Source of the DNA: Opitutia bacterium
GTDB taxonomy: Bacteria; Verrucomicrobiota; Verrucomicrobiia; Opitutales; T3Sed10-336
DNA: 64,000 bases
Assembly (NCBI GenBank): GCA_050506795.1
Contig: JBJHCF010000001.1
Coordinates: 128,001 to 192,000, forward strand
Reading direction: 5' to 3'
Below the pieces are notes generated by a model. That model did not search any database. It was not told the DNA's origin and saw only the letters and a program-made list of their open reading frames with translations. This document shows, in pieces, positions 1 through 64,000 of the stretch (the first letter of the stretch is position 1; each line of letters starts with the position of its first letter). The position numbers and the translations under genes are program-made.

Positions 1-2353
1 GGCTTTCGGCCCGACGAAGCTTGTCCGTTTCGTCGCCGGATTCGAGATAAACGAGCGGTATTCCGGCCTGCCGGGCGCGCACCGCCAGATGGGAGAGCAG
101 GGGGATCGGCTCGAGGACCACCAATCCGGTCACCGGGGCCGGGATGTCTTCATCACCGGTGGCCTTTGGCAAAAGCACGATGGTGGCCTCGGCACAATCT
201 TCTTTGATTTGCTCCAATCTTTCGACCGCGTTGAGGCGGCCGCGGGCAGTACCCGGCGCCAGGGGCTCACACGAGTGCTCGCCTGCGGTGTTGCCCTGTT
301 CCCGCAGCAACAGGCTGTTCAGTTTGGCCAGTTGAAAGACCAGGTCGCGACGCAGTTCCGCTTCACAGAACAGGCTGATGTCTTTTTCCGGGATGCCCAG
401 CGCTTGCCCTATGGTCTCGGCGGCGCGGCGAAACAGGTCGATAACCCGATCGGCGATGGTGTCGCACAACCTGCGAACGCGACCGATCGAAGCCTTCAGT
501 CTGGCGAGGGCGAGAGGGTCGGAGGCCCGGAAGCCCGGGAGGAGACTGTCGATTTCGTGGCGAATGGCGCGGATTTCTTCGGTCCAGGCGCCGTTCAGCT
601 CCATCTGCCGCAGGGTCAGGCTCAGCGTTTCCAGCGCCTTCTTCCATTGAAACCGTTTGGCGGATGTCAAACCGTTCAACAAGTCGCTGAGGGCGGGAAA
701 GGCGAAAGCTTCCAGTTCGATTTCCGCCAGCCGGAAGGCCTGGGCGGAATGGGCTTCGCGTTTTTCCGCTTCGGGGACCAACACAGCCCTCAGGTGGGTG
801 ACGGCATGAAATCGTTTGAAAGAGCCGGAAGCGCCTTGGGGGTTACGGGAAGAAATCTCGAGGAATCTCTGCAGAGCGGCCAGCCCGTCCCCGGAGAGCT
901 CCTCGCGCAGGGGTTCCAGGCGTTCGGCCAGGCTTTGGGTGTTGAAAAAGGTCTGCAGTTCGCGATGGAAGGTTTGAAATTCGGAGACAAATTCCGCCGG
1001 GTAGTCCCCGTTTTCGATCCTCGCGAGCAGTTTCTCCGAGGTCTGCAAATCCTCCGGTCCGGCGCAACGGTGAAGCTTGTTCTGGAGGGAGTGTTTGATC
1101 TCGTTCTTGAGCTCTTTGGGGATGTCGTTTCGGTGAGCGATATCGCGGATACGAGTCAAGGGTTCCGCCCGGGTAAAGGGGGTGTCGTACGACGGCAGGT
1201 TGGCATGGATACGCCGAAGAATCAGTGCGTTGTCGTCATTTTTCCAGGCTCGGAGTTTGTCGTCGATAGCGGCGCCGGTTCTGGCGTGGTGGCTTGGCCG
1301 GAAGTGCCGGGAGTCCTCGCGGCAGGGAATTCGGCCGGTGTGCAGCCAGCGCAGGTAAACTGCCAGAAAAGCCAGGTTTTCCGGCGGCAGGGGATCCGCG
1401 GATTCGTCCAGGAGGTGCTCGACCCCTTGCAGTTTTTCACGCCAGCTCCGGGCTTTCCGGTCGGTATCGATGAGGCGTGCGGCAAACGGGTCGGACGAAG
1501 ACGCGGCGGGGGAGGGGCGGGGCGAAGCAGGAGAATCCTCGTCCGTGCCGTGCGATTCGCCGATCAGGGCGGCCAGCCGGTCCCGTGACTCGGTCAGGCG
1601 CTCCGGTGGATCGGGCCAGACCTCCATGATGGCGCTACCTTGAAATTGTATCGCCTGCAGCCGTTCGATGAGTCCCCGAATTCCGCGGTCGTTTTCGCCT
1701 GCGGGACCGGTGAACAACGGAAGGTGGGCGTCACGGTCGCCGTAATTCTCATGCAGGTGGAGGTGAACAACCGGCACTTCAGGTGAAAGTCGGTCGAGGA
1801 ATCCCAGATAGTCGTTGCGAGTGGCGGCACAGAGATTGGCGTGACCCAGGTCGAAACAGAGGCCCACGTGGCGGTTTGGCAGCTTCGGCTGAGCCCGCAG
1901 AACCTTAAAGAACGCGTTGAAATCCTCGGGCCCGGTGAGGGGAGTGTTCTCCAGGGCCAGAACCACATTCATGGCCGCCGTTTGTCGAATCAGGGGTTCG
2001 ATTGCTTCCAGGAAAGCTTCCGGGCCCTGTTCGGTTTGCAAGTGAATATTGAATACAGCCGCACCGAGGTCGCGGGTCAACGCCAGGGCCGGTTCCGCCG
2101 GGACCGACTCTTCCGGTCGCAGCGGATCCAGCCCGAGGGGGGCGTGGACGGACAGGCGAATATCGTGGTCCCGAGCGGTTCGCCGGATCGCATCCCGCGT
2201 GTCCCGGTCGAGATCCGACTCGGTCCAGGTCTTGTCGGGGAACCACTCGAACGCCTTGAACCCGTGCGAAACCGCGAATTCAAAGGGCGCCATCAGCGCA
2301 GGAGCGAATGCGGCGGTTTGATTGCCGACACGGATTTCGAAAAGCGGCGTCAT
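1..2353 (-). CDS. TIM-barrel (xylose isomerase/AP endonuclease 2-like) + phosphoglucan, water dikinase (PWD/GWD3)-like fusion protein; partial, runs off window start
   Basis: Translated by hand from ATG at 2353 (MTPLFEIRVGNQTAAF...); the frame is open to the window edge and absent from the ORF track. N-terminal TIM-barrel motifs: LSVHAP, LALEN, LCFDLGHAN, HLHLHEN, DAHLPL, IMEVW. PWD motifs: SWREKL, AVYLRWLHTGRIPCREDSRHFRPSHHA, LPSYDTPFTRAEPLTRIRDIAHRNDIPKELKNEIKHSLQNKLHRCAGPEDL, KATGDEDI, and the phospho-His motif LLSHLAVRARQ (His codon 89-91). Confidence 0.9.
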   Translation of the reverse strand, partial: MTPLFEIRVGNQTAAFAPALMAPFEFAVSHGFKAFEWFPDKTWTESDLDRDTRDAIRRTARDHDIRLSVHAPLGLDPLRPEESVPAEPALALTRDLGAAVFNIHLQTEQGPEAFLEAIEPLIRQTAAMNVVLALENTPLTGPEDFNAFFKVLRAQPKLPNRHVGLCFDLGHANLCAATRNDYLGFLDRLSPEVPVVHLHLHENYGDRDAHLPLFTGPAGENDRGIRGLIERLQAIQFQGSAIMEVWPDPPERLTESRDRLAALIGESHGTDEDSPASPRPSPAASSSDPFAARLIDTDRKARSWREKLQGVEHLLDESADPLPPENLAFLAVYLRWLHTGRIPCREDSRHFRPSHHARTGAAIDDKLRAWKNDDNALILRRIHANLPSYDTPFTRAEPLTRIRDIAHRNDIPKELKNEIKHSLQNKLHRCAGPEDLQTSEKLLARIENGDYPAEFVSEFQTFHRELQTFFNTQSLAERLEPLREELSGDGLAALQRFLEISSRNPQGASGSFKRFHAVTHLRAVLVPEAEKREAHSAQAFRLAEIELEAFAFPALSDLLNGLTSAKRFQWKKALETLSLTLRQMELNGAWTEEIRAIRHEIDSLLPGFRASDPLALARLKASIGRVRRLCDTIADRVIDLFRRAAETIGQALGIPEKDISLFCEAELRRDLVFQLAKLNSLLLREQGNTAGEHSCEPLAPGTARGRLNAVERLEQIKEDCAEATIVLLPKATGDEDIPAPVTGLVVLEPIPLLSHLAVRARQAGIPLVYLESGDETDKLRRAES

Positions 2354-2389
2354 AAGTTCGAGGCGGCGATCGTGCGCCGGCCGGAGGAG

Positions 2390-2971
2390 TCAGCGGGTTC
2401 TCGCAGTGTTGAGTGCGTCGCGGGTGCGCCTCTTGAGAATCTTAAGTTTCTTTTCCACCGCCTTGAGATCTTTTTTTTGCATGCGGTCGAGAAAGAGAAT
2501 GCCATCTAGGTGGTCGACTTCGTGCAGCAAACAACGGGCGAAAATGCCGTCACATTCCAAGGTATGGGGCCGGCCTTCGAGGTCCTGAAAATCGACCTGG
2601 ATGCGTTCGGGGCGCTCGACTTCGCCGCGAATGTCCGGTATGGAAAGACACCCTTCCTCGGAAATGCTGGTTTTGGTGTCGGGAATCCGAATCATCGGGT
2701 TGGCGACCGCCAACGGCATGATCAGCTCAGCGGGAAGGTTGGAGCGGCCGTCGAGCTCGAAGTTGAACGCGTCCTGGGCATGACGGACGTCGACCACGCA
2801 GAATTGAAGCGCTTTCCCGATCTGCTGAGCGGCCAGGCCGATTCCGTCGGCCTCATGCATGGTTTCGACCATATCTTGAAACAGCGTCTTGAGGGCGGCA
2901 TCGAATGACTTCACCGGCTGGCCTTTTTGACGTAATCGGGGATCGTTGTACTGGACGATGGAAAGAATCAT
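2390..2971 (-). CDS. def: peptide deformylase
   Basis: Motifs GIGLAAQQ, EGCLS and HEVDH; start taken at MILSIVQYNDP. Confidence 0.97.
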   Translation of the reverse strand: MILSIVQYNDPRLRQKGQPVKSFDAALKTLFQDMVETMHEADGIGLAAQQIGKALQFCVVDVRHAQDAFNFELDGRSNLPAELIMPLAVANPMIRIPDTKTSISEEGCLSIPDIRGEVERPERIQVDFQDLEGRPHTLECDGIFARCLLHEVDHLDGILFLDRMQKKDLKAVEKKLKILKRRTRDALNTARTR

Positions 2972-3035
2972 GATTCTGCAGCGCAATTTACCGTAAAGCG
3001 GTTCGATGTCCAGACTGCGGAGAAATGCTTGCCAC

Positions 3036-3923
3036 CTACAGCCCGGACCAGATCAGGGCCAGAGGGACTACCGGAGTCAGGAGTAGGATTCGGGAGAGGC
3101 ACCGGGCTGACAGGCCGTCGACCAGGTGACCGAACTGCGCCAACAGGAATAGGTTCACCGCCGCCGCCGCCACCGCGATCAGGATGGGAGCGAAGTCAGC
3201 GTTGACCGGCATTGGCGCCAGCGCGAGCGCCAGCAGGGCCACGCCCGCACTGATCCAGGCCGACTTGAGATTTCTTTGGAAAAGCCGGGGTGCGAAAGGC
3301 TTTCTGGCTTTGAGCCGGGCGTTCCATTCGAGCACTGAGGACGTCCAGAAACCGAGGGTCAGCAACACCAGCAGCAGGACCAGCAGCGAAGCAACCATGG
3401 CAGGGGCGAAAACTCCGTTGACCAATACAAAAAGGCTGATCAGGCCAGTGCCGAAAAGCGCGTGAGCGATCTCTCGAGGCGCGAGGATTTCGATGTGGCG
3501 GAAGTAGAACAGCCCGCATACCAGATAGATGGCGGCTAACGAGCCCAGCATGAACAGCCCCGTTTGTTCCAGCCAGGTCATCCGGGTAGCGGTGATGATC
3601 ACCAGCGAGATCAGCACGAAGGGGCAGATGGTCAGCAGGGGCCAGCGCTCGGCGTTGAAAAATCCGATCCGCGGATCGCCGGATTCGAGGTTGGCGTTCC
3701 AAACCGCCCGCACGCTGCGGTTTAGGATCAGAAAAAGCCACATCGAACCGAAAACCACCATATAGTGCGGGCCGTGCAGTGGAACGTGCAGGATGTGGGC
3801 AAACAAGGCAAGCCACACGGCGATGACAGCCGGAGTGTCCAAAGCCATAAGCGCAAACCAGTGCCACAGAGGAATTTTCTCTAATGATTTCGATTCCAAT
3901 CTCGCACCAAAATGCTGGGGCAT
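3036..3923 (-). CDS. multi-pass membrane protein (distantly UbiA-prenyltransferase-like, function unknown)
   Basis: About 9 hydrophobic segments; ALDTPAVIAVW motif near the N-terminus; start uncertain (3923 ATG or 3938). Confidence 0.65.
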   Translation of the reverse strand: MPQHFGARLESKSLEKIPLWHWFALMALDTPAVIAVWLALFAHILHVPLHGPHYMVVFGSMWLFLILNRSVRAVWNANLESGDPRIGFFNAERWPLLTICPFVLISLVIITATRMTWLEQTGLFMLGSLAAIYLVCGLFYFRHIEILAPREIAHALFGTGLISLFVLVNGVFAPAMVASLLVLLLVLLTLGFWTSSVLEWNARLKARKPFAPRLFQRNLKSAWISAGVALLALALAPMPVNADFAPILIAVAAAAVNLFLLAQFGHLVDGLSARCLSRILLLTPVVPLALIWSGL

Positions 3924-3939
3924 TTCTTTCACTGGCAAG

Positions 3940-4198
3940 CGGAAACTGGCCGGGATTGGAGGGTGAACTTGGACCTTGCGGTGAATTTAGTGACTGAGAA
4001 AAGCCTGGAGTAGTGGGCTTCGCCGCGGACCATGCGATGTAAAAAAAATGTAATTGCTTGTAAGTTAATATATTATGGATTGAGTGGAGCTCTGGATACT
4101 GATTAGAAAGGGTGTGACTGGCAGTTGTTTTACTCAATTCAGTCAAAAACAGCATTCCCTGCAAACGCCGGCATCTTGTCATCGATCCATCGCCTTCT
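3940..4198. promoter_or_regulatory. AT-rich divergent promoter region
   Basis: Visibly AT-rich tract (tgtaattgcttgtaagttaatatattat) between divergently oriented genes. Confidence 0.4.
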
Positions 4199-4702
4199 AT
4201 GGAAAATCCGCAAAAAAACCGCATGACCACCAGGGCGGCCCTGGAAGAATTGGTCGAAAATATTCGATGCTCCGACAAACGTGTGGAAGATCCGCCTGCG
4301 TCCGCGAAGGAACGGCGGCTTCAACCGGTCTCCCTTGAGGGGCATCGTCGGTCGCGGACCGGGCATTTCGTCGCTTCAGTTGCCAGCGAGAGCGAGCTGG
4401 AGCGGGAGCGGGAGCGATTGGATCGTAGGTCCGTTCAACTCGACCGTATGGAGGAGATCCTGCGCAAGATGTTGCGTGCGGTCGAGCGAAGGGAAGACGA
4501 AATCCGCGAACGGGAACGCCGCCTGGCCCGCTCGGAGATAGACGACGACATGAAAATCGAAATCCTTCGCCGGGAACAGGCCTTGCGGGAAGCGGAGGAA
4601 CGGCTCGCCGAGCGCGAGCGTTTCGTCAGGGAAACGGAAACTCTTTTGCTGGAGAAGGCCCGGGAGATTAAAGGATCGCATCCCGGTTCGGCGAGGACTT
4701 AG
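4199..4702 (+). CDS. hypothetical coiled-coil protein
   Basis: E/R-rich heptad-like C-terminal half (ELERERERLDRR...REQALREAEERLAERERFVRE). Confidence 0.65.
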   Translation: MENPQKNRMTTRAALEELVENIRCSDKRVEDPPASAKERRLQPVSLEGHRRSRTGHFVASVASESELERERERLDRRSVQLDRMEEILRKMLRAVERREDEIRERERRLARSEIDDDMKIEILRREQALREAEERLAERERFVRETETLLLEKAREIKGSHPGSART

Positions 4703-5274
4703 GAGTCTGCCGGGGTCGCCGTCCCGCGAGTCCTGGATGTCCGCAGCGCGAGATATGCGATTCCGCCCAGATAGGCGGTGATAAGGGAAATGGCCGCGAT
4801 TGCCAACCAGCGGAATTCGGCCTTTGCGCTGCCGGCTAAAAGCCCGAGCACCATGACAGCCAGCATGACGGTCAGAAGGTAGTGGCTGAGCTCGAAGTGG
4901 GAGATTCGACGCCCTGGGGCAGCTATACGAGCCCGCGTTGGAGAGGCTTCCCGACTCTGCCTTTCCGCCGGGAGCGGCGGTCGGGGGTGGGCGCCGGGTT
5001 CCACCAACGAAAAGCGCCTTTCCGACCTCCGGCGCTGTTGTGAGACACCGAAGGTCGGTTGGTTGGGGAGGAGCGAGGGATGAAATCGATCATTGCCACC
5101 GAATGTTTCCTTCTTGCCGAAGCGGTCCGACACCCGCACCCAGCGATTGAGATCGCTTTGCCAGTAAAGGAGATCTTCGGACAGGAGGCCGCGCTCCCAA
5201 AGGGTGCGCAGGGCGTCCTCGCTCGTGGAGATGGGATCCCTTTGGCCCGGCTTGGTGATGTAAACCTTTTTCAT
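4699..5274 (-). CDS. GYF_2/DUF4339-like domain membrane protein
   Basis: N-terminal LRTLWERGLLSEDLLYWQSDLNRW pattern, Pro/Arg linker and two C-terminal TM helices; ATG at 5274. Confidence 0.6.
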   Translation of the reverse strand: MKKVYITKPGQRDPISTSEDALRTLWERGLLSEDLLYWQSDLNRWVRVSDRFGKKETFGGNDRFHPSLLPNQPTFGVSQQRRRSERRFSLVEPGAHPRPPLPAERQSREASPTRARIAAPGRRISHFELSHYLLTVMLAVMVLGLLAGSAKAEFRWLAIAAISLITAYLGGIAYLALRTSRTRGTATPADS

Positions 5275-5482
5275 GAGGAGAGTTCCGGCGAATCGGGAGA
5301 ATGACCAGGGTTGTCCCGCGTTCGGCACACGTCGATTGCCGGCGAGACCATCATAGGTTGGAGGCACGACCGGTTGATCGTATGCCGATAAACATACGCT
5401 CAAAATCTATCCCGTAAAATAAGGATAAAGATTGATTTGCCATAGGGGAATCCCCTATGGATGGATCGCCAATTGTTTTTGC

Positions 5483-5842
5483 CTAAATTGGCCGGATGTA
5501 AACGAAGACCACCGCCAACAAACCGAGTGCCAGCGTGATCCACCACAAGGGCGTCGCGGCGGAGGGTTTACGATTGATGGCGACAATCAATCCTCCCAGG
5601 ACCAGCCAGATTACGATTTTGGCGATAATCCAGGGGTGAAAGGTGTTGTCGTAGAGTCGTGCCAGCAGACCGAAACCCGCCACCAGCATGAGCAGCAGAC
5701 CGACTCCGCTGGTAATGGAGCCCAGACGACGCACCTTTTTGTCGTCGCTTCCGGCCATACTGCGTCCGAGAAGGGCGCCGTAACCCATAAAAAGCATTAT
5801 CACCCCGAGAAGGTGCAGCACAGAATAGAACTGAGGAGACAT
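5483..5842 (-). CDS. small 4-TM membrane protein (SirB-like/hypothetical)
   Basis: MSPQFYSVLHLLG... four hydrophobic helices with WIIAKIVIW motif and C-terminal RPI. Confidence 0.75.
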   Translation of the reverse strand: MSPQFYSVLHLLGVIMLFMGYGALLGRSMAGSDDKKVRRLGSITSGVGLLLMLVAGFGLLARLYDNTFHPWIIAKIVIWLVLGGLIVAINRKPSAATPLWWITLALGLLAVVFVYIRPI

Positions 5843-5988
5843 AGGGCGGACTTTATGAACAGGTATTCCGATGGTGCAACAGGTTTTGTCTTCTGAATAC
5901 GCAGAATCCGGCCACTGGAAACGGAACGGCTTCTCAAAGACGATAGATATTTCGGAACCTTTTGGCGGATCCTGTGTCTTGGCGCCAG

Positions 5989-6660
5989 ATGAATCCTGGT
6001 ATTCTTTTCCTCGGGCGGATGTATGGCTGCGCCGCTTTGGCGCTTTTTTTTTCGGTGACCGCGGTCGCCGAAACCTCAAACGTCGAGGTCAAGCCGGCGC
6101 CCCAACCGGATGAACCGCAGATTGTTTACCGGTTGACGGATGATGCCGACCGCTGGGACCCGGAGATCCGTAAAAGGATCGTTGAGTCGATGGATTACGC
6201 GGTGGGTCTCTACAACGAACTGGGGGTTTTTCAGAAGAAAATCACGGTGCGTTACAATCCGGCGACCCCCACGGCCGACGGGAATTTCAACGGACACATC
6301 AACTTCGGCGGGCAGATGAGTCCGCGGACCGCGTTACACGAGATCGCTCACACTCTCGGGGTCGGCACCCACCGTCGGTGGCGGCAGTTGACCGAGGACG
6401 GTCGCTGGACCGGAGAGCACGCACTGGCCCTTCTGCGGGAGTTCGACGGCCCTGATGCGGTACTGAATGCCGATCGGCACCATTTCTGGCCTTACGGGTT
6501 GAATTACGAACACGAATCCAGTGAGGAAAACGACCGTCGTCACGTGCTGATCGTTGAAGCCCTGGTCCGCGACATGGGCCTCGGACCCGAGGTGCCGGTC
6601 ACCGCGACCCCCGAGTCGGCGACTCCCGCGGCGGCCGCGGGCGAGGATACGGATTCCTAG
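5989..6660 (+). CDS. secreted zincin-like metalloprotease domain protein
   Basis: Signal peptide, PTADG, HEIAHTLGVG zinc motif, HFWPYGLNY. Confidence 0.75.
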   Translation: MNPGILFLGRMYGCAALALFFSVTAVAETSNVEVKPAPQPDEPQIVYRLTDDADRWDPEIRKRIVESMDYAVGLYNELGVFQKKITVRYNPATPTADGNFNGHINFGGQMSPRTALHEIAHTLGVGTHRRWRQLTEDGRWTGEHALALLREFDGPDAVLNADRHHFWPYGLNYEHESSEENDRRHVLIVEALVRDMGLGPEVPVTATPESATPAAAAGEDTDS

Positions 6661-6713
6661 ATCGAGGATTTAGTCGGGTTCCCGGTTCTTTGGGTCCGGC
6701 TTCCCGATTGGAC

Positions 6714-8096
6714 CTATCCCAGACTGTCGACGTCCCAGCCTTCACGGGCGGGATTCTTAAGCAGGGCGTTGGCGGTCGGATTGTTGGGAATCCGCATATT
6801 CTCGGCGTCGAAAATCACACTTTCACCGGTGCGAATGGCGAGTGTTCCCAGGAGCACCATTTCATTAAGCGGAGCGGCGATTTCGAAGTTGGAGCACGGT
6901 TGGGAGCCGTCGCGGATACCGGCCAGCCAGTCCTCCACGATATTACCCCGTGCCCTGGGCAGCGTACGCCCGGGGCGCATTGAAGGGGTTTCACGAAACT
7001 CCTGCCAAAGGGCTTCGGGGTACAGACGGGGACTTCCCGGTCGCATGTTCGGGTGGGCGATAACGCCCTTCTCACCAATCATGATCAGGCCGCCGTCACC
7101 CCAATCCGACACCGGCGGAAAGTCGTATCCTTCGGGAAGTTCGGGTTGAGAGGGGCTTTCGTACCAGGTGATCTTCACCGGTGGCTTGCCGTTTCTTTCC
7201 GCGAAACGATAGGTTACGATCGAACCGTCCGGGGTGTAGAGCGGGTTGACCTCTTTCACTTCCACGTCGATCCGTTCCGGGTGGGGCAGGTCGAGAACCC
7301 ACACCGGCGTGTTCAGGGTGTGGCAACCGATATCGCCCAGCGCACCGGCGCCATATTCCCACCAGCCCCGCCAGAAGAAGGGATGGATGTCGTTGTTGTA
7401 GCCCAGATCCTGCGTCACCGGGCCCAGCCAAAGATCCCAGTCCAGGCCTTCCGGAACATCCTGGGCCGGGGGGTACTCGTGACGGGTTTCGCGGAACCCG
7501 ACCCCGCTGGTCGGACGGTCGGTCCAGGCGATAATCTCGCTTACGTCGCCGATCAGTCCGGCCTGGTACCACTCCTTGACGAGGCGGATGCCTTCGTAAC
7601 CTTGCCCCTGGTTTCCCATTTGGGTGATCAGACCCTTTTCGCGGGCCAGGTCGCGCAGGACGCGGCCTTCCCAAACCGAATGGGTCATGGGTTTTTGAAT
7701 GAAAACGTGTTTTCCCATTTTCATCGCCATATAGGCGACGGGGAAGTGAGCCCGATCGTGAGTGGAGACGCCGACCGCATCGATCTGATCACCCATTTCC
7801 TCAAGCATCTTTCGAAAGTCCTGATAGACCTTTGCTTCCGGCCAGCGCTCCGAGGACTGACGCAGGTTCCAACTGTTGAGGTCGACATCGCAGAGGGCCA
7901 CCACGTTGGTGTCGCTTGCCCCGCGCACATCTCCTCCACCCATGGAACCGACACCGACCCATGCGACATTGATCCGGTTATTGGCGCCGAGCACGTTAAT
8001 CGGCAGCAGGTAGGGGACCGTCGCCGCGGCGGCGAGGCGACCGATAAAGGAGCGACGACTGAGTGGGGCGGCGGATTGGCTGGAGGTTCTTTGCAT
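6714..8096 (-). CDS. Tat-exported Gfo/Idh/MocA oxidoreductase
   Basis: SRRSFI Tat signal; GVGSMG Rossmann motif; HVFIQKPM; DWDLWLGP; GALGDIGCH. Confidence 0.93.
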   Translation of the reverse strand: MQRTSSQSAAPLSRRSFIGRLAAAATVPYLLPINVLGANNRINVAWVGVGSMGGGDVRGASDTNVVALCDVDLNSWNLRQSSERWPEAKVYQDFRKMLEEMGDQIDAVGVSTHDRAHFPVAYMAMKMGKHVFIQKPMTHSVWEGRVLRDLAREKGLITQMGNQGQGYEGIRLVKEWYQAGLIGDVSEIIAWTDRPTSGVGFRETRHEYPPAQDVPEGLDWDLWLGPVTQDLGYNNDIHPFFWRGWWEYGAGALGDIGCHTLNTPVWVLDLPHPERIDVEVKEVNPLYTPDGSIVTYRFAERNGKPPVKITWYESPSQPELPEGYDFPPVSDWGDGGLIMIGEKGVIAHPNMRPGSPRLYPEALWQEFRETPSMRPGRTLPRARGNIVEDWLAGIRDGSQPCSNFEIAAPLNEMVLLGTLAIRTGESVIFDAENMRIPNNPTANALLKNPAREGWDVDSLG

Positions 8097-8117
8097 AAGC
8101 TGATTCGAGTCAAAGAA

Positions 8118-8984
8118 TCAAGCCTCAGTCAAGCCGATACGCCGGATCTCGAACGGTTCGTCAAGCAACTCGCCGAAGGCCAGCCGGGGGCCGTTCCGGT
8201 CACCGGTCAATTCCTTGATTTCCGCCTCCGTCAGCAGCAGGGAAGCGGTGGAAAACGCATCGGCCATCGCGGCTGTGGCGGCGATAATCCACACCCGGCG
8301 AAACATCGTTTCCGGTTGTTCCTCTTCCGGGTGGAGAATATGGGCTCCTTGAAACCCGGTGCCCGAAGCGCTCAAAGCCTCTTCTCGCAAGGAGATTTTT
8401 TCCTGATGCGTTTCGCCCTGAAGCACGGCGGGCCATTCCCGTGGCCCCATGCACAGAAGCGTGCTTCCGGCGCAGCCCACCAGTGCGGATTCGATCCCCG
8501 CTTCGCGAAGAACCCCAGCCAAGTGGTCCAGGGCGTATCCCTTGCCGATTCCCCCCAGGTCGATCTGGCGTCCGGGTTCGATGCATCGCGCGAGCGGTCG
8601 GTCGGGCGCCAGTTCAATGCGTCCGGCGAGCGGCGGAAGATCCCCCTCCTGTCCCTGCTTGCGGTGTTCGATGCGAGCGCCGAGGGTCACATCGAAAAGA
8701 CCTCCGGTCACCCCGTAGGCGAGGGCTGCCAGCTTCAGGCATTCGTAGGTCGCTTCCTCAATAAAAAGCTGTTCTCCGGCCCGAAGGGAATTGATGCGTG
8801 AAATGTCGCTTCCTTCGCGGTAGCGGCTGAGTACGGACTCCAACCGCTCCAGTTCACGAAAGCAGGCCCCTGCTGTTCTCAGGGCGTGGGCGCGGTCCGG
8901 GTGTTCGATCCGCAGGGAAAAGATGGTGTTCATTGCCTGCTGGTCGAAGCGGTGCAGGTTGGGAATTTCGCTTAGTCCAATCAT
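8118..8984 (-). CDS. apbE: FAD:protein FMN transferase (ApbE family)
   Basis: AMNT, SDISRIN, TGGLFDVT, DLGGIGKGYALD, GAHILHP, ADAFSTA; ATGA overlap with the upstream stop; no signal peptide evident. Confidence 0.9.
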   Translation of the reverse strand: MIGLSEIPNLHRFDQQAMNTIFSLRIEHPDRAHALRTAGACFRELERLESVLSRYREGSDISRINSLRAGEQLFIEEATYECLKLAALAYGVTGGLFDVTLGARIEHRKQGQEGDLPPLAGRIELAPDRPLARCIEPGRQIDLGGIGKGYALDHLAGVLREAGIESALVGCAGSTLLCMGPREWPAVLQGETHQEKISLREEALSASGTGFQGAHILHPEEEQPETMFRRVWIIAATAAMADAFSTASLLLTEAEIKELTGDRNGPRLAFGELLDEPFEIRRIGLTEA

Positions 8985-10522
8985 GAATCCTCCTCCGGTT
9001 CCGCCAGGTAGGCATCCCACAGGTCGTTGCGCAGGTACAGGAAAACGGGGGTTTGGGCGCGCAACCCCCGTGGAAATCCGGTGTGGGTGTCCTCCAGTTG
9101 AATTTCGGCGGCGGCGAGTTGATTGGGCAGGACCAGGAGCACCGGGAAGTCCGTCCCGTTCTCTGGTATCTCCGCCCAGTACCCGTGGGCGGGCAGTGAC
9201 CGCAGGTACCAGGGCAATGGCCAGTAATGGGCGCCGATAATGCCGATCGGGCCGGTCCTAATCTCAGGAAACTCCTCCGCCAGTTCGAGCAGCCATCGCT
9301 CCATCCGATCGACATCCGTGGCGGTTGGCACATAGGCATATGGGTTTCGGGCATCCGAGGCGAAGCGACCGGTGGCGCGGTCGGTTTGTTTGTGTTGCCA
9401 GACCAGCAATGCCGCCAAAACCAGACCGACGGCAACCAGCCGCGGAACCCACCCTTTCCGCCGTTCCGGGTTTAGTGTTAAGACGGCGCCCGCTGCCAGG
9501 CAGAGGTGCAGCCAGGCGGTCAGAATCAGCCAGGGCGTCTTGTAGGAGATGAACGAATACACGAGCCATTGGAGTACGACGGCGTAGACGAGAAAACGGA
9601 TCCATTCCCCTTTCGGTCTCCTGAAGCTAAGGAAAAATGCCCCGGCGCCGGCCAGGAGGATGCCGGCCTCCGTCCACCAAACCCCGCCCTGAAACTTCGG
9701 CCAAAGCATGAGCCACGCATAATAGCCGAAGGGTTTATCATGGCCCGCCACGGTTTCATAAACCAGAAAGGTGCGAAAAAAATCGACAATGCCGGAAGGA
9801 TTCGAGCCAAGGTTGGTGTAAAACACGGCGACCGTCAGCGCCATTATCCCGACCGCTAAAAGCAGATTGCCCAGGTGGTCTTCGAATAGTCTCCGAATGT
9901 TCTCCCAACTCTGCCAGGGTTTTCGCTCCGCCCACACCGCGATTGCGGCGACACCCCAGGCGAAGAATACGATAACGAATGTTTCCCGGGGGGCCATGAG
10001 AAGGCCGGCGGTCAGGCCAATCCACACGGCGCGACGACGGCCCGGTTTCTCCATGTAGTGGAAAAGTGCGAGCAGGGTGCCGAGGGCCAGCAGGCCGAAG
10101 AGAGTCTCATGGATGAACATCCGGCTGTAGTAAACCAGCAGCGGGGAGGTCGCGATCAGAGCGGCCGCGGCCAGCGCACCGAGGCGGCTGATCCAGGGCA
10201 TGAAGCCCGTTGCGAGCAGGACCGTGAGGGCGCCGCACAGGGCCGGACCGAAGCGCAGGGTGCCGGCGCTGAGTTCCGTCCAGGTGGTTTCCCCCCTGAT
10301 CCGAGCGATGGGGGAGGCCAGGGCGGTCAGGAGCGGCCCGTGAAAATGGTGGGGATCGAAACGGTAGTCCCCCGCCTCCAGCCGGTCGGCCAGAATGCGG
10401 GCCCCGGTGGCTTCGTCCGCGTGGAGCGGTCGATCCCCGAGCGCTTCGAAACGAAGAAAAAGCCCGGCCCCGAACAGGACAAGAACCGCCAGGTAAATCC
10501 ATATATCTCTTTCGGCTTTCAT
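8981..10522 (-). CDS. GT-C/PMT-like membrane glycosyltransferase (TIGR03663/Agl23-like)
   Basis: RPLHADEA, YRFDPHHFHGP, YYSRMFIHE, GHDKPFGYY, YKTPW, YWPLPWYLR; many TM helices. Confidence 0.8.
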   Translation of the reverse strand: MKAERDIWIYLAVLVLFGAGLFLRFEALGDRPLHADEATGARILADRLEAGDYRFDPHHFHGPLLTALASPIARIRGETTWTELSAGTLRFGPALCGALTVLLATGFMPWISRLGALAAAALIATSPLLVYYSRMFIHETLFGLLALGTLLALFHYMEKPGRRRAVWIGLTAGLLMAPRETFVIVFFAWGVAAIAVWAERKPWQSWENIRRLFEDHLGNLLLAVGIMALTVAVFYTNLGSNPSGIVDFFRTFLVYETVAGHDKPFGYYAWLMLWPKFQGGVWWTEAGILLAGAGAFFLSFRRPKGEWIRFLVYAVVLQWLVYSFISYKTPWLILTAWLHLCLAAGAVLTLNPERRKGWVPRLVAVGLVLAALLVWQHKQTDRATGRFASDARNPYAYVPTATDVDRMERWLLELAEEFPEIRTGPIGIIGAHYWPLPWYLRSLPAHGYWAEIPENGTDFPVLLVLPNQLAAAEIQLEDTHTGFPRGLRAQTPVFLYLRNDLWDAYLAEPEEDS

Positions 10523-10548
10523 GTACAAAAGAGCCACGCTATAAAACA

Positions 10549-11310
10549 ATGGTGGAGTCGGCAAATCACAATATTGTTCTCGTCACCCCGGTATACCATG
10601 ATGCTGATCGGTTATCGGTGTTTGGTCCGAAACTGGCCCGCGCTTTGGCCGACTCGCCGTTGGAGATCCGGTGGGTGGTGGCCGATGATGGTTCAGGTGA
10701 GGCCGAAGAGGCCCGGGTCAAGGCGCTGGTCGAGGTGTTGCGCGAGATTCACGACGATACCGTGTTTCATACCGCCGGACAACACCTGGGCAAGGGAGGC
10801 ACCATTCGTGCCGCCTGGGCCAGGTATCCGGAGGCGCATTGGCTTGCCTTTATCGACGCCGACGGAAGTGTGGGCGCGGATGCCATGCTGGGTCTGATCG
10901 AAGAGGCGCTCGGCAAAGGTCCCGGACATGCGGTGGTGGGGTCGCGTTCCGCCGGCGGCGAAAATACCGTGGAGCAGGGATTTCTGCGCAAGATCACGCA
11001 TCTTACCTTCGCTCGGCTGGCGCGCGGAATTCTCGCCTTGCCGGTACTGGATCCCCAATGCGGCGCCAAAGTGGTCGATGGACAGGCGTATCATTCGGTG
11101 GCACCGCGCTTGTCGGAAAATGGGTTTGCTTTCGATCCGGAGTTGTTGGTGGCCCTTCACAGGAACGGCGTGAATTTTATCGAGGTCCCCGTGGACTGGA
11201 AAGAGGTGGGCGGCGGATCGGTGCGGCCGTTCAAGGTCGCCTTACCCATGCTGGCCGCGCTGCTGCGTATCCGGGCGCGCCGGGGTGCCGGAAAGTACGA
11301 CAATCCCTGA
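10549..11310 (+). CDS. GT2 glycosyltransferase (polyprenol-phosphate sugar synthase-like)
   Basis: VTPVYHD, ADDGS, GKGG, FIDADG, DPQCGAK, FAFDPE, EVPVDW. Confidence 0.88.
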   Translation: MVESANHNIVLVTPVYHDADRLSVFGPKLARALADSPLEIRWVVADDGSGEAEEARVKALVEVLREIHDDTVFHTAGQHLGKGGTIRAAWARYPEAHWLAFIDADGSVGADAMLGLIEEALGKGPGHAVVGSRSAGGENTVEQGFLRKITHLTFARLARGILALPVLDPQCGAKVVDGQAYHSVAPRLSENGFAFDPELLVALHRNGVNFIEVPVDWKEVGGGSVRPFKVALPMLAALLRIRARRGAGKYDNP

Positions 11311-11372
11311 GCTTTCCGAAGGTTGCCTCCGCTTTGGTCGGACCCCTTTCGAGCGGGCCGTGAAGCTGGAAT

Positions 11373-11409
11373 AAAAAAGAGGGGACGCCGGCCGAAACCG
11401 CGTCCCCTC
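11373..11409 (-). terminator. Rho-independent terminator
   Basis: GAGGGGACGC / GCGTCCCCTC stem with an A6 tract on the plus strand (U-tract on minus), downstream of the gene ending at 11441. Confidence 0.75.
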
Positions 11410-11440
11410 ACAGGAGAAATAAATTCGATTAACCGGCGGT

Positions 11441-12175
11441 TCAGGAGGCGGGGAGACCGTACACCTGAACTTCGATGTAGTGATTCATTTCGTTCGCGGT
11501 GTTGCCGTTGCTGTGCAGGCGAACAAAGCGACCGCGCACGCCGTCGACGCGGATCGGTTTGCCAAAGCGGCTTTCCAGGTAGGGACGTTCACGGCCGCGG
11601 CCGAAACCGAGCGCGTTTTCGTAGTCGTTGTTGAATACCGTGGTCACGCCGCTTTCGAAGTTTTCGTCATTGGAGATTTGCACCACCACCGAGCGGTAGG
11701 CGCGTTCCTGACGGTGATAATGCCACACCCAGATGCCGAAGATCTCAGCTTCCTCCTCCAGATCGATCTGCACCCATTGAGGTCCGGGCATAAGCTCGAC
11801 ATAATAACCTTCCCCCGCGCGTTTGTTGCCGTCGGTAATGTAGGACAGGTCTCCGATAATGGGAAAGTCGTCACTGGAAGTGACCGGTTTGCCCGCGGCG
11901 AGGTTCGTGGCGCCCTCCGGCAGATTAAGGGCCGGGGGTTCAGAGGGAACGGGAACCACGTTGGCCAATCCGCCCTCCTCGGGAGTACCCTCGATCTGTT
12001 CAGGAGGGAACTCCGGTTGGAAGCGAGCGAATCCAGCCGCTGGTGTTGCCGTGCCGTCCCCGGCAGCGCCTTCCGGGCTTTCGCCGCAGGCGGAAAGCAT
12101 CAGCAGGCCGGCGGCGGCGGTAAAGCCGGCGAGGACGTTGAGTGTAATTGAGTGCATGCGTTTTTCAGCTTTCAT
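11441..12175 (-). CDS. discoidin/F5-8 type C domain lipoprotein
   Basis: Lipobox LSAC; NLAAGKPVTSS, ITDGN, WVQIDL, RFVRL, NHYIEVQVYG. Confidence 0.85.
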   Translation of the reverse strand: MKAEKRMHSITLNVLAGFTAAAGLLMLSACGESPEGAAGDGTATPAAGFARFQPEFPPEQIEGTPEEGGLANVVPVPSEPPALNLPEGATNLAAGKPVTSSDDFPIIGDLSYITDGNKRAGEGYYVELMPGPQWVQIDLEEEAEIFGIWVWHYHRQERAYRSVVVQISNDENFESGVTTVFNNDYENALGFGRGRERPYLESRFGKPIRVDGVRGRFVRLHSNGNTANEMNHYIEVQVYGLPAS

Positions 12176-13544
12176 ATGAGTCTGAACCTTCCACGGACAA
12201 ATGCCGGTGGGTCAATTGGATTCGTTCATTGTTGTCGGCGGACGGATTAACCCAGAAGACGGGCGCTTCGGATTCGAATGCCGTACGGGCGTCGCAATTC
12301 AATTGCGCGTGCCCCCGAATGGCGTCGAAAAAGTTTTCCAGGTGCGGTTGGTGAACCGGTTTGTTCAGGATGCCGGGGAGGTCGTATTTCTCCAGGGGAG
12401 GACTTTCGTAGGATGCGACCACGTCTCCGGTGTCCTGGGGCGCTTGCGCCGCGGCCATGCGGAGAATGTTGCGTCGCACCAATCTCGCCCAACTGGGGGC
12501 ATCGGATTCGCGGTAGATACTGGTGAAGGCCCGTTGCTCCGAGATCTGGACGGTTCCTTCGGTACCCATGAATGCTTCATAGTAACCCCCGCCCGCGCTG
12601 GTGCCGGTCAGCACCTGGTAAAACGCCCGCACGGGCCCGTGCTGCGGCGTGTCGTATTCGAAGATGCACATGACGTTGTCAAAATGCTCCCGATCCCGGA
12701 AATGATTGCGTCCACCCGATGCGAAAACGGTTTTGGGAGTGTCCCCAAGGAACCAGTTGTAAATGTCGATCTGATGTGCGCCCAAGTCGGATATCGGACC
12801 TCCGGAGAGGTCGCGGTACCAGCGCCAGTTCGCGAACTGGTGGGCGTTGGCGAAGCCATACTTTTGCAGGGTGGCCTGATCCGGTATGATGTTGGGGTTT
12901 ACATCGATGTCCTGGGACGCCGTCACCGAGCGGTTCCACTGGCCGTTGATGTTCTGGATGTCGCCGCAGAGGTTGTTGTCTCGAATCAGTTTTTCCAGCG
13001 TGAAGCGGTAGCGAGGGTTGGAACGGCGCTGGTGATTGATCTGGCACAGCTTTCCGGAACGTTCCGCCGCCACCACCATGGAACGGGCGTCCTCGATGGT
13101 GTGTGCCATCATTTTTTCGCAGAAGACATGGTTGCCCGCCTCCAGAGCCCATCTGGTGTGCGGGGCGTGCCAGAAATCGGGCGTTGCCACGATCACCGCG
13201 TCGAGATCAGTTTCGCTGGCCAACATTTCCTCCGCGTCGTCGTAGCGGTTGGGAAGATAGCCGAAGTCTGCTCTGACGCGCCCCAATGCGCCCCGCAACC
13301 GGTATTCCATGATGTCGCACGCCGCCTGGTAGTGGATGCCGGGGATATTGCGCATGGCGTTGTAAAGCACCCGTTGCTGCGCTCCGCAGCCGATGAAGGC
13401 CACCTTGATTTCGTCCGACGGCGCGTTCCGGGCCGTCGAACTGAGGATGGATGGGGCGCCGAAAACCAGGCCGGCGCCAGCGAGGGCCCCGCTTTTTAGA
13501 AATCGGCGGCGAGTGATGGGATTGGATTTGGATTCGGGCTCCAT
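12165..13544 (-). CDS. Tat-exported Gfo/Idh/MocA oxidoreductase
   Basis: TRRRFLK signal; FIGCG; ATPDFWH; HVFCEKMM; NWRWY; SDLGAHQID. Confidence 0.93.
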   Translation of the reverse strand: MEPESKSNPITRRRFLKSGALAGAGLVFGAPSILSSTARNAPSDEIKVAFIGCGAQQRVLYNAMRNIPGIHYQAACDIMEYRLRGALGRVRADFGYLPNRYDDAEEMLASETDLDAVIVATPDFWHAPHTRWALEAGNHVFCEKMMAHTIEDARSMVVAAERSGKLCQINHQRRSNPRYRFTLEKLIRDNNLCGDIQNINGQWNRSVTASQDIDVNPNIIPDQATLQKYGFANAHQFANWRWYRDLSGGPISDLGAHQIDIYNWFLGDTPKTVFASGGRNHFRDREHFDNVMCIFEYDTPQHGPVRAFYQVLTGTSAGGGYYEAFMGTEGTVQISEQRAFTSIYRESDAPSWARLVRRNILRMAAAQAPQDTGDVVASYESPPLEKYDLPGILNKPVHQPHLENFFDAIRGHAQLNCDARTAFESEAPVFWVNPSADNNERIQLTHRHLSVEGSDSYES

Positions 13545-13583
13545 GTCTGACCTGGGTTGGAAAAAGTGGGTTGGTTCCAAGGC

Positions 13584-14129
13584 TCAAAAACGTTTCATAA
13601 TACTGAACCGATTGTGCTGAATATGCAAGAGAGCCGCGGTGATTAATAGAATGTGGATGCCCAGCCAGGCGACCCCGGCGTCCTGGTTCAGGAGGATCAA
13701 TCCGAAGGTGAGGCTGGTGTAAACCAGACCCATCGCAAAAAGGGAGCAGCGGATGGCGACGCCCAGGAGTACGGTGAGTCCCAGAATAATGAGCAGCGGC
13801 GCGAGGAGCTTGTCATACAGCGCGAGGGCGAAATTCGGGATAAGCGGCTCGTCCAGGAAACGATCGTACATCGCCGGGGGCACACCGTGCATGTTGCCGA
13901 GGCTGTAAAACTTTTCCGCGTCGGTGTCCACCAACCCGAATTCGTTGGGAGCGCCGTCGACATCGACCAGTCGATCACTGACTTCGTAACCGGCGAATTT
14001 TTCAATCCCCGACTGCAGGGCCCGAAATCCGAGCCAGATGCGCAGCAGGAGAATGCTCAGCGCCGCACCAAAGCGGTCGGTGAGTCCGTTATTGTCAGGG
14101 GATTGGGAGTGTGAGTCCGTGTGTGTCAT
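13584..14129 (-). CDS. DoxX family membrane protein
   Basis: LLLRIWLG...SGIEKF motif, periplasmic loop, then three more TM helices. Confidence 0.8.
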   Translation of the reverse strand: MTHTDSHSQSPDNNGLTDRFGAALSILLLRIWLGFRALQSGIEKFAGYEVSDRLVDVDGAPNEFGLVDTDAEKFYSLGNMHGVPPAMYDRFLDEPLIPNFALALYDKLLAPLLIILGLTVLLGVAIRCSLFAMGLVYTSLTFGLILLNQDAGVAWLGIHILLITAALLHIQHNRFSIMKRF

Positions 14130-14221
14130 AGGTGAAAAGTATATATGTTTATGCTAAAGGCGAGTCGGCAGAAGGCTCCAGATAAAAAACGATAACTTTC
14201 ATTATTTGCTCCGTGGGGGAA

Positions 14222-15346
14222 TTAAGCCTCGGCGGCGGCGTAAATCCGGTCCATGACCCGCACGTCGCGGGCGGCTTCTTCAACCGAAACCAAGGGAACG
14301 TCCCGACCCTTAAGGGCGTACAAAAAGAGGAGGAAAGGATGTTCCAGAGGATCCGGGAAGTCCGACCAGTACCGTTCCTGGGTTGTTCCGGTGATGGCCG
14401 GACAATTGAGAAAGAGGCGTCCGCGGTTCATGTAGGCGTGACCCTCGGTTCCGGAAATCTCGATTCGGTTGACATCGTTGCGGTCGACGTATCCTGCGCC
14501 GAGGATCGCCACCAAGCCGGATTCGAAGCGCAGCATCGCTTCCCCGTACTCGTCGATGCCGCCGAATTCTCCGGTGGCGTTGCCCACCTCGGCGGAGACG
14601 TTCCTCAGGGAATCTCCTTCGGTCATCCAGAGGACCAGGTTGAGGCAATGAATGCCGAGATCGCCAAGCGCTCCCCGCCCGACCTGCTCCAGGTCCGCCA
14701 TCCAGGCGTGGTCTCCCTCCCACATGCCGGATAGCGATCCGCCGTGGGCGTATTGGACACGCAACCGGGTCAACCTTCCGAACTGGCCCTGGCGCAACGC
14801 GTCGCGCAGGAAGTTCAACTGGGCCATGCTGCGCATGAAATAACCGGTCTGGAAAAGGACGCCCGCCTCACTGACCGCGGCCGCGATGCGATCGGCTCCC
14901 GCGCCGCGAATGTCGAGCGGCTTTTCCACAAAGAGGTGCTTGCCGGCTTCCGCCGCGGCGACGGCGTAGGCTTCGTGTTTGACGTTCTCCGAGGTAATCA
15001 CCACCGCACCGATGTCGGGGCGGGCTAAAAGCTCCTCCGGCGATCCGGCTCGGGTTCCTCCGGTGAGCTCTTCAGCCTCACGGGCGAGGCGCGGGTTGTC
15101 GTCGTAGACCGCCCTGACCGCGATGCCCGCCTCTTCGTTGAGAAACCGGGCGTAGCGCTCGAAATGAACGTGCGCGGCTCCCAGGATTCCGACGCCGACG
15201 GTTGTCGCGGGAGCATTGGAAGCGAACAGGGTCTTTGGCAGGGTCAATCCCGCCGCCAGCAATCCGGCGCCGCTCTTAAGCATTTGCCGTCGCGTAAGGC
15301 CCGGGCGTCCAGTTTGTGTCGTGCGGATTGATGGATCGATTGACAT
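14222..15346 (-). CDS. Tat-exported Gfo/Idh/MocA oxidoreductase
   Basis: TRRQMLK signal; HLFVEKPL; GALGDLGIH. Confidence 0.92.
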   Translation of the reverse strand: MSIDPSIRTTQTGRPGLTRRQMLKSGAGLLAAGLTLPKTLFASNAPATTVGVGILGAAHVHFERYARFLNEEAGIAVRAVYDDNPRLAREAEELTGGTRAGSPEELLARPDIGAVVITSENVKHEAYAVAAAEAGKHLFVEKPLDIRGAGADRIAAAVSEAGVLFQTGYFMRSMAQLNFLRDALRQGQFGRLTRLRVQYAHGGSLSGMWEGDHAWMADLEQVGRGALGDLGIHCLNLVLWMTEGDSLRNVSAEVGNATGEFGGIDEYGEAMLRFESGLVAILGAGYVDRNDVNRIEISGTEGHAYMNRGRLFLNCPAITGTTQERYWSDFPDPLEHPFLLFLYALKGRDVPLVSVEEAARDVRVMDRIYAAAEA

Positions 15347-15522
15347 GTGGTGTGGCACAGGAAATCACTGCCGGAGAATCGAAAACGTGGATTTCCGGGA
15401 CGGATAAGACTTTCGGGAAACAACGTTACGGGTATTCCCGATCCGCGGGCAAGGAAATTGGCCGTTGGTGACGGACGATTTTTCAGTCAATTCAGGAAAT
15501 CTGATACGCGCTATCACCGGAG

Positions 15523-17916
15523 TTATTCCTCAAGCTCGAATTTCACTTCCGAGCTTTCCAGCCCGGGAGAGGTCAGGCGCACGCTGGCGGAGCCGGCTTC
15601 GCCGAGAGCTTCCGCGTAAACGATCATTCGGCCCCGGTAGGCACGCAAACAATTCCCCTGGTAGTCGCCCATGTCGGCGGGGTTGGCCGCTTCCATTCCC
15701 AGGAGTCGCACAGGGCCTTCCGTTGCGCAGGTGATTGGGGCGTCGGACTCAAACACCGGGCGGCCTTCGCGGTCGATGATCTGAATTTCTATTTGCGCCA
15801 CCCCGCGTTCCGCGGCCACCCGCTTCCTCCAGGCGCGTGCGGCGATGGCGTGCGGCGCGCCGCTGGTTTCAAGGGCGCCGCGGACGGTTTCCCGCTCGTC
15901 GTCGTATCCGATGGCCTCCAGCTTTCCGGGAGCGTACGGAATATCCCAGTACAGGACACCCGTTTCGTCGTCGCGGGTCTTGCGTTCCGCAGCGATTTCT
16001 CCGTTCAACCGCAGTTCGGCCTGTTTGCAGTTGGTGTAAACGGCCACGCGAACGATTTCGCCGGCGCGGTAATTCCATGCCGGGTTGGCATCGATTGACG
16101 GCGGTTCTGCGCCGGCCGGCGCGGGATAGGTGCCGATGAAAATGACGGGGTCGTTTGACCAAAGGCTCTGCCGGAACCAGCCTCGTGGTTTTTTGAACCC
16201 GGCCAGGTCGATCAGGCCGGCGCCGGAACCGCGCGACGGCCAGGGGCGGGCTTCACCGAGATAATCGATCCCGGTCCAGAGAAATTGGCCGAAGATGAAG
16301 GCGTTGTCCCGAGCCGCTTTCCAGTCGGCCATTAAGTGACGGTTCTCGCTGCCGTAGAGCACACGTTTCGGGTAGGTCCGATGGTCCTGTTCGTAGCGGT
16401 CTTCAGTGTAGTTGTAACCCACGACATCCAGCGCGGACGGATAAGCGGTTTCGTTGGACATCACCGGACCGGCCAGGGCGGCCGTCACGGGACGCGACGG
16501 ATCGTGTTTTCGCACCACCGCCGCCAGGCGCTGCGCGATGGCGCCCAGGCGTTCGGCGTGCGGCCGGTCGGGAAGGAATCCGAGTTCATGTTGTTGCCCG
16601 ATGCCTTCTTCATCGAGAATGGGGTGGGAGTAGGGATCGTTTGGGTAATCCACTTCGTTGCCGATGCTCCAAAGGAAAACGCTAGGGTGGTTGCGGTCGC
16701 GCCGGACCATGTCGGCCAGATCGGTTTCCGCCCACTCGCGGAAGAACTCGGCGTGCCCGTCGTATCCGGGCGCGCCCGCGTTCCAGCCCTCGATCCATTT
16801 TTTCTTGGGGAACTCCCACTCGTCGAAAGCCTCGTTAAGCACCAGGAGCCCCATTTCGTCGCACAGGTCGTACAGAACGGGCGCCTGGGGATTGTGGCTG
16901 GTCCGGATGGCGTTGACGCCCATGGTCTTGAGAGTTTCCAGACGTCGAATCCAGACATCGGTGGGAACCGCCGCTCCCAGGCTTCCGGCGTCGTGGTGCA
17001 GGCAGACGCCTTTTACCTTGGTGGGTTCCCCATTGAGAAAAAAGCCGCGGTCGGGGTCAAAACGGAGCTCCCGGATTCCAATCGTGGTGCGGGTCGCGTC
17101 GATGGGTTCTCCGTCGCGCAGGAGGGTGGTCCGCAATTGATAAAGGTTGGGCGAGGCGAGGGACCACCGGGCGGGATCGTCGACTGGGAAAGTCAGGGTG
17201 GAGCGCGATACTTCGCCGCCGGGCGCGATCAAATGGCCCCGGGCGCCGGCCACCAGATTTTGGTGGTCGTCGAAAAGCTCATGCACCACCTCCAGTTCCG
17301 ATTCCCGGCCGGTGGTGTTCATTACGGAGGTCTCTACCTCGATGTCGGCCTGTTCGGGGATGATCCGGGGAGTGGTGACCCGAACGCCCCAGGGGGCGAT
17401 GTGAATGAGCCCGGCGTAAACGAGATAGACGTCGCGATAAATCCCGGAACCCGTGTACCAGCGGGAATCCGCGAACTGGCGGTGATCGACACTGACCGCC
17501 AGCGTGTTTTCCTCGCCGAACCGGAGGTGGGGGCTCAGGTCGTGCAGGTAGGAGACATAGCCGTTCGGACGCATTCCCAGGGATTGGCCATTGATAAACG
17601 TTTCGCCGTTCCGGTAGACCCCTTCAAAGTAAAGGTAAACGCGCCCGTGCCTGCGCTCCTCCGGAATCCACAGGGTCTTGCGGTACCAGCCGATTCCGCC
17701 GGGGAGGTACCCGGTGGCGCTGGCCAAGTCGGCGTTGTAGGGGCCTTCCACAGTCCAGTCGTGCGGCAGATCGAGCCAGCGCCAATCGCGGTCATCGAAA
17801 CCGGATTCCTTGGCGCTTCTGGACCCTTCCCGGCTGAAGCGCCAGTTCTCGTTGATTCGAACCGCCTCCCCGAAGGAGACCGGATGGACCGCACTTTGCC
17901 TGAAAGGAGAAATCAT
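15523..17916 (-). CDS. GH2 beta-galactosidase-like glycoside hydrolase
   Basis: LPHDW, GIGWYRK, FEGVY, SRWYTGSGIYR, KGVCLHHD, RTSHNP, WSIGNE, DYLGE. Confidence 0.93.
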   Translation of the reverse strand: MISPFRQSAVHPVSFGEAVRINENWRFSREGSRSAKESGFDDRDWRWLDLPHDWTVEGPYNADLASATGYLPGGIGWYRKTLWIPEERRHGRVYLYFEGVYRNGETFINGQSLGMRPNGYVSYLHDLSPHLRFGEENTLAVSVDHRQFADSRWYTGSGIYRDVYLVYAGLIHIAPWGVRVTTPRIIPEQADIEVETSVMNTTGRESELEVVHELFDDHQNLVAGARGHLIAPGGEVSRSTLTFPVDDPARWSLASPNLYQLRTTLLRDGEPIDATRTTIGIRELRFDPDRGFFLNGEPTKVKGVCLHHDAGSLGAAVPTDVWIRRLETLKTMGVNAIRTSHNPQAPVLYDLCDEMGLLVLNEAFDEWEFPKKKWIEGWNAGAPGYDGHAEFFREWAETDLADMVRRDRNHPSVFLWSIGNEVDYPNDPYSHPILDEEGIGQQHELGFLPDRPHAERLGAIAQRLAAVVRKHDPSRPVTAALAGPVMSNETAYPSALDVVGYNYTEDRYEQDHRTYPKRVLYGSENRHLMADWKAARDNAFIFGQFLWTGIDYLGEARPWPSRGSGAGLIDLAGFKKPRGWFRQSLWSNDPVIFIGTYPAPAGAEPPSIDANPAWNYRAGEIVRVAVYTNCKQAELRLNGEIAAERKTRDDETGVLYWDIPYAPGKLEAIGYDDERETVRGALETSGAPHAIAARAWRKRVAAERGVAQIEIQIIDREGRPVFESDAPITCATEGPVRLLGMEAANPADMGDYQGNCLRAYRGRMIVYAEALGEAGSASVRLTSPGLESSEVKFELEE

Positions 17917-17922
17917 GGAATG

Positions 17923-17936
17923 GGAAACGGGTTTCC
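17923..17936. promoter_or_regulatory. candidate LacI-family operator palindrome
   Basis: GGAAAC-GG-GTTTCC immediately upstream of the GH2 start codon. Confidence 0.3.
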
Positions 17937-17943
17937 GGTTGGG

Positions 17944-18720
17944 TTACGGGTTGTTCCCACGGAGTTCCTGCACGTAGCGGGAAACCGAGGCGAACAGATT
18001 GCGTCCGAACACCCCAACCGTAAGGAGAATGTTCTGCAGGTCGACATCGGAGAAGGTGATTGGCTGGCCTTCGCGAAAGACCTTTTCGGTTGTCTCCAGG
18101 TCCGCCGGGTTTTTCCAGAGGTCGCCTCCGTTGACTCCCGCTTTGGCCGTTTGCAACTCGAGGGTAAGGGTTCCTTTTTCGTCCAGTTGAGGTTCGCGCA
18201 CGATTCCCTGTTGCTGGGCCAGCACCTGCAGGGCGAATCCCAATGAAACCAGCGAATCCTCCAGGTCGCTCATGAGATGGAAACGTTCTTCCAGCCGATT
18301 GAATTTCTGGTCGAGCGGCATGCGAACAAACTCCTGTTGAGCTTTCTGCGCCTCCTGTTGCGCTTCGGGGGAAAGGCTCCCCTGTTCGGTCTGCGTTTTG
18401 ACCAGGGTCACGAACAAGTGGGTGTTGTTCAGACAGTGGACCGCCAGGTTGAGCGTGTCGCTCAAAAGCTGACGAAGCATCAGGTCGTTGGCGTAGGCCT
18501 GCATCTGCTCGAAATTAAGGTGCAGCCCGGCGGCCGGCATCATGCGCGGCTCCCGAACGCGACGGGCATAAGCTTCCTCGGTCACACTCTCGCGCGAGGC
18601 CAGATTAAAGGCCAGCATATCGAAATGCCGCTGCAGACCGGTGGCGAATTGCTCGGCCATGGTTTTGAGATTGAGTTCCCGGGTCTGTCCCGGGTTCGGC
18701 TGATCAGGTTGGTTGGACAT
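17944..18720 (-). CDS. conserved hypothetical protein
   Basis: 258-aa helical protein starting MSNQPDQPNPGQ; typical codon usage; no family recognised. Confidence 0.75.
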   Translation of the reverse strand: MSNQPDQPNPGQTRELNLKTMAEQFATGLQRHFDMLAFNLASRESVTEEAYARRVREPRMMPAAGLHLNFEQMQAYANDLMLRQLLSDTLNLAVHCLNNTHLFVTLVKTQTEQGSLSPEAQQEAQKAQQEFVRMPLDQKFNRLEERFHLMSDLEDSLVSLGFALQVLAQQQGIVREPQLDEKGTLTLELQTAKAGVNGGDLWKNPADLETTEKVFREGQPITFSDVDLQNILLTVGVFGRNLFASVSRYVQELRGNNP

Positions 18721-19004
18721 GAAACAAATCGTTCGTGTATTCGACGACACCCGCCGCGCACGCGGCTGCGGGAAAAGGGCAAGTCTTGCAAACCCGGGGT
18801 TCTCCGGCAATCCCGGATTGAACGAACGTATGGCCCGGGCCAATCATGCAGGCTAATGGCTTGACCCCGGGAACAGGTTGCGGACATGTTAGCGGGCGTT
18901 CATTTTCGAGCGGCCGCCCAAGCTGGAACAGGATCCTCCGGCCGTAGTCGTCCTGACTTAATTCGGGAGACGAAACAAACCGATTAGCTGAAAACTCCTG
19001 CACT

Positions 19005-20765
19005 ATGGGAAACCCAAGCACCGAATCCGTCTCAATCGAGGAAAAGCTGGAACAGGATCGTAGACTGATTCTCGAGGCCAAAGGCGCTGGCCAGAAATTC
19101 AAGGCTTTTATGCGGTTGAGCGGTCCGGGTTGGCTCCAGAGCGCCATTACGCTGGGCGGAGGCTCCCTGGCGGGAGGTTTGTTTCTGGGGCACATGGCCG
19201 GCTATTCGGCCATGTGGGTCCAACCGTTGGCGATGCTGATGGGTGTGATTATGCTTTCGGCCATCGGTTACGTGACCCTCTCCACGGGAGAGCGGCCTTT
19301 TGACGCCATCAACCGTCACATCAACCCGGTCCTGGGGTGGGGCTGGATCGTTGCCACCATGCTGGCCAAAATGGTGTGGTGCATGCCCCAGTACGGCCTG
19401 GGGACCGCCGCTTTACAGGAGAATCTGGGTATTCCCGACACCGAAGCCTGGCGCCTGGTCGCCACCTGTATCCTGGCCCTGGTTGCCGGGGTGGTGGTGT
19501 GGTTTTATAACACCGGAAGCAAGGGGATTCAGATCTTTGAGATCATCATCAAGGTGATGGTGGCGATCATCGTTTTGAGTTTTGTCGGGGTCGTGCTGGC
19601 GCTCGCCGTAGCGGGCGATTTGCCCTGGGGCCGGATTTTCACCGGACTGGTGCCCAACTTCGGCCTGCTGTTTTCTCCGGCCGCGACCTTGATGGAGTCC
19701 ATCGAGATGGTTCCGGGAATGGGGGCGCAGTTCTGGACAGATTATGTGGTCGGAGGGCAGCGCGACCGGATGATCACCGTGGCCGCGACGGCGGTCGGGA
19801 TCAATATGACTTTCCTGCTGCCTTACTCGATGCTGGCCCGCAAGTGGGACAAGGATTTTCGCGGGATGGCGATCTTCGACCTGGCGACGGCGTTGTTCCT
19901 GCCCTTTATTGTGGTGACCGCCTGTATCGTCATCGCCGCCACTCACCAATTACACAATCAACCCGCCCCCGGCTTACTGAACGATAGCGAGATCGGCGAA
20001 GAGGTGGTCGTGGCGGATCCTGGAGTGGTCGCTCGTTTCGAGCGGCTCCTGAACAATCGCGTTTTGTGGGAGATGCAAACCGTCGAACCGGAGCTCCACG
20101 CCCAACTGGCGGAGGACCCGGAGGCCCTGGCGGCCGCGATCGCCGAACGCCGGCAGGCACTTCCCGACGAGGACCTGCGATTGGCCGCCATCGTGGTCGA
20201 TCGGGATGCCTGGGACTTGGCCCGCGCCCTCGAGCCCTTGACCGGTTCCCTGGTGGCCCAGTATGTCTTCGGCGCCGGAGTGTTGGGGGTGGCGCTCTCA
20301 ACCCTGGTGATTTTGATGGTGATCAACGGATTCGCTTTCGCGGAAATGTTCGGAAAACCCGGCAGCCTGTTTTACAACCGCCTCGGAGCATTGGTCGTGC
20401 TGGTGATCGGCGCCGTTGGCTCCCTGACTCTGTGGCAGGATGAAGCGCGCTATTTCCTGGTTATTCCCACCAGTGTATTCGGTATGATGCTCGCGCCCAT
20501 CGCTTACCTGGCCTTCTTCGCGATGATGAACAATCCGAAGTTAATGGGATCATACATGCCCACGGGAGCCCGCCGGGTGCGCTGGAATATCCTGATGGGT
20601 CTGGCGGTGGCGTTTGCGGTGATTGCGGCGTGCCTGGCGCTATGGAGCCAGGACCGTCCTTTCCCCGGCACCAATATCGAAACCCGCTTCCTCGGGATCG
20701 GAGTTATCGTCGTCCTGGTCGCGCTGGCGACCGTGATTCACCGCCGCCGCCGGCGGGTTGTTTGA
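19005..20765 (+). CDS. NRAMP/SLC11-like divalent metal or solute transporter
   Basis: GPGWLQSAITLGGGS, AVGINMTF; about 12 TM helices with a large loop insertion. Confidence 0.82.
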   Translation: MGNPSTESVSIEEKLEQDRRLILEAKGAGQKFKAFMRLSGPGWLQSAITLGGGSLAGGLFLGHMAGYSAMWVQPLAMLMGVIMLSAIGYVTLSTGERPFDAINRHINPVLGWGWIVATMLAKMVWCMPQYGLGTAALQENLGIPDTEAWRLVATCILALVAGVVVWFYNTGSKGIQIFEIIIKVMVAIIVLSFVGVVLALAVAGDLPWGRIFTGLVPNFGLLFSPAATLMESIEMVPGMGAQFWTDYVVGGQRDRMITVAATAVGINMTFLLPYSMLARKWDKDFRGMAIFDLATALFLPFIVVTACIVIAATHQLHNQPAPGLLNDSEIGEEVVVADPGVVARFERLLNNRVLWEMQTVEPELHAQLAEDPEALAAAIAERRQALPDEDLRLAAIVVDRDAWDLARALEPLTGSLVAQYVFGAGVLGVALSTLVILMVINGFAFAEMFGKPGSLFYNRLGALVVLVIGAVGSLTLWQDEARYFLVIPTSVFGMMLAPIAYLAFFAMMNNPKLMGSYMPTGARRVRWNILMGLAVAFAVIAACLALWSQDRPFPGTNIETRFLGIGVIVVLVALATVIHRRRRRVV

Positions 20766-20863
20766 GGCGCCGTGGCCCGGGTTGCCGGGTTAGCGTCATT
20801 CAACCAGGCTCGCCTTCGTGAGCACTCCCCGGCCCGAGCTTGTTATGGGCGCGACCTCTATTG

Positions 20864-22813
20864 TCACCGTACCACGACCTTGGCGCGGACGTCGGCACCG
20901 GCATTTTGCAGGATGAAGGTAATGAGCGCGGTTCCGGTCCAGCCCGGTGGAGCGTGGCCGGTAACGTCGATTTCGAATTCGGCGCTGTTCGTCACCCGGA
21001 CCACTTCATCGTTTCGTGGACGGGCGCCCCAGGGAACGGTGGCCCAGCGGCGGGGACTGTAGAGCTCGGTGCCATCGTTGTGGGGGCCGTGAAAGAGCAC
21101 GGAATGGGCGTATTGATTGTCGACCTCGTAATCCAGGCGCATTCCCAGCAGACTATTTGCGTCCAGCTTTCGAAGCTCGCCGTCAACCGTTATGGATATC
21201 GAGAGCTTCTCGGGCAGATCCCTGGCGATAACTCCCACCATCGACTGCCCCCATTCTTCTCCGGCCATTCCCAGACGAGCGGTCCAGGTGCGGCGATCGA
21301 AGTCGGCGTAGGACCGCTTTCTCCTGTCCGGGTAGTAGTGCAGGACCCGTAGAGGGACCGCAACTTCCTCCGGAGCGAAATGGATGGGCTCGGTTTGGTC
21401 GTCGGCTTCAATGTAAACGACGCCGCCATCGGGCACATCGCCTGACCAGCTGAAATCCGACATGGCGACCCCTTCGTGCGTTTCGACCGGGACCAGTTCC
21501 TCGTTCGCGGGGTTATCGCCCCAGCTGGCATGGTCCGCGTCGATCCGATAAATCCGGACATCGCCGCTTTCAAACGGCACGTGCTTCAGATCCAGCCTGA
21601 ACGGATGGCCGGCGCCCGACCGGTTCCAGATCACAAGAGCGGCCTTGTGGTCATCCGACGAGGCCATTCCTCCAACACCCGGCGGCCCATCCACCGACAC
21701 CAGGCGTCTGTCCACCGGCATCATATTGTAAATTCTGTACCCGTTGAAGACCGCCTTGCGGTGACCGCTCACGCTGATAATGCCCGACCAGTTGCCTCCG
21801 GCCGTATCCATAAACTGCGCCCAATGCACCTTGGTGAGAGCGGGCTGCGAGATGAAGTAGGCGTAGTCGCTGAGCATTTCCGAAGCCAGGTGGTGTTTTT
21901 GTTGAGGACCGTCTTCGGGATAATTGATGGGAAGGGCGTTGTACTCATTCAGGTGCATCTCGGTGGTCGCCAGTTCCGGACGCAGGTCCAGTTTGTGCCG
22001 CACCATATCGATGACGTCCCGAACATTTCCCGCCTCGTAGGGATTGCCCGGGTAAAAGTGAAACGAAAAGAAATCGAGCGGCAGGCCGTTCTCCGTCACC
22101 CGGTCGAGAAACGGATCCACCCAGGAATCCCTAAAGGCCAGCGCGGGGCCGCCGACTCTGGCATCCGGCGCCACCTCCCTGATGGCCGTCACCGCCCACT
22201 CATACATATCGAGGTAATCCTCTTTTGTGCCCAAAAAGAAATCCGCGTTGTCCGGCTCGTTGTAGATCTCATGGTAACCGTTGAACTCACCGCTCTCGTG
22301 AAGGTGGCGGGCAACGGTTCCAATGACCTCGGCCCAGACGTCGAGATCCGAAGGCGGGTGTCGGAAGTTCTGACCCGGCTGGACGAGATTCTCCGGGACA
22401 TAACTGTAGCTCCAGTACGGCTTGACGTCCTGGGATCTCAGTATTTCCAAAAACTCGTCCACCTGCCGAAAGTCATATTCAATCTCCGGAGGCGTGCCGG
22501 AGATCATCGGCGGATTGTGAAAGATAATGCCCCGAGGCGACCCGAGCCCTCCGTCGAATCTCAAAGAATCCGGGCGGACTTCTCCGAAAAGATGAAGATC
22601 CCGCCGGTAGGCGCCGAGGTACCTCGGAACGTATCCGGAGTTGTAGACGCCGAATTTCGTTTTCACCAGGGGGTAATCGACCCAGGTGCTGAAGTCCGCA
22701 GTGACCTTCACCGGTTGCCTTTCGTTGTGCTCCGGATCCTGCTGTCCGGCAAGCGCTGATGTCGCCGCGAAAGGAGCCAGGGCGAAGGCTGTGATCCACA
22801 GGATCGCGCTCAT
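20864..22813 (-). CDS. secreted GH39-like (clan GH-A) glycoside hydrolase
   Basis: Signal peptide; EIYNEPD (acid/base), VGGPA, DFFSFH, LNEYN (nucleophile); ATGA overlap with the upstream gene. Confidence 0.8.
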   Translation of the reverse strand: MSAILWITAFALAPFAATSALAGQQDPEHNERQPVKVTADFSTWVDYPLVKTKFGVYNSGYVPRYLGAYRRDLHLFGEVRPDSLRFDGGLGSPRGIIFHNPPMISGTPPEIEYDFRQVDEFLEILRSQDVKPYWSYSYVPENLVQPGQNFRHPPSDLDVWAEVIGTVARHLHESGEFNGYHEIYNEPDNADFFLGTKEDYLDMYEWAVTAIREVAPDARVGGPALAFRDSWVDPFLDRVTENGLPLDFFSFHFYPGNPYEAGNVRDVIDMVRHKLDLRPELATTEMHLNEYNALPINYPEDGPQQKHHLASEMLSDYAYFISQPALTKVHWAQFMDTAGGNWSGIISVSGHRKAVFNGYRIYNMMPVDRRLVSVDGPPGVGGMASSDDHKAALVIWNRSGAGHPFRLDLKHVPFESGDVRIYRIDADHASWGDNPANEELVPVETHEGVAMSDFSWSGDVPDGGVVYIEADDQTEPIHFAPEEVAVPLRVLHYYPDRRKRSYADFDRRTWTARLGMAGEEWGQSMVGVIARDLPEKLSISITVDGELRKLDANSLLGMRLDYEVDNQYAHSVLFHGPHNDGTELYSPRRWATVPWGARPRNDEVVRVTNSAEFEIDVTGHAPPGWTGTALITFILQNAGADVRAKVVVR

Positions 22814-23220
22814 TGCTGCCGTGCCCTCCAGTATTCCCAGCCTCCGGACAGCACGTGAACATTCTCCAACCCCGCTTCGATGCGCAGCCTTTGCGCCACT
22901 TGCTCGCTGTCCAGGCATCGGAGGACACTGCAATACACAACGATCTTGGGCGCGTCGAGTTCGACCAATCGATCAAAGAACTCGCTTATGAGGTCGTCCC
23001 ACTCAAACTCGTTAAGGAGAACGGCGCCCGGAATGTGCCCTGCTTCGTAGGCTTCCCGAGAACGTGTGTCCACCCAGAGGATTTCGGCGTTCCACGCCTC
23101 AACCGTTGCCAGGTTCACGTGGCCCTCGGGGAGAGGCGTGTGCGACCAGGAAGGCGCGCCGGGATGCAGGAGCGCCGTGCCCGCAGCCCCCAAAAGGGGC
23201 AGGAACAAGAGGATCAGCAT
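22810..23220 (-). CDS. membrane-anchored rhodanese-like domain protein
   Basis: WVDTR, YEAGHIPGA, VVYCSVLRC, LSGGW; N-terminal TM helix; start uncertain. Confidence 0.82.
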   Translation of the reverse strand: MLILLFLPLLGAAGTALLHPGAPSWSHTPLPEGHVNLATVEAWNAEILWVDTRSREAYEAGHIPGAVLLNEFEWDDLISEFFDRLVELDAPKIVVYCSVLRCLDSEQVAQRLRIEAGLENVHVLSGGWEYWRARQQ

Positions 23221-23428
23221 ATTCCGCAGTGTTCGCGTGTATGCCTCGGGCCACGTTCGAGTAATTCGTTCATCGGACGGATCTACATAACGCACGACGC
23301 CGATCTTACCGGGTCCACCGGAAAACACAAGCGAATGCCGTTATCCGGGCATGACGGAAGCGGGATTCCCGCGCGGAGACAGCCTCCCAGGTTCAGAATG
23401 GAAATAAGGTCTATGATCGTAAGCCGTT

Positions 23429-25837
23429 TTACAAATCCGCCTTCGAAACGCTCCACTCGAAAAGGCCGGAAGAGAAATGGGCGGGGAGTTTGACCTCGAG
23501 GCGGAGGGCATTGGTTGTGATGGGCTGGAAGCTGACTCGGCTCCATTGATCAATGTCGATCGAATAGACTTCGCGCGCGTTCACTGGTATCCATTCGTCA
23601 CCTTCGCGATAAAGAATGCGCCATTCTTCGGGGAGGCGGCAACCGCCTCCGATATTGCGGTCGTCGAACCAGTACACCTGGGATCCGGTGACGGTGGTGG
23701 GCTCGCGGAAATCGTATTGGATCCATTCTGTGGTGTTCTGCTGCGGCCACCAATGGAAAAAGGGAACGGAATGGTCGCCGGAATATCGGGGTTCGAGTTG
23801 ATTGTTCACCGCATCGAGCCCAGACCCTCCGGATGCCGTCACGCGGCTGGTCGAGGCGAGCGTCGGGCTTGGTTGGGGTCGCGCGGATTCGGGCGTTCGT
23901 GCCAGCCAGACCTGCATCGGGCTCGGTCCGCGATGCGCCCATGCATAATAGGGGATCGCCGTAAATGGCACGCTGGCGGCGACCCGGGGCGTTTGGTCCT
24001 GGGAACGGACCACGATCCGGGCTTGTCCGTTGAGAACCTGAACGCCGCCGAGCAATCCGGCGCGAAATTCGCTTTCGAAGGGAGTGTCGTCTTCGATCAT
24101 CAGATCGAGCACGTTGCCGTCGTGGTTGTCGATTCCTTCGGCACAGAAAACAATGGGGCCGCGCTGCAGGGCCACTCTTCCATCGGCAGCGACTACATTT
24201 TCGATTGCTCCGATGCGACGGACCGGCATCGGGAGGTCGAGTTCAACCGTGTCTCCCGCTTTCCATTCACGCTCGATCTGCGCGTATCCATTGACCAGGC
24301 TGATCTCGATGGGCACGTCGTTGACCCGGAGCTGCGGAGCCGCCGGGTCTTCGTCGAGAAAACGATAGAGATCGCCCGCAATCACTTCGCCGCGCGCCCA
24401 GCCGGGGATGCGGAGGTTGAGAGTGAATGGAGTCGTTCGATCGGGGGTGACGGTCAACCTGACGGCGCCGTCCCACGGATAGCGGGTTTCCTGCCGGATC
24501 ACCATCCCTCCGGCATTCGCCTCGATCCGTGCGCTACTTTCCATGAAGAGGTTAATGTAAACGTCATGCCCGGAATGCGCATAAACGAGACCCGGAATGA
24601 GGGGCATGAAACGGACGACGTTCGAGGGGCAGCACGAGCAATCGAACCAGCGTGACCGTTGCGCCCCCCGGAACGACTCGAGGCGGTTCGGGTAGAAAAA
24701 CCGGTCTCCCTCGATGGATACCCCGGAAAGAAGGGCGTTATAGAGGACACGCTCCGCGAGATCCACGTAACGCGCGTCGCCGTGCAAACGGAACATGCGT
24801 TCGTTCCACATCACATGGCCGATTGAACCGCAGGTTTCGCTGTAGGCGGTGAGGTTTGGCAGATCGTAGGGCGGGCCGAAGCCCTCGTTGCCGCCGGACG
24901 ATCCGATACCGCCGGTAACGTACTGTTTTGAACCGGTGGTGTTTTCCCACAGTTGCTGGAGGGCTTGCAGGAAGCCGTCGTTCCCGGTGAGCGCAGCGAC
25001 GTCGGCCATTCCGGAGTATTGGTAAACCGCGCGAACGGAATGACCCACGGCCTCGCTCTGTTCGGCGACCGGCAAGTGGTCCTGAGAGTATTCCCCGAAC
25101 AGTCGGCGACCGAGGGGGTTGCCCCGGGCGTTCAGGAAAGCTTCAGCAAGGTCAAGGTACCTTTGCTCGCCGGTCACACGGTAAAGACGCACGAGCCCCA
25201 TTTCTATCTGCTGGTGTTCGGGGGGATGGTGCAGCGGCCCGTTTACAGGATTGTAATCGAGGGCGACGCGGTCGGCGGCACGGATGGCAACCTCGAGAAG
25301 CGCGCGTTTGCCGGTCATCTGATAATGAACCGCACCGGCTTCGATCAGGTGTCCAATGGAATACAGCTCGTGCCGGTGAGGGTTTTGCCAGCGGTCCTCG
25401 TCCGTGGTCATGGTGATGAAGGGGTGCAGGTACCCGTCCTCTTCCTGAGCGGCGGCGATCGTGGCGATCAGGTCGTCCACATACGCGTCGAGGGCAGGAT
25501 CAGGAGTGGCGGCCAGAATGTACGATGCGGCTTCGATCACTTTGTAGACGTCCGAATCGTTGAAGTGGAATCCCTCGTACTCCCCGCCATCCAGGCCGGC
25601 GGCACGCGCAAAATTCGCGATCCTTCCGGTTTCTTCGCACAACGCGAAGGAATGGGGGAGCGTTATCGTCCGATTGGTTTCGAGCCGGTCCGCCCAAAAA
25701 CCTGGAGCGAGTTCGACATCGGTAAACGGGACGTTCTGAATTGGGTAGTCTGCCCAGGCTTCCTGAATCGGCAGGGCGCAAAGTGCGAGGATCAAAACTG
25801 CCGCGGTCCGGGCCGCGAAGCGCTTACGGTTGATCAT
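23429..25837 (-). CDS. GH127 beta-L-arabinofuranosidase-like protein with C-terminal F5/8-like domain
   Basis: FNDSDVYK, HELY, GHSVRA, NEGF, YSETCGS, CSCCPSN; signal peptide. Confidence 0.92.
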   Translation of the reverse strand: MINRKRFAARTAAVLILALCALPIQEAWADYPIQNVPFTDVELAPGFWADRLETNRTITLPHSFALCEETGRIANFARAAGLDGGEYEGFHFNDSDVYKVIEAASYILAATPDPALDAYVDDLIATIAAAQEEDGYLHPFITMTTDEDRWQNPHRHELYSIGHLIEAGAVHYQMTGKRALLEVAIRAADRVALDYNPVNGPLHHPPEHQQIEMGLVRLYRVTGEQRYLDLAEAFLNARGNPLGRRLFGEYSQDHLPVAEQSEAVGHSVRAVYQYSGMADVAALTGNDGFLQALQQLWENTTGSKQYVTGGIGSSGGNEGFGPPYDLPNLTAYSETCGSIGHVMWNERMFRLHGDARYVDLAERVLYNALLSGVSIEGDRFFYPNRLESFRGAQRSRWFDCSCCPSNVVRFMPLIPGLVYAHSGHDVYINLFMESSARIEANAGGMVIRQETRYPWDGAVRLTVTPDRTTPFTLNLRIPGWARGEVIAGDLYRFLDEDPAAPQLRVNDVPIEISLVNGYAQIEREWKAGDTVELDLPMPVRRIGAIENVVAADGRVALQRGPIVFCAEGIDNHDGNVLDLMIEDDTPFESEFRAGLLGGVQVLNGQARIVVRSQDQTPRVAASVPFTAIPYYAWAHRGPSPMQVWLARTPESARPQPSPTLASTSRVTASGGSGLDAVNNQLEPRYSGDHSVPFFHWWPQQNTTEWIQYDFREPTTVTGSQVYWFDDRNIGGGCRLPEEWRILYREGDEWIPVNAREVYSIDIDQWSRVSFQPITTNALRLEVKLPAHFSSGLFEWSVSKADL

Positions 25838-25928
25838 AGGGATTCTCCCTTACCATCGGTTCACCTCGCCGGAAAGGAAAAAGAGAAACGCCCGGTTGCC
25901 CGCTTCGACGGAGTAAACGGTATTGCAT

Positions 25929-27770
25929 TCACCGATGTTTTCGAAAGAATGCGAGAAGGTCATCGTACATTGAAGAGGTAATCGTGTGCCCAACTCCGGG
26001 GTATACGATGAAGGTCGCATTTGCTCCGACCGAATTGTAAATGGATTCCGCCAGCGGCCAGCGGTTGGCCAGAAGCGGCTCGGAAGGCCAGTTCAGGAAT
26101 TGATTCACCAGATTCTTTTCTCCAGCAGTCATCCCTCGGGTGTCGAAAGCATCGTTGGTATCGGCGCCCCCGACGTAGATGTAAAGCGGCACCTGCCGAA
26201 AGGATTCGAGATTAAAGCTTTGGCCGGTCAGTGATTCGATGTCCTGAATACCCATTGGATACTTCAGAGGCGTTCCCTGCCAGGATCCGACCGGAGCAAG
26301 CGGCCAGCCTCCTGGTGAGCCGGGCGCCGCGGCTTTGATTCGTTGCGGATGGAGAAGGGTCAGGCGACTGGTGAAGGCTCCCGATGCGGAGAATCCCATG
26401 AGGAAGACTTTTTCGTCCACCATTATTCCGTCCCGGTTAAGTCGTTCAACCGCATCATCGATCATGGCCAGAAGCTGAAGGTCGATTCGTTCCAGACCAC
26501 GCCAGCCGGTATCGAGGCTGTAACGATCAAGCGCATGGATGTAGATTCCTCCGGGTTCGGGTGCGGGTGGCGAGACCGGCCTGGGGAATGCGGGAACGAG
26601 CAGAGGCGAGCCGAGCCTGATGGCGAACGAGGCTTGACGGTTTATTAGCTTGCGGGCCGCAGCTTCATGGAACCAGGGATCGTCGCTCACGGTTCCCGTG
26701 TTGTTCGGTTCGACGAGCAGCGTTGCCGGAGCTTCTATTGTCTGGGGTATCATGAGGAAATAGGGCCAGTAGAATCCGCTCTCCGGGTTTGAATCGATTC
26801 TTTGCACCGGTGGGTCGGCGGTTTTGAAGCTTAGAACATAATCGTCTGGAAGCAGTTCACCCGATATGGAACGGAAAAATATCGGTCGAAGATAAACTTC
26901 CTGCCCGTAATGAGGTGTGCCGGCCGTGCTCCGCCGCACGAAAGCGGTTTGCCGATCATTCGACCATTCAAGAGTCCACGGGTACCAACTCCTGCTTTCA
27001 AATCCACCGGTCGGCATCATCGGCTCGCTGAAGTGAAATTCAATGGTTTCGATCCATGGATCCACGTTGCGCTCGTTGTTGGGCGGAAAAGTCGAAACGA
27101 TCCGCAGGCCCGATGCGGGAGCCAAGGCGGTGGTGAAGGAGAAGGTGTACGGGGCGAGGGCAGCGCCGGCCAAGTCGGCAAACCCGCTGCCTTCGGGATT
27201 GAGCGTGAAGTTAAGCGTTGTCAGTTGGGGCAATTCCGAGGTTGTGTCAATTCGATGGATTTCCGCCGTACGGTGGTCGTCAGTCCAGGTCACAAACGAC
27301 GAGCCCCATTGGCCATCCGTTTGAATCGAAGCAGCACCGGACATTTTGCGGTTGAAGCTGACTCTCACTCGATCCAGGTCATTGGCCACCCCAGTGGTTT
27401 GATTTCGCGGTTCAGTGGCGACCACCAGAGGTGGGTTTGATCCGCGAGCGAGGATTATACGGAAGAAACGAGAATCCGGAACCGGGGAAACAACCGGCCC
27501 CGGCAGGACGGTTTCGTAACGGCCGGGCTGGACACACCAGATCGACACCCCATGCCAGGGCGTCCAGACCCCGTCGGGAGCGAGGCTTGAACGCTGTTCG
27601 ATTCCGTAAGGAGTAGGCGGTGAAGAATCGAAGAACACCACCCGAAGATTCCCGTCGGGAAGAAGCTCGACGTCCGATACCGTCAGTTCGGAACGCAGCG
27701 CGATCGAACCCGCAAGTACGAAAAAAAGAACCACCGCTAACACTCCGCCTCGTAGGGATGGCGTTGTCAT
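25929..27770 (-). CDS. secreted protein with two Ig-like (Big_5) domains and a C-terminal alpha/beta-hydrolase (esterase-like) domain
   Basis: Signal peptide; VVATEP..FNRKM and IVSTFP..FSEPM repeats; GFSASG nucleophile elbow, G-x-D-T-N-D, YPGVGH. Confidence 0.78.
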   Translation of the reverse strand: MTTPSLRGGVLAVVLFFVLAGSIALRSELTVSDVELLPDGNLRVVFFDSSPPTPYGIEQRSSLAPDGVWTPWHGVSIWCVQPGRYETVLPGPVVSPVPDSRFFRIILARGSNPPLVVATEPRNQTTGVANDLDRVRVSFNRKMSGAASIQTDGQWGSSFVTWTDDHRTAEIHRIDTTSELPQLTTLNFTLNPEGSGFADLAGAALAPYTFSFTTALAPASGLRIVSTFPPNNERNVDPWIETIEFHFSEPMMPTGGFESRSWYPWTLEWSNDRQTAFVRRSTAGTPHYGQEVYLRPIFFRSISGELLPDDYVLSFKTADPPVQRIDSNPESGFYWPYFLMIPQTIEAPATLLVEPNNTGTVSDDPWFHEAAARKLINRQASFAIRLGSPLLVPAFPRPVSPPAPEPGGIYIHALDRYSLDTGWRGLERIDLQLLAMIDDAVERLNRDGIMVDEKVFLMGFSASGAFTSRLTLLHPQRIKAAAPGSPGGWPLAPVGSWQGTPLKYPMGIQDIESLTGQSFNLESFRQVPLYIYVGGADTNDAFDTRGMTAGEKNLVNQFLNWPSEPLLANRWPLAESIYNSVGANATFIVYPGVGHTITSSMYDDLLAFFRKHR

Positions 27771-28031
27771 GGCACCTCCTGTAAATTCCGCTCAGGGAAT
27801 AACGGGAACATAGTGAACGGTGACCTTCATGGCAAGCGAAGGAGCAGTTCACAAACGGGTTATTAGAACCCCATACCGCGTTCAGTAGTGCAATCGTTTG
27901 TTCGGCGAAGTTCGAAGTCAAAGCCCTTCTTCTTCGGGCGGCGGCGGCGAAGCGTTTGGCTTAGACGTCATGGACGTTTCCCGTCGTCTTTTTGTGTGGA
28001 CTCGCCGGGGGGGGTGGCGTTGATTCTCGCT

Positions 28032-29441
28032 ATGGAGCATGAGCGGATTTTGCAACGTTTCGAGGAAGCCGGGCAGGGTCAGGTTTTTCGGTTTTGGAAC
28101 GACCTGAACTTATCCGAACGGGAAGGTCTGGTTGCCCAGGCGGCGGAGATTGATCTCGACGAGTTCGGGGGGTTGCTGGCCGGGGAGGGCGACCACGGAC
28201 TGGGCGACCTGAATTCGCTGGAGCCGGCGCCTTACGTACCGCTGCCCCCGGAGCCGGGACTGGACGCCGAGTGGTCGGCGGCCCGCAGGAAAGGCGAGGA
28301 GCTTTTGCGGGCCGGCAAGGTGGCCGCATTTACCGTCGCCGGGGGACAGGGAACCCGTCTCGGATTCGACGGACCCAAAGGCACGTTTCCGGTCACTCCG
28401 ATAAAAGGAAAATCCCTCTTCCATGTTTTCGCGGAGAAAATCCGGGCGGCGGAAACGCGCTATTCAACCGTCATTCCCTGGCTCGTCATGACCAGTCATG
28501 TTAACCACGATGCCACGGTGGCGTTCTTCGAAGAAAACGCCTATTTTGGACTGGATCGCGGGGCGGTGTATTTCTTTCGCCAGGGGCGTATGCCGGCGGT
28601 GGACCTCGACGGTCGGATTCTCCTGGAGTCCAAAGCGAGCATTGCCATGACTCCCGACGGTCACGGCGGGTCGCTGCGGGCCATGGTCCGGACGGGCGTT
28701 CTGGAAAAGCTGCGCGAGCGGGGGATCGAAGTGGTCAGCTACTTCCAGGTAGACAATCCCCTGGTGCGGGTGATCGATCCGTTCTTTATTGGTTTTCACG
28801 CCCTTTCGGGCTCCGAAATGTCCAGCAAGATGCTCCCGAAAGCCCATCCAGGAGAGAAGATCGGCGTTTTTTGCCGGCGCGCCGGCAAGACTCTGGTGGT
28901 GGAGTACAGCGACCTGCCCGATGCGGTGGCACGGGCGGAAGACGACCAGGGCCGTGTGCGTTTCCTGGCCGGCAGTATTGCCATTCACCTGCTGGATCTC
29001 GATTTTGTCGGCCGGGTGGCGGGCGCCGGAGGCGCCTTGCCGTTTCACCGGGCGCGCAAGAAGGTGCCCCACGTCGACGCGACCGGCGCGCCGGTCAAAC
29101 CGGCGGAACCCAACGCCATCAAATTCGAGATGTTCGTCTTTGACGCTCTGCCGCAAGCCGCCAATCCCCTGGTGTTGGAAACGGCGCGTCAGGTCGAATT
29201 CAGTCCGGTCAAGAACGCGACCGGCGACGATTCCAGGGAAACTTGCACCCGCGACCAGTTGCGCCAGTTCGCCCGGTGGTTTCGGGCTGCCGGAGTCGAA
29301 ATGGAGGTGGACCCTGAAGGTCGGCCTTCCGCGACGATCGAAGTCAGTCCGCTTTTCGCCGTCGATGAAGAAAGCTTCCGGGAGTCCTGGAACCGGCTTC
29401 CGGAAAAGCCGGAGATCCGCCCGGGCCTTTATCTCGAGTGA
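28032..29441 (+). CDS. UDP-N-acetylhexosamine pyrophosphorylase (eukaryote-type UDPGP type 1/UAP family)
   Basis: AGGQGTRLGFDGPKG, PDGHGG, QVDNPL, VEYSD, KFEMFVFD, EFSPVKN. Confidence 0.92.
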   Translation: MEHERILQRFEEAGQGQVFRFWNDLNLSEREGLVAQAAEIDLDEFGGLLAGEGDHGLGDLNSLEPAPYVPLPPEPGLDAEWSAARRKGEELLRAGKVAAFTVAGGQGTRLGFDGPKGTFPVTPIKGKSLFHVFAEKIRAAETRYSTVIPWLVMTSHVNHDATVAFFEENAYFGLDRGAVYFFRQGRMPAVDLDGRILLESKASIAMTPDGHGGSLRAMVRTGVLEKLRERGIEVVSYFQVDNPLVRVIDPFFIGFHALSGSEMSSKMLPKAHPGEKIGVFCRRAGKTLVVEYSDLPDAVARAEDDQGRVRFLAGSIAIHLLDLDFVGRVAGAGGALPFHRARKKVPHVDATGAPVKPAEPNAIKFEMFVFDALPQAANPLVLETARQVEFSPVKNATGDDSRETCTRDQLRQFARWFRAAGVEMEVDPEGRPSATIEVSPLFAVDEESFRESWNRLPEKPEIRPGLYLE

Positions 29442-29574
29442 GGCGGTGTCTGGGTTATAACCACCAGGAAGACCGAGATGGCAAAAGGGGACCGGGCTGG
29501 GCCAAAGGCGTGCGACGTTTCCTCATTCACTTCAACCTTTTAACCACGCCCATTCTTTTGCATAACTGACACTC

Positions 29575-30774
29575 ATGAAAGACGCCGCCATTGAAAAAGT
29601 CATCCAGGCTCTCAACGGTCTGGAAATCGAAATTCCCAGTTGGGGGTTCGCCGATACCGGCACCCGTTTCGGCAAGTACCTGCAGGACGCCGCCGCCATC
29701 GACCTGAACGATAAGCTGTCGGACGCCGGACAGGTCAATCGCTACGCCGGCAACTGTCCCCAGGTTGCGGTGCACGTGCAGTGGGACTTCGACGACCAAA
29801 CGCGTCCCTCGGATGTTGTTGAGTTGGCCGGAAGGCACGGTGTGCGTATCGGGTCGATCAACCCCAACTTGTTTCAGGATCAATGCTACAAGTACGGTTC
29901 GTTCGGCAATCCCGACCCGGCCGTGCGCGAGAGGGCGGTCAAACACGTGGTCGATTCGATTGAACTCGGCCGGGAGGTGAAGAGCAAGGTGGTCACGTTG
30001 TGGTTCGCCGACGGCACGAATTACCCGGGGCAGGACAGCATTCGGGACCGCAAGCGCCGTTTCCAGGACTGCCTGCAGGTTTGTCACGAGAAACTCGGCC
30101 ACGACCAGACACTGCTGGTCGAGTACAAACCCTTTGAACCCGCCTTTTATCACACCGATATCGCCGACTGGGGCATGTCCTATGTGCTCTCCAAAAAAGC
30201 CGGTCCGCAGGCGAAGGTGCTGGTCGATACGGGGCATCACTACCTGTCGCAGAATATCGAACAGATCGTGGCCTTTCTCCTGGATGAGGAGATGCTGGGC
30301 GGCTTCCACTTCAACGACCGGCGTTACGCCGATGACGACCTCACTCTCGGGTCCATAGACCCCTACCAGATCTTCCGTATCTTCAACGAGATTCTGGCCT
30401 ATCGGACGGAAACGGGAAGTGTGCCCGATATCGCCTACATGGTGGACCAATCGCACAACCTGAAACCCAAGATTCAGGCCATGATCCAGACCGTGGTGAC
30501 CGCGCAGGAAATCTTCGCCAAGGCGGCATTGGTCGATCGTGAGGCTTTGGCAAAGGCGCGCAAGGCCGCCAGTGAAATCGACGCCGAAGAATGCCTCCGC
30601 CGGGCGTTCTTCACCGACGTCACTCCGGCACTGCACACCTGGCGCAAATCACGCGGTTTGTCGGAAGACCCGCTCGGCGCGTATCGGGAAAGTGGTTACG
30701 AAGCTGCCGCCGGCAGGGAGCGCGCGCAGCGACGTAAAGACCTCGGTCTTGGTTCCGGCGGCTCCTACGCCTGA
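29575..30774 (+). CDS. rhaI: L-rhamnose isomerase (RhaI type)
   Basis: IPSWGFADTGTRF, WFADGTNYPG, EYKPFEP, DTGHH, HFND..YADDDL. Confidence 0.88.
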   Translation: MKDAAIEKVIQALNGLEIEIPSWGFADTGTRFGKYLQDAAAIDLNDKLSDAGQVNRYAGNCPQVAVHVQWDFDDQTRPSDVVELAGRHGVRIGSINPNLFQDQCYKYGSFGNPDPAVRERAVKHVVDSIELGREVKSKVVTLWFADGTNYPGQDSIRDRKRRFQDCLQVCHEKLGHDQTLLVEYKPFEPAFYHTDIADWGMSYVLSKKAGPQAKVLVDTGHHYLSQNIEQIVAFLLDEEMLGGFHFNDRRYADDDLTLGSIDPYQIFRIFNEILAYRTETGSVPDIAYMVDQSHNLKPKIQAMIQTVVTAQEIFAKAALVDREALAKARKAASEIDAEECLRRAFFTDVTPALHTWRKSRGLSEDPLGAYRESGYEAAAGRERAQRRKDLGLGSGGSYA

Positions 30775-31526
30775 CCGTCCTGACAGCGGTTCTCCCGGAA
30801 AAGCCGGATCGCGGTGGTCACGGCGATCACCTGGGCTTCGATACGGGTTTCGAGCGGAAGTGCGCTCGGAGTTTCGAAGGTGTAGGACAAATGAGGGTAC
30901 AGAGTGACGTGATAGATCGCTTCGGGCCAGTTGTCCGGTTCGTCCGGATGGGGAGGGTGCCGTATGACTCCCGGCGCCGCGGTGCGATGGCTGTCAAGTT
31001 CGGACCGCTTTTCGGGCGGGATGACCGGGCTGACCGCGTGCACGATTTCCTCGCCGTAGCGCGGACGCCCGGCGCAGTCGATTTCATAGAGGTAAAACCC
31101 TTCGGTTTCCCAATCCTCATGCATGGATAGGTAGAGGTCATTGGGCGGAATGCTCCCCAGCCATCTGGCATGTTCGGCTGCCTCGACCGTCCTCAGGCTG
31201 CGGTAATCCCGATTCAGGTCGATCCCTTCGGGGGTTTCCCGGATGCCGGCGGCGTAGCCGCGGGGATTCAGCAGGGGACAGAGGGTCAAATGGACCGACG
31301 ACGAAAGGGCGTCAGTGGACAGCAGGCGTTCCATCGCCAGCGGCCCGGCGGGCTCGTCGCCGTGAATGCCGGACGAAAGGTACACCCGCGGCGAGCCGGG
31401 TTCCGCGGGGCGAACGAGTCCCAACAGGGGCAGACCCCCGCTTTCCCCCCACTGGACCACATTAAAACCGCCCCGGCGAGCCAGGTTCGCCAGCGAAATC
31501 AGCCATTGTTCAACCGGTTCGCTCAT
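30765..31526 (-). CDS. M14 metallocarboxypeptidase / succinylglutamate desuccinylase family protein
   Basis: GIHGDE, NP.G, DLNR, SMHED, TFETPS. Confidence 0.85.
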   Translation of the reverse strand: MSEPVEQWLISLANLARRGGFNVVQWGESGGLPLLGLVRPAEPGSPRVYLSSGIHGDEPAGPLAMERLLSTDALSSSVHLTLCPLLNPRGYAAGIRETPEGIDLNRDYRSLRTVEAAEHARWLGSIPPNDLYLSMHEDWETEGFYLYEIDCAGRPRYGEEIVHAVSPVIPPEKRSELDSHRTAAPGVIRHPPHPDEPDNWPEAIYHVTLYPHLSYTFETPSALPLETRIEAQVIAVTTAIRLFRENRCQDGQA

Positions 31527-31570
31527 TCATCTCTTCGAATAAGACATCGCGCGGAAAGGCAGGGCCGTGT

Positions 31571-31915
31571 TCAACCCGGAGGCCACGCCAGTTTTCGGCC
31601 TCCCAGTAGATGGACGTGGAGGTGAGGAACCGCTTCTCCTCCGTGAGGGCCGTTATTGACCACCACCCGAAACCCTTCATCCAAGCCGAGTTTTTTTGCG
31701 GTCCGGGCGGCGATCAAGAGCAGGTGACCCAGTAATTCGGCGTCTTCGGCCTGAGCCTCGGCGATTCGGGGAATCGGCTTCCGGGGAACCACCAGGACAT
31801 GCGTTGGCGCTTTCGGGTCGATGTCCCGGAAGGCGATGCAGCGTTCATCCTCATACTCGATCTCGGCGGGAATTTCTCGATCGATGATTTTGCTGAAGAG
31901 AGATTTTTCGCTCAT
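31571..31915 (-). CDS. hinT: histidine triad nucleotide-binding protein
   Basis: LFSKII..EIPA, FRDIDPKAPTH, HLHVH, GGRKLAWPPG. Confidence 0.93.
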   Translation of the reverse strand: MSEKSLFSKIIDREIPAEIEYEDERCIAFRDIDPKAPTHVLVVPRKPIPRIAEAQAEDAELLGHLLLIAARTAKKLGLDEGFRVVVNNGPHGGEAVPHLHVHLLGGRKLAWPPG

Positions 31916-32124
31916 ATCGCCCAGTTTGGGCGCGGCGCGGCGGCGACGCAAGTCCGGGAACGCGACAGGTCGAATTGGCGGACGGTGGCGTACCCAACGC
32001 GTTAAATTGACGAATATGAATGATTTGGGGATGTGGATTCGCGGGTAAATAATGATTGCCATGGTCATCCGATTTCCCTTTTCGTAATGCCGAGTTAAGG
32101 TTACAAACTTAGAAAGCACACTTT

Positions 32125-33387
32125 ATGTCAGAATTAACAGGAAACTGCCTGGTGGCCCAATCCGGCGGCCCCACCTGCGTCGTCAACTCCAGTTTGGCCG
32201 GCGTGATCAATGAAGCCCTCAACTATGAGTGCATTGAAGAAATTTACGGGGGTCTGAATGGAATGCTGGGGATTTTGAACGAGGATCTGGTCGATCTCGC
32301 CGAGGAATCGCAGCAGACGATCCGCGGATTGCGCCACACGCCTGGCGCGGCTCTGGGCACCGGTCGATTCCGACTCCGAAAGCAGCAGGATTATGAGCGG
32401 GTAATCGAGGTGTTCGCCGCCCATAATATCCGCTTTTTCTTTCATATCGGCGGAACGGAAGCGCAGGATACGGCCGATAAAATCGCACAAACCGCCGCCG
32501 AAGGCGGCTACGATCTGCGGGTGATCGGGGTTCCCAAGACCATCGACAACGATCTGGTCCGTACCGATCATTGCCCGGGCTACGGCAGCGCAATCAAGCA
32601 CATTGCGACCACGGTCCGGGAAATCGCCTGCGACAATCACGCGATGGGGCAGGGGGACTTTGTTTCCATCGTCGAGGTCATGGGCCGCAGTTCCGGCTGG
32701 CTGGCCGCCGGGGCCGCTCTGGCCAAGGGCAAGGACCGTCCACATGATCCGCCGCATCTGATTTATCTGCCCGAGGTGGCGTTTTCCCCGGAAAAATTCT
32801 TCGAAGACGTTCAGCGAGTCCTGAAGCGCGAAAAGTTTTGCCTCATCGTGGTGGGCGAAGGGCTGGTGGACAAGGACGGGAACTACATCTCGGTCAGTTC
32901 CGGACCGGCGGACGGCTATGGCAACACCACGCCGGGCGGCGCGGGCGATTACCTGAAGAATCTCCTGGACGAATCCCTGGGACTCAAGGCTCGGACCACT
33001 CGCCTGGGATACGCCCAGCGATCGGCCGCGACGCACGCGTCCAAAGCCGACAACGACGAGGCCTACCTCGCCGGGCAAGCCGCGGTACGGGCGGCAATCG
33101 ACGGCCAGTCGGGTAAAATGATCACCCTGTTGCGCGGTGATTCCGAGCAGTATGTCTGCGAGACCGGCCTGGCGCCGCTGTCGGAATTGGCCACCGGGAT
33201 CAAGGCTCTTCCTTTGGAGTGGGTGCATGAGGACGGAGTGAGCATGAACCACCAGTTCCACAAGTACGCGCAGCCGCTGATTCAAGGTGAAATCGCAGTT
33301 CCCTACGCCAATGGGCTGCCGGTTTTCGCCGAACTGAAGCGCCGGCGGGTGGAAAAGCGCCTGGAAGCTTACGAGGTGGCCGTGTAA
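32125..33387 (+). CDS. pfkA: phosphofructokinase (probable PPi-dependent clade)
   Basis: AQSGGPT, PKTIDND, EVMGR, QRSA; the canonical GG(N/D)D motif reads GGTE. Confidence 0.88.
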   Translation: MSELTGNCLVAQSGGPTCVVNSSLAGVINEALNYECIEEIYGGLNGMLGILNEDLVDLAEESQQTIRGLRHTPGAALGTGRFRLRKQQDYERVIEVFAAHNIRFFFHIGGTEAQDTADKIAQTAAEGGYDLRVIGVPKTIDNDLVRTDHCPGYGSAIKHIATTVREIACDNHAMGQGDFVSIVEVMGRSSGWLAAGAALAKGKDRPHDPPHLIYLPEVAFSPEKFFEDVQRVLKREKFCLIVVGEGLVDKDGNYISVSSGPADGYGNTTPGGAGDYLKNLLDESLGLKARTTRLGYAQRSAATHASKADNDEAYLAGQAAVRAAIDGQSGKMITLLRGDSEQYVCETGLAPLSELATGIKALPLEWVHEDGVSMNHQFHKYAQPLIQGEIAVPYANGLPVFAELKRRRVEKRLEAYEVAV

Positions 33388-33427
33388 CGCGGATCCCTTT
33401 CTAATCCAATCGTTACCCCATGATTGT

Positions 33428-33461
33428 AAAAGCTCCGCCGGACGATTCCGGCGGAGCTTTT
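33428..33461. terminator. bidirectional Rho-independent terminator
   Basis: Perfect 15-bp inverted repeat AAAAGCTCCGCCGGA-CGAT-TCCGGCGGAGCTTTT after pfk. Confidence 0.88.
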
Positions 33462-33536
33462 GTGTGTCCGATTTTTATTGTCGTCGGGGAGCCTCAATAT
33501 ATAAATATAATCTGTTGAGTTCAGCCTGTACTGTTT

Positions 33537-35285
33537 ATGCTAGATTCTGATTTTCTTGCCCCGAGCTTGGCCAAGGCGCCAACCGGAATTCACGGTTTTG
33601 ACGAAATGACAGAAGGGGGACTTCCCCGGGGGCGGACGACGTTGATTTTCGGAGGTCCGGGATCCGGCAAGACTGTTTTTGCCTTGCAGAGCCTGGTGAA
33701 CGGCGCCCGGTTACACGACGAACCGGGCATTTTTGTCGCGTTCGAGGAGAAGTCCGCACGAATTTTGGAAAATGCGGCCAGTTTTGGCTGGAAGATGCCG
33801 TTTTTACTGGACAAGGGCATCTCCTTCGTCGACGCCCAGATGTCGCCGGATGAGTTGCGGGCTGGGGCCTTCGATCTATCCGGACTTCTCATGGCGCTGG
33901 ACGCCCTGGTGGAACGCTCTGGCGCTCAGCGGGTGGTATTCGACGCCTTGGACGTGGTGATCTCGCAACTCGACGATCCGTCCGCCGAAAGGCGCGAGAT
34001 TCATCGCCTGCACACGTGGCTTTTGGAACGCGGATTGACCGCCATTATTACGGCCAAAAGCACTCTGAACGCCGAGCTTCAGGACCGCCTCGAGTTCATG
34101 CAGTACATGCTGGATAGCACCGTTGTGCTTAGCCATAACGTGGTGGCAGGAGTGTCGCAACGCAACGTGAGGGTGGCGAAATACCGCGGCACCGCGTTTT
34201 CGGAAAACGAATCGCCGATGGTCATAGGACGGCGCGGAATGGAAGTGGCCGGGGTGGCGTCCAGAGCCGGTTCGGAACAGGTCACGCGGGAGCGCGTGTC
34301 CAGCGGGCTGCAGGGGCTTGATGACATGCTCGGCGGTGGCTACTACCGCAAGGCGGGGATCCTGATCTCCGGTTCCCCGGGAACGGCCAAGACCACGCTG
34401 GCCGGGGCCTTCGCGCAGGCTGCCTGTCAGCGGGGTGAGCGAGTGCTTTTTGTCAGTTTCGATTCGGACGCGGGCGAAGTGATTCGCAATCTCGCCTCGG
34501 TGTCGATTGATCTGACTTCTCACCTTCAGGCCGGAGCACTCGTTTTCCACACCTCGCGCACCACGGCCCGAAGCGCCGAGGCCCATCTGTTGCACATCAA
34601 ATCCATCGCGGAGGAACTGGAGCCTCATTGCCTGGTGGTCGATCCGATTTCATCGCTGGGAAAACCGGGAAACGAGGAAACCGGACACGGAGTTGTTGAG
34701 CGCCTTATCGACTGGGCGAAAGAACGTTCGATCACCGTGCTCTGCACGAGCTTACTGGCCGGCACGGATCCGGAGATCGAGGGAACGATACTCGGAGTTT
34801 CCACAATCGCCGACACCTGGATTCATCTGAGTTACTCGATTTCGGCGGGCGAACGAAACCGTGGATTGACGATTGTCAAATCCCGCGGCACCGGCCATTC
34901 CAACCAGGTGCGGGAACTCATTCTCAGAGACGACGGCCTTTCACTGGCCGAGGTTTACACCGCCGGTGGAAAAGTGCTTATGGGAACCATGCGATGGGAG
35001 TGCGAACGGGCGGACCAAGAAGAGGAACGGACGCGCCGCGCCGAATTGCGTCGCCGCGTGCGCGAAATCGAATCGGCCCGCGACGAACTGTCGCTGCAAT
35101 CGCGCAAACTGCAGGACCAGATCGAATGGTATCAATCCGAGTTCGAACGGCTCTCAGAAGATGAAAACAGCCGGCTGGCCGCCCTGGCCCGCACCAGGGA
35201 AACGGTTCACCGAATGCGCGGGGGCGGCGGAGCTTTCCACCCGACTGGAGGTCAAGAAGGACGGAAGGTGGGTGAGGATGAATAA
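33537..35285 (+). CDS. kaiC: circadian clock protein KaiC homologue (double RecA domain, long C-terminal coiled coil)
   Basis: KAPTGIHGFD, GGPGSGKT, FEE, KYRG; ERVSSG, GSPGTAKT, VSTIADTW (S/T phosphosites), KSRG.HSNQVRE. Confidence 0.95.
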   Translation: MLDSDFLAPSLAKAPTGIHGFDEMTEGGLPRGRTTLIFGGPGSGKTVFALQSLVNGARLHDEPGIFVAFEEKSARILENAASFGWKMPFLLDKGISFVDAQMSPDELRAGAFDLSGLLMALDALVERSGAQRVVFDALDVVISQLDDPSAERREIHRLHTWLLERGLTAIITAKSTLNAELQDRLEFMQYMLDSTVVLSHNVVAGVSQRNVRVAKYRGTAFSENESPMVIGRRGMEVAGVASRAGSEQVTRERVSSGLQGLDDMLGGGYYRKAGILISGSPGTAKTTLAGAFAQAACQRGERVLFVSFDSDAGEVIRNLASVSIDLTSHLQAGALVFHTSRTTARSAEAHLLHIKSIAEELEPHCLVVDPISSLGKPGNEETGHGVVERLIDWAKERSITVLCTSLLAGTDPEIEGTILGVSTIADTWIHLSYSISAGERNRGLTIVKSRGTGHSNQVRELILRDDGLSLAEVYTAGGKVLMGTMRWECERADQEEERTRRAELRRRVREIESARDELSLQSRKLQDQIEWYQSEFERLSEDENSRLAALARTRETVHRMRGGGGAFHPTGGQEGRKVGEDE

Positions 35286-35574
35286 CGGAAACGAACAGAT
35301 TTTCCGCTTGTACATCGCCGGTTCCGGAGCCAATTCCGTCCTGGCGGCGGCCAATTTGCGTTCCCTCTGTCGCACGCATCTGCCGGACCGGCACCGGATC
35401 GAGATCGTGGACGTTCTGAAGACGCCGGCGGCGGCGCTGGACAACAAGATTTTTCTCACCCCGACCCTGGTCAGGCTGTCACCAGGTCCCGAATTGCGAA
35501 TCGTGGGCAACCTCTCGGAAACGGAGATGGTCGCCGGCCATCTTGGGTTGGTCGAGCCGGAAAGACGGAAATGA
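35278..35574 (+). CDS. kaiB: circadian clock protein KaiB homologue
   Basis: FRLYIAG..NSVLAAANL, IEIVDV, TPTLVRLSP.PELRIVGNLS; ATG at 35278 overlaps the kaiC end. Confidence 0.93.
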   Translation: MNNGNEQIFRLYIAGSGANSVLAAANLRSLCRTHLPDRHRIEIVDVLKTPAAALDNKIFLTPTLVRLSPGPELRIVGNLSETEMVAGHLGLVEPERRK

Positions 35575-38411
35575 GCCGGTTCTCTCGACCGCTGGATAAA
35601 CATGCCAGGCAAAGGATAGCCGACCTGGCACGCATTCTTTGCGAGGCGGAACAGGAACTGCGCGACCTGACAGGTGACGAAATCGATGCCGTGATTCGGC
35701 CCGATGGCGCGTCGTTGCTCCTTCATGATGCTCAACGGCGTCTGCGCGAAAGTGAAGCGCGTTACAAAGCGATTATCGATGCCCTGCCGGCTGAAATCGC
35801 CTATGTGAACGGGCGGGGTGAAATCTCCTCGGTGAACGAGTCCTGGCAGCGCCTGGCGGAGCGGTGGGCCCCCGAACTGAGTGATCACGGGGTCGGGATG
35901 CCGTTCGGAGAGGTCTATTCGGTCCTGTATCCCGGAGACCATACCAGTCACTTTTTTGGAAGAGTTAATGCCGTGCTTAAGGGGAGCATTCGTGCTTACA
36001 ACGAAGAGTACCCTTGCGAGCGTCAAGGAAACCAGCGCTGGTACCGGGGCACGGCGATACCGGTTTCCGACGACGAAGCCGGCTGTGTGGTGATGCACGT
36101 TGATATCACCGAACGCAAACAACGGGAAACCGAACGGCAGCTTCTGGTGCATGAACTGGGCGAACGTATCAAGGAGCTGGGCACCCTGCACCGGGTGACC
36201 GACCTGTTTCGGAGAGAGGACCTCAACTGCTCCAAACTGTTGGAATCGGCAGTCGCCATCATACCGGAAGGGTTCACCCATCCGGAATTGACCGGCGCGG
36301 CGATAACCTATGACGGTCGAACATACCGGAGCGCCGGGTTTCCGGCAACCGGAAGTGAGCTCAATGCGGCGATGACCATCAACGGCGTCGACCGCGGGGA
36401 AATACGCGTGCGTTATCGCCCCGAAGGAAGCACACCGAATGAAGATCCGTTTCTCAAGGAGGAGCATGAACTCATCGGTTCCCTGGCGGACCTTTTGCAG
36501 GCCCACCTGAAACGAATTGAAGCCGAGGCTTCACTGGAGGAAAGCGAAAGGCGTTTTCGCCTGCTGGCCGAGTCCATGCCGCTGATCGTTTGGACCGCCA
36601 CCCCGGAAGGACGGGTCGATTACGCCAGTCCGGCCCTGTACGATTACACCGGGGTGTCTCCGGGGGCCGATCCGGGAGAACGCTGGCTTGACATGTTGCA
36701 TCCCGATGATCGCGAACGATGCATCGATGTTTGGAACGAGGCGGTCACGACAAAGGGTCATTACGAGATTGAGTACCGGATTTGGCATGCGGCGGAGGCA
36801 ATCCATCGCTGGCAGAAGGTGCGGGCGGTGCCGGCGCGAGACGTGAAGGGCCGGGTGACCAAGTGGTTCGGCACCGCAACGGACATCCACGATTCCAAAC
36901 TGATGGAGCAGGACTCACGTTCTCTTGCCGCCCGATTGACCGCTACCTTGGAGAGCATCAACGATGGGTTCTTCTCCCTGGATCGAGAGTTTCGGTTTAC
37001 CTATCTGAATTCAACCGCCTGCGACATGCTCGACGCGTCGCCCGATTATCTGGTCGGGCGCGCTTTGGATGAGGGTTTGTCGACGGAATTGGGGAAGTTG
37101 CTTCGACCGGTGTTGGAGGACGCCGTCAGTTCGGAAAAGCCGGCGGGATTCGAAGGGCGAATTCGCGCGTCTCAACGATGGCTGGCCGGGCGTGTTTACC
37201 CTTTTGGGGAAGGGGTAACTGTTTACATGCGGGACATCGGGGAACAACGTCAACTGGAGGAGCAGGTCCTTCGAAATCAACGGATGGAGAGCATCGGAAC
37301 TCTGGCCGGCGGAATCGCACACGACCTGAACAATCTGCTTACGCCGGTACTCATGGGACTGGAATTCCTGCGCGAATCCTCATCCGACACTTCGGTGGTT
37401 CCGGTTGTGCGACAGATTGAGGAGAGCGCCCGAAGAGGAGCCGGGCTGGTGCGTCAGGTGCTGACCTTTTCCCGCGGCACCTCCGGCGAACGCAAGGTAC
37501 TTTCCGTAATCGACCTGATTCGCGATGTCGAAGCCCTGGTGAAGACTACTTTCCCGAAGGCGATTACTTGTCATGTTCGCGTACCGGATGACCTGTACCT
37601 CATCGGTGATCCCACGCAAATCAACCAGGTGCTGGTCAATCTGGCGGTCAATGCCAGGGACGCGATGCCTGCCGGCGGATCCCTGGCGTTCATGGCGCGT
37701 CGTCATACTGTCGACGCACAGGAGGTGCGGCATTTTGCCGGCGCGGAGGAAGGGGTTTATGTTTTGATTGAAGTGGTGGATACCGGAACAGGCATGCCTT
37801 CGGAGGTTGTCGATCGCATCTTCGAACCTTTTTTCACCACCAAACCCCAAGGGGAGGGAACCGGCCTTGGCTTGTCCACCTCGATGGGAATCGTTCGCAG
37901 TCACGGGGGATTTGTCAGGGTTTACAGTGAGCCGGGCGGTGGTACGGTTTTCAAAGTCTTTTTGCCGGCGGCGGGAAATGTGATATCGTCGGCGAATCCC
38001 GAGCAGGGAAACGAACTTCCGCGCGGAGCCGGGGAGACCGTGCTTCTGGTTGACGATGACCGAAATGTCCGTGAAATGACGTTGCGGACACTCGAGAGTT
38101 TCGGCTACCGCGTGTTGACTGCCGAAGAGGGCGGACAGGCTTTGGATCTCGTCCGCGACCATCACAGCACGATCGATCTTCTTCTGACCGATATCATGAT
38201 GCCCGGCATGGATGGTCCGGCGTTGATTCGAACACTGCGCGAAGCAAACCCGGATTTACCCATTATCGCGGCGAGCGGACTTCCTTCCAACGAAACCCTA
38301 ACCGAGAACCTTCCGGGAGGACCGCTCCATTTTTTACCCAAGCCTTATTCCACCGAGGTTCTGCTTAAACTGATGCGTGTCGCCCTGCGTAAACGACGCA
38401 AGGAATCCTGA
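35571..38411 (+). CDS. multi-PAS hybrid sensor histidine kinase/receiver
   Basis: Three PAS domains; H-box GGIAHDLNN; N-box NARDAM; DTGTG, FFTTK, GTGLGL; C-terminal REC (LVDDD, DIMMP, KPY); ATGA overlap with kaiB. Confidence 0.95.
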   Translation: MSRFSRPLDKHARQRIADLARILCEAEQELRDLTGDEIDAVIRPDGASLLLHDAQRRLRESEARYKAIIDALPAEIAYVNGRGEISSVNESWQRLAERWAPELSDHGVGMPFGEVYSVLYPGDHTSHFFGRVNAVLKGSIRAYNEEYPCERQGNQRWYRGTAIPVSDDEAGCVVMHVDITERKQRETERQLLVHELGERIKELGTLHRVTDLFRREDLNCSKLLESAVAIIPEGFTHPELTGAAITYDGRTYRSAGFPATGSELNAAMTINGVDRGEIRVRYRPEGSTPNEDPFLKEEHELIGSLADLLQAHLKRIEAEASLEESERRFRLLAESMPLIVWTATPEGRVDYASPALYDYTGVSPGADPGERWLDMLHPDDRERCIDVWNEAVTTKGHYEIEYRIWHAAEAIHRWQKVRAVPARDVKGRVTKWFGTATDIHDSKLMEQDSRSLAARLTATLESINDGFFSLDREFRFTYLNSTACDMLDASPDYLVGRALDEGLSTELGKLLRPVLEDAVSSEKPAGFEGRIRASQRWLAGRVYPFGEGVTVYMRDIGEQRQLEEQVLRNQRMESIGTLAGGIAHDLNNLLTPVLMGLEFLRESSSDTSVVPVVRQIEESARRGAGLVRQVLTFSRGTSGERKVLSVIDLIRDVEALVKTTFPKAITCHVRVPDDLYLIGDPTQINQVLVNLAVNARDAMPAGGSLAFMARRHTVDAQEVRHFAGAEEGVYVLIEVVDTGTGMPSEVVDRIFEPFFTTKPQGEGTGLGLSTSMGIVRSHGGFVRVYSEPGGGTVFKVFLPAAGNVISSANPEQGNELPRGAGETVLLVDDDRNVREMTLRTLESFGYRVLTAEEGGQALDLVRDHHSTIDLLLTDIMMPGMDGPALIRTLREANPDLPIIAASGLPSNETLTENLPGGPLHFLPKPYSTEVLLKLMRVALRKRRKES

Positions 38412-38499
38412 TCCGGATCCTGTGGACGTTACCGTTCATCTGAAATGACTTTCGCAACTCCCCAATTGAATTCGACCGCGAATTGTGGAGGGTAGAGCT

Positions 38500-41493
38500 A
38501 TGATGAAAAAACCTGCGTTTCCGTGGTGTGTTTTTGCCTCCTTTCTCCTGTACTTAACATTGACCGGCCCCATCACAGCTGCCTCGGCCCCAGGTGATGC
38601 GGAATCGTGGGAGGTGGCGATCACAGTGGAGGAAAGATCCGGTTCGGAGGCGCGCGACCGGATTGTCCGGCGCGGCGTACCCATGGCCCCCGGGGTTTTG
38701 CGGTCGACCGGCAACCTTCAAATGCGCGATGAAAACGGTCGAACGATTCCGTTCCAAACCGATGTTTTGCTTCGGCACGCCGGAGGCGACATCGCCTGGC
38801 TCTCGGTTGCCTTCCGCCCGGAACTGGCTCCGGGCGCCCGGGAGGTCTTCACCTTGGAACCTGGCGGCGAGGGGCCCGATGCTGCCGCCGCGGAACATCG
38901 GGTCCGAATCACTAACGATTCCGAGGTTCGGAGGATGGAAAATGAGAGGCTCAGGGTTGAATTCGGACCCGAAGGGTTGGCACAGATCGTCTTTGACGAT
39001 GTGCCACTTCTGAACGCAAAAGGAGTGGGGCTGGTGGTTGCGGTCGGGGAGGATTCGTACCATTCCTGGCGCCTGACCGGTTTTGAGATTGTCGAGGAGG
39101 GTCCGGTTTTCGCCACCGTCCGCATGTCCGGACCGTTCGACGGCATCGCGGCGGAAGCGGTGTGGGAGTTGACGTTGTCCTCGGGGTCGAACCGGATCGA
39201 ACAGGCGTTTCGCCTGACCTCGAAGGACGATGTCGAATTGAACACCACGGGCATGGTGGTGGGTTTGCGACCGGAGTTTGCCGCCGAAGAGTCGGCATTG
39301 CCGGGTTTAATCCGGTCGCAGACCGGTCTCGATTTCCACGCTTCGGAGCTCGGGAGAAGAATTCACTTTGACGCCCCCGATATCGACCGCTTTCGCGGAG
39401 CGGTCCAAAACCCGGACCATCCGGAGGCTCCCGCCAACGGATTCCTGGTCGAACACGACGCTGATGACCACCGGGTCCTATTCGCTCCTATCCAGTACCG
39501 GGCGCCTTGGATCTGGTTGGATGGGGTCAGCCGAACCACCCGGCTGGATATGATTCTCGGCGCCAACGGTCCGCTTGAATCCAGCGGTCCGCCGGCGGTC
39601 TTCGTCGACCCGGAGCAGTTCGTGAAAGCCGGAGTGCTTCCGACGCGTGAACGCCCGCCCAGCGCCCAACGCGCGGTGGATTGGACCATGGGCGCGTTGA
39701 ACGAACGAGACGGTCATTTCGAAGCGGGCGCTATTCCGCAGTCGATTGTCTTCAACGACGACGGCTCGGTGTGGGTCGGCGGCTCCGCCAGCCGCCCGGG
39801 AGAAACCGTTTACAATCTGTGGTACGTCCAGATGCAGGACGGGTGCCCGGATCTTTTTCGTATGCTGGTTGAGGATACGGAGTCCTGGGCCGATGTGGTG
39901 GTGTACCGGGGAAGCAACGAATTCTTCAATGGCACCGACCGTTACGGAACTCTGGAACAGTACGGGACGTTTCGCTCGCTGACCAGTCATCCGTATTATG
40001 GTGACACGAGTGGGCTGTACCTCTCGTACCTGATGACCGGGGAGCGGTATTTTCGGGATACATTTGAGTTAATGACCCGGTATGCGGTTCGAACGTCCAA
40101 CGAGTATCCAACTTACGGAGACTACCGCGTTCCGCGGCGCTTCACCTGGGACGGCGAATTCGATCCCCGGCCATTTATCGAATCGCGCAACATGATGCAG
40201 GCGCGCGGTCTGGCTTACGCCGAACGGATGTTCGGTGACGACTCCTTCGGCGAGATCGCCGGACAACTGGCTCACTGGGCCCGGCATGTGCAGCATGAAA
40301 AAGGGTTTTGGTACCAGGCTTATTACGATCACGGAGGTCCGCTGACCCAGCGCGCGCTCGATCTTCCGTCGGCCAAAAACTACATCATGCTTTACGGTGT
40401 GCGAGCGGTGGTGTCTTTTTGGGATCACCTGGAGGACAAACGCGCAACCTCCGACGATGGCGAATTGGGTGAAGTGGACCGCGAATCACTGGAAGCGACG
40501 GAAACCGCGCTCATTCGTTTCGCAGACTACCTGCTTGAGGAACAGCAGGAGCATGGGTGGCTGTGGGACCCGATTTCCGATGGCGGTGATTTTGCCGCCA
40601 AAACAAACGAGGATATGCGACGGGGGCAAATGCCTCGTCAGGAAATCATGGCCATCGAAGTTCTTGAGGGGGTGTACCGAATGACGGGCGAAGAACGTTA
40701 CCTGTCGGCGATGCTGGAAATGTTGCGGTACTACCTGGCCATTCAGCAGGAGCAGGGTGGCTGGTCCTCGAGAAACCAGCACCGCGAGCACGAGGACGGC
40801 ACCGTCCAGGGGCCTTTTCTTGGCAATAACACGGCGCAGTTCCTGCGTATCGTTCCACGCTTGCAGCTGCTGATTGAAGCCGAAAGAGAAACCGTGAACG
40901 CTTTGGGTTTCCGTGATGTGGCTGCGGTTCTGTCGGCTGAGGCGAGGGATATTCGTTCGGAGATCGATCATGTTTTCGATAGCCGGGAGGTGGGTTTCAA
41001 TGCTTTCGCGACTCCCGAAGGACGGGTGATTTATCTGGCGAACTACAGCGGATGGATGTCGGGCGACTGGGTGAAAGCAGTCGATTTGCGCGCGGCCGGG
41101 GAGCCGGTGCTTTTTGAGGGAGCCGACAACCGTATCACGCCCAACGGGGTTTGGTTGTCGGGCGAGCTCGATCAGTTCGAACGCTTGTACGCGCGGGAAC
41201 TCCCGGTCACTTTGCGCCCGGAGAACCGGCCCATCGAAGCACGTGTCCTGGAATGCCGGACGAATCTTCTGGAGGTCGATCTCCGGGGCGAGGGCAGTCT
41301 CGATGTGACGATCGGCGACGGGCCTTTTTCGATTGAGGATGGAAAGGCGTACGGCGTCCTTTTTGCCGGACAAGCGATCGGATCGTTGCGGCCCGACGAC
41401 GGAAAAATATCTTTTCGGCTGTCGCTGCCAAGCGAAACCAGGCTGGAACGCCTGACCGTTCGCCCGTTGGCGGCTCCGTCGGGTCCACGTTAG
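38500..41493 (+). CDS. large secreted protein, YetA/exo-rhamnogalacturonan-lyase-like N-terminus plus probable alpha/alpha-toroid domain
   Basis: Signal peptide; GVPMAPG..LQMRDENGRTIPFQ..GDIAW pattern; beta-sandwich (EEGPVFATV); helical repeats (YLMTGERYF, YRMTGEERYL). Confidence 0.6.
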   Translation: MMKKPAFPWCVFASFLLYLTLTGPITAASAPGDAESWEVAITVEERSGSEARDRIVRRGVPMAPGVLRSTGNLQMRDENGRTIPFQTDVLLRHAGGDIAWLSVAFRPELAPGAREVFTLEPGGEGPDAAAAEHRVRITNDSEVRRMENERLRVEFGPEGLAQIVFDDVPLLNAKGVGLVVAVGEDSYHSWRLTGFEIVEEGPVFATVRMSGPFDGIAAEAVWELTLSSGSNRIEQAFRLTSKDDVELNTTGMVVGLRPEFAAEESALPGLIRSQTGLDFHASELGRRIHFDAPDIDRFRGAVQNPDHPEAPANGFLVEHDADDHRVLFAPIQYRAPWIWLDGVSRTTRLDMILGANGPLESSGPPAVFVDPEQFVKAGVLPTRERPPSAQRAVDWTMGALNERDGHFEAGAIPQSIVFNDDGSVWVGGSASRPGETVYNLWYVQMQDGCPDLFRMLVEDTESWADVVVYRGSNEFFNGTDRYGTLEQYGTFRSLTSHPYYGDTSGLYLSYLMTGERYFRDTFELMTRYAVRTSNEYPTYGDYRVPRRFTWDGEFDPRPFIESRNMMQARGLAYAERMFGDDSFGEIAGQLAHWARHVQHEKGFWYQAYYDHGGPLTQRALDLPSAKNYIMLYGVRAVVSFWDHLEDKRATSDDGELGEVDRESLEATETALIRFADYLLEEQQEHGWLWDPISDGGDFAAKTNEDMRRGQMPRQEIMAIEVLEGVYRMTGEERYLSAMLEMLRYYLAIQQEQGGWSSRNQHREHEDGTVQGPFLGNNTAQFLRIVPRLQLLIEAERETVNALGFRDVAAVLSAEARDIRSEIDHVFDSREVGFNAFATPEGRVIYLANYSGWMSGDWVKAVDLRAAGEPVLFEGADNRITPNGVWLSGELDQFERLYARELPVTLRPENRPIEARVLECRTNLLEVDLRGEGSLDVTIGDGPFSIEDGKAYGVLFAGQAIGSLRPDDGKISFRLSLPSETRLERLTVRPLAAPSGPR

Positions 41494-41775
41494 AACTGGT
41501 GGATGCTGACCCGAATTGCTGGGAATGAATGTGTCCTGCCCGGATTGGCACCATTGAGCGGCAGGTTTCGGCGGCTGCGCGGACGTTGTTCCAAGCCCGC
41601 CGGGACCGACGTTGCTTTCTTGATTTCGCCGCGATCGTCGGATTATTGTCTCAGGGGTACGCTTGATGAGAAACCGCGGCAGTCGACGTCCAGAGGTTGG
41701 AGCCACTGTGGTTGAGGAGCTCATTAGTCACTGAGGCAACGAAGCAAAAAAACGGTAACAAGAAAGGCAAGGCAG

Positions 41776-42780
41776 ATGTTAATAAGGAAACTAATGACCA
41801 GGAAGAATATTGGCAGATCCGGCGGACTCGGACTTTTATGTGTTTTCGGTGCCGTGGCTTGCGTTTCGTCTTACTTGACGGCTCCCGATCTCGGAGCGGC
41901 CGATGCGGAAATCGGTCAGGGGCGGCATATCGTCTTTGTTACCGGGGACGAAGAATACCGCTCGGAGGAAACCATGCCGATGCTGGCGCGAATCCTGAAA
42001 AATCGTTATGGATTCGAGGTTACGGTCTGTTACGCGTTATCCGAGGAAGGCTACATTGACCCTAACCGGACGGATAATATCGTGGGTCTTGAGGCCCTGG
42101 GCGAGGCGGATATGATGATCGTGAATACCCGTTTCCGCAGGTTGCCTGATGATCAGTTGCAGCACATCGTAGACTTTGCGGAGTCGGGGAAACCGATCGC
42201 CGGGTTCCGTACCGCGACCCACGCGTTTCGTTATGGCGGGGATCACGCCAACAGTCATATGGATAACGACTGGCCGTTCGCCGTTTTTGGACAGCGTTGG
42301 ATCAGCCACCACGGGGGGGCCAACTCGACCGACGTTCGAATCCTGGAGGAGCGGGCCGATCATCCGGTTCTCCGCGGGGTACAGCCGAGCTTCCATGTTC
42401 GCAGTTGGCTGTATCATGCCTTGCCACTCCATGAAAACGCGGAGCCATTGCTGGTGGGGTATGCGGTGGAAGGAGCGGAGCCCGGGGGGGATCGTTTCGG
42501 AGATCGCCATCCCATCGCCTGGACCCACCGGTACGACGGAGAAAACGGGTCCAGCCGGGTGTTCTTTACCACCATGGGGCACCCGCGTGACTTCTTCGAT
42601 GAATCCATGCGCAAGCTTTCGTTGAACGGCATCTTCTGGGCCCTTGGTCTGGAGGACAAAATTCCGGACCAAGGCGTAAACGCTGACTTCGTCGGCGATT
42701 ACGATCCGAACGACGCCGGCTTCGGCGAACGTTTCAAACAAAACCTCCGCCCGGAGGATATTCCATTGGCGGTCGATTAA
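41776..42780 (+). CDS. ThuA-like (trehalose utilisation, GATase-fold) domain protein
   Basis: GDEEYRSEE, RFRRLP, GFRTATHAF, HPVLRG, PIAWT, RVFFTTMGH; start may be 41794. Confidence 0.82.
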   Translation: MLIRKLMTRKNIGRSGGLGLLCVFGAVACVSSYLTAPDLGAADAEIGQGRHIVFVTGDEEYRSEETMPMLARILKNRYGFEVTVCYALSEEGYIDPNRTDNIVGLEALGEADMMIVNTRFRRLPDDQLQHIVDFAESGKPIAGFRTATHAFRYGGDHANSHMDNDWPFAVFGQRWISHHGGANSTDVRILEERADHPVLRGVQPSFHVRSWLYHALPLHENAEPLLVGYAVEGAEPGGDRFGDRHPIAWTHRYDGENGSSRVFFTTMGHPRDFFDESMRKLSLNGIFWALGLEDKIPDQGVNADFVGDYDPNDAGFGERFKQNLRPEDIPLAVD

Positions 42781-42898
42781 AAACCAGCCCGATGGATCCA
42801 ATCGTTTCCAAAGAACCCTTTTTGTTCGAATGAAGCTCGGTTAAGCAGGTTCGTCATTTGAGAGACCGGATCAAAATCGGAATCGCGCCTCTTCTTCT

Positions 42899-42996
42899 TG
42901 GAGGGCGGCGCTCCCGCGCCGCCGGTGCGGGCAGGATGCCCGCGCTTCCCAGCCGGCGGCCATAGGGGAGCATGGCCCTCCAAGGGGAGGGCCATG
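42899..42996. repeat. REP/REPIN-like cluster of palindromes
   Basis: TGGAGGGCGGCGCTCCCGCGCCGCC, then GCGGGCAGGATGCCCGCGCTTCCCAG, then an inverted related copy ending GCATGGCCCTCCA and a further GGAGGGCCATGC; lies between convergent genes. Confidence 0.6.
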
Positions 42997-43066
42997 CGAG
43001 TTTAGCTATGCTCGTTGGGATTTTAAACGATAAGGTGCTCAACCCGAGCTCCATTCGGGTTGGGGA

Positions 43067-45736
43067 CTACCATTCCGTGCGTTCGTAATCGAACCATTTG
43101 AAGTCGGCGGGCGCCTGACTGGCGCTGCCGTTACCGGTGGCGAACATTCCGAAGTACACGCCCGTGAAGCTCATCCCGCCGCCGGGCGACATGTGTTCGC
43201 TCGACAGTTCCCGGGTTGGCTGCGTACCTAGGGTGACCTCTTCCCCGCCATTCGCCTGATACCGGAATTCGTAGCTGAGAGGTTCGGCGCTGATCGAAAG
43301 AACCACGTCGCCCTCGGGCAGAGGATCGGACGAAAGAACTTCCGTGGCTTCACCGGCCTGCACCTTTCGCAGGAAAGCGTGGCGGGCGCCATCCACCAGC
43401 CGGATTCCGAACAGGGTGTGATGGCTTTCACGGCCGCGCAGCGCCAGACCGGCTTCCTCGTTGTCATTGCTCGGATTGAATGACATCAGCGTGGCGACCT
43501 CGCAACCCAGGGCGGTTTGCCGGCGGCCAAGGAAGGTGGGGGAGGCACGATCCGAGAGATTATGGGCCGATCCGGTCAGACGCAACCAGCCCGGACGCGC
43601 GTCAAACGAATAGTTATCCTCCACCGGGTTGCGGATATACTGCCACCAGGGAGGGAGATCGGCGCTGTCGAATTCCTGGCGAACCGGTTCATCCGGCCAC
43701 GGATGTTCGGGCAGGCGAGGCGCCGGCATGACTTCGGATATGGGTTCGTTGTTATTGACCACCGGCCAGCCGTCCTCATTCCAGGTTACGGGCGCCAGGA
43801 AGGTTTCTCTTCCAATGTGGTGGTAATTGCCGCCCTGGGGCCGGAATCCGAGAAACACCATCCACCATCCGTCCGGGGTTTCCACCATGTCCGAATGGCC
43901 GAGCGCCTGGAACGGGTGATCCGGGAGATGTCTGTGGGTGAGGATCGGATTGTCGGGATTCGCTTCGAAAGGCCCCCAGGGGGAATCGCTTCGGGCCACT
44001 GTGACCATGTGCCCGTAGCTGGTGCCGCCTTCCGAGATTTTCAGGTACCAGGTGTCGTCAACGTGAAAGAGGTGAGGACCCTCGGGCCAGATGCCTCCGG
44101 TTCCTCGCCAGAGTTCGACCATCTCCCCCTCCAGTTGACCGGTTTCCAGGTTCAGAACCTGTTGTCCGGTGAACCCGCGCTCGCCGTCGACCTGCCGATG
44201 GTAGAGGACCGTTCCATCGTCCATGAAATACAGCGACGGATCGATGCCGGCGGCGTCCAGCCAAACCGGATCGGACCAGGGTCCGGCGGGATCCTCGGCG
44301 GTAACGTAAAAATTGCCGCCGCCCCAGACTGAGGTGGTGATCATGTAAAAAAGGCCGTCGTTATAACGAATGGTGGGAGCGAAAATGCCACCCGACGAGG
44401 GAACGTTTCTCAGATCCAACTGTTCGGTCCGGTGGATGGCGTTGCCGATTTGACGCCAGTTGACCAGGTCGCGACTGTGCATGACGAATACCCCGGGGAA
44501 ATACTCGAAGGTACTGTGCACGGTGTAGTAGTCGTCGCCGACCCGAACCAGGCTGGGATCCGCGTGAAAACCCGGCATGACCGGGTTACGGAAGGTGCGC
44601 GCCTCCTCCATGCTTTGATTGAAACGCTGCGCGGTTTCGATTACCGCGTAGTAGGCCGGTTTGGGCTCGCCGTCATGATCGAAAAGCAGCGGATAGTTGG
44701 TACGCCCGCGAATGGGAAAGTTGTGCAGCCAGGTGTCGCGGTCGGTGACGCCCCAGAAAGTGACCCGGTCGATGACGTCCCGGTATTGCAAATACACTTC
44801 AAACAGTTCGGCGTACCGGCGGGCGAGGCGTTCCTGCATTTCATCCGGCAAACCGTCGGCGTAAGGATTGAGCGCGTCGCCTCCTTCTTCGCGGTGGGCG
44901 ATATCGGCGGTCACCGCTTCCGAACGTGACGGAAGCACGTTGATGTCCAGCTCCGTAATCATGACCCGCATACCGAGGTCGGCGAATGCTTCGATGGTAT
45001 CGGCGACAAGTTGCGGCGACGGCCAGTTGAGGTTGCCGTGCCCCTGGATGCCGACTCCGGTGATCGGTACGCCCGCTTCCTGCAGCGTCCTGACGATGCG
45101 GACCACGCCGGCCCGTTTGGCCGGATTTTCGATCGAGTAATCGTTGTAGTAGAGCTCGGCTTCCGGGTCGGCTTCGTGGGCGAACCGAAAGGCGTGTTCG
45201 ATGTAGTCGTCGCCGATTATCCGGCGCCAGGGTGAATTTCGCAGGGTGCCATCCTCGTTCAGCGCCTCGTTGACCACGTCCCAGCCATGGACTCGTCCCT
45301 GGTAGCGTCCGACGACGGTGTGAATGTGGTCGCGCATGCGTTCCAAAAGTGCCTCACGGTCGAGCGGATTGCCGTCGGCATCCTGGAAAACCCATGACGG
45401 AGTCTGTGAGTGCCAGACCAGAGTGTGGCCGACGATAAACATGCCGTGGCGTTCACCGAAATCTACGAAGCTGTCGGTCGGCCCGAAATTGTACTGGCCG
45501 GGCTGGGGATGGATTGGCTGCCACTTCATCGCGTTCTCAGCGGTGATGGTGTTGAACTGGGAACTCACCAGGGGTTCCCGGGCCGGATTCGTTCGGGAAT
45601 GATGGGATGTGTTCAGCGCCGCTCCGATAAGAAAATGCTCTTTATAGGCCTCCTTGAGCGTGGGAACTTCCTCGGAGGAAGCAGTGGAAACTGCTAATGG
45701 AACCAGCATCAGTAGTGAGATCAGGTATTTTTTCAT
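43067..45736 (-). CDS. bifunctional GH10 endo-1,4-beta-xylanase / GH43 beta-xylosidase-arabinofuranosidase
   Basis: Signal peptide. GH10: ENAMKW, GHTLVWH, WDVVNE, YYNDY, ITELD. GH43: HADPS, GIDPS, PEGPH, GRETFL, plus C-terminal ConA-like domain. Confidence 0.95.
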   Translation of the reverse strand: MKKYLISLLMLVPLAVSTASSEEVPTLKEAYKEHFLIGAALNTSHHSRTNPAREPLVSSQFNTITAENAMKWQPIHPQPGQYNFGPTDSFVDFGERHGMFIVGHTLVWHSQTPSWVFQDADGNPLDREALLERMRDHIHTVVGRYQGRVHGWDVVNEALNEDGTLRNSPWRRIIGDDYIEHAFRFAHEADPEAELYYNDYSIENPAKRAGVVRIVRTLQEAGVPITGVGIQGHGNLNWPSPQLVADTIEAFADLGMRVMITELDINVLPSRSEAVTADIAHREEGGDALNPYADGLPDEMQERLARRYAELFEVYLQYRDVIDRVTFWGVTDRDTWLHNFPIRGRTNYPLLFDHDGEPKPAYYAVIETAQRFNQSMEEARTFRNPVMPGFHADPSLVRVGDDYYTVHSTFEYFPGVFVMHSRDLVNWRQIGNAIHRTEQLDLRNVPSSGGIFAPTIRYNDGLFYMITTSVWGGGNFYVTAEDPAGPWSDPVWLDAAGIDPSLYFMDDGTVLYHRQVDGERGFTGQQVLNLETGQLEGEMVELWRGTGGIWPEGPHLFHVDDTWYLKISEGGTSYGHMVTVARSDSPWGPFEANPDNPILTHRHLPDHPFQALGHSDMVETPDGWWMVFLGFRPQGGNYHHIGRETFLAPVTWNEDGWPVVNNNEPISEVMPAPRLPEHPWPDEPVRQEFDSADLPPWWQYIRNPVEDNYSFDARPGWLRLTGSAHNLSDRASPTFLGRRQTALGCEVATLMSFNPSNDNEEAGLALRGRESHHTLFGIRLVDGARHAFLRKVQAGEATEVLSSDPLPEGDVVLSISAEPLSYEFRYQANGGEEVTLGTQPTRELSSEHMSPGGGMSFTGVYFGMFATGNGSASQAPADFKWFDYERTEW

Positions 45737-46227
45737 GGTAGGTTGACGATAGATTTAGAAGGATATTATTGGCTGTTAATCACCACCTATTGACAGGGGC
45801 TGCGATCGGCGGTGCCGATTCGTACTTCATAAAACGGCGATCCGCATTCAGGGATCCATGCTCGCGGGGAATGTGCTGCAGAAATATGATGGTTACCGAA
45901 GCGTCGACCGCCGCGGCGGGAAATGCCGGCGCAAACCGTTCCTTTCCGGACACGGCCAGCGACAGCACACGGCCTGTTGCGACTGATTTGGACGGAATTC
46001 TCATTCGGAGGTTTCGGGTACGGTGGAAATAATTGGAAAGAAGTGCCTGATGGGCGTCGATGGCGGGATGAGTCTAACAATAGACTTTGCGAAGCGTTTA
46101 AGCTGAGGATGAATGGAACTCGGTTAAGGGCGGTGATCGAAACAGTGTTGTCCAACCGTGCCATTCAGGTTAACACCGACCGGAGCACCTCTTCACCCGG
46201 GCACGGCGACACGATCGGTTATTGACC

Positions 46228-48978
46228 TCAATCGCGGGCGGCGGAGGAACCGTCAAGCGCCGCCTGGGCGGCGGCCAGGCGGGCGACCGGGACGCGATGA
46301 GGAGCGCAGCTGACGTAGTCCAGGCCGATTCGGTGAAAGAAACAGATCGAATCGGGATCGCCCCCGTGTTCCCCGCAGATGCCGAGTTTGAGATCGGGCC
46401 GGCCTTTGCGGCCGCGTTTGACGGCCATTTCCACCAGGAATCCGACTCCGATGGTGTCCAGGGTGGCAAAGGGGTTGCCGGCGATAATGTCCAGCTTCTC
46501 GTAGGGCGCCAGAAATGTGGCCGAATCGTCGCGGCTCATCCCGAGGGTTGTCTGGGTGAGATCGTTGGTGCCGAAACTGAAAAACGCGGCATCGCGAGCC
46601 AACTCCTCGGCCGCGATGGCGGCGCGCGGGATTTCGATCATGGTGCCGATGGGGCAGTCGATTTTAAGCCCCGCCTGTTTTCCGATCTCGGTGGCGATTC
46701 GCCGGACGATCTCCGCCTGGTGCTGTAGTTCGCCGGGGAAACCGACCAGAGGGATCATGACTTCCGCCTTTGGTTTGATGCCGAATTCTTTGCGCACCGT
46801 GACGACTGCTTCGAAGAGGGCCCGCGCCTGCATTTCGGTGATTTCCGGAAAGGTGATTCCCAGGCGGCACCCGCGGTGGCCGAGCATGGGATTCTGTTCG
46901 TGCAATTCCCGCAGGCGTTGAGCCAGGGCCTGGTTGGAAAGTCCCAAACGGGAGGCGAGGGCGCCGTCCGGGTTGTCGTGGTCGGGAAGGAACTCATGCA
47001 ACGGCGGATCGAGAAGCCGAACCGTGAGCGGGAGGTCGTTGAGCACCCGCAAGAGTTCAACGAAGTCGGCGCGCTGGAATTTCGCCAGACGCTTCAAGGC
47101 CCGTTCGCGAACCCCGGCGGACGGCGCCAAAATCATTTCCCGCACGTATTCGAGCCGCTTTTCGTGAAAGAACATGTGCTCCGTGCGGCAGAGTCCAATA
47201 CCCTCCGCGCCGAGGGCCACCGCTTCCCGCGCCTGTTCGGGGGTGTCGGCGTTGGCCCGTACTCCCAAACGGCGTTCGCGGTCCGACCAGCGCATGACCC
47301 GGTTGAACGCCTGATAAGGTCCGCTGGCCGCGGGATCGCCTTTGCCGTGGATGACTTGAATGACCTCGGCGGGTTCAGTGTCCAACTCGCCGGCGAACAC
47401 CTCGCCGGTAGTGCCATCGATAGAAATCGTGTCCCCTTCCTTTAACCGAACGTCGTCGGCCCGCATTTCGCGTTTGGCGTAGTCGATGTTGATCCGCGAA
47501 GCGCCGGCCACGCACACCTTTCCCAACTGACGCGCCACCAGGGCGGCGTGAGAGCTGACGCCGCCGCGGGCGGTGAGAATCCCCTCCGCCGCCAGCATGC
47601 CGTGGATGTCCTCCGGCGAGGTTTCGTGACGACAGAGAATCACCTTTTCACCTTTCCGCCCCAGGCGTTCGGCTTCCCGTGAACTGAAGACAATCCTGCC
47701 GGATGCGGCCCCCGGACCCGCGGGAAGTCCGGTCGCGATCACCTTAACTGTCCGTCCGCCATCCCGGCTGAAGACCGGGGTAAGGAGCGTCGATATGGAG
47801 TCAGCGGGGATTCGCTTCAGGGCCGTGGTGGAATTGATGAGGCGCTCCTTGACCATGTCGGTCGCGACTTTGACCGCGGCGAGGCCCGTGCGTTTTCCGT
47901 TGCGGGTCTGCAGCATATGCAGACGGTCGTCCTCGATCGTGAACTCGAAATCCTGCAGATCGCGAAAGTGGCGTTCCAGCTTTCGGGCCAGTTTCTCCAG
48001 TTGCCGATGGGCCTCCGGCATATCTTGCGCCAGTTCGGCGATCGCCTTAGGTGTGCGGATACCGGCGACCACGTCCTCGCCCTGGGCGTTAAGCAGGTAT
48101 TCACCGTAAAGCGACTTTTCGCCGGTGGCGGGGTTTCGGGTGAAGGCAACTCCGGTTCCCGAGCGGCTTCCCCGGTTGCCGAACACCATGGCCTGCACAT
48201 TCACCGCCGTTCCCCATTCGCGGGGAATGCTGTACTTCCTTCGATACACCACCGCCCGTTCGCTTTCCCATGACGCGAAAACGGAGCCAATCGATTCCCG
48301 CAACTGTTCCCAGACATCCTGAGGGAAAGGCAATCCGGTGATACGTTTTATCAGAGTTTTGTATCCTTCAATCAGCCCGGCCAGTTCCTCCGCTTCGAGT
48401 TCGGCGTCGGTTTCGACCCCGGCACGGGTCCTGGCTTTCCCCAGGATTTCATCAAATGGGTCTTCCGAATGATCGTCGTTCGGACGGACGCCCATAACCA
48501 CGTCGCCGTACATTTGTATGAACCGACGATAGCAGTCACGGGCGAAGCGGGGATCTTCGGTTTCGCGGGCCAGGCCCTCTACGGTTTTATCGTTGAGACC
48601 CAGGTTTAGAATCGTGTCCATCATGCCGGGCATGGAGGAGCGGGCGCCGGATCGAACGGAGAGCAGCAACGGATTGTCGGGGTCGCCAAAACGGCGGCCG
48701 GTTTGCGCTTCGAGGTCGCCTACCGCGTCACGGACATCCCGATACAAGTCGTCCGGCAAGGTGCGACCGTTTTCATGATAAAGGTTGTAGACCTCGGTGG
48801 TCAGCGTGAACCCGGGCGGGACCGGCAATCCGATGCGCGCCATTTCGGCCAGGTTCGCGCCTTTCCCGCCAAGCAGGGCGGCTTGTGCGCCGTCGCCGTC
48901 GGTTTTTTTTCCGAAGCGGTAAATCAGTTTCGGTTTGCGGTGCCGGGCGGCGGGTTTTTTATTTTTGGATTTTCCCAT
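46228..48978 (-). CDS. ppdK: pyruvate, phosphate dikinase
   Basis: LGGKGANL, SVRSGA..SMPGMMDT, QGEDVV, ETSPED, SSHAA, GLCRTEHMF, FGTNDL, GICGEHGG; alternative ATG at 49038. Confidence 0.97.
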   Translation of the reverse strand: MGKSKNKKPAARHRKPKLIYRFGKKTDGDGAQAALLGGKGANLAEMARIGLPVPPGFTLTTEVYNLYHENGRTLPDDLYRDVRDAVGDLEAQTGRRFGDPDNPLLLSVRSGARSSMPGMMDTILNLGLNDKTVEGLARETEDPRFARDCYRRFIQMYGDVVMGVRPNDDHSEDPFDEILGKARTRAGVETDAELEAEELAGLIEGYKTLIKRITGLPFPQDVWEQLRESIGSVFASWESERAVVYRRKYSIPREWGTAVNVQAMVFGNRGSRSGTGVAFTRNPATGEKSLYGEYLLNAQGEDVVAGIRTPKAIAELAQDMPEAHRQLEKLARKLERHFRDLQDFEFTIEDDRLHMLQTRNGKRTGLAAVKVATDMVKERLINSTTALKRIPADSISTLLTPVFSRDGGRTVKVIATGLPAGPGAASGRIVFSSREAERLGRKGEKVILCRHETSPEDIHGMLAAEGILTARGGVSSHAALVARQLGKVCVAGASRINIDYAKREMRADDVRLKEGDTISIDGTTGEVFAGELDTEPAEVIQVIHGKGDPAASGPYQAFNRVMRWSDRERRLGVRANADTPEQAREAVALGAEGIGLCRTEHMFFHEKRLEYVREMILAPSAGVRERALKRLAKFQRADFVELLRVLNDLPLTVRLLDPPLHEFLPDHDNPDGALASRLGLSNQALAQRLRELHEQNPMLGHRGCRLGITFPEITEMQARALFEAVVTVRKEFGIKPKAEVMIPLVGFPGELQHQAEIVRRIATEIGKQAGLKIDCPIGTMIEIPRAAIAAEELARDAAFFSFGTNDLTQTTLGMSRDDSATFLAPYEKLDIIAGNPFATLDTIGVGFLVEMAVKRGRKGRPDLKLGICGEHGGDPDSICFFHRIGLDYVSCAPHRVPVARLAAAQAALDGSSAARD

Positions 48979-49039
48979 CACTCTTGATTCCCAACGTTCT
49001 CGATATTGTCCGTTTCCGGTCGCGCGGAGGAGCGCCATT

Positions 49040-49537
49040 CTAATGTCTTTTCACCTGTTTTTCTCGTCTGATCAAACGTCGAACGGCGTCCAGGGCGGCG
49101 TCGAGATTGGCCGAGGCCACCGGTGAAAGCTGCTCTTCCCATCCAAAGCGTTCGCCGGGAATGGTGATCAGGGTGGCCGGCGGCGCCGTGCCGTTGACTT
49201 GCCGGGCCAGGGAGAGGATGCGCGAAGGATTGAAGTGGTGAGTCGTTGCGTCGCCGCCTTCAACCGGTTGCGAAACAGGCAGCCGGGTCTCCATTCGGCG
49301 TCCGGTTTCGGGGGTGGCGTCCACAAAGACCACGTGCTGTTTGTCGCTCAGCTCGGCGGCCACCTCCGGATTGAGTTGCCGCAGCGAAAGGGTTTTTACC
49401 CCATCCAGACGCCAGGACTCCACTTCGTCCGCCAGGCGGCGACCGGCGCCGTCGTCGCCGCGCAATTCGTTCCCGTAACCGATGATAAGGATGTCGCGGT
49501 CGGATTGTCGGGAAGAACTATTCTCTGGTCCGTTCAT
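49040..49537 (-). CDS. hoxW: hydrogenase maturation protease
   Basis: [22 protein letters not shown]; directly follows hoxH. Confidence 0.9.
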
Positions 49538-50954
49538 CCAGCTTCTCTCCTTTCGGTCCGAATAGAATCACTTGCAAGGGCATCTGTCCGAAAGCGTGGG
49601 TGGAACAGCTTAAACAAGGGTCGAAGGCGCGTACGCCCGCCTCGATACGATTGAGAAACCCTTCCGGGATCTCCCGGTTGCGGATGTAGTGACGGGCGGC
49701 CTGCAGGACGGTTCGGTTCATGGCCAGATTATTCTGGCCGGTGGCGATGATCAGATTGACCTTGAGGATGAGACCGTGCTCGTCGACCTGGTAATCGTGA
49801 AAGAGGGTTCCCCGGGGGGCTTCGCTCACGCCCACACCGCTGGTCCTGTTGATTCCCGCCTCGGCGCGGACGCGGCTGGAGAGCAGGTCCGGATCGTCCA
49901 AAAGGAGCGCGGCCGTTTCCACGGATGCGATGATCTCCACCAGGCGGGCGTAATGGTAGAAGAACGACGAGGTAACGGGTTTCTCGCCGGCGGTTTGGCG
50001 AAACTTCCGACGCGCCTGTTCCGCCAGCGGAGTCGGCATGCGTTCGCAGATATTGAGTCGGGCCAGCGGTCCGACGCGATAGGCTCCGTTCGGGTAGCCG
50101 TGTTCTTTGTAGTAAGGGAATTTTAAATACGACCAGGGTTCGACCGCTTCGCCTATCAGTGTGCGATATTCGCGCGGGTCCACCTTATCCGCGATGATGG
50201 CGCCCTCGGCATCCATAACGCGGAGCACGCCGTCGTAGTGTTCCCATCCCCCGTCCCGGGTGACCAGTCCGAGAAACAGGCTGGGGAAGTTTCCCAATGC
50301 ATCGGCTTCCTCTGAGAAACGGCCGGAGATCTTCTGGAAGAGCTCCAACGCCTCTTCCGCGATGCGCATGGCTTCGGGAAGGCGCGCTTTCAGGCGATCG
50401 CGACCTTCTTCGCCCAGAGGCGCCCGGACTCCACCGGGAACCGCCCAACTCGGGTGGATCTTTTTTCCCCCGAGCGCTTCGATGACTTCCTGACCGAATT
50501 GACGCAAGCGGATGCCGTCCCGGGCGATCTTCGGCTCGGCGGCCATTAGGCCGAACACGTTGCGCTTGGCGGGATCGCTGTCCATGCCCAGCAGGAGATC
50601 CGGGGCGCTCAGATGGAAAAAGCTCAAGGCGTGGGATTGGATGATCTGACCGAGATTCATCAACCGGCGCAGTTTGTCGGCCGCCGGGGGAATCGCTACG
50701 GCCAGGATGTCGTCACCGGCCTTGGCTGACGCCAGCAGGTGGCTGACCGGACAAATTCCACAGATGCGACCGGTGATTCCCGGCATTTCCCACAAAGGAC
50801 GTCCTTCGCAGAATTTCTCGAAGCCCCGGAATTCGGTCACATGAAAACGGGCGTCGGCCACTTGCCCGTCGTCATCGAGATGCAACGTGATCCTGGCGTG
50901 ACCCTCCAGCCGGGTCACCGGGTCGATGGTCACGATTCTGCCTTTTTTCGTCAT
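49518..50954 (-). CDS. hoxH: bidirectional [NiFe] hydrogenase large subunit
   Basis: [32 protein letters not shown] followed by a cleavable tail. Confidence 0.96.
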
Positions 50955-51487
50955 TCGGTTTCCTTCTCTCCTCCCAAAGCGTTTAGCAGCAACTCACGAA
51001 TGGCGGCGGGGGAGGGCGGGCAGCCGCGGAGGTAGGCGTCGACCTTGACCACCTGGTGCAGCGGAAGCACCCGGGGAAGCAGTTCGGGCACCACCGGATG
51101 CTCCCGGGGAATGCCGGGCCGGGTGTCCGCTTCCTCCACGTAGGCGCGTTTCAAAAACGTCTCCGGGCCTCCGAGCGGATTGCGCAGGGCGGTGACATTG
51201 CCGGTGACCGCGCAATCGCCGAAGGCCACCAGGATTTTGCTTCGGGCGCGCACTTTGCGAATGAGTTCCAGATTGTCCTCGTTCGCGACCGCCCCCTCCA
51301 CCAGGACGGCGTCCACGTTCTCCGGGTATTCCTTGACGTCGGCGATGGGGCTGAAAACCACATCCGCTATTTCCGCCAGGTCGAAGAGCCATTCGTCCAG
51401 GTCGAGGAACGACATGTGGCACCCCGAACAGCCGGCGAGCCATACGGTGGCGATACGAGGCCGGAAGTGTTTTTCTTTGCGACTCAT
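50951..51487 (-). CDS. hoxY: bidirectional hydrogenase small subunit
   Basis: [20 protein letters not shown]. Confidence 0.95.
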
Positions 51488-52200
51488 GGAGACCACTCCT
51501 TTCTCGCCCGGGCGGCGGAGATGAAACGGATGCGGTCACTGCGGTGCTCCATTTCGCCAACCGTGGATCCCTGTTTGAAGATGGCTCCGGTCGGGCACGC
51601 TTCGGCGCATTTGCCGCACGAGGTGCAACTCAGGGCGTCGCCCCAGGGTTGATTCAGGTCGGTGATGACCCGGGCGTTGGTTCCCCGCCCGGCCAAATCC
51701 CAGGTGTGCGCGCCCTCCAGTTCGTCGCAGGCGCGAATGCAGCGGGTGCATAGAATACAGCGATTGTGGTCGACCCCAAAGCGGGCGTGGGTGATGTCGA
51801 CCGGAAGGTCCGGATGCTGATAGGGAAGCCGAACATGGTCCATGCCCGCCTCGCGGGCCCGGTCCTGCAGTTCGCAGTGCCCGTTGGCCACGCACACCGG
51901 GCAAACATGGTTTCGCTCCGCAAAAAACAGTTCCAGGATCATCCTTCGGTAGCGACGGAGGCGATCCGTGTCGGTGGAAACCTCCATGCCCTCGTCCGCC
52001 GCGGTAACACAGGCCGGCTGCAGCCGGGGGCTGCCTTTGACCTCGACCAGGCAGAGGCGGCAAGCTCCGACAGTCGACAGGCCCTCAAGCGCGCACAGAG
52101 TCGGAATCCCGATGCCGTTTTCGCGCGCCGCTTCCAGCACGGTGGCTCCGGGCGACGCACTGACCAACTCTCCGTTAATTGTGAGGGTCGTAACCTTCAT
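51484..52200 (-). CDS. hoxU: diaphorase Fe-S subunit
   Basis: IPTLC, GACRLC, HVCPVC..C, CILCTRC, CTSCGKC..CPTG. Confidence 0.95.
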
Positions 52201-53828
52201 GTCAGGGTCACTTCTTTCTGGAGCAGTTCCTCGTATTCATGGCGGAAAAATCGGAGCGTGCTGAGAACCGGATTGGGAGCGGTCTGGCCCAATCCGCAGA
52301 GACTGGTGAATTTAACCACGTCGCACAGTTCCTCCAGCAGGGCCAGGTCGTCGGCGGTGGCCCGGCGGTCGCGAATTTTCTCCAGCAGACCGTGCATCTG
52401 CACGGTGCCGGCCCGGCAGGGGAGGCACTTGCCGCAGGATTCGTCCATACAAAATTGCATGAAGAAGCGCGCCACATCGACCATGTTATTGGAGTCATCC
52501 ATGACGATCATCCCGCCCGACCCCATGATGGATCCCAGCTCGGCCAAGGACTCGTAATCGACCGGAGTATCCAGGTGCCGGGCCGGAATGCACCCGCCGG
52601 AGGGTCCGCCGGTCTGCACGGCTTTGACCTGGCCGTCGGGATCGCCGCCGCCGATTTCCTCCACGATTTCCCGCAGAGTGATTCCCATGGGAACTTCGAT
52701 CAGGCCGGTGTTGGCGATTTTTCCCGCCAGCGCAAAAACTTTGGTACCTTTGCTCTTGTCCGTTCCCACCGACGCGAACCACTCGGCGCCCCGCCGAAGG
52801 ATGGGGGCGATATTGGCGAACGTCTCCACGTTGTTGATCAGAGTGGAATGTCCCCACAGGCCGTGTTCCGCCGGATAGGGCGGACGCGGGCTCGGATTGC
52901 CCCGGCGACCTTCGATGGAGGCCATGAGAGCCGTTTCCTCACCGCAAACAAAAGCTCCGGCCCCGATGCGCAGGTCGACGTTGAAATCGAATGGGGCCTC
53001 GAAGATGCGACTGCCCAGCACCCCCAGGCGCCGGGCGGTGCGGATCGCGGTTTGCAGCCGGTTGATCGCCAACGGATATTCGCCGCGAATGTAAATATAC
53101 CCCTCCGAGGCGCCGACCGCGTAAGCGGCGATGGCCATGCCTTCGAGCACGCGGTGCGGATCGCTTTCCAGAACACTCCGATCCATGAAAGCCCCCGGGT
53201 CGCCTTCATCCGCGTTACAGACGATGTATTTCTTTTCGGAAAGCGCCTTGGCCACCAACGACCACTTGATTCCGGTCGGAAATCCGGCCCCGCCCCGGCC
53301 GCGCAGTCCGCTTTGGGTGATGGTTTTGACGACCTCTTCCGGAGTCATGTCCCGCAACACCTTGTGCAGGGCGAGGTAGCCGTCGGCCTCGATATAAGAC
53401 TCGATCCGTTCCGGATCCACCACACCGCAGTTTTCCAGGACGATCGGCCTTTGCCGGGTGAAAAATGGATGGGAAAGGTCGACCGTGGGCAGCTTGGCTG
53501 CTTCGCCTTCTCCGGCGGCCCGGATCAGAACCGGCGCCTGGGAAGGTTTAACTTTTTCGTAGAGGCGAGCTCCGTCTGCGACCGGACGACCGTCGGACGT
53601 ATTCTCCACCCGGACCAGTGGGCCGCGGGAGCAAAGCTTCATGCAGCCGACCGCGCGCACTTCAACCTTTTCCGAGGTTCCGGAAGCGGAGAGTTCCTCG
53701 CGCAAACCTTCCAGGACGTCGCTTCCGCCGGCGGAAAGGCATCCGGCGGCGGTGCAACAGGAAACACAAACCGGTTTGCGGGCGCCACGTTCCTTCTCGG
53801 CGATAGCCTGGAGTTCACTCTTGTCCAT
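52197..53828 (-). CDS. hoxF: diaphorase NAD/FMN-binding subunit
   Basis: N-terminal 2Fe-2S thioredoxin-like domain; [33 protein letters not shown]. Confidence 0.95.
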
Positions 53829-54357
53829 CTTCGGCCTCCCAGCTTTCCAGTTTTTTCAATGCATCCTCCGGTGATTGTTGTCCGGCAACTTCCCCGTCAT
53901 ACACCACCGCCGGCGCGATGCCGCAGGCGCCGAGGCAACGTGCGGTGGACAGGGTCAGGCTTCCGTCCTCGGCCGTGACGCCGTCCTTGAGGCCTGTTTT
54001 TTCCTCCATTGCCATCAGAATCTCTCCCGAGCCCTTAACGTAGCAGGCGGTGCCCATGCAGATGGTGCAGGAGTGCCGGCCGCGCGGCTCGAGAGTGAAA
54101 AAATGATAGAACGTCGCGACGCCATAAACGCGGCTGGGAGGAAGTTTGAGGGCGTGTGCCACGTAAAGGAGGACATCGCTGTTGAGGTATCCGAACAGTC
54201 CCTGGGCGCTGTGCAAAACTTCGATCAGGGCATCCGGCTGATAGCGAAGTTTTTTGAGTGACGTATCCAACATTCGGAATCGGTTATCCCCGCTCGGATG
54301 TTCCGATGATTCCCCGCGACCTTTGACCCGGGTCGCGGTGTTGGCTGTCGTTTTCAT
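53815..54357 (-). CDS. hoxE: diaphorase 2Fe-2S subunit
   Basis: [30 protein letters not shown]. Confidence 0.94.
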
Positions 54358-54765
54358 AAGTCTGATCGACCCTGAAGGGGCCGGTGTTCAGGTTTGGGGC
54401 GGTGGAGCCGGGTGAACGAACGAAAGCATCCAAGACCCGGGTGTCGGAATCGACCGCCCCGGGAGGCGTTTTTCGACATTCGATCGAACAGACAACCGGA
54501 TCGGCCTCTTTGCGCCGTGGTCGAGACTCTGAGCTTCCCCTGTCGCCATGGTTCTCCTTTCGGTCGTTCCCTTGACTACGTGGATACTACCCAAACCATA
54601 CCCCGGCTGGCTCTGCGTCGCTTGCCGGAGACTTGGCATGAATTGTCCCCGGTCGTAGCGATTCGAAACCCGATGGTGGAAACGAAACGGCACTTCCCTG
54701 GCCGGAGCTGGTCGGCAGAGTGCGGTCCGCGTGTCTGAACTTGTACGACCGGGAAGGGGCGGAGT

Positions 54766-55512
54766 TTACTTGCCGCCTGATTTTCGCGGCGCCCGGCGGA
54801 CCAGGACGCGGGTGGTGTCGGCGGTCTTTTGCTTTTTCACTTCGAAGGAATCGATGGCGTCAAACAAATCGCTCAATTTGCGGAAACCATAGTTCCGGGA
54901 ATCAAACGAGCCCTGGTTGGCAATATGGGATCCGATCGGCCCCAGCGAGGCCCAGCCATCCTCATCCTCCACCGCTTCCACCGCACTGCGGAGGGTGTTC
55001 ATCAGTTTGGCGTCTTTTTTCAACTGCGCGCTGCCGGAGCGCTTTTCGGACGGAGAAGCCGCCGTCTTTTTTTCATCCTCCAGGTAGAGGAATCGCGTGC
55101 AGCTGTTGACGAAAGGCGAGGGTGCTTTGTTGCCGCCGAAACCGATGACCTGCTTGCCGTCGGCGCGCAGGCGTAAAATCAGAGGGGTGAAATCACAGTC
55201 GGAGGACACCAGGCAGAAGGTTCCGATATCCTTGGTGTAAAGCAGGTCCATGGCGTCGATCAGCAGCGCCATGTCACTGGCGTTTTTCCCTTTGATGATA
55301 TCGAAATGCTGAACTGGCTGGATGGCGTAATCGTGTAGGATCTTCTCCCAGCCGGCCAGGGCGGTCTTTTTCCAGTTGCCGTAGGCGCGGCGGATATTGA
55401 CCACTCCGTAGGAAGCGAGCTCGGCGATGATAAAGTCAATCTTCGCCGCCGGCGCGTTGTCGGCGTCGATAAGCAGGGCGATGTTTTCGTGCGACGGTGC
55501 GGGCGCGGTCAT
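54766..55512 (-). CDS. NYN (LabA/DUF88) domain protein with C-terminal OST-HTH/LOTUS domain
   Basis: IDADN, GKNASD..L.IDAMD, SSDCDF, DSRNYGFRKLSDL. Confidence 0.9.
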   Translation of the reverse strand: MTAPAPSHENIALLIDADNAPAAKIDFIIAELASYGVVNIRRAYGNWKKTALAGWEKILHDYAIQPVQHFDIIKGKNASDMALLIDAMDLLYTKDIGTFCLVSSDCDFTPLILRLRADGKQVIGFGGNKAPSPFVNSCTRFLYLEDEKKTAASPSEKRSGSAQLKKDAKLMNTLRSAVEAVEDEDGWASLGPIGSHIANQGSFDSRNYGFRKLSDLFDAIDSFEVKKQKTADTTRVLVRRAPRKSGGK

Positions 55513-55654
55513 TGGGTGCCACTCATGACACCGGGTCACGCGGGGTCAAGCGTGTACTGGGGCCGGTGCACGCCCGGCAGGGTGATTTTTACATTTCTGA
55601 CTGTCCGTCGCCGGCGGCGTGGTGTCTTTGTGCAACGTCTGATATGCCCTTGAG

Positions 55655-56121
55655 ATGAGATGGTCGATTCCTGTTTTCTGCACGGCGCTTGCCGGTGTGA
55701 TCAGCGCTGACGCAATGGCCGACACCTGGAGATTTGTTTTCCAACCCGGGACGGAGAGTGACGGCGTCACCGTTGTTTCGGTGGATACGGAATTTTCTGA
55801 TGGCGAACGGTTTGGATTTACGGGACCCGCGGTCCGGTCGACGGTGGGTCCGGGGGTGGTGACCAGCGCGGAGCCGTTCTTTTTTCATCTTTCGCTTCCT
55901 GAGGGGACGAGGCGATCAGCGACGACAGTCACTTCAGCACCTACGGCGGCGACCTGTTGGCGCGTTATGTGGTCGAGGGTATTCGGAAGCAGGTTCCCGG
56001 ACTCGCGGAACACCTGCGGACCGAATTGCCGCCTTTCGATCCGGACAATCCTCCGCCGCCGTCCGACTGGAACCTGACGCCCAGCCCGCCCGCGGAATTC
56101 GTCCGTCCTGCCGGGGACTAG
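55655..56121 (+). pseudogene. internally deleted, frameshifted rhamnogalacturonan acetylesterase (CE12, two-domain type)
   Basis: N-terminal signal plus ...EPFFFHLSLPEG (to 55906) joined out of frame to the C-terminus DEAISDDSHFSTYGGDLLARYVVEGIRK...FDPDNP...RPAGD* (55906-56121); the GDS and GHND catalytic blocks are absent. Confidence 0.8.
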
Positions 56122-56194
56122 GCTTTGGAATCTTTGCCAAACGGCTAAGTTGCCATTGGGTAACATTCCCGATTAACCTTCCCGTTCAACACTC

Positions 56195-57010
56195 ATGAAG
56201 TTCACAATCATCAATAGCTTTCTGCTGTTTTTTGTCATGGCATCATTCTCCGCTCAGGCCGACACATCGGAACGCCTGCCCAGGCTATACCTTATCGGTG
56301 ACTCCACCGTTCGGGTCGGAACCCCCGGACAGCGCGGGTGGGGGGAGGAATTCGAGCGTTACTTCGACACCGGGCGTATCGAAGTGATCAACCGGGCCAT
56401 CGGGGGCCGCAGCAGCCGAACGTTTCAGACGGAAGGTCGATGGGACGCCATATTGGAGGATCTGGCGCCGGGTGATTTTGTCATCATGCAGTTCGGCCAT
56501 AACGACGGAGGCCCCATCAACGACGACAGTCGCGCCCGCGGGACTCTGCGGGGCACGGGAGAAGAATCCGAAGAGATTGAGAATATGCTGACCGGCCTTC
56601 ATGAAGTGGTCCGTACCTACGGCTGGTATATGCGTAAGTACGTTCGTGATACGTTAGACAAAGGCGCCACTCCGATTGTCTGTTCCCCGGTGGCGCGAAA
56701 GATCTGGGAGGACGGAAAAATCGTGCGCGATCGTTACGGTCCCTGGGCAAGGGAGAGCGCCGAATCGGAAGGCGGATTGTTCGTCGACCTCAACGAAATC
56801 ATCGCCTTGCGCTACGAGGAGCTCGGACCGGAAAGTGTGGAGCCCTTTTTTGCCGACGAACGTACCCACACCTCGGCGGAAGGGGCGATTTTCAACGCTG
56901 AGTCCGTCATCCTCGGCCTGGGCGGGCTGGACCCGAATCCCCTGGAGGAGTACTTGTCCGAGGAAGGCCTGGGTCTGGCAACCGAAGCTCGGGGCGCCGT
57001 TCAGGGCTAG
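56195..57010 (+). CDS. rhamnogalacturonan acetylesterase (CE12, SGNH hydrolase)
   Basis: Signal peptide; IGDST, GWG, AIGGRSSRTF, QFGHND, DERTHT. Confidence 0.92.
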   Translation: MKFTIINSFLLFFVMASFSAQADTSERLPRLYLIGDSTVRVGTPGQRGWGEEFERYFDTGRIEVINRAIGGRSSRTFQTEGRWDAILEDLAPGDFVIMQFGHNDGGPINDDSRARGTLRGTGEESEEIENMLTGLHEVVRTYGWYMRKYVRDTLDKGATPIVCSPVARKIWEDGKIVRDRYGPWARESAESEGGLFVDLNEIIALRYEELGPESVEPFFADERTHTSAEGAIFNAESVILGLGGLDPNPLEEYLSEEGLGLATEARGAVQG

Positions 57011-57089
57011 GAGAAACAATGGCGTTGGAATTCTGTTTGCCATGGAAATTATCTTGATTACGCATGATTATGTAGTCATATAGTATCGC

Positions 57090-58064
57090 ATGAGTGAAAA
57101 CCAACCGTTGGAGCCGATCGACACCCGGCTGAAGAATTTACCGGTTCCCTTGTACGGGTCGGTCATGGGACTTACCGGTTTGGCGTTGGCGGTCGAACGC
57201 CTCGAGGAATTGCGTTTTGGGGGCAATCTGGGGATTTTGCTGCTGTATGGGGTCACAGGCTGGTTCCTCGTTTTGACTGGCGCCTACCTGGCGAAATGGA
57301 TCCGCTATCCCTCCGCGGTCGCGATCGAGTACCGGCATCCGGTGCGGATGAATTTTTTCCCGGCGATTTCGATATCCCTGTTGCTGCTGGCGATCGGTTA
57401 TCTCGATCATCAACCGTCCCTCTCCTCGATTCTGTGGCATGCGGGAACAGGCCTCCATTTGTTCTTCCTCCTGCGCACGTTTCGGGTTTGGTTTTTCCGC
57501 GGGCTGGAATTGCAGTCCTTCAATCCGGCCTGGTTTATACCGGTGGTGGGAACCATTCTGGTGCCGGTGGCCGGGGTGGCGCACGCGCCGGCTGAGGTCT
57601 CGTGGTTTTTCTTCAGCACTGGAATCGTGTTCTGGATTGCCATGCTGGGTATGACGCTTCAACGGGTAATCTTTCACCATGGCCTGCCCCCCAGGATGTT
57701 GCCCACGCTGTTTATCCTCATTGCTCCGCCCGCGGTGGGGTTTATCTCCTATCTTCGCCTGACCGGTGAGATCGATACCTTTGCCCGAATTCTCTACTTT
57801 AACGCGCTGTTTATGGTGCTCATGGTCCTGGTTTTTTCGGACCGCTTTGCCCGCCTCCCGTTTTTTATCTCCTGGTGGGCTTACACCTTTCCCATGGCGG
57901 CGGTGACGCTGGCCAGCTTTACCTATTTCCAGTTTTCCGGAGTTCAATTCTTCTTCTGGCTCGCCGTTTTCCTGCTGGGACTGTTGTCGTTGATCATCCT
58001 TGTGGTGGGTTGGTTTACGGGAAGGGCCGCCATGCGACGCGAACTCTGCGTTCCCGAGGGTTGA
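57090..58064 (+). CDS. SLAC1/TehA (TDT family) anion channel
   Basis: VMGLTG, HPVRMNFF, NPAWFIPVVG, PTLFILIAPP, WWAYTFP; 10 TM helices. Confidence 0.9.
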   Translation: MSENQPLEPIDTRLKNLPVPLYGSVMGLTGLALAVERLEELRFGGNLGILLLYGVTGWFLVLTGAYLAKWIRYPSAVAIEYRHPVRMNFFPAISISLLLLAIGYLDHQPSLSSILWHAGTGLHLFFLLRTFRVWFFRGLELQSFNPAWFIPVVGTILVPVAGVAHAPAEVSWFFFSTGIVFWIAMLGMTLQRVIFHHGLPPRMLPTLFILIAPPAVGFISYLRLTGEIDTFARILYFNALFMVLMVLVFSDRFARLPFFISWWAYTFPMAAVTLASFTYFQFSGVQFFFWLAVFLLGLLSLIILVVGWFTGRAAMRRELCVPEG

Positions 58065-58201
58065 GTCACCGAGACCGTCTCAAACGCGTGGTCTCAACCC
58101 TGTCCGGAGCCATGGATCGGCCTTGATTCGTTAAGTCAAAGGTGATTGGATAATCACTCCGGCATTTTGAGACCCTAACGCCAACGAAAGACGCAACCGC
58201 C

Positions 58202-59368
58202 ATGATGGAAAAAGCTTCGGAACCATACTCGAGACGGGAGTTTCTGCGACGCCTCTCGCTGGGAGCGGGAGCGGCGGCGCTTTTCCCCGCGGTGTCCTGC
58301 GCGACAAACCAGAACCAGAGTTACCGGAAGTACTTTGAGGATTGGCAGGAACGAGAGGCTCTGCCCGACGAGGAAAAGCTTGGGGTGGCGCTGGTGGGTT
58401 TGGGGAGTTACGCCACCTACCAACTGGCCCCGGCGTTGCAGCATACCAAGTGGTGCCGCTTGACCGGTATTGTGACCGGGACACCCGAAAAAAAGGAACA
58501 GTGGTATCGGCGTTACGGCATCACGGAGGAGCATGCGTACAGCTATGAAACCTATGATCGCATCGTGGACGACCCGGCGATCGACATCATTTACATTGTG
58601 CTGCCCAACAGCATGCACGCGGAGTACACGATTCGGGCGGCGCAGGCCGGCAAACACGTGATTTGTGAAAAACCGATGGCCACCTCGGTGGCCGACGCCG
58701 AAGCCATGGTGGCGGCTTGCCGGGAAAACGATCGCAAGCTTTCCATCGGGTACCGGCTGCATTATGAGCCGCATCATGAGAAGGTGATGCGATTGGGGAG
58801 GCAAGATGTGCTGGGACCGGTTCGGGAGATGCGGGGGGATTTCTCGTTCCGTATCGGCAGCAATCCGGACGTCTGGCGCTTGAACAGGGAACTGGCCGGC
58901 GGCGGCCCGTTGATGGATATCGGGGTTTACGTCGTGCAGGCCGCGCTGTACACGGTGGGAGAGCTTCCGGTGGCGGTGACGGCTCGAAAGGAAACAATTA
59001 ACGAGGAGCTGTTTTCGGAGGTTGAAGAATCGATCGAATGGGATCTCGAATTTCCCGGAGGACTGGTTGCCCACGGGGCCTCCAGCTATTCACGCGGCGG
59101 CAACAGCCATCGCGCCGAGGCGACCGACGGTTGGTTCGAGTTGCAGCCGGCCTACGGTTATTCCGGGGTAAGGGGACGCACATCCAGTGCCGATATGGAC
59201 TTTCCCCAGGTCAATCAGCAGGCCCTGCAGATGGACGCCTTTGCCGATCACATTTTGCACGGTGGCGAAAATCGGGTCCCGGGAGAGATGGGTTTGCGGG
59301 ACACAAAAATCCTCTACGCGATTTACGAAGCGGCGGAAACCGGGGAAAAGGTGGCGCTGGAGTTATAA
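58202..59368 (+). CDS. Tat-exported glucose-fructose-oxidoreductase-like Gfo/Idh/MocA protein (possible lipoprotein)
   Basis: SRREFL signal with VSC; VGLGSYA, LPNSMH, CEKPM, GGGPLMDIGVY. Confidence 0.92.
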   Translation: MMEKASEPYSRREFLRRLSLGAGAAALFPAVSCATNQNQSYRKYFEDWQEREALPDEEKLGVALVGLGSYATYQLAPALQHTKWCRLTGIVTGTPEKKEQWYRRYGITEEHAYSYETYDRIVDDPAIDIIYIVLPNSMHAEYTIRAAQAGKHVICEKPMATSVADAEAMVAACRENDRKLSIGYRLHYEPHHEKVMRLGRQDVLGPVREMRGDFSFRIGSNPDVWRLNRELAGGGPLMDIGVYVVQAALYTVGELPVAVTARKETINEELFSEVEESIEWDLEFPGGLVAHGASSYSRGGNSHRAEATDGWFELQPAYGYSGVRGRTSSADMDFPQVNQQALQMDAFADHILHGGENRVPGEMGLRDTKILYAIYEAAETGEKVALEL

Positions 59369-59388
59369 GCGCCTGAATCGCCCGTTGG

Positions 59389-59664
59389 TTATCGGCGTTT
59401 TCGGGTCAGGAGACCCACCACGATCACAAACGCGACGGAGCCGATGATCGACCAGATGACCGGAAACGCGTTTCCACCGATCTGAATATTGAGCAATTCC
59501 GGTAATCCGAGCTGAGAACTCATCCAGGATCCGAGCAGGGCGCCGATAAATCCGACGACCACCGAAACCAGAATGCCGCCGAGGGAAAAGCCGGCAATCG
59601 CTTGCCCGATGGCGCCACAGACGCCGGCGATAAGAAGAAGCAGCAATAATTCCAGGAAGTTCAT
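59389..59664 (-). CDS. GlsB/YeaQ/YmgE (transglycosylase-associated) membrane protein
   Basis: 91 aa, three TM helices, VVGFIGALLG and WSIIGS motifs. Confidence 0.87.
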   Translation of the reverse strand: MNFLELLLLLLIAGVCGAIGQAIAGFSLGGILVSVVVGFIGALLGSWMSSQLGLPELLNIQIGGNAFPVIWSIIGSVAFVIVVGLLTRKRR

Positions 59665-59748
59665 GACCTGAAGGTTAAGGCGAACGGGATGAACTGTAAA
59701 CCGGTTTTCCCGGTTTAGCGGGTCGGAAACGTTCGGAGGGTTGTGGTT

Positions 59749-61038
59749 TCACACCAGCGGTGTTTCCCCGGGAACGGCGACAATGGGAGCGGGAAGATCG
59801 GTGAATTCGTAGGTTTCCGGGGTCAGATCGAGTTGCGACGCCTGCATGGCCCAGTTCCAGCTCAATGAGCGTCCGGTATAAGCGCTCATTCGTGCCATGA
59901 TGGCGGTCAGCGAACTCTCGGCGATGCGGACCGCCTCGTTCAGATGTTTGTTATTTCGAATGGCATCGATTTGATCCGCATGCTGTCTAATCACCGGGTC
60001 GGGAGAGGATCCCTGATACCGATAAGGATGTTGCCCCTTGATCTCGGCTTGTCCGAAGTCGAAATACGCCTCGCCCGCAGTGCCGAACAAACGCTGATCG
60101 TTTCGTCCGTGAATGCCATTCATCTGGGCTCCCTTGTAGCTTATCCTGATATCACCGGGATACACGTACTCTACCGCGATGTGATCATACGCGTCTCCGA
60201 AGATGGGATCGGTCCGGGCCTGGCGACCTCCGATGGCGGTGCACTGAATGGGATGACTATTCAGGGCCCAGTTGATCAGATCCAGGTTGTGGACGTGCTG
60301 CTCCACCGGGAAATCCCCTCCCAGCCAGGTATGAAAAAGCCATCGGCGAATCTGCCACTCCATATCCGACCACTCCGGTCTCCGTTCGGCGGGCCCCCAG
60401 GAAGTCAAACCGTCGCCCAGACGGGTGCATTGGCCGCTGGTGATCGTTCCCAGGTCACCATTGTGAATTCGGGGCATCAGTTCCACCAGGGGAGCCAGGC
60501 GTCGCATTTGAGTTCCCGCCACCACGGTGAGTCCCCGGCTATCCGCCAGGGCCGCGGTTTCAATTACCGAACGGACACCCGCCGGATCGACCGCAACCGG
60601 CTTTTCCACAAAGACATGTTTGCCCGCCTCGATGGCTGCCTGGAAATGGCGGGGACGAAAGTGAGGAGGCTGGGTCATCAGGACGAGGTGGACGTCGGTG
60701 GCCAACAGCTCCTGATAGGCATCAAAACCGGAAAAACGCGCCTCCGGGGACACTCGAACCGCCTCCGGGTGGCGGTCGCTCAGGAAATCGACAAAGGAGT
60801 CCAATCGCTCGGGAAAAAGGTCCGCCACGGCGGTGATCACCAGGTTCTCCGCCGATTTGAGGCACTGGTCGGCGATGTATCGGCCGCGGCCGCCACAGCC
60901 GATCACGCCGATGCGAAGGCGATCGGAGCCTGCCGCAAAGACCGCGGGCCGCGCCGCGGATACGGCAAGCGTTCCCGCGGCCGTTATCTTAAGGAAATCT
61001 CGACGAGACAGGGAGGAGGAAGAGGTGCTTTTGGTCAC
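59749..61038 (-). CDS. Tat-exported Gfo/Idh/MocA oxidoreductase
   Basis: SRRDFLK; IGCGGRG; PPHFRP.H; EKPVAVD; EQHVHNLD; GTG start. Confidence 0.92.
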   Translation of the reverse strand: MTKSTSSSSLSRRDFLKITAAGTLAVSAARPAVFAAGSDRLRIGVIGCGGRGRYIADQCLKSAENLVITAVADLFPERLDSFVDFLSDRHPEAVRVSPEARFSGFDAYQELLATDVHLVLMTQPPHFRPRHFQAAIEAGKHVFVEKPVAVDPAGVRSVIETAALADSRGLTVVAGTQMRRLAPLVELMPRIHNGDLGTITSGQCTRLGDGLTSWGPAERRPEWSDMEWQIRRWLFHTWLGGDFPVEQHVHNLDLINWALNSHPIQCTAIGGRQARTDPIFGDAYDHIAVEYVYPGDIRISYKGAQMNGIHGRNDQRLFGTAGEAYFDFGQAEIKGQHPYRYQGSSPDPVIRQHADQIDAIRNNKHLNEAVRIAESSLTAIMARMSAYTGRSLSWNWAMQASQLDLTPETYEFTDLPAPIVAVPGETPLV

Positions 61039-61129
61039 GGGAATCCTTGGTTTCTTTCTGAGAGCGCAGGATTGGTGTTAAAGGCAAAACCGTTCGGCGG
61101 CAATCGAAAAAACCGAAAGGAGCCGTGGG

Positions 61130-62509
61130 TCAGTGTTTCCGAACACACTTGTCGAAGCGTTGGGGGAATCGGTTTTTGGGATCCCATCGTTTTTTGAGTT
61201 CGCGACAGTGTGGCTCGTTGTAGAGGAGATCGAAAACTTCCGGCTCGAACCAGGACGTTGAATACAGCGATTTCCTTCCTCCCAGTTCTGCGGTTTTCTC
61301 TTCGACCATCCGGTCGAAATAGCCTGGAGGATGATTCGAAGGAACGCCTCCCCAGAACCCGAAATTGACGTACAATCTCGCGGGGTCCACCGGGTAGAGG
61401 GGAAACCGGCGACTGACATCCGGCGCGGCCGCCGGACAGATCCAGATGGGCAGGAGACGGACTTCCTTATGCATGAATTCAAGGAATGCCGGAGCGTGAT
61501 CGATTGGTATCTCCACATCCTGGATCACATATTCGACCCCTCGACCAAGAAACGCGAGCAAACCAAGGCGCTGGAGCAGCGCCTTGATTTTCCAGTAGGT
61601 GGTGGAACGCAGCAATCCGAACCGGCGGTAAAGAAATCTGAGAACAGGATTCTCCGCCCCGAAAGCGCGGGAACACCAAAACCAGTCGGTATCCCACCGC
61701 CAAAGGTAGCCTGCGGTTGTAAGCCAATCTTCATCATGCTCTCGCAGGGACCGGTAATAGATCCGTTTGCCGGTGTAGTCGCTGACCCGGGGGGCGGTCT
61801 CGGCCCACTCGCCCGTAGTGAGAATGTACTCTCCTTCGGCGAACACCGATCCGTCGATGAAGGACAGGGCGGAACCTTCCGCGCGATGAGATCGACAGAG
61901 GCGTTCCATTTCTTCGAAGAAAGGGGTCATTTCTTTGAATCGCCGGTGGCGCAGTTTTACATAGGAATGCGTGGGTACAATCCGAATACGCGCTCGAAGA
62001 CAGTATCCCAGGGCGCCATAGGAGCAGGGAAAGGAGAAAAAGAGTTCGCTGTGATTGTCCGGACGACAGGTCGGGCATTCTCCGGTGCCGGTGAGGAGGT
62101 CGAGCTCGGAAACCGTTTCATGGACGAATCCGTAGCGAAAGGACGAGGACTCGATTCCTCCGCCTGAAATGGCGCCGCCGACGGTGATGGATTTCAGTTC
62201 GGGGACGACAGCGGGCATAAACCCGTAGGGGAGGAGGGTGGCGACCACCGTTTCGTAGGTGGCCATGCCTTCCACGTCCGCCCAACCCTGTGCCGGATCG
62301 ATGCACAAAACGCGGTTGAAGGAGCGCAGGTCCAAATAGCGGCGTGCGGCACCGGCGCGGGAACGAAAAAGATTAGAAGTGGATTTTTTCAGACGAAACG
62401 GCTCGCCCGCCTGGTCCAATTCGCGGAATCGTTCCAGCAAGGCGGTCTTGCGTGCCTCGTAATCGGCATAGGCGGCTGCGGAGGCGTCGGATCCGGGTGT
62501 GAGTGACAT
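61130..62509 (-). CDS. FAD-binding oxidoreductase (DHCR24-like; TmsA/BfaA-like methylene reductase)
   Basis: KSTSNLFR, VVPELKSITVGGA..GIESSSFRYG, SYGALGY, YLWRWDTDWFWCSRAFGA, QDVEIP, YVNFGFW, KSLYS. Confidence 0.85.
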   Translation of the reverse strand: MSLTPGSDASAAAYADYEARKTALLERFRELDQAGEPFRLKKSTSNLFRSRAGAARRYLDLRSFNRVLCIDPAQGWADVEGMATYETVVATLLPYGFMPAVVPELKSITVGGAISGGGIESSSFRYGFVHETVSELDLLTGTGECPTCRPDNHSELFFSFPCSYGALGYCLRARIRIVPTHSYVKLRHRRFKEMTPFFEEMERLCRSHRAEGSALSFIDGSVFAEGEYILTTGEWAETAPRVSDYTGKRIYYRSLREHDEDWLTTAGYLWRWDTDWFWCSRAFGAENPVLRFLYRRFGLLRSTTYWKIKALLQRLGLLAFLGRGVEYVIQDVEIPIDHAPAFLEFMHKEVRLLPIWICPAAAPDVSRRFPLYPVDPARLYVNFGFWGGVPSNHPPGYFDRMVEEKTAELGGRKSLYSTSWFEPEVFDLLYNEPHCRELKKRWDPKNRFPQRFDKCVRKH

Positions 62510-62574
62510 GGAAAAAGGGGATCCGTTTTTATTATCGGTTGAAGGTGGCCATGGCGAGTGCCGGATCAAGGGTC

Positions 62575-63693
62575 TCACCGGGGCGCGGTGTAACCGCCGG
62601 GGAGTCCGGATTTGGAGAAGACGAGTTGCCAGAGTTGGAGTTCCCGTGCGCGAAAGGCCCCGGCGCAGGAAAGCAGATAGTAGCGCCACATGCGGCGGAA
62701 TCGTTCCCCGTATCGTGAGGCGAAGCGAGGCCAGGCGCGCTCAAAATTTTCGTACCAGGCTGTCAGGGTGGGATCGTAATCCACCCCGAAATTGTGCAGG
62801 TCCTGGATGAGCAGGTTCCCTTCCGCCGCCCGGGTGAGCTGAGGCAGGGAAGGCAACATGCCGCCGGGAAAAATGTAACGGGTGATCCAGGGGTCGCTCC
62901 AGGTTTTGGTCAGGGGGGTTCCGATGGTGTGAAGCAGCGCCAGTCCGTCGTCTTTGAGACATCGCGCTTTGAGCGCCAGGAACTTCCCGAGGTTTGCCAA
63001 CCCCACATGTTCGCAGAGGCCGATAGAGACGACTTTATCGTACAGCCCGGATGCGTCACGATAATCCTTGAGGTGAAAGGTCACCGGTAGATCCGCGGCG
63101 TGTTTTCTCGCCCACGTCACCTGCTGTTCGGATATATTGTAGACCGTTACCGAGACACCGTACTTGGCCGCAGCGTATCGGGCGAAGCCCCCCCATCCGC
63201 CTCCCAGTTCGAGAACGCTTTCCCCGGACCGAAGGCGCAGCTTGCGGCAAATGAGGTCCAATTTGGCTTCCTGGGCGGCCTCCAGGGTTTCGGCCTCTTT
63301 CCAGTAACCGCACGTGTACTGCATCCATTGCGGGTCGAGCATGGCTTCGTAGAAATCATTCCCGATGTCATAGTGGATGTTAGCTACCCTGCGCGAGAGG
63401 CGCCGGTTCTGCTGATTCACCAGTGTCGAAAGCAGCCGCTGAACGATGGGGCGGCGCTTTCGCAGGGAGAGCTGCATGCGACACCGAATGATGCGGGCGA
63501 AGAACTCGTCGAGTGCCTCCACTTCCCACCAGCCGTCCATGTAAGACTCGCCGGCGGCGAGCGATCCCCCGGTCAATACTCGGCTGTACGTATCCGAATG
63601 ATGGATTTTTATATCCCAGGGACGCGAACCATTGACTTCAATTTCCGCAGGTTCCAGCAGGGTGCGAAACGTCTTTTCGGCTTGGGTTTTCAT
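62575..63693 (-). CDS. cfa: cyclopropane-fatty-acyl-phospholipid synthase family SAM methyltransferase
   Basis: HYDIGNDFY, MQYTCGYW, AQEAKL, GGGWGG, EHVG, YIFPGG, RMWRYYL. Confidence 0.9.
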   Translation of the reverse strand: MKTQAEKTFRTLLEPAEIEVNGSRPWDIKIHHSDTYSRVLTGGSLAAGESYMDGWWEVEALDEFFARIIRCRMQLSLRKRRPIVQRLLSTLVNQQNRRLSRRVANIHYDIGNDFYEAMLDPQWMQYTCGYWKEAETLEAAQEAKLDLICRKLRLRSGESVLELGGGWGGFARYAAAKYGVSVTVYNISEQQVTWARKHAADLPVTFHLKDYRDASGLYDKVVSIGLCEHVGLANLGKFLALKARCLKDDGLALLHTIGTPLTKTWSDPWITRYIFPGGMLPSLPQLTRAAEGNLLIQDLHNFGVDYDPTLTAWYENFERAWPRFASRYGERFRRMWRYYLLSCAGAFRARELQLWQLVFSKSGLPGGYTAPR

Positions 63694-63829
63694 AGTACCG
63701 CGAGTGAAAAGTCATTCTTAGAGCTCCCGGGACTCAATCACTTTGCCCCACCGAACGCAAGAGCGCGGAATCGCGATTGCCACCGGCAACGCGATCTCTC
63801 AAATTGAATTTGTCTTTGGAGCCACGAAA

Positions 63830-64000
63830 CTAGCCCTGGTCTCTCGTTTCGTGATCGTTTTGCCGGGAGCGGGCCATCTGTTTGGCCTTGAATGCCGGAC
63901 TGATTGCGATGAGAACCAAACCGACGAGAATGAGGGGAATTCCGAGAGGCAGGCCGATTAGGGTAAATGAGATTAACACTCCGGTGACCAGGCATGCGGC
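63830..64000 (-). CDS. small membrane protein, partial (5' end outside window)
   Basis: Hand translation AACLVTGVLISFTLIGLPLGIPLILVGLVLIAISPAFKAKQ...DQG* with two hydrophobic segments. Confidence 0.55.
   Translation of the reverse strand, partial: AACLVTGVLISFTLIGLPLGIPLILVGLVLIAISPAFKAKQMARSRQNDHETRDQG

Follow-up and report, generated by a model that had tools for sequence, protein, structure and literature searches.

The dikinase GWD is regarded as a hallmark of starch-making eukaryotes in the available part of a 2026 preprint (10.64898/2026.09.25.754361), and according to the accessible text of PMC13666283 prokaryotes have no known machinery for phosphorylating glucan. In this enzyme family the β-phosphate is passed to a histidine, which is followed by a pivot to the central domain (PMC13553574, available portion), and plant PWD requires a pre-phosphorylated substrate (PMC13666283, accessible text). 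The string "bacteri" never occurs in the main text of PMC13553574, as far as that text is available, and a bacterial dikinase is unmentioned in the accessible parts of PMC13011383 and of the preprint. Likewise, the literature searched, with subscription journals and supplementary starch-evolution trees outside its scope, holds no description of a bacterial GWD/PWD or of the barrel that we call TIM1. Databases automatically label some TIM1-PWD proteins 'phosphoglucan, water dikinase'.

A PWD-type dikinase with an N-terminal barrel

The TIM1-PWD gene lies at the edge of a 64,000-nucleotide stretch of an Opitutia bacterium genome, hereafter the window. Its ORF is read from the minus strand, begins with an ATG at window position 2353 and extends beyond the window edge; the full gene, at G000:C1:126898-130353 of the host genome (G000), encodes 1151 residues and is unbroken by stops. 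The features inside the window are as follows.

2..2353, minus strand: first 784 codons of the 1151-residue TIM1-PWD ORF (P0001), the remainder running to G000:C1:126898, beyond the window
1562..2338, minus strand: TIM1, an AP_endonuc_2 (β/α)8 barrel with endonuclease-IV-type metal ligands, residues 6-264
1490..1558, minus strand: disordered Pro/Ser/Ala-rich linker, residues 266-288, from AlphaFold and homologues
284..1489, minus strand: PWD-type all-helical central domain, residues 289-690, a homologue of the StGWD1 central domain, collinear with plant and red-algal PWD
2..268, minus strand: start of the phospho-histidine domain, residues 696-784 of about 696-801, with the codon of the catalytic His755 at 89-91
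2144-2146, 2042-2044 and 1949-1951, minus strand: codons of the TIM1 ligands H70, H104 and E135
1850-1852, 1841-1843 and 1757-1759, minus strand: codons of the TIM1 ligands D168, H171 and H199
1730-1732, 1724-1726 and 1622-1624, minus strand: codons of the TIM1 ligands D208, H210 and E244

Pfam finds AP_endonuc_2 at residues 24-260 (88.2 bits; cut-off 31.1), GWD1_pHisD at 698-801 and PPDK_N at 843-1146; neither CBM20 (PF00686, E<=1) nor DSPc, the laforin/SEX4-type domain, is found by Pfam in the protein. The AlphaFold model of the whole protein has a mean pLDDT of 89.9, falling below 50 in the linker (269-285), and the barrel alone reaches 94.5 with a pTM of 0.92. The Pro/Ser-rich stretch that a sequence-only reading of this DNA had quoted as an in-frame linker is indeed present, at residues 271-288 (window 1490-1543), and the linker measures 9-113 residues (median 30) in 119 homologues.

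The same reading had called the remainder a PWD-like dikinase, which domain order, sequence identity and tree grouping all bear out. The order is that of PWD, namely central domain, phospho-histidine domain and C-terminal ATP-grasp, and residues 285-1145 are collinear with the PWDs of Cucurbita (36% identity over 951 columns) and Porphyridium (35% over 921 columns). The central domain is homologous to that of StGWD1 because its profile matches the StGWD1 central-domain structures with an E-value of 4e-10; these structures are absent among the matches listed in the whole-model fold searches. Residues H755, K847, R937-S939, E943, D944, E1029, D1127 and E1129 are invariant in 86 of 86 sequences, and so are R668 and E735, the glutamate ahead of His755.

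In a FastTree phylogeny of 114 rows (29 of the 143 rows prepared, all GWDs, were omitted), PWD and GWD types split at a support of 100 and TIM1-PWD falls on the PWD side together with the CBM20-bearing PWDs, its nearest rows being two Opitutia/Opitutales proteins, which points to a probable Opitutales host. The 38 CBM20-bearing proteins group in a single clade (84) whose sister is the main bacterial clade (96), and three TIM1-fused proteins, two of them named bacterial records, lie outside both (88). In a 43-row GWD tree, 22 long GWDs, of which the named ones are eukaryotic, fall into a single clade (93), placed among bacterial sequences or next to them. On the basis of these two trees, the GWD/PWD split exists on both the bacterial and the eukaryotic sides. 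CBM20 is present in 41 of 46 scanned PWD relatives with other long N-termini and was observed on no TIM1-fused bacterial PWD; given this absence and the monophyly of the CBM20 forms, CBM20 may be a eukaryotic addition, in quick trees that do not fix the direction of the change.

Occurrence of the fusion

A barrel and a dikinase joined in one frame, as the sequence-only reading had described, are what the unbroken 1151-residue ORF encodes, and 69 of the 79 loci kept from GTDB carry the same fusion. The fusion is real and is due neither to chance nor to misassembly. A search with residues 1-700 returned 608 proteins, and each of the 119 other matches listed has the barrel in frame, in a list biased toward fused forms by a query that itself contained the barrel. 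Among these 119, 89 have the same four domains and ten an extra C-terminal second barrel, while 19 end after the central domain (some of which may be fragments) and one ends after the histidine domain. A single TIM1-PWD sequence gave no matches in the GTDB genome search, whereas an alignment query succeeded and found 235 stretches that encode a relative. Beyond the 69 fused loci, in six of the 79 kept the barrel is encoded solely by an ORF of its own, and four start at a contig end; the refuting possibility that homologues are always separate genes is thus contradicted. A lost stop or a misassembly as the source of the fusion was rejected in view of the numerous fused homologues across phyla.

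By record titles, the carriers are Nitrospirota, Desulfobacterota-like deltaproteobacteria, Verrucomicrobiota, anammox Planctomycetota, Chloroflexota and Acidobacteriota, so that the search for this architecture beyond the host genome, suggested earlier, does extend it to several phyla. One Logan contig (run X1) covers window positions 1-4000 with 0 differences; it is a contig rather than raw reads and possibly the source assembly itself. On the TIM1 tree there are 18 changes between the fused and the stand-alone state, at least seven of them forced by starred branches, and some of the splits are possibly frameshift errors. The system is patchily distributed: TIM1 occurs in 0 of 300 other genomes sampled from the phylum, and a PWD-type match in 3 of 11 genomes of the same family and 0 of 29 other genomes of the same order.

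Fold and metal site of the TIM1 barrel

The motifs from which a TIM barrel with a complete-looking metal site had been read each occur once, namely SVH (68-70), ALEN (133-136), DLGH (168-171), HLHEN (199-203), DAH (208-210) and MEV (243-245), and AlphaFold together with the fold search supports an AP_endonuc_2 (β/α)8 fold. The structural matches of the barrel include MJ1311 (Z 25.0, rmsd 2.7, 238 aligned), an AP endonuclease (23.6), a psicose-producing epimerase (22.2), TTHB071 (22.1) and E. coli endonuclease IV (EndoIV, Nfo; 20.9, rmsd 3.2, 246 aligned), and an ESM Atlas search returned generic AP_endonuc_2 clusters only. The predicted structure thereby belongs to the xylose-isomerase-like superfamily, at a level that does not distinguish phosphoesterases from sugar epimerases. 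The nearest sequence matches are MJ1311, TTHB071 and endonucleases IV, together with the model of the phosphodiesterase CbiR. TTHB071 has phosphatase activity.

Each of the nine zinc ligands of E. coli EndoIV has an aligned counterpart in TIM1, and MAFFT and hhalign agree on them: H70, H104, E135, D168 and H171 correspond to H69, H109, E145, D179 and H182 of Nfo (K-12 record), and H199, D208, H210 and E244 to H216, D229, H231 and E261. We take H182, H216, D229 and H231 to be the remaining four ligands of the EndoIV site. In TIM1 all 119 fused copies retain the nine residues, as do 109-110 of the 110 stand-alone ones (10 of 120 matches, longer than 330 residues, being excluded), so that the ligand set seen earlier is complete and near-invariant, and from its alignment with EndoIV it would cluster in three dimensions. 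EndoIV has a nine-residue three-zinc site in which H69, H109, E145, D179 and E261 are named ligands and E261 activates the water, as described in the accessible text of PMC5636811. Three aromatic residues of TIM1, W43, F214 and W246, are likewise near-invariant and located after barrel strands, a topology that would place them on the active-site face.

TIM1 is likely a three-metal phosphoesterase, a candidate assignment made because all nine EndoIV ligands are matched and because two sugar epimerases match fewer of them. The automatic JGI and NCBI names, the epimerase fold matches and the higher overall hhalign probability of UlaE (94.6, vs 45.4 for EndoIV) would instead point to the barrel as an isomerase, epimerase or lyase whose substrate is a sugar from the glucan pathway, a role that the sequence-only reading had also entertained. 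However, UlaE shares the metal core of TIM1 and has no equivalents of H104, H171 and D208/H210 (hhalign), and YcjR, seven of whose nine ligand positions are mapped by MAFFT in alignments that disagree between methods at ~20% identity, is without H70 and H104 only; all these residues are invariant in TIM1. To our knowledge, no known glucan-phosphorylation step needs an epimerase. Given the three-metal ligand set, we consider this role less likely than that of a phosphoesterase and, by itself, quite improbable.

Neither of the two closest described phosphoesterases is an ortholog. CbiR orthology was rejected on a score of 51.3 bits with its model (NF041277; cut-off 105) and on the lack of cobamide genes nearby. 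Nfo orthology was rejected as well: the nfo family model (TIGR00587) has no match to the TIM1-PWD gene at E<=0.001, nfo is absent among the NCBIfam matches of TIM1-PWD, the EndoIV residue R37 is not conserved and a DNA-repair context is absent. A DNA-repair AP endonuclease, an accidental passenger or an assembly artefact would fit the EndoIV ligand set and the one NCBI record titled endonuclease 4, and is nevertheless extremely improbable, for the loss of R37 and the unmatched nfo model are joined by hundreds of fused homologues and by a steady linkage to a GWD gene.

Gene order and a proposed glucan-phosphate cycle

This linkage concerns a second dikinase, of GWD type and with CBM45-like domains. 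Its gene lies immediately upstream in 52 of the 66 GTDB loci with room for it, and it is found within 54 of the 79 loci and in 21 of the 25 remaining draft genomes, that is, in 75 of 79. As a control for bias, 80 metagenome loci were chosen by the GWD gene instead of the fusion. Downstream sequence of at least 900 bases is available for 47; TIM1 directly follows GWD in 38 of them and not in the other nine, among which L097 has GWD itself split. In the 40 GWD-picked loci with a full TIM1, 12 have it fused to PWD and three have PWD as the next gene; of the remaining loci, 17 lack a PWD within 1.3-5.8 kb and eight are too short, so that a stand-alone TIM1 without a following PWD accounts for 17 of the 32 informative loci.

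Of the 12 complete PWD genes in these loci, 11 are followed by a divergent second barrel, TIM2, and the twelfth ends at a contig end; none of the 17 PWD-less loci contains TIM2. It is present in 55 of the 79 GTDB loci and in 11 of 24 remaining genomes. TIM2 was not found in seven of nine genomes whose PWD is missing or lacks the kinase, vs six of the 70 others, in a comparison whose nine genomes are all drafts and probably represent two or three lineages, with L070 and L071 judged by the ORF end only; co-occurrence counts such as these are not phylogenetically independent. PWD was not found in three related genomes that have GWD and TIM1, and in the four tested genomes with the TIM1 plus central-domain form a PWD-type His/ATP part is not found at any other place. 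TIM2 is related to TIM1 with an hhalign probability of 95.9 and has an invariant His/Glu/Asp set; it gives no reliable alignment with EndoIV, has an adjacent D-H rather than D-x-H, and its profile has no sequence relative in the PDB.

Other neighbours in the 79 loci are GH13 (29), GH57 branching enzyme (11) and DUF4912 (9), and a GT5-type cluster is represented in 21 of them, four of its members being shorter opposite-strand genes identified by clustering. The conserved operon thus reads GWD, TIM1(-)PWD, TIM2 and GH13/GH57/glgA. It consists of two modules, GWD-TIM1 and PWD-TIM2, and TIM1-PWD fuses the two middle members. The fusion most likely arose from TIM1 and PWD being operon neighbours. 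A GWD-TIM1 fusion is not seen among the 120 long GWD relatives listed, a set whose named members are eukaryotic and which is weak evidence, and a complex prediction of the host's own GWD (residues 1-670) with TIM1 gave a score of 0.00 and no verdict.

The host genome holds all parts of the system, but dispersed. Its GWD-type gene, at G000:C1:57602-60637, matches StGWD1 at an E-value of 1e-79; TIM2 lies on G000:C62 with 15 of 15 checked invariant residues intact, a GT5 and a GH57 on C40 and a second GT5 on C26. A phosphorylase is present, the glgC match, at 423 bits, falls just short of its cut-off (424.9), and DSPc was not found in this genome, which is 97.8% complete. The scattering of the parts is one counterpoint to a joint role, and so are the neighbours of TIM1-PWD itself, def upstream and an aldo-keto-reductase-like ORF downstream, both unrelated to the glucan system.

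The idea that the barrel replaces CBM20 at the N-terminus of PWD is misleading, because TIM1 tracks the other, GWD-type dikinase: it is a family of free-standing genes that consistently accompanies the GWD-type gene, also without PWD. We weighed a catalytically silent variant of this idea, in which TIM1, as a reader of phosphoglucan or a targeting module, takes the place of CBM20 and brings PWD to C6-phosphorylated chains. Its position in the protein, the fusion in 69 of 79 loci, the frequency of CBM20 in other long PWD relatives (41 of 46) and the substrate requirement of plant PWD (PMC13666283, accessible text) agree with such a role, but TIM1 also stands alone with intact ligands in loci and genomes without PWD, and E244, the counterpart of the water-activating E261, is invariant. 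We therefore hold a reader to be very improbable, and a non-catalytic CBM replacement was rejected as the main reading on the strength of TIM1 alone with all ligands in PWD-less loci.

On the basis of domain architecture, conserved metal ligands, gene order and patterns of co-occurrence, all of which are observed, we propose that TIM1 is a candidate phosphatase acting on storage α-glucan or phospho-maltodextrins, most likely on phosphate made by GWD, an assignment read from sequence that we regard as probable with modest confidence. A three-metal phosphoesterase could also act on a small or protein substrate, such as glucose or maltose phosphates, ADP-glucose or the dikinase phospho-histidine, in recycling or regulation. 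The same ligand set would suit it, glycogen synthase often adjoins, and the characterised phosphoesterases of the family, EndoIV and CbiR, cleave diesters (PMC7733943, available text). Such a substrate is nonetheless unlikely, as TIM1 goes with the GWD gene and not with glgA or glgC, stays fused to a glucan-acceptor-type central domain after loss of the kinase, and keeps the near-invariant aromatics W43, F214 and W246 after its barrel strands.

A bacterial write/erase cycle of storage-glucan phosphate is our best reading, one that we judge somewhat more probable than its contrary. The sequence-only reading had suggested a write/erase function for the fused protein; the PWD-type dikinase and the intact metal site are borne out and this function is plausible, with the GWD-type gene as the constant partner of the barrel. 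In the proposed cycle, the GWD-type enzyme (G000:C1:57602-60637) would phosphorylate the glucan, at C6 by analogy. The C-terminal 865 residues of TIM1-PWD would then autophosphorylate His755 from ATP and swivel, and the PWD part would phosphorylate the pre-phosphorylated chains, at C3 by analogy; analogy is the sole source of both the C6 and the C3 assignment. Hydrolases, for example the operon GH13, would open the chains, and TIM1 and TIM2 could hydrolyse the phosphate esters through a metal-bound hydroxide, TIM1 serving GWD and TIM2 serving PWD in the role of the eukaryotic SEX4, LSF2 and laforin. The central domain may serve TIM1 as a glucan-binding carrier after loss of the kinase. A phosphatase fused to a kinase on the same polymer carries the risk of a futile cycle.

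A more extended scheme is possible, and we advance it only tentatively: bacteria would have a full operon-encoded starch-type cycle, with GWD and TIM1 as C6-phosphatase, PWD and TIM2 as C3-phosphatase and three-metal erasers of a new class, and would be the source of eukaryotic GWD and PWD, with a later gain of CBM20 and a switch to laforin-type phosphatases.

The system is a real and widespread variant of the GWD/PWD kind of system, of predicted function and with a candidate new enzyme class. Both dikinase types occur, with conserved candidate erasers, in anammox bacteria, Nitrospirota, sulfate-reducer-like bacteria, Verrucomicrobiota and others, which points to reversible phosphorylation of storage glucan in many uncultured bacteria, by means of an undescribed kind of phosphatase. 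If this is true, some bacteria phosphorylate their storage glucan, the origin of the eukaryotic starch dikinases becomes testable, and TIM1 and TIM2, small, easily assayed and possibly C6- or C3-selective, would add a structurally distinct second class to the glucan phosphatases. Soluble bacterial GWD, PWD and phosphatases could find use in enzymatic starch modification.

Among known enzymes, Nfo shares with TIM1 its fold and the nine metal ligands, but only ~20% identity, and differs in R37, in its family model and in its DNA-repair context. CbiR, TTHB071 and MJ1311, the nearest matches in sequence and fold, are all AP_endonuc_2 proteins, and CbiR indicates a superfamily able to hydrolyse non-DNA phosphoesters (PMC7733943, available text); unlike CbiR, TIM1 has glucan genes and no cobamide genes as recurrent neighbours. 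The dikinase resembles plant and algal PWD/GWD3 (EC 2.7.9.5) in its collinear central, histidine and ATP domains, with 35-36% identity over 920-950 columns, and differs from it in being bacterial, in lacking CBM20, in having an N-terminal metal barrel and sometimes TIM2 at the C-terminus, and in a C3 activity assigned by analogy. As a whole, the system is like the starch cycle of GWD, PWD and SEX4/LSF2 (and laforin) in combining both dikinase types, glucan hydrolases and two candidate erasers. Unlike that cycle, it is encoded in a bacterial operon and its candidate erasers belong to the AP_endonuc_2 barrels rather than to the dual-specificity (CX5R) phosphatases, so that with DSPc absent the proposed resemblance to SEX4, LSF2 and laforin would be one of function only.

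Genomic surroundings of the fusion gene

The TIM1-PWD gene, which encodes the AP_endonuc_2 barrel (TIM1) fused to a PWD-type dikinase, is preceded on its own strand by a gene for peptide deformylase, whose end lies 37 bases away, and the two are possibly co-transcribed; at other loci the deformylase gene is no recurrent neighbour of TIM1-PWD. The tail of the conserved operon is relocated in the source genome (G000), where it lies beside what we take to be gap- and pgk-like genes.

Window 2390-2986, same strand as TIM1-PWD: peptide deformylase gene
G000:C40:26599-33949: glgA, DUF4912-like ORF and GH57 branching enzyme

The ~435-aa GH13 protein encoded after TIM2, the second barrel, in 29 loci (L003:5955-7259 and 28 others) has as its best Pfam match the eukaryotic glycogen-debranching glucanotransferase domain; tblastn of the source genome gave no match to it.

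At individual loci, a secreted-looking protein of 1274 aa that contains two stretches of presumably RCC1-like repeats is encoded 1.6 kb downstream of TIM1-PWD (L001:7428-11252), and L081 carries, as we judge from motifs, a metallo-beta-lactamase-fold (RNase Z-like) ORF convergent with the GWD gene and, ~8 kb away, a VTC-like polyphosphate gene pair (L081:8517-9377 and L081:572-2106, respectively).

Further fusions and truncated forms

TIM1-PWD-TIM2 (~1490 aa; 10 of the 119 listed homologues) and TIM2-GH13 (~780 aa; six loci) are further fusions within the same operon as TIM1-PWD. A natural truncation also recurs, in which genes comprise TIM1 and the central domain only and stop ~6 residues past the latter (proteins P0017, P0019, P0023, P0040, P0057, P0067 and P0075); the His and ATP domains are absent from these genes, and none was found elsewhere in the four such genomes tested.

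L009:3277-7785; L010:9715-14184: TIM1-PWD-TIM2 fusions
L029:13038-15386; L055:13052-15418: TIM2-GH13 fusions
L005:3509-5593; L012:9358-11733; L017:1091-3181; L026:10132-12201: TIM1 + central truncated genes

Other domain orders

One protein, P0288, has the order TIM1-central-His-TIM2 without an ATP domain, and could be either a genuine double-barrel form or a deletion arising from assembly. In proteins P0347 and P0359, a CBM45-like (Ig_N_CWD1) domain precedes the PWD-type central domain, in place of CBM20 or TIM1.
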